Positions 1-24,000 of a stretch of DNA of 24,000 bases are shown here, in pieces. The notes under the pieces are model-generated. The model had not been told where the DNA came from. It made no database searches and saw nothing but the letters and a program-made list of their open reading frames with translations. The position numbers and the translations under genes are program-made. Numbering within the stretch: the stretch's first letter is position 1; each line of letters opens with the position of its first letter. Location of the stretch: the NCBI RefSeq assembly GCF_009828925.2, contig NZ_WUTY02000001.1, forward strand, positions 1,060,492 to 1,084,491. The letters run 5' to 3'. The stretch is from Methylicorpusculum oleiharenae. GTDB lineage: Bacteria; Pseudomonadota; Gammaproteobacteria; Methylococcales; Methylomonadaceae.

Positions 1-343
1 GTTGCCCTGCATGAACCGCTACACCTACCTTGGCGGATTGATAGGCCATGGGCACCGAGTATTTATTCGATTGCCAGGAAATCAGGCTGGTTTTATCAAC
101 CTGTCGGGTTTCGGAGGCTACCGCCTGATGCGGTAAGCAGGCAGGCGTCAAATAAGACTGCATTTTGTCTTTTTCTTCCCGGTCATAATGCACTTGAGGC
201 TGTTGCTGTGTTGAACCATGGAGACGCTGATTAGCAAGGGTATCCAGCCAATCCTTTAAATAGTTTTCCAGTGCCTGCCAATCGTTGAATTCTTCACCAT
301 AGAAGCCATTCTGTTTGACATATTTAACCCCGGCTTCCACATG
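1..343 (-). pseudogene. IS21-family IstA transposase, C-terminal fragment; runs off the window start and is fused in frame to an IS30 fragment
   Basis: Minus-strand translation reads ...VEAGVKYVKQNGFYGEEFNDWQALENYLKDWLDTLANQRLHGSTQQQPQVHYDREEKDKMQSYL...RQVDKTSLISWQSNKYSVPMAYQSAKVGV. This fits my recollection of the IstA C-terminal pattern (KGKVE-xxVKYVK...ANxRxHGTT...GNxYSVP). The frame is open to position 1. There is no start codon, so it is absent from the ORF track. Confidence 0.6.
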
Positions 344-877
344 ATTTTTACCGATTACGGTATCAATCTCCCAATCGCCGACACGGCTCTTCTCGTCAAC
401 AATCGCCGGTCTTTCTGCAATGCCGACACGTCCGACAATCTGCCCCCGTTTGTCTTTCGAGCCATATTTCTTGCGGCGCTTCTTGTGGGCTTGGCGCAGG
501 TGCTTATACAGATCGCCTCCCGCTCGTTTGTCCGTCCAAATATGCTGATAGATCCGTTCATGATTGAGGCGAGTGCCGTGCTCCTTGTCCAGCCATCCCG
601 AAACTTGCTCAGGACTCCAATCCAGGCGCACTTGGGCTTCAATTAAGCTAATCACTTGCGCAGTCTTTAACTGCCTTAACGGCTTGCTGTTTGCGTCTGT
701 CCGATTTGATCTGGGCCTGTTTAGGACGATATCCACGTAACCCGCGATTACGGGTTAGCTCACCACGGCTGACCGTACCCTCAGAGACGCCAATGATCTC
801 GGATTTGTCTGTCCCGCTTTCAATAAGGCGGCAATCTGGTATCTTTGTGCTTCGGTCAACTGTTTGTAGTCTGTCAT
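344..877 (-). pseudogene. IS30-family transposase, N-terminal half, with two frameshifts and truncation before the DDE core ends
   Basis: ATG at 877-875 gives MTDYKQLTEAQRYQIAALLKAG. A frame change near 820 continues with TDKSEIIGVSEGTVSRGELTRNRGLRGYRPKQAQ. A second change near 650 continues with LIEAQVRLDWSPEQVSGWL...RPAIVDEKSRVGDWEIDTVIGKNH. The HTH, WSPEQ and GDWExD motifs are typical of IS30. The sequence stops abruptly at about 343. Confidence 0.65.
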
Positions 878-902
878 CGCTTATCCATCTTTGGTCGGAT
901 TG

Positions 903-938
903 AGAAGGGGGTGGCACTACAACAGTTGACCCCCTTCT
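903..938. repeat. 9-bp-stem inverted repeat just outside the IS30 transposase start; possible IS30 terminal or translation-control structure
   Basis: AGAAGGGGG (903-911) is complementary to CCCCCTTCT (930-938), with an 18-nt loop. It lies 26 nt from the transposase ATG. Confidence 0.4.
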
Positions 939-1021
939 TAATCATTCAAAATGAATTGCACTTGTTAGTTGAATCCGCGGGATTATTTGAAGCTATGTGT
1001 GAATGAATAGATGCCGTCGTT

Positions 1022-1108
1022 CCGGCAGGGATTGCCAGGGTCCAGAAGCCATGGATGGCAAAGGCTGTAACACGTCCTTATGCCCTGGATACCGGCAATC
1101 CCTGCCGG
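1022..1108. repeat. REP/MITE-like imperfect palindrome; an extra half-site copy sits at 1211-1222
   Basis: CCGGCAGGGATTGCC (1022-1036) pairs perfectly with GGCAATCCCTGCCGG (1094-1108). An inner CCAGGG/CCCTGG extension pairs 1035-1040 with 1083-1088. CCGGCAGGGATT recurs as a direct copy at 1211-1222. No ORF covers the region. Confidence 0.6.
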
Positions 1109-1582
1109 TAGACGCACCTGCTACGATCAACGCCTCACGCTTATGACAGTCTTCGAAAGAGTTCTGAGCTAATGGTATTTTTTGGTCATTAACTGTGTTT
1201 TTTTGTTTAACCGGCAGGGATTAAATCACATTGAATTTACAAATAAACATTTCTCTCCTCATGCTCTTTACAGCAAATTCCGCCCAATAAATTCCAAACA
1301 GAAATTAAAACGGGCAAACTCAAAAAGGTTTAAAAGTTGATAAATAACGTTTATAAAGAGGAGTTTATATATGTTTTGCGAAACTTTGTTGATTACAAAC
1401 TAAAATTAGATCTATAGAGTCAGTAACAAACAACCGTTGTATTTATCAGACAACTCATTCAGTTGGTTTGTGGTTTTAGATATTTGAATAAGCTAGTTAC
1501 CAATGTCTTTTTTACGAAATAAAGCACTAGAGTTTTACCTCGAAAATGACATTGTCCTGTGTTTGTTAATTAACCAATAACT

Positions 1583-4108
1583 ATGAGTCTTATGGAAATA
1601 GTGTACCTAGAAGATAGCTCGGTTAATTCGAATGTGCCTCCTGTATTAAATGCAAACATAAACGAAGTCTATTTGATTGATAGGGTTACGTCGCTGGTTG
1701 ATGCAATAAAACGTCTTGAGCAATATCCGCGTTATCAGGCAGTTCTTCTTGATTTTAAACTTCCAGCTAAAGACAGTTTGGAATTATTGAGTTATATACG
1801 ATCAAACGGCATACCGCTAGCAGTGATTGTTATAACCGAAACAAGTGATTTTGAATCAGTAATAACTGCATTTAAAGCCGGTGTAGATGATTATTTATCA
1901 AATGATACAGACTTTGAAACTCATTTTCCGGTTAAGCTAAAAGCCGTGTTGACACGATCAAATGAGCGTAAAGATGAAAGTTATTTTTATGAAAAGAAGG
2001 TGGAAATTCTGAAAAAAGTAAAAGATCAATCTGAATTATCACTTGAACAACAGACATTAAAAGCTTCGCCTGATAGGCTGAGGAATTTGTTGGCTGCCAG
2101 CCCGATTGTTTTGTACACATTGAAGATTAACGATTCAACGTACAGCACCAGTTGGATAAGCGAAAATATTGTTAAGGATTTCGGTTATAGTCAGATAGAG
2201 GCGTTAGCCCAGGATTGGTGGATAAAAAAAATTCATCCGGACGACAGAAAAAGAGTGATAGTAAAAGTTGATTCTCTTCTTGCTGAAGGTCACTCTGTTC
2301 TTGAATACCGGTTTTTTAATAAACAAGGTGAGTTTCGTTGGGTTCGCGACGACTTTAATGTTTTATATGATGATAACGGTGAGCCGGTCGAGATTTTAGG
2401 CGCATGGTTGGACATAACTGAACAAAAATTGGCGCTAGAGGCATTAAAGCGATCTGCTGCGGTCTTTGAAAATACCAAGGACGGTGCAGTAATTACGGAT
2501 CTTTCATCGATCATTGTGGCCGTGAATCCGGCGTTTTGTGAAATCACCGGTTACAAGGCTGAAGAGGTTTTGGGTAAGTGCACGAGTATCCTTAGGTCCT
2601 GCCGGCATGACAATAAGTTTTACCATGATTTATGGGAAGATTTAATTAACAATGGTCACTGGCAGGGGGAGATTTGGAATCGACGAAAAAATGGCGAGCT
2701 ATATCCCCAGTTTCTAAGTATCAGCACTATTCATGACGAGTTAGGCCACGCTTCGAATTATGTGGGTGTTTTTACTGATATCAGCCAAATAAAACAGTCA
2801 AAAGAACGCCTGGAACATTTAGCTCATTATGATCCACTGACGCATTTACCTAACCGCTTGTTGATACAGTCAAGACTAAAACATGCACTTGAAGTTGCTC
2901 AGCGTCATGATAATCGCATAGCGGTTTTATTTATTGATCTGGATCATTTTAAAACGGTTAATGACAGCATGGGTCACCCGATAGGTGATGAATTACTGGC
3001 AACGGTCGCACAACGATTAAATAAGCGGCTCAGAGAGGAAGACAGTTTAGGGAGATTGGGTGGAGACGAGTTTTTAGTGGTCATTGAACAAATGGAAAAA
3101 ACGCTGGATGCCGTCGAATTGGCTTTATCGCTATTAGATCGTATTGCGGAACCTTTTACCTTAAGTAATGGCCAGACGGTTTTTATTGGCGCAAGTATTG
3201 GTATCAGTTTGTTTCCGGATGATGCGGACTCTGTGACTGAGTTGATTCAGCATTCCGATTCGGCGATGTATCTGGCTAAAAATCAGGGGCGAAATACCTA
3301 CCGGTTTTATACGGAAGATCTTACGCGCTTGGCAAATGAACGCCTTAATTTGGAAAGCCGTTTAAGACGTGCGCTGGAAAGAAAAGAGTTCTTTTTACAA
3401 TATCAGCCTTTAATTGCCGATTTGACGCATGAAATTGTCGGTGTTGAGGCGTTATTGCGTTGGAATGATCCAGAGTTTGGGATTATTTCACCTAATCAAT
3501 TCATTCCGTTGACTGAAGAAACCGGGCTGATCATCATATTAGGCGAGTGGGTTCTGCTTAATGCATGCGCACAAGCTAAAGCATGGCTGGATAACGGTCG
3601 TCCTCCTCTGTATGTCGCTGTAAATTTATCACCGGTTCAATTTAGAAATCAGGATATGGTCTGTCTGATAAAAAAAGCACTGGATGAAACCGGACTGCCG
3701 GCAGAATATTTGGAACTAGAAATTACAGAAGGCATTTTAATGGAGCAAGCGGATCAGGCTCTGATAACCCTGGCAAATTTAAAGACATTAGGCGTAAGTC
3801 TTGCTGTGGATGATTTTGGAACAGGTTATTCATCACTTTCTTATCTGAAGCGTTTTCCTTTGGACAAGCTCAAAATTGACCGGAGTTTTGTTGATGGTTT
3901 GGGAACTGACGAAAATGATCAGGCGATAGTAAAAGCAGTAATCGCAATGGGCCACAGTCTTGGAATCAAAACATTGGCGGAAGGTGTAGAGACAACTCAG
4001 CAACTCAACATACTCAAGCAGTTAGGTTGTCAATTTTATCAAGGGTATTTGTTCGGTAAACCTATGATGCCTGGGGATATTGAAAAAGTTGAAAAAATTT
4101 ATTTATGA
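1583..4108 (+). CDS. Receiver-like domain / PAS / PAS / GGDEF / EAL c-di-GMP turnover protein (841 aa)
   Basis: N-terminal CheY-like region (LLDFKLP, VIVITET). Two PAS segments. GGDEF domain with RLGGDEF and an RxxD I-site (REED, 5 aa upstream). EAL domain with EALLRW, NLSP, ELEITE, DDFGTGYSSLSYL, KIDRSF, EGVET and QGY all present. Confidence 0.9.
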   Translation: MSLMEIVYLEDSSVNSNVPPVLNANINEVYLIDRVTSLVDAIKRLEQYPRYQAVLLDFKLPAKDSLELLSYIRSNGIPLAVIVITETSDFESVITAFKAGVDDYLSNDTDFETHFPVKLKAVLTRSNERKDESYFYEKKVEILKKVKDQSELSLEQQTLKASPDRLRNLLAASPIVLYTLKINDSTYSTSWISENIVKDFGYSQIEALAQDWWIKKIHPDDRKRVIVKVDSLLAEGHSVLEYRFFNKQGEFRWVRDDFNVLYDDNGEPVEILGAWLDITEQKLALEALKRSAAVFENTKDGAVITDLSSIIVAVNPAFCEITGYKAEEVLGKCTSILRSCRHDNKFYHDLWEDLINNGHWQGEIWNRRKNGELYPQFLSISTIHDELGHASNYVGVFTDISQIKQSKERLEHLAHYDPLTHLPNRLLIQSRLKHALEVAQRHDNRIAVLFIDLDHFKTVNDSMGHPIGDELLATVAQRLNKRLREEDSLGRLGGDEFLVVIEQMEKTLDAVELALSLLDRIAEPFTLSNGQTVFIGASIGISLFPDDADSVTELIQHSDSAMYLAKNQGRNTYRFYTEDLTRLANERLNLESRLRRALERKEFFLQYQPLIADLTHEIVGVEALLRWNDPEFGIISPNQFIPLTEETGLIIILGEWVLLNACAQAKAWLDNGRPPLYVAVNLSPVQFRNQDMVCLIKKALDETGLPAEYLELEITEGILMEQADQALITLANLKTLGVSLAVDDFGTGYSSLSYLKRFPLDKLKIDRSFVDGLGTDENDQAIVKAVIAMGHSLGIKTLAEGVETTQQLNILKQLGCQFYQGYLFGKPMMPGDIEKVEKIYL

Positions 4109-4147
4109 TTTAGGCACGTTATTTAATTCGCACTACATTGCTATGGC

Positions 4148-5695
4148 TTAGCCAATAATGCATTGGTTTCGGCCATTGTTTTTTGCCTGATACAAAGCTT
4201 GGTCTGCTCTTTCGAAGACGGTCTCCGGGACATCGTTATCTTTGAAATCACTGATGCCGCTGGAAATGGTAATTTCAATTGTTTTACCACTCGATAAAAA
4301 ACGAGTCCTTTCTATAATCATTCTTAATTTATTGGCGAGAGTTAGTGCTGACTCACTGTCAGTATTTGGCAGCAACATAGTGAACTCCTCTCCGCCAAAA
4401 CGACATAGGAAGTCAGAATTACGGCAATTTTCACTCAATAATTGCGCTATGATCTTAAGCGTTTTATCACCAGCCTTATGTCCGAATGTGTCATTGATTT
4501 TTTTAAAATTATCGATATCCCAAATAATGAGTGACAGCGGTGTTTTATAACGAAGCCAGCGTGAAAATTCGGTTTCCATGCGTTCATCGAAAGAAATACG
4601 ATTACCTATGCCGGTAAGCGGGTCTCGTAATGCCTTATTGTGAGCCATCACTAAACTTGATTTGAGTTCTACAGCTTCGGTTTCCATTTTCAGAATACGG
4701 CAGCTAAGCTCATCCAATTGCTTTTCTGCAAATAGCCTCTGTTGTTCTTCTTGTTCACGATGCAGCTTTATTTGTTGAGCTATGGCTTCAAGCCGCATAC
4801 TAATGATTTGTTTTAATGGATCAAGATTGGTTGCACTTGCGGATGTTTTTTGCAAGTCTTGCATCTGCTCGGCGACAAACTGATCCAGTTTGTTTCGGCT
4901 TAATGTGGATTGGTGTGAAGCGGCATTGGCATCACTGGCTTGTAAGCCCAGTTCAGTCAGTTGATCGGTGATATAAGACAAAAACTCCTGAATATCATTT
5001 TGTTCCAATTCCATGTGATTTTTGATGGAAACCAATAAAGACACAAACTGATTTAACAGTGATTTAAGCGACGCAGCATTATGAGATGTTTGTAGCTGAT
5101 CTCGCAGAAGCTGTGCTCGTGCCTCAAACTCAAAGGGAACTTCAAGGTCGTTGAGTAAAATCAACAATTGGCTGCATACCGTTTTTGTTGCAATTCTCTC
5201 CGTTGAATCTACAGATTCCGGGGCATGTAGTTCTTTGCTATCGCTGGTGGGTTCTGTGACTGCCAATAGTGCATTGAACAAATCATTGCGAGATTTAAAC
5301 TCATTATGATGTTGTTTCTTCTCAATTTGCCTGAATGCTTCAACTTTCGTTTCATCTGAATAAAGCGTAACCAGAAATTCGAATAGCAAGGATGTGACTT
5401 CCGCACTATCCGGCTCCTCAATTTCATTCAGCGTTAAAACTGCTCTGGTCAGTGCTTCTAAATCTTGTTTTAGCTGGGTATTTTGTAATCCGGATTTAAC
5501 AGCGTTATAAATCTTGTCGATGTAGGGATCAAGGGGCTTTTGGAAGCCCTTTGCGATTAAAGCCAGTCTTACAACTGTTTTACAGAGAAGTTCTTCATTC
5601 TCAACGCTCAGTTTTTCGGCTAATTCTTGCTGATCGAGAAGGTTTAGGTACTTCTCTTTCCATTTATCTTCATCACTTTTATTAAAAAAGTTCAT
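4148..5695 (-). CDS. Diguanylate cyclase with a long N-terminal coiled-coil region (515 aa), possibly DgcP-like
   Basis: C-terminal GGDEF domain (DPLTGIGNR, DIDNFKKINDTFGH, RFGGEEF, I-site RNSD). About 340 N-terminal residues are helical and Q/E/L-rich, with no TM segment or recognisable sensor domain. Confidence 0.85.
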   Translation of the reverse strand: MNFFNKSDEDKWKEKYLNLLDQQELAEKLSVENEELLCKTVVRLALIAKGFQKPLDPYIDKIYNAVKSGLQNTQLKQDLEALTRAVLTLNEIEEPDSAEVTSLLFEFLVTLYSDETKVEAFRQIEKKQHHNEFKSRNDLFNALLAVTEPTSDSKELHAPESVDSTERIATKTVCSQLLILLNDLEVPFEFEARAQLLRDQLQTSHNAASLKSLLNQFVSLLVSIKNHMELEQNDIQEFLSYITDQLTELGLQASDANAASHQSTLSRNKLDQFVAEQMQDLQKTSASATNLDPLKQIISMRLEAIAQQIKLHREQEEQQRLFAEKQLDELSCRILKMETEAVELKSSLVMAHNKALRDPLTGIGNRISFDERMETEFSRWLRYKTPLSLIIWDIDNFKKINDTFGHKAGDKTLKIIAQLLSENCRNSDFLCRFGGEEFTMLLPNTDSESALTLANKLRMIIERTRFLSSGKTIEITISSGISDFKDNDVPETVFERADQALYQAKNNGRNQCIIG

Positions 5696-5889
5696 AAAGC
5701 TGACCTCTGCAATAGTAAGCTTTTACGTAAGCTCGGCAGTTGAAATGATGAGGCGCATTTTGAGTGGTATAGGGACACGTTGCCATACTCAATGAATTAC
5801 AATTATTTGTTAAATCCGGATGGTAAATACCTTTTTGCCGTTTGTTTATTATGGTAAAGAGGAGGTTCAGCTTAATCTTTATTAAAAAA

Positions 5890-6510
5890 CTACTGCCCGC
5901 TTTCCTGTTTAATCAACTGATTCATTACGTTGATCATGTTCTCTTGCGATTTGGCAAGAGGTCCATTCGTTTTATATTTACCATTGATAATAATAGCAGG
6001 TACGCCAGTAATACCATAACGAGGGGCTAAAGCTTTAGCTTGCCGAACTTTGGCATCGACAAGAAAAGAGCCATATGCATTTTTAAAGTCCGCTTCGCTA
6101 ACGCCATGAGAAGTAAAAAATTTAAGCAACGCTTCCTCAGTATCTAAAGTTTGTTTTTTGTTCTGAATGGCATCAAAAAAATCGGCATGAACTTTGTCAA
6201 CAACCCCTAGCGCTTCAGCCGTGAAATAAGCTTTTGCGTGTTTTTCCCATAAGCTGCTAAATACAGCAGGCATACGGATGAACTCAACGTTATCGGGCTT
6301 GCTTTTAAGCCATTTGTTTAAATCGGGCTCCAAATGGTAGCAGTGAGGGCAGCCGTACCAAAAGAACTCAATGATTTCTATTTTGTCAGGATTTTGAGTG
6401 GGCTGTGCCGGACTTATTACTTCGTAGCCCTGATTTTCAGCCTGCAGTAATGTTGAAAAACCTAACAAAAAAAACATAAGCAGTATGTTACGAGTTTTTT
6501 TAATAAGCAT
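5890..6510 (-). CDS. dsbA: Periplasmic thiol:disulfide oxidoreductase DsbA
   Basis: Signal peptide MLIKKTRNILLMFFLLGFSTLLQA. Thioredoxin-fold active site FFWYGCPHCYHLEP. 206 aa. Synteny with cc4/engB/polA. Confidence 0.9.
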   Translation of the reverse strand: MLIKKTRNILLMFFLLGFSTLLQAENQGYEVISPAQPTQNPDKIEIIEFFWYGCPHCYHLEPDLNKWLKSKPDNVEFIRMPAVFSSLWEKHAKAYFTAEALGVVDKVHADFFDAIQNKKQTLDTEEALLKFFTSHGVSEADFKNAYGSFLVDAKVRQAKALAPRYGITGVPAIIINGKYKTNGPLAKSQENMINVMNQLIKQESGQ

Positions 6511-6729
6511 TGAATGATCTCCAGTTGTTTAGTTGGGGCAGATTATTAGCTACTAAGCTTTTATTAAAGGTGTTGAATTTATAGAAAATCCAGATTTATC
6601 AAACTGACTGACCGGGCTGGTATGTTAAAGAAAAGCGTTAGGTTGGGTCTGTATTCGACGGAGCAAAGTAAATGGGCGGCTTTATAATAATCAAGAAAAA
6701 TATTAGTGCTAATAACAAATACATTTATT

Positions 6730-6760
6730 GCTGAGATTCAAACAGTGCTTGAATCTCAGC
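6730..6760 (-). terminator. Candidate intrinsic terminator or attenuator between cc4 and dsbA
   Basis: GCTGAGATTCAA (6730-6741) / TTGAATCTCAGC (6749-6760) form a perfect 12-bp stem with a 7-nt loop. On the minus strand it lies about 40 nt downstream of the cc4 stop. The trailing tract is only moderately T-rich. Confidence 0.45.
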
Positions 6761-6801
6761 GTGGGTACAGCAGGCTATATTCTAAAAGAGCTCGGGCTTT
6801 T

Positions 6802-7482
6802 TTAAGGTTTCATCATGGAAATATAATAGGATACCGATTTGATCTCTTTTTCAGTCATTTTTTTAGCAATCATATGCATCATATTGTCAGGGTTATTGCT
6901 ACGCTCCCCTGATTTAAAATCGTTCAAGGTTTTTATCAGGTAATCAGCATGTTGCGATTTAATCGCAGGAAAAGCAGCCGGTTTGTTACCTTCACCAAAG
7001 GGGCCATGGCAAGCGATGCATGCGGAGACTTCTCTTTTAATATCGCCATTACGGTATAAATCGCTGCCTTCGGCAATCAATTGGTTGATGTCGCTCTCAG
7101 CTGCTTTGTTGGGATCCGCTTCGGCTTGATCATCTTCATTTACTTCGAGAGTAGGTAAGGTATTTGCCGAAATCTTTTTTGAATTGTAATAAGCCGCGAT
7201 GTCCTCGATATCCTCATCACTCAAACCCATAGCCAGAGGATTCATCATGGCATTAACCCGAGTACCGGCCTTGAAAGCTTTTAATTCTTTAATCAAGTAA
7301 GAAGAATGCTGCTGTGCAAGCTTGGGGAATGTTGATACCATGCTGTTACCGTCTTCGCCGTGGCATCCAGCGCAAGCGGCGGCTTTTTCTTTACCCGCGT
7401 TACTATTGGCTTCGGCATGTAACAAGTTGGGTGTTAACGCAGATGCCAGAGAAATTGAAAGTGCCAGCAGTTTTTTCTTCAT
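6802..7482 (-). CDS. cc4: Di-haem cytochrome c4
   Basis: Signal peptide. Two CxxCH haem sites (CAGCHG, CIACHG), each followed by a Met-containing distal segment. 226 aa. Confidence 0.9.
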   Translation of the reverse strand: MKKKLLALSISLASALTPNLLHAEANSNAGKEKAAACAGCHGEDGNSMVSTFPKLAQQHSSYLIKELKAFKAGTRVNAMMNPLAMGLSDEDIEDIAAYYNSKKISANTLPTLEVNEDDQAEADPNKAAESDINQLIAEGSDLYRNGDIKREVSACIACHGPFGEGNKPAAFPAIKSQHADYLIKTLNDFKSGERSNNPDNMMHMIAKKMTEKEIKSVSYYISMMKP

Positions 7483-7621
7483 CAGATTCCCCTTCGGAAA
7501 AAATAATCAGTGATGTTAGTCTTGATAAGTGTAAAGGTATGAATTACAAGGCTTATAGGCGCTCAAGCTCTTTGTTTTGGTCGAAATTCTACTCTAATTA
7601 GTAAGGCTTAGCGAGACAACG

Positions 7622-8233
7622 ATGAATCCAGTTTATCATCAAGCAAAATTTATTAACAGCGCGCCGGATTTACGCAGTGCTCCTGAGGACAAAGGCCTCG
7701 AAATAGCATTTGCAGGCCGTTCAAACGCAGGAAAATCAAGTGCGATCAATACGCTCACTTCACAAAAATCTTTAGCAAGAATAAGCAAGACACCAGGCCG
7801 TACCCAGTTGCTTAATTTTTTTGCTATTGACGAGCATAAACGCTTTGTCGATTTACCGGGTTATGGCTATGCCAAGGTACCGGTCCAAGTCAAAAAGAAA
7901 TGGCATGTGATGATTGAAAGTTATTTAACCGGTCGCAAGGCGCTGTGCGGCATTGTTTTGGTTATGGACGTTCGGCATCCCATGATGGAATTTGATAAGC
8001 AGATGGTTGACTGGTGCAGGCACGCCAAAATACCTTTGCATATCTTGCTGACCAAATCGGATAAATTAAATTATGGCGCGGCCAAAAATACGTTATTGAG
8101 TGTTCAAAAAGAGCTAGCGAATTCTGAAATACAAGTTTCCGTGCAGCTATTTTCAGCACTTAAAAAAGTTGGGATTGATGAAATTCACGGGCTGCTGGAT
8201 CAATGGTTCAATCCGGATCCATTAAATGAATAA
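7622..8233 (+). CDS. engB: Ribosome-biogenesis GTPase EngB/YihA
   Basis: P-loop [20 protein letters not shown] (G3) and TKSDK (G4). 203 aa. Sits divergent from cc4 and next to polA, as in other gammaproteobacteria. Confidence 0.9.
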
Positions 8234-8248
8234 GATAATTGAGGGATC

Positions 8249-8283
8249 AAAAAAAAGCCCCCAGAGTAATAGTGCTGGGGGCT
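8249..8283 (-). terminator. Intrinsic terminator for polA (hairpin plus U-tract on the minus strand)
   Basis: AGCCCCCAG (8256-8264) / CTGGGGGCT (8275-8283) form a 9-bp GC-rich stem. The A-run at 8249-8256 on + gives a T-run after the hairpin on the minus strand. Confidence 0.65.
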
Positions 8284-8292
8284 AGAGGAAAG

Positions 8293-8330
8293 GAACCGGA
8301 TCATTGAGGGGGGAACGTCTGATCCGGTTC
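8293..8330. terminator. Second hairpin in the engB/polA convergent spacer, with no U-tract
   Basis: GAACCGGATC (8293-8302) / GATCCGGTTC (8321-8330) form a 10-bp stem with an 18-nt loop containing G6. Confidence 0.3.
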
Positions 8331-8400
8331 AGCGTATGGGTAACGCGTAACGGTGAGATAAAAGGTTTTTAAAAAAGTTCCAAAAAATATTTTATTTTTA

Positions 8401-11124
8401 CTAATGGGCTTCATCCCAATTATTCCCACTACCTATATCGACAATCAGCGGAACATCAAGTTGAGCCGCCGAGCACATAATCGAGCGAATCCGGTCTACG
8501 CATTGATTTAGATCGGCCGCCGCTATCTCAAAAACCAATTCATCGTGTACTTGCATAATCATTTTGGCATCAGGCTTATCATGTTGAAGCCACTCATCCA
8601 CCGATATCATTGCGCGTTTAATAATATCGGCAGCAGTACCTTGCATAGGTGCGTTGATGGCCGTTCTCTCGGCGTATTGACGGCGAGCGGCATTGCGAGA
8701 ATTAATTTCGGGCAGGTAAAGCCTGCGGCCGAACAAGGTTTCTACATAGCCCTGTTCTTTGGCAACTGCTTTGATTCTTTCCATATACTGTTTTACTCCG
8801 GGATAACGGGCAAAATATAAATCAATATACGATTGGGCCTGACCACGCGACAAGCCGAGCTGTTGCGCTAAGCCGTAAGAAGACATGCCGTAAATCAGCC
8901 CAAAATTGATGGCTTTGGCGGAACGCCTCAAATCCGATGTTACGTGTTCCAATGAAACACCAAAAACCTCAGCCGCCGTGGCACTGTGGATATCCTGTCC
9001 TTGCGAGAATGCTGCCAGTAATCCCGAGTCAGCCGATAAATGGGCCATAATGCGCAGTTCGATTTGGGAGTAATCTGCTGCGACGATTTTATAACCGTCA
9101 GGTGAGATGAATGCCTGGCGGATTCGGCGGCCTTCGCTACTGCGGATCGGGATATTCTGCAGGTTAGGATCCGAGGAAGATAGCCTTCCTGTTGCCGCTA
9201 CCGCCTGGTGGTATGAGGTATGAACCCGGCCAGTTTTGGGGTTGATCTGCTGCGGTAATTTGTCGGTATACGTGGATTTGAGCTTACTCAGGCTACGGTA
9301 GTCCAGAATCAGTTTGGGTAGCGGGTAGTCAATTGCGAGTTCCTGCAGCACCGATTCCTCAGTGGATGGTTGACCTTTGGGCGTCTTTTTGATAACCGGT
9401 ATGTTCATCTGATCATAAATGATCGATTGTATTTGTTTGGGGGAGCCCAGGTTGAAGGTTTTACCGGCCAGATTGTGAGCATGTTGTTCAATGGAAGTAA
9501 TCTGACCGGCCAGTTCCAGGCTGTGTTGAGCCAGCATCGCACAATCAATCAGAACACCCTTTCTTTCGATGCGGGACAAGACACTCAGCAACGGGACTTC
9601 TATGTCCTTATATAACGCCAGCAGCGCGGGTTGCTCTTTCAGTTTAGCGCTGAGAACGTGATGCAGTCTCAGGGTGATATCGGCGTCTTCAGCGGCATAA
9701 GGCGTGGCTTGCTCCAGCGTCACTTCCCGGAATGAAATCTGTTTGACGCCTTTTCCTGTCACATCTTCATAATGAATGGTGGTTAAGCCCAGATACTCTT
9801 TTGCTAAATCGTCCATGTTGTGTTTTGTTGCTGTGCTGTTTAACACATAAGATTCAAGCATCGTATCTTCAGTGATGCCTTTCAGTTCTATGTCGTAATT
9901 GGCGAGTACATTCGCGTCATACTTCAGATTTTGGCCTAGCTTGGATTTTTCAGGGTTTTCGAGGAGCGGACGCAATTTTTCCAATATCGTGGCTCTATCC
10001 AGCTGTTCTGGAACATCCGGATAATCATGCGCTAAGGGTACATAAGCCGCCTTGCCGGATTCTATTGCGAAAGACACACCGACAATTTCTGCCTGACTGT
10101 AGTCCAGACTGGTTGTTTCAGTATCAAATGCAAACAGAGAAGCCTGATTCAATTGTTCAAACCAGCGGTTGAAATCCTGATCAGTCAAAATAGTTTCATA
10201 GTGCCGTTCAACAGGCGGACAATCCTCGATTAAAGTTTCAGGACTGGCTCGACTCACATCGCTGGTGTTGTTCAATTGTTTAAGCCAGGACAAAAGACCG
10301 AGTTCAGTAAGTTGAGATTTTAAATCGTCTTTGTCAATGGGCCTGATTTTCAAATCATCCAATTCATAATGCAAAGGAATATCGCATTTTATCGTCGTCA
10401 GCACTTTTGAAAGAGGCAGCTGATCGATACTGGCGCGCAAATTTTCACCGATTTTTCCGGTTATCTGATCGGCATGGGCTACCAGGTTTTCCAGTGTTCC
10501 GTATTCAGTCAGCCATTTGGCGGCCGTTTTCGGACCCACCTTGGGTACGCCTGGAATGTTATCAACGCTGTCCCCCATTAACGCTAGATAATCAATGATT
10601 TGTTCAGGCTTTACGCCGAATTTTTCGATCACCCCTTGAATATCGGTGCGAGTATTGGACATGGTATTGTCCAGCGTAATGTGGTCCGATACTAATTGTG
10701 CCATGTCTTTATCGCCCGTCGAGATGACGACTTTGAAATCGCGCTGTTCAGCTTGCCGGGCAAGCGCTCCGATAACGTCATCGGCTTCAACGTCCGGTTC
10801 CATGATTAACGGTAAGCCCATACATTGTATCAGCCGATGCAGCGGTTCGATTTGCACCCTTAAATCATCAGGCATAGTCGGCCGGTGGGCTTTATATTGA
10901 TCAAATAAGTCATGACGGAAGGTTTTTCCCGGGGCATCGAAAATTACCGCAATGTATTCGGTTGGGTAATCATTCATTAACTTGCGCAGCATGTTCGTCA
11001 CACCGTAAATCGCATTGGTCGGTAACCCTTGAGGACTGGTCAATGGCGGTACCGCATGATAAGCGCGAAACAAAAATGAGGAACCGTCGATAAGAACTAG
11101 ATAGGGTGATTGCTGTTGAGACAT
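8401..11124 (-). CDS. polA: DNA polymerase I
   Basis: 907 aa. 5'-3' exonuclease N-terminus (LVLIDGSSFLFRAYHA). 3'-5' exonuclease (FAFDTETTSL). Polymerase motifs (DYSQIELRIMAH, RRSAKAINFGLIYGMS, QVHDELVFE). Confidence 0.97.
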   Translation of the reverse strand: MSQQQSPYLVLIDGSSFLFRAYHAVPPLTSPQGLPTNAIYGVTNMLRKLMNDYPTEYIAVIFDAPGKTFRHDLFDQYKAHRPTMPDDLRVQIEPLHRLIQCMGLPLIMEPDVEADDVIGALARQAEQRDFKVVISTGDKDMAQLVSDHITLDNTMSNTRTDIQGVIEKFGVKPEQIIDYLALMGDSVDNIPGVPKVGPKTAAKWLTEYGTLENLVAHADQITGKIGENLRASIDQLPLSKVLTTIKCDIPLHYELDDLKIRPIDKDDLKSQLTELGLLSWLKQLNNTSDVSRASPETLIEDCPPVERHYETILTDQDFNRWFEQLNQASLFAFDTETTSLDYSQAEIVGVSFAIESGKAAYVPLAHDYPDVPEQLDRATILEKLRPLLENPEKSKLGQNLKYDANVLANYDIELKGITEDTMLESYVLNSTATKHNMDDLAKEYLGLTTIHYEDVTGKGVKQISFREVTLEQATPYAAEDADITLRLHHVLSAKLKEQPALLALYKDIEVPLLSVLSRIERKGVLIDCAMLAQHSLELAGQITSIEQHAHNLAGKTFNLGSPKQIQSIIYDQMNIPVIKKTPKGQPSTEESVLQELAIDYPLPKLILDYRSLSKLKSTYTDKLPQQINPKTGRVHTSYHQAVAATGRLSSSDPNLQNIPIRSSEGRRIRQAFISPDGYKIVAADYSQIELRIMAHLSADSGLLAAFSQGQDIHSATAAEVFGVSLEHVTSDLRRSAKAINFGLIYGMSSYGLAQQLGLSRGQAQSYIDLYFARYPGVKQYMERIKAVAKEQGYVETLFGRRLYLPEINSRNAARRQYAERTAINAPMQGTAADIIKRAMISVDEWLQHDKPDAKMIMQVHDELVFEIAAADLNQCVDRIRSIMCSAAQLDVPLIVDIGSGNNWDEAH

Positions 11125-11169
11125 GGCGTATGAAGGTTTCAGGGGGGGCTCGATGCTAAGCCGGCGGAA

Positions 11170-13281
11170 TCAGGTTTTGCGCTTAACTGCAGTGATGGTG
11201 GGCAATTGACTGATCCTGCTCAGCACCTGGCTCAGTTGAGCGGTATTTTCAATCAGAATTGACATATACAATATCGCAGATAAATCGGTATGAGTTCTCA
11301 ATGACGCATCAGTAATATGAACTTTTGATTGGAACAAAATCTGCGAGACATCGTTTAACAGGGTTTGGCTATTATAAGCATGGATAACGATGGGCACGAT
11401 ATGGCGGGTTTGCTGCCCACTATTCCACTCGGCAGCAATGAGCTGTAACTTCTTTTCCGGATCAAGTGCCAAGATATTAGGGCAATTGCGGCGGTGGATG
11501 GTAATACCTCTTTTATGAGAAATAAAACCAATAATATTGTCTCCTTTGACAGGAGAGCAGCATTTTGCAAGCGATGTTTCAATGTTGTCGATACCGCCGA
11601 CAGTTATTTGTGACCTGGGCAGGTTTTTTTGGGGACTGTATCTTAGCTGTGCGGGTTCCAGTTCAGGTATTTGCAGCGCATGAGCGATTTGTTGAACACT
11701 GATGTCACCGCGGCCCAAGGATTCAAAAAAGAAGTTGCTATCTTCCATTTTGAAATGCTTAATCAATTCGTCGAGGTTCAGTGCTTTAACCCCCAGACGT
11801 TTCACTTCCTTATCTAATAGCTGTTTACCGATAGTGATGTTTTCGCATTGCTTTTGTTGCTTAAACCAGCTTTTTACTTTACTGATGGCACGGGATGTTT
11901 TCAGATAGCCCAAGCTGGGATCTATCCAGTTCAGATTGGGGTAACCGTTTTTGACGGTGATAATTTCTACCCGTTGGCCGGATTTAAGCTGATAGGTAAG
12001 CGGTCTTATCTGGCCGTCAACTTTAGCTCCGCGGCAGCTATGCCCGATCTCCGTGTGGATGGCATAAGCAAAGTCCAGTGGTGTGGCTCCTTTGATCAGG
12101 TCAACCAGTTTTCCCGCTGGAGTTAATACAAACACTCTATCGGTGAATAATTCAGTACGGAAATTTTCGATCAGAATGGCATTATTATCACGCTCATCGA
12201 GAAGCTTACGCAATGAAGCAATGTTTTTTGCGGTTGCAGCATTGTGCTGACTGCCTTCTTTATAACGCCAATGGGCTGCCACACCGAGTTCAGCAAATTC
12301 ATGCATATCGCGTGTCCGGATTTGGACTTCTATCCGGTTTCCCTGAGTATCAAGAATGACAGTATGCAAAGACTGATAGCCATTTTCTTTGGGGTTTGCT
12401 ATGTAATCATCAAATTCTTTAGGGATGTATTGCCAAAGGCTGTGCACCAGCCCTAGTACTGAATAACAGGTAGCCATATTGTCAACGATAACGCGCACGG
12501 CCAACAGGTCGTACAAATCTTCAAACGCCAGATTTTTCCGGAACATTTTGTTCCAAATGCTGTAGATGTGTTTAGGCCTTCCATAAACCTTGGCGTTAAT
12601 ATGTTCATTTTCCAGCGCTTGAGATAATGTTTCTTTGAAGGATTGAATACAGGCTTCCCGCTGATTCCTGTTGTCCGCCAGAGACTTTGCAATGAAGCGG
12701 TAGTTTTGAGGATCAAGATAACGGAAAGCCAGGTCTTCCAATTCCCATTTGAATTGATTTATCCCCAGCCGGTTTGCCAGTGGCGCGTAAATATCCAGTG
12801 ATTCTTGCGCAATAAAACGGCGCATATCGTAATCTTCACTGTGAAGATTACGTAACCTTTGAATACGGTATGCAAGTTTAATCAGTACCGCCCGGACATC
12901 ATGGGTCATGGCCAGCAACATTCGCCGTAATATCTCTGCCTGATTGGGCTGATTGGCCATTTCCAGGTTGTATACGGTTAATTTGTTAAGCCAGTTGACA
13001 TCTTTAACAAGGGCGGCGACGATCGAGCCGAATTTTTTTTCAATGTCAGGTTCGCTAATACGTCCAGCGATACGCGAGTCGCTAAGGAGAGCGGCCAAAA
13101 TGGTCTCCACATCGATGTGTACTGCCATCAATATCATGGCTACATCAATCCCTCTGGGCCTGAGGCTGGGCGGGCTCGCATCAGTCTGACTGACAATGGC
13201 GAGAGCCTTCTCTATTTTCAGCGAATCGGTTTGCGAAAAGCCGCTCATCAATTGCTGAACTGAAATTATAGTTTTGTCCAT
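11170..13281 (-). CDS. relA: GTP pyrophosphokinase, RelA-type (p)ppGpp synthetase
   Basis: 703 aa. Synthetase core (YGRPKHIYSIWNKM, LLAVRVIV, GYQSLHTV, EVQIRTRDMHEFAELGVAAHWRYKE). TGS region (VFVLTPAGKLVDLIKGATPLDFAYAIHTEIG). C-terminal ACT-like region. The N-terminal pseudo-hydrolase lacks the SpoT HD motif (AALLSD). Confidence 0.9.
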   Translation of the reverse strand: MDKTIISVQQLMSGFSQTDSLKIEKALAIVSQTDASPPSLRPRGIDVAMILMAVHIDVETILAALLSDSRIAGRISEPDIEKKFGSIVAALVKDVNWLNKLTVYNLEMANQPNQAEILRRMLLAMTHDVRAVLIKLAYRIQRLRNLHSEDYDMRRFIAQESLDIYAPLANRLGINQFKWELEDLAFRYLDPQNYRFIAKSLADNRNQREACIQSFKETLSQALENEHINAKVYGRPKHIYSIWNKMFRKNLAFEDLYDLLAVRVIVDNMATCYSVLGLVHSLWQYIPKEFDDYIANPKENGYQSLHTVILDTQGNRIEVQIRTRDMHEFAELGVAAHWRYKEGSQHNAATAKNIASLRKLLDERDNNAILIENFRTELFTDRVFVLTPAGKLVDLIKGATPLDFAYAIHTEIGHSCRGAKVDGQIRPLTYQLKSGQRVEIITVKNGYPNLNWIDPSLGYLKTSRAISKVKSWFKQQKQCENITIGKQLLDKEVKRLGVKALNLDELIKHFKMEDSNFFFESLGRGDISVQQIAHALQIPELEPAQLRYSPQKNLPRSQITVGGIDNIETSLAKCCSPVKGDNIIGFISHKRGITIHRRNCPNILALDPEKKLQLIAAEWNSGQQTRHIVPIVIHAYNSQTLLNDVSQILFQSKVHITDASLRTHTDLSAILYMSILIENTAQLSQVLSRISQLPTITAVKRKT

Positions 13282-13394
13282 GGTCAGATTTTAACGGATT
13301 CGAAAAACTTGGCAATCATGTTAGTCTACAGCCATTTTATTACTAAAATATGTTTTTAACTTTAAACCGGATTGATAAGGGTTAGATATCAGTT

Positions 13395-14714
13395 ATGAAA
13401 ATTACCGTATTTGGCAGTGGCTATGTGGGCTTGGTAACGGGGACTTGTTTGGCGGAAGTCGGCAATGATGTTATTTGTATGGATGTGGATCAGGTAAAAA
13501 CAGAAAAGCTGAAACAAGGAATTATTCCTATCTTTGAGCCTGGATTGGACGCCATGGTAAAGGAAAACCAAGCAGCCGGGCGATTACGTTTTACTTCAGA
13601 TGCAAAGGAAGCGGTTGAACACGGTCTGTTTCAGTTTATTGCCGTTGGCACACCGCCGGATGAAGATGGTTCTGCAGACCTGCAATATGTATTGGCGGTA
13701 GCCAAAAGCATCGCAGAACACATGGAAGGTTATCGAGTTGTCATAGATAAGTCGACAGTACCGGTTGGAACCGCAGATAAAGTAAAAAACAGAATGCTGG
13801 AGGTATTAAAAGCCCGTGGTAAGGATTATGAGTTTGACGTCGTATCCAATCCCGAGTTTTTGAAAGAAGGTGCAGCTATTGACGATTTTATGAAACCGGA
13901 TCGTATCGTCATCGGTACAGACAATCCTAGAACTGCGGAATTGCTCAAAGCGTTGTATGCGCCTTTTAATAGAAGTAGGGAACGAGTCATTGCGATGGAT
14001 GTCCGTTCTGCAGAGTTGACCAAATATGCCGCTAACGCGATGCTGGCGACTAAGATCAGTTTCATGAATGAATTGGCCAATCTGGCTGAAAAATTAGGCG
14101 CCGATATCGAGCATGTGCGACAAGGTATAGGTTCCGACAGCAGAATAGGTTACAGCTTTATTTATCCTGGCTGTGGCTATGGCGGTTCGTGTTTTCCTAA
14201 AGATGTTAAAGCATTAGAAAGAACCGCCAAGGAAGTTGGGTACCATGCCGAGCTTTTGTCCGCTGTAGAAAATGTCAATGATCGCCAAAAGCAGCGGTTA
14301 TTTGAAAAAATTAATGATCATTATCAAGGGAATGTGAAGGGTAAAGTATTTGCCTTATGGGGATTGTCATTCAAACCTAATACCGATGATATGAGAGAAG
14401 CCCCCAGTCGGGTATTGATCGATTCGTTGATTGATGCCGGTGCCATAGTCAAAGCCTATGATCCCGAAGCCATGGAAGAAGCGGAGCGCATATACGGCGA
14501 TAAGTCGGGGCTTGTTTATGCCAAAACTCAAAACGATGCATTCACTGACGCAGATGCTCTGGTTATTGTGACGGAGTGGAAGCAGTTCCGTAGTCCTGAT
14601 TTTGATCAACTCAGCCGCCATTTAAAAGATAAAGTTATCTTCGACGGCCGTAACATGTATGAGCCTAACATTGTTAGAAATAGCGGTCTGAGCTATTACG
14701 CCATTGGCCGTTGA
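13395..14714 (+). CDS. ugd: UDP-glucose 6-dehydrogenase
   Basis: 439 aa. Rossmann start [16 protein letters not shown]. Catalytic [10 protein letters not shown]. Typical length. Confidence 0.92.
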
Positions 14715-14882
14715 GCAAATTTAGAGTGTGAACTTAGTCAATAATTTGAAATTCTATCTAGTAAATACTCTGTGGCGAATTGTAATTTCTGAAGGAATGT
14801 CTAGAGTTTTAATTGAGCGGCATTGAGCGAGCATCAATCACTAAATGCTGTGGTGTATCAATCAAAACTCCTGGAGTAGAAA

Positions 14883-15146
14883 ATGAAATATTTATTGGCT
14901 TTATTCGCACTCATTACATTCAACGCCTTTGCTGAACCCGTTAACATTAATACCGCAGACGCAGAGACCATTGCCAATTCACTTAATGGTATTGGAATCA
15001 AGAAAGCCGAGGCAATAATCGAACATCGAACAAAAGAAGGTGATTTTAAATCGGTTGATGATCTTGCTAAGGTCAAGGGAATCGGTGAAAAAACTGTAGA
15101 AAAAAATAAAGCAGATATTATATTGACGAGCTCACCAAAAAAATAA
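14883..15146 (+). CDS. comEA: ComEA-like secreted helix-hairpin-helix DNA-binding protein
   Basis: 87 aa. Signal peptide MKYLLALFALITFNAFA. NINTADAETI...LNGIGIKKAEAIIEHR...FKSVDDLAKVKGIGEKTVEKN is a duplicated HhH motif. Confidence 0.85.
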   Translation: MKYLLALFALITFNAFAEPVNINTADAETIANSLNGIGIKKAEAIIEHRTKEGDFKSVDDLAKVKGIGEKTVEKNKADIILTSSPKK

Positions 15147-15168
15147 AAGCATAGCGTCAAAACGAAAA

Positions 15169-15199
15169 CCAGACATCTGGAAAGCTGTCTGGTTTTTTT
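15169..15199 (+). terminator. Intrinsic terminator after comEA
   Basis: CCAGACA (15169-15175) / TGTCTGG (15186-15192) followed by T7 (15193-15199). Confidence 0.8.
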
Positions 15200-15322
15200 G
15201 TTTATTAAAAAACGGTTTGTTGTTGAGAGAAATAGATAAATCATCTCGGGCATATATAAGTCATTTGTCTGAAATTCTTCTTTTGTGGTAAAAGTCATTA
15301 AAAATATCAGGAATAACATCTT

Positions 15323-15766
15323 ATGTTGGCCAAAGAAGACCTGTTGGAAATTGAGCGGATGGTGGAGCAAATAATTGCCAGGCAGCCTGATGTAAAAAAT
15401 AATGCCAACGTACGATATGAGTTAGACCTCAGAGAGCGGACCGTAAGAGTTGAAGAAGAGTTGAAACACCAGCGAGACCTGATGATAAAAGGTTTCGATG
15501 CAATGGAAAAGCGGTTCGAACAGATGGAAAAACGTTTCGAGCAAGTTGATAAACGATTTGAGCAGGTCGATAAACGTTTTGAACAGGTTGATAAGCGATT
15601 TGAGCAAGTTGATAAGCGTTTCGAACTTGTGGATAAACGGTTTGAAGAAATGCGCAAAGATATGAATACAGGTTTTATGGAAATGAATCGAAGGTTGGAT
15701 CGATTGATGTATTGGACATTAGGCTTAGTCGTTTCCGCTACCCTGCTCGTCATCAATTTTAAGTAA
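15323..15766 (+). CDS. Tail-anchored coiled-coil protein with seven tandem heptad repeats ((M/V)(E/D)KRFEQ); function unknown
   Basis: 147 aa. AGGAA lies 9 nt before the ATG. MEKRFEQ x2, VDKRFEQ x3, VDKRFEL, VDKRFEE. A single C-terminal hydrophobic segment, WTLGLVVSATLLVINF, ends one residue before the stop. Co-directional with comEA and rfaH. Confidence 0.75.
   Translation: MLAKEDLLEIERMVEQIIARQPDVKNNANVRYELDLRERTVRVEEELKHQRDLMIKGFDAMEKRFEQMEKRFEQVDKRFEQVDKRFEQVDKRFEQVDKRFELVDKRFEEMRKDMNTGFMEMNRRLDRLMYWTLGLVVSATLLVINFK
15503..15649 (+). repeat. Seven tandem 21-bp in-frame repeat units
   Basis: Units start at 15503, 15524, 15545, 15566, 15587, 15608 and 15629. They differ mostly at synonymous third positions. 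Confidence 0.95.
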
Positions 15767-15803
15767 ACCCATTGCATCAGGTTTCTTATAACTCCCCAAT
15801 AAC

Positions 15804-16295
15804 ATGACGTGGCATGTCATACATACCAAGCCTCGGCAAGAAAATCGAGCGCTTGAAAACTTGGCAAGGCAAGGATTTCGGTGTTATTTGCCAACATTTA
15901 AAGCTGAACGAATTAGGCGAGGGCAAATATACATTGGTATCGAACCTTTGTTTCCCCGCTATTTGTTTATCTGTTCGGATAATGGATTGAATTGGAACGC
16001 CATTCGATCTACCAAAGGCGTGCAGGCATTGGTTTCTTTCGGTGGAGAAATTGCAAAAGTCGACGATCAGCTAGTTGATGTTTTGCAAAATGTTGAAAAT
16101 AATTTGAAGACGGGTGAGCCTGATAAATTATTTAATCAGGGTGAAAAAGTACAAATCATCACAGGCCCTTTTTCCGGTATGGAGGCCATTTATCAGATGT
16201 CAGACGGAGAGTCACGGGCTTTGGTTTTGATGGAGTTTCTCGGTAAGCCTACCAAGGCAAAATTTGACATCGTACATTTAAAGAAATCCTGCTAA
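15804..16295 (+). CDS. rfaH: RfaH-like NusG paralog (operon-specific transcription antiterminator)
   Basis: 163 aa (E. coli RfaH is 162 aa). NGN domain: WHVIHTKPRQENRALENLARQG...EPLFPRYLFI...IRSTKGV..LVSFGG. KOW domain: GEKVQIITGPFSGMEAIYQMSDGESRALVLMEFLGK. An ops element lies 180 nt downstream. Confidence 0.85.
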   Translation: MTWHVIHTKPRQENRALENLARQGFRCYLPTFKAERIRRGQIYIGIEPLFPRYLFICSDNGLNWNAIRSTKGVQALVSFGGEIAKVDDQLVDVLQNVENNLKTGEPDKLFNQGEKVQIITGPFSGMEAIYQMSDGESRALVLMEFLGKPTKAKFDIVHLKKSC

Positions 16296-16415
16296 GTTCC
16301 GGATAACAATAAGCCTATGTGCTCTCCATCATAGGTCTTTTACTCCCCCAATTCAGAACTCAATTAACTTCTATCCGTATTGATTATCCCCAATATTTCC
16401 CTTAAGGAAATTCAG

Positions 16416-16424
16416 TGGTATAGT
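16416..16424 (+). promoter_or_regulatory. Candidate extended -10 promoter element (TGGTATAGT) for the ops-containing leader
   Basis: A TGn + TATAGT hexamer lies about 50 nt upstream of the ops element. The -35 is poor (TTTCCC at 17-nt spacing). Confidence 0.3.
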
Positions 16425-16474
16425 GCGTTCAATAGTTGAACAGATTGCCGCGCTTGCTGATCGTGACACAGTAG

Positions 16475-16486
16475 GGCGGTAGCGTG
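16475..16486 (+). promoter_or_regulatory. ops (operon polarity suppressor) element, the core of a JUMPStart sequence and the RfaH recruitment site
   Basis: GGCGGTAGCGTG on the + (non-template) strand matches GGCGGTAGnnTG at every specified position and is identical to the E. coli 12-mer. It lies in a non-coding leader between rfaH and co-directional genes. Confidence 0.8.
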
Positions 16487-16549
16487 TTTTTTGTAAAACA
16501 ATGTAAGATCATCTTAAGCCAAATTCTCGTTCGACATTTTATAACTACA

Positions 16550-16930
16550 ATGGAAAACGACGATAAACCGTCAGGTTCTTTAAACGAAGAAACCCATTTG
16601 CGCGTACTCCGTTTATTGGAAAACAATTCGCAGATGAATCAGCGCGAGTTAGCTGAAAATTTGGGTGTGAGCGTAGGAAAAATCAATTATTGCCTCAAGG
16701 CATTACTTGATCGCGGATTTATCAAAATGCAAAACTTTCGTAATAGTCAAAACCGCATGGCCTATGTGTATTTGTTAACGCCAATGGGAATTGCGCAAAA
16801 AGGGTTGCTGACCAAACGGTTTCTCGATATCAAGCTAGCCGAATACGAAAGTTTGAAGCAAGAGATTGAACTATTGACTAAAGAAGTCGAAATAGTTAAA
16901 TCTTTAGATGATTTTGATAAGTACCAGTAA
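16550..16930 (+). CDS. MarR-family winged-helix regulator of the EPS-associated type (126 aa from ATG 16550)
   Basis: HLRVLRLLENNSQMNQRELAENLGVSVGKINYCLKALLDRGFIKMQNFRNSQNRMAYVYLLTPMGIAQK, followed by a C-terminal coiled coil. It resembles the EPS/exosortase-locus MarR subfamily (TIGR04176, from memory). The ORF-track start at 16484 overlaps the ops element and adds an implausible 22-aa extension, so the start is moved to 16550. Confidence 0.75.
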   Translation: MENDDKPSGSLNEETHLRVLRLLENNSQMNQRELAENLGVSVGKINYCLKALLDRGFIKMQNFRNSQNRMAYVYLLTPMGIAQKGLLTKRFLDIKLAEYESLKQEIELLTKEVEIVKSLDDFDKYQ

Positions 16931-17025
16931 GAAAAGTGCGTATTGCAAAAAATCCAGAAAGTTGCCTGAATGAAGTGTAACGGAACCCGGGTTGTTCGAT
17001 CTCAGTCTCCAAAAATAACCAACTT

Positions 17026-17568
17026 ATGAGCACGCCAAGCGCAGAAGATTTGCCTCATTACACTTACGATGACTATGTGCAATGGGAAGGCCGATGGGAG
17101 CTCATTTACGGACTGGCTCACGCTATGAGTCCTTCACCCAGCATTGCCCATCAGGCAATCAGTCAACACATTGCCAGTCAGTTAGAGCGTGCTTTGGAAT
17201 ATTGCCAGGAATGTCATGCATTACTGCCTGTTGATTGGAAAATTGACGAGGAAACCACGGTCCAGCCAGATAATTTGGTAGTTTGCGGAGAATTGGAAAA
17301 AAGCGCTTATTTAAGCAAAGCTCCTATCTTGATTTTCGAAATTCTTTCCAAAGCCACCGCACACAAGGATCGTACTACCAAATTCAAACTGTACGAGCGG
17401 GAAGGCGTTAAATTTTATGTGATCGTAGATCCCATTGATTCAATTGCCAAGGTCTATCACTTGCAGGAGGGCCGGTACATCAAGATGCTGGATGCCAGCA
17501 AAGAGAGCATTGAGCTTGACCTAGGAAAATGTGGAATTCAGTTCGATTTTTCCAAAATATGGATATAA
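17026..17568 (+). CDS. Uma2-family (DUF820) PD-(D/E)xK putative endonuclease
   Basis: 180 aa. YTYDDYVQWEG.WELIYG...MSPSPSIAHQ...VQPDNLVV...APILIFEILSKATAHKDRTTKFKLYEREGVKFYVIVDP fits the Uma2 pattern (D...E-x-K core: PD, EILS, K). Confidence 0.75.
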   Translation: MSTPSAEDLPHYTYDDYVQWEGRWELIYGLAHAMSPSPSIAHQAISQHIASQLERALEYCQECHALLPVDWKIDEETTVQPDNLVVCGELEKSAYLSKAPILIFEILSKATAHKDRTTKFKLYEREGVKFYVIVDPIDSIAKVYHLQEGRYIKMLDASKESIELDLGKCGIQFDFSKIWI

Positions 17569-17719
17569 ATCAGGCATAAGCAAGCAGCCTGAATGGAGTA
17601 AAGATGGAATCCAGGTTGTTCGGAGCAATGACCATCCGTTTAGCAGGCTGTTGAAATTTGCCGATATACCTTCGGTTTCGACGCCATTTTTTGAAGCGCC
17701 GGGTGGTCTGGAAGCCTGA

Positions 17720-18883
17720 TTAAGCCTCAAAAACCGGTTTTAGCCGGTTATATTCGCCCCGAAGGGGGTTAAACTCCGCCTTTTGGCGGATTTTAGGCAC
17801 ACTACCGCCTAAGCAGTACTGTAACGCCAGCCGAAAATGGCGCCTATAAGCGGCAAAAGTAAATATTGTTTGCGCGGCGACCTTCTTCAAGCCCCGAAAT
17901 TTGGTTTGCCGTAGCGGGCCGACGGTTTTGGCCCAGCCGAAGACTTCTTCGATCCGCTTACGGATTTTGAGGCTTTTGCGATAGCCGTCGTGCCGCGTGG
18001 TACGACGATCGATGGCCGAGCCTTTGTCCTTGCTGGCGACATGCGGGGTGACCTTGCGCTGGCGCATGGCGGCGACAAAGTTTTGGGTGTCGTAGTTTTT
18101 ATCGGCACCCAAGGTTGCGCCGGGTTTATGGATTGTCCGCTTGACCATGGTTTCGGCCGCCTCGCGTTCCGCTGTGCCGGTGGCCTGGGTGACTTCGACG
18201 TCGACCACCAAACCGTTACGATTCTCCATCAAGGCATGACCGAGGAACGCCAACTGCGACTTGTCGCCCTCGCTCTTTTTGTACAGCCGAGCCTCAGGAT
18301 CGGTGGTCGAGGCGTGAGTTTCGTTGCTACGCTTCTCGCCCTTGAAGTTGACCGTGGGGTTGCGACCGCCATCTTCCGGCGGCGGGGTCGAGCCGTCTTT
18401 CTTAACGAAACTCTTGTGCGAGGCCCAGGCCTGAATCAGGGTGCCGTCCACAGAGAAGTGCTCGTCGGAGACCAAATTCTTCCAGTCCGCCAAGGCCAGA
18501 ACCCGCTCGAAAAACAAACGGGTGATGCGCTCGTTCAGCAAGCGGTCGCGGTTGGCGCTGAAGGTGGAGTGATCCCATACGGCGTCGTCCATGGTCAAGC
18601 CGACGAACCAGCGGTACAGCAGGTTGAAGTCGATATGCTCTACCAACTGCCGCTCCGAGCGTATGGAAAACAGGACTTGCAACAAACTGGCGCGGAGTAA
18701 GCGCTCCGGAGGAATGGAATCCCGGCCGCGGCGTGCGTAGAGTGCGTCGAACTCGTCATCCAGCGTGGCGAGCAACAGATCGACCACTTTGCGCAGCTTG
18801 CGGAGCGGATGCTTTTGCGGAATCCTCGCTTCCAGGGTTCGGTAACTGAATAGTTCTTCTTGAGTGATGTCGGTGCCGCGCAT
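17720..18883 (-). CDS. IS5-family (DDE, InsH-like N-terminal domain) transposase, apparently intact
   Basis: 387 aa. MRGTDITQEELFSYRTLEARIPQKHPLRKLR...SIPPERLLRASLLQVLFSIRSERQLVEHIDFNLLYRWFVGL, then the DDE region ...HFSVDGTLIQAWAS...GADKNYD...IEEVFGWAKTVGPLRQTKFRGLKKV. Much higher GC than its flanks. Confidence 0.85.
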   Translation of the reverse strand: MRGTDITQEELFSYRTLEARIPQKHPLRKLRKVVDLLLATLDDEFDALYARRGRDSIPPERLLRASLLQVLFSIRSERQLVEHIDFNLLYRWFVGLTMDDAVWDHSTFSANRDRLLNERITRLFFERVLALADWKNLVSDEHFSVDGTLIQAWASHKSFVKKDGSTPPPEDGGRNPTVNFKGEKRSNETHASTTDPEARLYKKSEGDKSQLAFLGHALMENRNGLVVDVEVTQATGTAEREAAETMVKRTIHKPGATLGADKNYDTQNFVAAMRQRKVTPHVASKDKGSAIDRRTTRHDGYRKSLKIRKRIEEVFGWAKTVGPLRQTKFRGLKKVAAQTIFTFAAYRRHFRLALQYCLGGSVPKIRQKAEFNPLRGEYNRLKPVFEA

Positions 18884-18890
18884 GGAATCA
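17720..18890 (-). mobile_element. IS5-family insertion sequence (minimum extent; termini not resolved)
   Basis: A sharp GC shift: 37 of 60 nt are G/C in the line starting at 18361, and the shift ends within a few nt of the transposase ATG at 18883. I could not identify convincing terminal inverted repeats or a target-site duplication by eye. The low-coordinate end may lie anywhere in 17569-17719. Confidence 0.6.
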
Positions 18891-19104
18891 ATGCAAATTA
18901 TTGATGATAGAACTATTTTACCATGTATAACAATGCCTTATGAATTAATCTCGCGATTAATTTAACGAAGCAATGCGGCTTGCTGAGGAGATAAAATCAA
19001 CAGCCTGTTAGGATTGACAAGTAGCGGCAAGTAGACATATTGAGCATTCTTTTCCGGATTACAATTCGCTTTATCCAGGCTTCGTTTGAGCTGGGTATCA
19101 ATTT

Positions 19105-20507
19105 TATAACTAGATCTGGTGTACAGCCCGGCTTGAAGAGAGGTGGCGTTCTCTGCTGAAATAAGATTACCGAGATTGAATAACAGCACTAATGAAAAAC
19201 GCCATTAACAAAGATAAAGCAAAAGAGTGGGGAAATACAGAGGCAATTATCGATCCTTTGACTGATTTGTTGCGAACCGGGGCCAAGGCCTTGATCCAAC
19301 AGGCGATTTAAGCCGAGTTGCAAGCGTTTTTGAGTGACTATACTAAGGTCACTGATCTGCAGGGCCGTTTAACTGTGGTGCGCAATGGTTATTTGCCCGA
19401 ACGGGGGATCGTCACCGGTGTGGGTAATGTGACGGTCAAAATTCCCAAAGTGCGGGATCGCTCCGGCGGCGGGGTTAAATTCAACTCAACCCTCGTGCCA
19501 CCCTATGTGCGCAAAGCTCAACGCGTGGCAGCGGCCTTGCCTTGGCTGTACTTACATGGCATTTCCACCGGCGACATACAAGAGACCTTGTCGGTACTGG
19601 TGGGTGACGAGGCCAAAGGTTTGTCGCCGGCGGTGGTAAGTCGCTTAAAAGCCCAATGGGCTGAGGACTACAAAACCTGGAATAACCGAGATTTAGCGAA
19701 GGAACGCTATGTCTACGTGTGGGCGGATGGTATTTATTCGACCCTGCGCGGCGAGGATGATCGACTGTGCTTATTGGTCATCATCGGCGTCAACGAACAA
19801 GGTGAAAAGCGCTTGCTGGCCTTATCGGACGGTTATCGGGAATCAAAAGCGTCCTGACTGAGTGTCTTACAAGATATGCAAGCTTGCGGCTTATAGGAAG
19901 CGCCGAAACTGGCCACCGGCGACGGCGCATTGGGTTTCTGGGCGGCCATCAACGAGGCTTGGCCGACGACACGGCATCAACGGTGTTGGGTGCATAAGAC
20001 GGCGAATGTGTTGGCGGCGCTACCCGATTCTATCCAAGGTAAAGCCAATGCCGGATTAAAAGAAATCTGGATGGCCGAAACTAAAGTTCAGGCGGAAACA
20101 GCCTTCGACAGCTTCCAGCGTAACTTTGAAGCCAAGTATCCCAAGACAGTGGGAGTGCTGGCAAAAGATCGCGAATCACTCTTGGCTTTTTACGACTTTC
20201 CCGCTGAGCATTGGCTACACATTCGGACGACTAATCCGATTGAATCCAGCTTTGCGACGTTTCGCCATCGGACCACGCGCACTAAAAACTGCGTCTCGCG
20301 CACTACCTTGATGGGATTGGTGTTTCAATTGGCGCTGACGGCCGAGAAGAGTTGGCGCAAGATACAGGGTTTTAAACGAATACCGGAAGTGATTGAGGGC
20401 ATCCGTTTCCAGGACGGCATTGCCATTATTACGGAGGCAGAGAAAATAGAAGAAACGCAGCAGATGGCCGCCTAATTCAAATGGGTGATACACCAGATTT
20501 GACTATA
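19105..20507 (+). mobile_element. IS256-family insertion sequence with candidate imperfect terminal inverted repeats
   Basis: 19105-19129 (TATAACTAGATCTGGTGTACAGCCC) against the reverse complement of 20483-20507 (TATAGTCAAATCTGGTGTATCACCC) gives 18/25 matches, including a perfect ATCTGGTGTA core. The 1.4-kb size is typical of the family. No flanking direct repeat was found. Confidence 0.6.
19192..20475 (+). pseudogene. IS256-family (Mutator-type) transposase interrupted by three in-frame stop codons
   Basis: A single frame reads MKNAINKDKAKEWGNTEAIIDPLTDLLRTGAKALIQQAI*AELQAFL...VVRNGYLPERGIVTG...GYRESKAS*LSVLQDMQACGL*EAPKLATGDGALGFWAAINEAWPTTRHQRCWVHKTANVL...TTNPIESSFATFRHRT. The stops are TAA 19309-19311, TGA 19855-19857 and TAG 19894-19896. 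There are no frameshifts. Confidence 0.85.
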
Positions 20508-20789
20508 GCTCTGAATTAATTAACTAAATAGCTTTAAAAAACGGCATAATTTTTAAAAATCTATCCTCAACTACTGTAATAGCTTGCGCATTTGTAATAT
20601 CAAAATGCATGATTACAGGGAGGTTGTACGAGAATACGAGTTTCAAAATTTATAACACAGTATATAGTGCCAAAATTTAAAATAGATACTACTAATTATG
20701 CTAGTTTATTCAAGTTTCCCATTCTCGGACAAGCTCCTAAATCAGACCCCATCTGTTCTTTTCAGGATGTGTTATTGAATGGCTAGGCA

Positions 20790-22169
20790 ATGACATTTAC
20801 TACATTTAATTGGTGGCTGTGTTTACCCGCGTTTTTAAGGAATAGGATAGTGCATCGTCCCGAACTGCAAAAAATACTCGCCAACACCAGCTGGCTTTTT
20901 GTCGACCGTCTTTTGCGCATGGGGATTGGCTTGCTGGTTGGTATATGGGTGGCGCGTTATTTAGGGCCGGAGCAATTTGGTTTAATTAATTATACCACGG
21001 CATTTGTGGCGTTGTTCGGAGCGATTGCCGGATTGGGTCTTAATAGCATAGTGGTGAGAGACTTAATCAAGACTCCGGAAACCGCTGTTTTAACCATGGG
21101 TACAGCATTCATGCTGCAGGTTTTCGGTGGTTTCTTAGCGGCGATTCTTGCAATAGTATCTATTGATTTTGTTAGACCTGGTGACGAATTAATCAAACTC
21201 ATGGTGACTATACTTAGTTTATCGATGCTATTCAAAGCCGCCGATGTAGTGAAACTCTATTTTGAAGCTCAAGTTGAGTCAAAATATTCTGTTTGGGTTG
21301 AGAACAGTGTTTTTCTGATTTTTGCAGTCGCGAGAGTGGTACTCATTGTCCATCATGCGCAGTTGATTGTTTTTGTTTGGATCATCCTTGGCGAAGGTAT
21401 AGCCATTGCAGTTGGCTTAATGGTCATGTTCGCCATTCGGATTGGTCGATTGCGGACCTGGCAAAATAATTTCCAGAGAGCCAAAGAGCTGCTCAACGAT
21501 AGTTGGCCGCTTATTCTGTCGGGCCTAACCATATCGTTGTACATGCGCGTTGATCAGATCATGCTGGGGCAAATGCTGGGAGAAGAAACTGTCGGCATTT
21601 ATAGCGCCGCTGTCCGTATCAGCGAAGTCTGGTATTTCATACCGATAGCCATTGTTAATTCGGTATTTCCTACGCTGATAGAAACGAAAAAACAGAGCAA
21701 TGTACTGTATTTTCAGCGATTACAAAAACTTTACGATTTAATGGTATTCCTGGCCTTGATCGTGTCGGTTCCAATGACCTTTATGGCTGATTGGCTAGTA
21801 ATAGTTTTGTTTGGTCAAGCTTACGCGCAAGCTGGAACCGTGCTTGCGATTCATATATGGACAGGTGTTTTTGTTTTTTTCGGAGTAACCAGCAGTAAAT
21901 GGTTTTTAATCGAAAATATGCAAACTAGTGCTTTTTATCGAACAACGCTAGGTTTAATCGTAAATATTGCCGCAAATTTTCTCTTGATACCTTTATACGG
22001 AGGCAAGGGAGCTGCTATTGCGTCGCTAATATCGCAAGTGACAGCAGCTTATTTGTTTGATGGTATCAATAAAAATACTAGACGCTCTTTTTTACTTAAA
22101 TCGGCGGCAATGTTACCGTTTATTCCAGCAATTCGAAGGAGAGCTTGTCAAGATGATGTTACTGCTTAA
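20790..22169 (+). CDS. wzx: Wzx-like polysaccharide/O-unit flippase (MOP/PST family)
   Basis: 459 aa, polytopic with about 12 hydrophobic segments. N-terminal NTSWLFVDRLLRMGIGLLVGIWVARYLGPEQFGLINY is characteristic of polysaccharide-biosynthesis (Polysacc_synt) transporters. Confidence 0.75.
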   Translation: MTFTTFNWWLCLPAFLRNRIVHRPELQKILANTSWLFVDRLLRMGIGLLVGIWVARYLGPEQFGLINYTTAFVALFGAIAGLGLNSIVVRDLIKTPETAVLTMGTAFMLQVFGGFLAAILAIVSIDFVRPGDELIKLMVTILSLSMLFKAADVVKLYFEAQVESKYSVWVENSVFLIFAVARVVLIVHHAQLIVFVWIILGEGIAIAVGLMVMFAIRIGRLRTWQNNFQRAKELLNDSWPLILSGLTISLYMRVDQIMLGQMLGEETVGIYSAAVRISEVWYFIPIAIVNSVFPTLIETKKQSNVLYFQRLQKLYDLMVFLALIVSVPMTFMADWLVIVLFGQAYAQAGTVLAIHIWTGVFVFFGVTSSKWFLIENMQTSAFYRTTLGLIVNIAANFLLIPLYGGKGAAIASLISQVTAAYLFDGINKNTRRSFLLKSAAMLPFIPAIRRRACQDDVTA

Positions 22170-22938
22170 ATTATACAGTTACTTATTCGCAAGAAAATCA
22201 TTTTATAAATTACATAAGCTGCTTTATTACTGCAGTCTAAGTGGTTTGGGAGTATTGAATTCCAGTAACGATAAAGTTAGCGGTGAAGCTGAATTTGTTA
22301 AAAGATATTTTAAGAATAGGCCGGCCGGTGTCGTATTGGACGTTGGAGCCAATATAGGCAATTACTCAAAGAGCCTCTTGGCGACAAATCCGGCCATTTC
22401 TATCTATGCGTTTGAGCCGCATCCATTGACTTTTCTAAAGTTAAAAGAAAACATAAATGCCGAAAACTTTCATGCTGTTAATGCTGCTGTTGGTGCGCAG
22501 ACTGGCGTGTTGTCGCTATATGATTATCAAGATAATGATGGCTCTTCTCATGCCTCTCTTTACCAGGATGTAATTGAGAATATTCATAATTCTAAAGCTA
22601 TTGAACATAAAGTTAATGTTATTACGCTTAGTGATTTTATTGAATCAAACAATATTGATAAAATTGCATTGCTCAAGATTGATACTGAAGGTAATGAGCT
22701 CAATGTGCTTAAAGGTGTCACTAAACAGTTGGAAGCAGGAAAGATATCGGCAATCCATTTTGAGTTTAATGAGATGAATGTGGCAAGCAGAACATATTTC
22801 TGGGATTTCTGGGATTTGTTGCCGAATTTTGATTTTTATCGTCTTCTGCCTAATGACATGGTTAAAATAGAAAAATATAAGCCGGTTTTTTGTGAAATAT
22901 TTGCTTATCAAAATATTGTCGCCATTTTGAAGTCTTAA
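22153..22938 (+). CDS. FkbM-family SAM-dependent methyltransferase (261 aa from ATG 22153)
   Basis: VVLDVGANIGNYS...IYAFEPHPLTFLKLKENI...LLKIDTEGNELNVLKG...FEFNEMN. AGGAG lies about 13 nt upstream of ATG 22153. The ORF-track start at 22057 would overlap wzx by 113 nt. Confidence 0.8.
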   Translation: MMLLLKLYSYLFARKSFYKLHKLLYYCSLSGLGVLNSSNDKVSGEAEFVKRYFKNRPAGVVLDVGANIGNYSKSLLATNPAISIYAFEPHPLTFLKLKENINAENFHAVNAAVGAQTGVLSLYDYQDNDGSSHASLYQDVIENIHNSKAIEHKVNVITLSDFIESNNIDKIALLKIDTEGNELNVLKGVTKQLEAGKISAIHFEFNEMNVASRTYFWDFWDLLPNFDFYRLLPNDMVKIEKYKPVFCEIFAYQNIVAILKS

Positions 22939-22952
22939 CTAGTTTAGATATT

Positions 22953-23873
22953 GTGGCAACTAATACATCACCCATTGCATTATTTGTTTACAACCGGCCT
23001 AAACATACCCGTGAAACAGTCGAGGCTTTGCTCAAGAATGCCGAGGCTGTGCATTCTGATCTGTTTATTTTCTCAGATGCAGCAAAGCATGAAGGTGCTC
23101 AATCGGCAGTCAATGAGGTTAGGGCGTTGATACACCAGATAACCGGGTTTAAGACTATCACGATTATAGAGCGCGAGAAAAACTGGGGTCTCGCAAACTC
23201 AATCATAGACGGTGTGACAGCGATATGTGATAAGTATGGTAGGGCTATTGTACTTGAAGATGACTTGATTTTTAGTGAGCATTTTCTTGGCTACATGAAC
23301 TCAGCGCTGAATATGTATGAAGATAATCAACTGGTTTGGCATATAAGTGGGTGGAATTACCCTATTGAGCCATCTGGACTAGGTGATGCATTTTTCTGGA
23401 AAACAATGAATTGCTGGGGCTGGGCTACATGGGCAAATAGATGGAATAAATTCTCCAAAAAACCTGACGAGATGATCAGAAGCTGGACGCCGCAAAAAAT
23501 CAATGCATTTAACCTGGATGGGACGTACAACTTTTGGCGTCAAGTAAAGTTGAATCGAAAAGGTAAGATTAATACTTGGGCAGTTTTCTGGTATGCGACG
23601 ATTTTTTCGCATGGTGGTTTGTGTCTTAATCCTACATCCTCATATGTCATGAATGTTGGTCATGATGGCACAGGCGAAAATTGCCGAAATTCTGATCATT
23701 TTTCGATGCATCAGATAATTAATAAAAAACAAGATATAGACTTGCCTGAGTTGGTTAGCGTCTCAGATGATGCTATATGTCGTATAAAAAGCTTTTTGGA
23801 TAAACACGCAAGGCAAAACCTAGCTATATATTGGTTAAGAAAAATTCAAATGATCAGCGAGACTTATTTTTAG
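22953..23873 (+). CDS. Putative GT-A-fold glycosyltransferase (GTG start)
   Basis: 306 aa. IALFVYNRPKHTRETVEALLKN...LFIFSDAAK...NWGLANSIIDGV...AIVLEDDLIFSEHFL is an N-terminal Rossmann-like nucleotide-sugar domain with an acidic EDD motif. It sits in a glycan-gene context. The family assignment is tentative. Confidence 0.6.
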   Translation: MATNTSPIALFVYNRPKHTRETVEALLKNAEAVHSDLFIFSDAAKHEGAQSAVNEVRALIHQITGFKTITIIEREKNWGLANSIIDGVTAICDKYGRAIVLEDDLIFSEHFLGYMNSALNMYEDNQLVWHISGWNYPIEPSGLGDAFFWKTMNCWGWATWANRWNKFSKKPDEMIRSWTPQKINAFNLDGTYNFWRQVKLNRKGKINTWAVFWYATIFSHGGLCLNPTSSYVMNVGHDGTGENCRNSDHFSMHQIINKKQDIDLPELVSVSDDAICRIKSFLDKHARQNLAIYWLRKIQMISETYF

Positions 23874-24000
23874 ATGGAAACGATTGATATTTGGGGAGAA
23901 AAAATTCCTCGTTCAGTCCTATCCCAGTATGAGATTGATTATCTGGCTACATTCTCTAAAAATATTCCTGACGTCCATTGGATTTGGTCGGAAATGGATC
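23874..24000 (+). CDS. Partial ORF (5' end only); hypothetical glycan-cluster protein
   Basis: The ATG directly abuts the preceding TAG (TAGATG). METIDIWGEKIPRSVLSQYEIDYLATFSKNIPDVHWIWSEMD is open to the window end. Confidence 0.5.
   Translation, partial: METIDIWGEKIPRSVLSQYEIDYLATFSKNIPDVHWIWSEMD

Follow-up and report, generated by a model that had tools for sequence, protein, structure and literature searches.

Recruitment of RfaH by the ops element is the best-understood case of sequence-specific loading of a transcription elongation factor. The C-terminal domain of E. coli RfaH is metamorphic, alpha-helical when autoinhibited and refolding upon recruitment. To our knowledge, RfaH and ops have been characterized almost solely in enteric bacteria. 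Wang et al. (2020, mBio, PMC7593976), for whom recruitment was known for E. coli RfaH only, found that rfaH genes of their group CL4 adjoin an HTH transcriptional regulator and those of CL2 to CL8 adjoin envelope-biogenesis genes. On IncX plasmids, the RfaH-like factor PrfaH is encoded beside an ops-like site that it uses; on these conjugative plasmids, that site follows the promoter of prfaH itself and serves the control of transfer genes (PMC11880322). The specialized NusG paralogs UpxY of Bacteroides and LoaP of Bacillus are likewise linked to the polysaccharide or secondary-metabolite operon that they serve, and neither system is known to use the ops DNA element.

Here, we describe a locus of Methylicorpusculum oleiharenae, within a 24,000-nt stretch of DNA (the window), in which rfaH lies directly upstream of a 39-nt JUMPStart-type leader with an exact RfaH loading site (Table 1). 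The same pairing of gene and site was found in well over 100 beta- and gammaproteobacterial sequences, at the heads of surface-sugar operons. The best explanation, and one that we hold to be likely, is that the locus is a linked cassette of an RfaH factor and its ops site, with RfaH loading at the leader and bringing about anti-polarity. The RfaH/ops mechanism itself is already known; no earlier description appears to exist of the linked cassette or of the JUMPStart variant. The literature on RfaH together with exosortase, Betaproteobacteria, MarR, or the genera involved, of which our coverage is incomplete, yielded no description of the cassette.

The locus shares its RfaH subfamily (NCBIfam) and an identical ops 12-mer with E. 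coli RfaH and the ops/JUMPStart leaders of rfb, waa, kps, hly, and tra, and the E. coli leaders likewise lie 5′ of surface-polysaccharide operons. It differs from E. coli in that rfaH genes of the window type lie 100 to 200 nt upstream of the site. The order of rfaH, a MarR-family regulator, and glycan genes resembles CL4, a likeness of gene neighborhood that does not place the window RfaH in that group. PMC7593976 reports neither ops nor JUMPStart in the interval from rfaH to the regulator, where the window has the element. Compared with that of PrfaH, the window site is 3′ of rfaH, chromosomal, and ahead of a regulator and glycan genes; two Zoogloeaceae loci (L014 and L067), in which the element is upstream of rfaH, come closer to the PrfaH order.

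RESULTS

The upstream gene encodes an RfaH-subfamily protein

The original prediction, a 163-aa NGN+KOW protein collinear with E. coli RfaH, is borne out. The protein exceeds both RfaH equivalog cutoffs (TIGR01955, 157.8 bits against 144.5; NF006534, 128.8 bits against 124) and falls below those of the other paralogs (NusG, 54.4 against 135.7; UpxY, 72 against 100; LoaP, 59 against 125). The Pfam NusG NGN domain spans residues 1 to 93, and phmmer aligned residues 2 to 153 collinearly with E. coli RfaH (5ond/2oug), to which identity is only about 31 to 36%. An exact-sequence look-up of the protein returned no record. The reading frame ends in TAA at 16293-16295.

The residues of E. coli RfaH that contact ops are reportedly K10, H20, R23, Q24, and R73, a set attributed to Zuber et al. 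in 2018. K10, R23, and Q24 have kept equivalents in the window protein (K9, R22, and Q23), whereas two of the five differ: H20 is replaced by N19, with N invariant in 66 clade members, and R73 by K71. Among the residues of autoinhibition, E48, R138, and L142 are kept, and the changes of F130 to Y and I93 to V are conservative.

In an AlphaFold2 (AF2) model made with the 66-sequence clade alignment (pLDDT 91.3), the C-terminal domain is a beta-barrel and not the autoinhibited alpha-hairpin of E. coli RfaH, a result to be read with the caveat that AF2 is unreliable and not decisive for fold-switching proteins and that the alignment is shallow. The best full-length matches of the model are to RfaH in its polymerase-bound, active state (6c6s_D and 8phk_P; TM 0.72 to 0.75), with elongation-complex-bound 6c6s_D (TM 0.74, 167 columns) in first place, and autoinhibited RfaH structures align over the N-terminal domain only. 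The PrfaH structure 9ik0 is a weak structural match.

An exact ops site ends a conserved 39-nt element

The exact ops on the plus strand and its adjacency to the gene for the factor that would read it were both part of the original prediction, and both hold. Its intervals were re-derived unchanged (ORF, ops, −10, and the 254-nt noncoding interval 16296-16549); the site is on the same strand and downstream, as stated, but its first G lies 179 nt, not 180 nt, past the rfaH stop codon. From ops to ATG 16550 is 64 nt. Two places in the window match the pattern GGCGGTAGNNTG exactly, and the figure for 100 dinucleotide-preserving shuffles is 0.00. The second (17798-17809, minus strand) lies inside the IS5 transposase ORF, where it makes up the codons for G-G-S-V and has no JUMPStart 5′ half, and it is probably fortuitous. 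The pause base, T16485 (U11), is predicted from E. coli ops biochemistry.

Table 1. Features of the rfaH-ops locus, in coordinates of the window
Feature	Position	Strand	Basis or comment
rfaH, 163-aa NGN+KOW elongation factor, RfaH subfamily	15804-16295	+	NCBIfam, Pfam, AF2
Weak hairpin GCCTATG...CATAGGT, then CTTTT, 3′ of rfaH	16313-16341	+	Read from the sequence
TGn-extended −10 TGGTATAGT, putative TSS near 16431	16416-16424	+	Motif conservation
Palindrome GTTCAATAGTTGAAC over the putative TSS, candidate MarR_EPS operator	16427-16441	.	Association with MarR_EPS
JUMPStart-like element, 39 nt	16448-16486	+	Conservation; layout shared with Rfam JUMPstart consensus
 Box CCGCGCT	16448-16454	+	
 Stem, 5′ side, TGCTG	16455-16459	+	
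 Loop ATCGTGACA	16460-16468	+	
 Stem, 3′ side, CAGTA	16469-16473	+	
 G	16474	+	
 ops element GGCGGTAGCGTG, predicted pause T16485 (U11)	16475-16486	+ (non-template)	Exact match to 12-nt consensus GGCGGTAGnnTG
marR_EPS, MarR-family EPS-associated regulator, first gene past ops	16550-16930	+	TIGR04176, 152 bits (cutoff 88)
Uma2-family putative endonuclease gene	17026-17568	+	Pfam PF05685, 91.5 bits; 3′ of marR also in L001 and L002
IS5-family insertion sequence	17641-19010	-	Transposase 17720-18883, NF033581, 272 bits
IS256-family element, split (frameshifted) transposase	19105-20507	+	Two ORFs matching NF033543 halves
Glycan genes, presumed distal targets	20790-23873	+	Pfam and NCBIfam matches
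 Wzx-type flippase	20790-22169	+	
 FkbM methyltransferase	ends 22938	+	
 Glycosyltransferase-like ORF	22953-23873	+	

Ops closes a conserved element of 39 nt on its 3′ side. Across 44 orthologous leaders, the ops columns are invariant or nearly so, including G5 and T6, the bases contacted by E. coli RfaH, and conservation of 80 to 98% holds for most positions of the 27 nt that precede ops. The layout, a 7-nt box, a 5-bp stem, a 9-nt loop, 1 nt, and ops, is that of the Rfam JUMPstart consensus and of the E. coli rfb leader: CCGCGCT-TGCTG-ATCGTGACA-CAGTA-G-ops in the window and CAGCGcA-cUGGu-AGCUG.UAA-gCCAg-G-ops in Rfam have equal segment lengths, with five of seven box positions and five of nine loop positions in common (loop A-C---AAA is common to the window and E. 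coli). The earlier label of JUMPStart is therefore right as to layout, ops, and stem-loop and needs qualifying as to family membership, the element being only a variant: the RF01707 gathering score of 35 is not reached by the window (16.0 bits) or by locus L009 (13.8 bits), compared with 60 bits for E. coli rfb. At gathering thresholds, the whole window had no Rfam match; at a relaxed E-value, the only ones were the local 16-bit JUMPstart match and a spurious snoRNA match.

The stem is paired in 97.2% of 215 cells, against 15 to 65% when the partner is slid. Within the clade, changes in the stem are mostly one-sided; none of the five pairs is the same as in the enterobacterial consensus, both members of each having changed. 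Counted from the 3′ end of the hairpin, the ops pause base is exactly 12 nt downstream. We also considered a larger leader RNA structure and discarded it; RNAalifold on a 68-column leader alignment reached no more than −6 kcal/mol and showed little covariation, the 5-bp stem alone being kept. Upstream of the element, the weak hairpin 3′ of rfaH is a possible leaky intrinsic terminator of that gene; the minimum free energy of 16296-16350 is −9.7 kcal/mol, and the hairpin was not among the calls of a consensus terminator scan.

The site is conserved and linked to rfaH

Conservation of the 12-mer in orthologous leaders had been set beforehand as a test on which the proposal could fail, and the outcome was strongly positive. 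An exact ops was found in 39 of 80 rfaH-homologous loci, every one of them on the rfaH strand and 35 of them 86 to 191 nt past the rfaH stop; eight further loci carry a site with one mismatch, 170 to 254 nt past the stop. About 1.4 exact sites would be expected in the 744 kb that these loci comprise. When the search started instead from the DNA element, 72 of 93 informative metagenome matches (77%) had rfaH as the gene immediately 5′; in 16 of the 93 (17%), at least 900 nt of upstream sequence contained no rfaH, a sign of possible action in trans. About 40% of the rfaH homolog loci have no element nearby. Methylococcales and Betaproteobacteria both keep the element, with RfaH proteins that share only about 50% identity. 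In relatives, the genes 3′ of ops are co-directional and have sugar-nucleotide, export, and glycan functions (epimerase, Ugd, ABC exporter, ManC, and AsnB).

Promoter, palindrome, and regulator

The predicted TGn-extended −10 is present and is kept at a nearly fixed offset from the palindrome across many lineages: a TGnNAnnnT motif lies 11 to 12 nt before the palindrome in L001, L002, L008, L013, L018, L050, L058, and many metagenome loci. This motif agrees with TGn and a −10 that has A at −11 and T at −7, and its conservation would put ops at about +45. A sigma-54 promoter, raised by a betaproteobacterial TGGCAC before the palindrome, was rejected on two grounds: the GG is not kept by the Methylococcales versions (TGT, TGC, or TGA), and the −12 GC is absent.

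The palindrome 3′ of the −10 has the form GTTCA-N5-TGAAC, and an exact GTTCR-N5-YGAAC occurs nowhere else in the window. It is found in 20 of 22 ops leaders that are followed by MarR_EPS, against 1 of 21 without MarR_EPS (Fisher, 5e-9); the one exception, L026, is a scoring artifact, with a MarR gene present. The association recurs in an independent set of metagenome loci (41 of 57 against 6 of 39; p = 3.6e-8), and the palindrome also lies upstream of MarR_EPS genes that have no ops. It is probably the MarR_EPS operator. The regulator gene itself is 3′ of ops in about 22 genome loci and in 68 of 111 informative metagenome loci.

As pointed out earlier, the ORF-track start of marR_EPS, GTG 16484, falls inside ops. 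The shift to ATG 16550 is supported by homologous ATGs at ops+75 in L001 and ops+77 in L002, where the upstream frame stops short of ops, and by the TIGR04176 model, which begins at residue 12 of the protein made from this ATG. No Shine-Dalgarno sequence precedes marR_EPS, nor the first gene past ops in about ten lineages; we dropped this as a hallmark of RfaH control, since about half of the well-supported genes of the window, including rfaH, polA, and spoT, also have none.

Genes downstream

The locus had been described as the head of a regulator-plus-glycan region. Both the regulator and the glycan genes are there, but they are not continuous, two insertion sequences intervening. IS5 is bounded by terminal inverted repeats at 17641-17654 and 18997-19010, and IS256 by repeats at 19105-19123 and 20489-20507, its two ORFs being 19318-19857 and 19930-20475. 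The glycan genes have a lower GC content (0.36 to 0.42). The wzx, FkbM, and glycosyltransferase genes are presumed to be the distal targets of the ops leader.

DISCUSSION

We propose that a sigma-70 promoter with the TGn-extended −10 would give a transcript beginning near 16431, with MarR_EPS bound at the palindrome probably gating this promoter and so regulating its own gene. RNA polymerase, having made about 45 nt of RNA, would reach the 39-nt JUMPStart-type element with canonical ops at its end, pause at U11, and expose the non-template ops strand, to which the RfaH-subfamily NusG paralog encoded just upstream could be recruited. RfaH would exclude NusG and, by so doing, suppress Rho-dependent polarity, allowing readthrough of marR_EPS and the long surface-polysaccharide genes beyond. 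We infer the start site, the pause, RfaH loading, anti-polarity, and MarR binding from sequence; the wzx cluster beyond the insertion sequences in the M. oleiharenae strain may still be reached from the ops leader.

In this strain, the leader might be a relic, with IS5 and IS256 having uncoupled the glycan genes and only marR_EPS and the Uma2 gene still under its control. Collinearity with L001 breaks exactly at 17641, the IS5 boundary; between marR and wzx lie about 3.9 kb without glycan genes; and the IS5 transposase is antisense and that of IS256 frameshifted. Against this, the promoter, palindrome, and 39-mer show no damage and differ very little from their counterparts in L001 and L002, no notable terminator-like site was seen on the plus strand between 16930 and 20790 apart from one consensus match inside IS5, and overcoming the polarity of such insertions is a known role of RfaH-modified polymerase. 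We give a relic leader real weight, while thinking it unlikely. A chance match of the 12-mer, by comparison, is practically negligible. The second exact match, in IS5 coding sequence, does show that such matches occur without leader context, but none of the 100 shuffles contained one, and the conservation of position and strand in dozens of genomes already refutes chance.

It could also be that the site is genuine and its reader is something else. A non-RfaH protein, or machinery of RNA processing or stability, might read the 39-nt element as a leader RNA or DNA signal, with rfaH linked to it only because both belong to polysaccharide loci. Conservation of the 27 nt 5′ of ops, which contain the conserved stem-loop, equals that of ops itself. 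We know of no requirement of E. coli RfaH for the JUMPStart half 5′ of ops, and its conservation all the same means that another selective factor may exist. However, the last 12 nt match, base for base, the RfaH site defined by experiment in E. coli, rfaH adjoins the element in more than three-quarters of the informative matches, no other Rfam family matches, and the element is independent of MarR_EPS, 20 ops leaders being without that gene; a different reader seems very improbable to us. Less remote, though still improbable, is that RfaH of this clade is not autoinhibited and acts in cis on the neighboring operon, being loaded during its own synthesis close to the target, with ops mainly a pause or timing signal and no trigger of a fold switch. 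The confident beta-barrel of the AF2 model, its best matches to active-state RfaH, and the tight linkage of rfaH and element would all suit such a protein, and a 2026 preprint describes predicted beta-fold RfaHs that adjoin long operons and act independently of ops (PMC13015549). Yet AF2 is weak on fold-switchers, the autoinhibition residues are kept or conservatively replaced, some elements have no adjacent rfaH, and the full 12-mer is essentially invariant; the last, G5 and T6 included, argues for sequence-specific reading, beyond pausing alone.

Loading of RfaH at a linked ops site thus remains our preferred reading, and it can be extended, tentatively and with more doubt than belief, to a joint proposal: the cassette might represent an intermediate or ancestral state of RfaH, and the JUMPStart hairpin might act as a nascent-RNA pause hairpin. 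RfaH would then already read canonical ops with its gene still next to the target, and autoinhibition may be absent. If true, such a state would contradict the proposed joint origin of ops recognition and autoinhibition for action in trans, and a pause hairpin would account for the 5′ half of JUMPStart, for which an explanation has long been lacking. The compensated hairpin is, in any case, comparative evidence for structural selection on that half.

With an invariant 12-mer beside rfaH, methanotrophs and many Betaproteobacteria, whose RfaH shares only about one-third of its residues with that of E. coli, widen the range over which the mechanism applies. H20N and R73K give natural RfaH variants that still face identical DNA, and the close linkage of rfaH to ops makes the cassette a case on which the current cis-to-trans model of RfaH evolution can be tested. 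For the uncharacterized MarR_EPS family, the palindrome is a concrete candidate operator. In environmental genomes, the 39-mer serves as an annotation marker for the heads of surface-polysaccharide operons.

RESULTS

An RfaH homolog is encoded directly upstream of an ops site

The product of the rfaH ORF passes two NCBIfam equivalog cut-offs (TIGR01955, 157.8 against 144.5; NF006534, 128.8 against 124), scores far below the NusG, UpxY and LoaP cut-offs, and aligns with E. coli RfaH over residues 2-153, bearing out its original description as an RfaH-like protein collinear with that of E. coli. Its nearest homologs (94% and 88% identity) are annotated as Methylomicrobium and Methylicorpusculum MAGs; a second tier, at 50-56% identity, is betaproteobacterial. 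We refer to these homologs of Methylococcales and Betaproteobacteria as the clade. The genes 5′ of rfaH include ugd, spoT, polA and c-di-GMP genes. Directly 5′ lie two almost fully overlapping candidate ORFs (15307-15777, minus strand; 15323-15766, plus strand), a pair also kept in two close relatives, L001 and L002; the plus-strand product has weak coiled-coil-type matches and nothing else.

Between the rfaH stop and the MarR_EPS start are 254 noncoding nucleotides containing an exact ops, the 12-nt RfaH loading site. The positions first assigned to the ORF, ops, leader and -10-like motif all hold on the sequence. Matches to the consensus GGCGGTAGNNTG number two in the window, against a chance expectation of ~0.05 per window for exact matches, and none in 100 dinucleotide-preserving shuffles. 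The other match, GGCGGTAGTGTG (17798-17809, minus strand), lies within the IS5 transposase ORF, where it encodes G-G-S-V (aa 359-362 of 387). It is oriented out of IS5, antisense towards the Uma2 and marR genes, and has no JUMPStart 5′ half.

Features of the rfaH-ops region, with -10-like motifs of related leaders
Feature	Position	Strand	Remarks
rfaH ORF	15804-16295	+	163 aa; TAA at 16293-16295
-10-like motif, window	16416-16424		TGGTATAGT
-10-like motif, L001			TGGTATATT
-10-like motif, L002			TGCTATAGT
-10-like motif, L013 and L018			TGTTATAGT
-10-like motif, L008			TGCTACAGT
-10-like motif, Betaproteobacteria			TGGCACAAT, TGGCATAAT
Palindrome	16427-16441		GTTCAATAGTTGAAC; sole exact copy in 24 kb
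ops	16475-16486	+ (rfaH strand)	GGCGGTAGCGTG; 179 nt past rfaH stop
MarR_EPS	ATG 16550	+	MarR-family EPS-associated regulator; next gene after rfaH; TIGR04176, 152 bits against cut-off of 88
Uma2-family gene	17026-17568		Downstream of MarR_EPS
IS5 element	17641-19010		Transposase on minus strand
IS256 element	19105-20507		Frameshifted
Wzx-type flippase, FkbM methyltransferase, glycosyltransferase-like ORF	beyond IS256		Glycan genes

The rfaH-ops linkage is conserved

We surveyed 80 loci encoding RfaH homologs (744 kb, one genome per species). Exact ops sites numbered 39, where ~1.4 were expected for ten fixed bases on both strands, and all 39 lay on the rfaH strand, so the 12-mer is indeed conserved in orthologous leaders. 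Most (35/39) fell 86-191 nt past the rfaH stop, a range that includes the spacing in the window, and 8 further loci had a one-mismatch ops 170-254 nt after rfaH. Placement differed in L032, L036 and L048, with ops 1-4 kb downstream of rfaH, and in two Zoogloeaceae MAGs, with the element just upstream of it. In these MAGs (L014, ops at 3864 and rfaH start at 3975; L067, 39-mer at 5894 and rfaH start at 6001), rfaH is thus the first gene behind its own loading site; the ops of L067 carries a T6-to-C change. About 20 of the 80 loci had no element within the fetched DNA. One locus, L019, has the 27-nt JUMPStart 5′ half whole (element at 6643-6681, 145 nt past rfaH) and an ops broken after GGCGGTA, suggesting a copy that has decayed or recombined.

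Starting from the element instead, we searched metagenome contigs for a degenerate 31-mer by exact pattern matching and obtained at least 120 matches. Among the matches listed with enough upstream sequence, an rfaH homolog ended within 450 nt upstream in 72/93 and lay elsewhere on the contig in 5; the other 16 lacked rfaH over at least 900 nt of upstream sequence. MarR_EPS was downstream in 68 of the 111 listed matches informative on that side. The linkage therefore holds from either starting point, though it is not absolute, which leaves room for further targets reached in trans.

The ops site ends a divergent JUMPStart-type element

Conservation extends 5′ from ops, giving a longer block with the consensus CCGCGCTTGCTGATCGTGAAACGGCAT-GGCGGTAGCGTG in which ops forms the 3′ end. 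Across 44 leaders, most of the 27 positions 5′ of ops are 80-98% conserved, and conservation falls off on both flanks. With the Rfam JUMPstart model, the window scored 16 bits and L009 13.8, against a gathering score of 35, with only the ops end aligned; the E. coli rfb leader (galF-rfbB interval) scored 60. By Rfam's own threshold, then, the window element is not a member of RF01707. Still, the Rfam consensus as printed (CAGCGcA-cUGGu-AGCUG.UAA-gCCAg-G-GGCGGUAGCGUG) and the window element (CCGCGCU-UGCUG-AUCGUGACA-CAGUA-G-GGCGGUAGCGUG) have the same segment lengths (7 + 5 + 9 + 5 + 1 + 12 = 39). The box agrees at 5/7 positions, and the E. coli rfb loop AGCUGUAAA agrees with the clade consensus loop AUCGUGAAA at 5/9 (4/9 for the window, which has C at the eighth position), while all five stem pairs are changed on both sides with pairing retained. 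Within the clade, the stem pairs in 97.2% of cells, compared to 15-65% with the 3′ partner slid; most changes affect one side of a pair and leave it compatible. At one pair, U-G, U-A and C-G all occur, along with one nonstandard A-G and no C-A. On this sequence comparison, we conclude that the window carries a divergent JUMPStart-type element missed by the Rfam model. Of the "exact ops/JUMPStart" originally proposed, the ops is exact and the JUMPStart is present in divergent form only.

The 3′ end of the stem and the predicted pause base, U11, are 12 nt apart, the spacing expected of a nascent-RNA hairpin that would stabilize a pause. Counting against a pause hairpin here, the E. coli ops pause is classed as backtrack type rather than hairpin type.

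A palindrome accompanies MarR_EPS

In leaders carrying MarR_EPS, the palindrome GTTCR-N5-YGAAC is preceded, at a distance of 11-12 nt, by a TGnNAnnnT motif. This recurrence at a near-fixed offset strengthens the case for the TGn-extended -10 proposed earlier. The -10 hexamer ends at 16424, which would put the predicted start site at ~16431, inside the palindrome, and ops at about +45. TGGCAC was also considered as a sigma-54 motif; this was rejected because the Methylococcales versions do not keep the GG, and because there is no -12 GC. Upstream, past the rfaH stop, a weak hairpin followed by CTTTT (16313-16341, -9.7 kcal/mol) may partly insulate rfaH from the ops unit.

The palindrome was found in 20/22 ops leaders with MarR_EPS, compared to 1/21 without (Fisher, 5e-9); the lone exception, L026, is a scoring artefact, as this locus does have a MarR gene. 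The association was repeated among the metagenome matches listed (41/57 versus 6/39, p = 3.6e-8). MarR_EPS genes that have no ops are also preceded by the palindrome (L031, L041, L078 and a second copy in L032). Thus, the palindrome goes with the MarR_EPS gene rather than with ops.

Downstream genes vary

In relatives, tightly packed codirectional genes follow ops. A sample of ten consisted of sugar epimerases/dehydratases, UDP-sugar dehydrogenases, ABC exporters, mannose-1-phosphate guanylyltransferase and asparagine synthase, the same gene class that enteric RfaH serves. The order rfaH-marR_EPS-Uma2 is kept in the window, L001 and L002, and the DNA beyond it varies. The MAG contig L001 matches the window at 93% identity as far as the left inverted repeat of IS5 (17641) and is unrelated thereafter; the variable region of L002 (9094-10528) holds HepT/MNT toxin-antitoxin genes (two HepT-like and one nucleotidyltransferase). 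The region downstream of marR-Uma2 is a hot spot for accessory genes. A regulator-plus-glycan region had been proposed for the window; marR_EPS and glycan genes are both present, with adjoining IS5 and IS256 elements separating marR/Uma2 from the wzx cluster. GC content is 0.51-0.56 in the IS elements, 0.36-0.42 in the glycan genes and ~0.44 in core genes. Between marR_EPS and wzx, the plus strand has no terminator-like site other than a single consensus match within IS5. Some 100 nt of AT-rich intergenic DNA separating the end of IS256 from wzx (20512-20617) is found again at two places in L002, a Methylicorpusculum contig (10514-10602 and 12281-12384; 76-81% identity).

DISCUSSION

Our results support the interpretation of a factor encoded beside its recruitment site, and the sequence observation behind it is confirmed; RfaH probably loads at the window ops. 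In E. coli RfaH, K10, H20, R23, Q24 and R73 reportedly contact ops (Zuber et al. 2018). The window protein conserves K10, R23 and Q24, with Asn, invariant in the clade, for H20 and Lys for R73. Of the autoinhibition residues named in PMC7593976 and PMC13015549, the protein keeps E48, R138 and L142 and has Tyr in place of F130 and Val in place of I93. A confident AlphaFold2 model (pLDDT 91.3; 66-sequence clade alignment) has the C-terminal domain as a beta-barrel, a prediction from a method unreliable for fold-switching proteins. Its best full-length PDB matches are elongation-complex-bound RfaH (6c6s_D and 8phk_P, TM 0.72-0.75); autoinhibited structures match over the N-terminal domain only.

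In a 2026 preprint (PMC13015549), whose analysis is limited to the E. coli-like RfaH cluster, homologs predicted as AF2-beta adjoin long operons and act without ops, and AF2-alpha homologs act in trans via ops. Set against these classes, the clade joins cis linkage and an AF2-beta prediction to an invariant canonical ops, an interesting combination.

The mechanism itself is already known from the RfaH/ops literature, and both proteins are routinely annotated. Wang et al. 2020 (PMC7593976) report that RfaH cluster CL4 adjoins an HTH regulator and clusters CL2-CL8 adjoin envelope biogenesis genes; recruitment is described there as understood for E. coli RfaH only, and ops beside rfaH is not mentioned. 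The IncX plasmid factor PrfaH has its ops-like site 3′ of the promoter of its own gene (PMC11880322). An rfaH-ops cassette is not described in the literature searched in full text, in which the conserved physical linkage of rfaH to a canonical ops appears to be undescribed, as do the divergent JUMPStart, whose stem is fully compensated, and the MarR_EPS-linked palindrome.

The simplest reading of the palindrome is that it may be an autoregulatory MarR_EPS operator over the predicted start site. It is a candidate operator for the uncharacterised MarR_EPS (TIGR04176) family.
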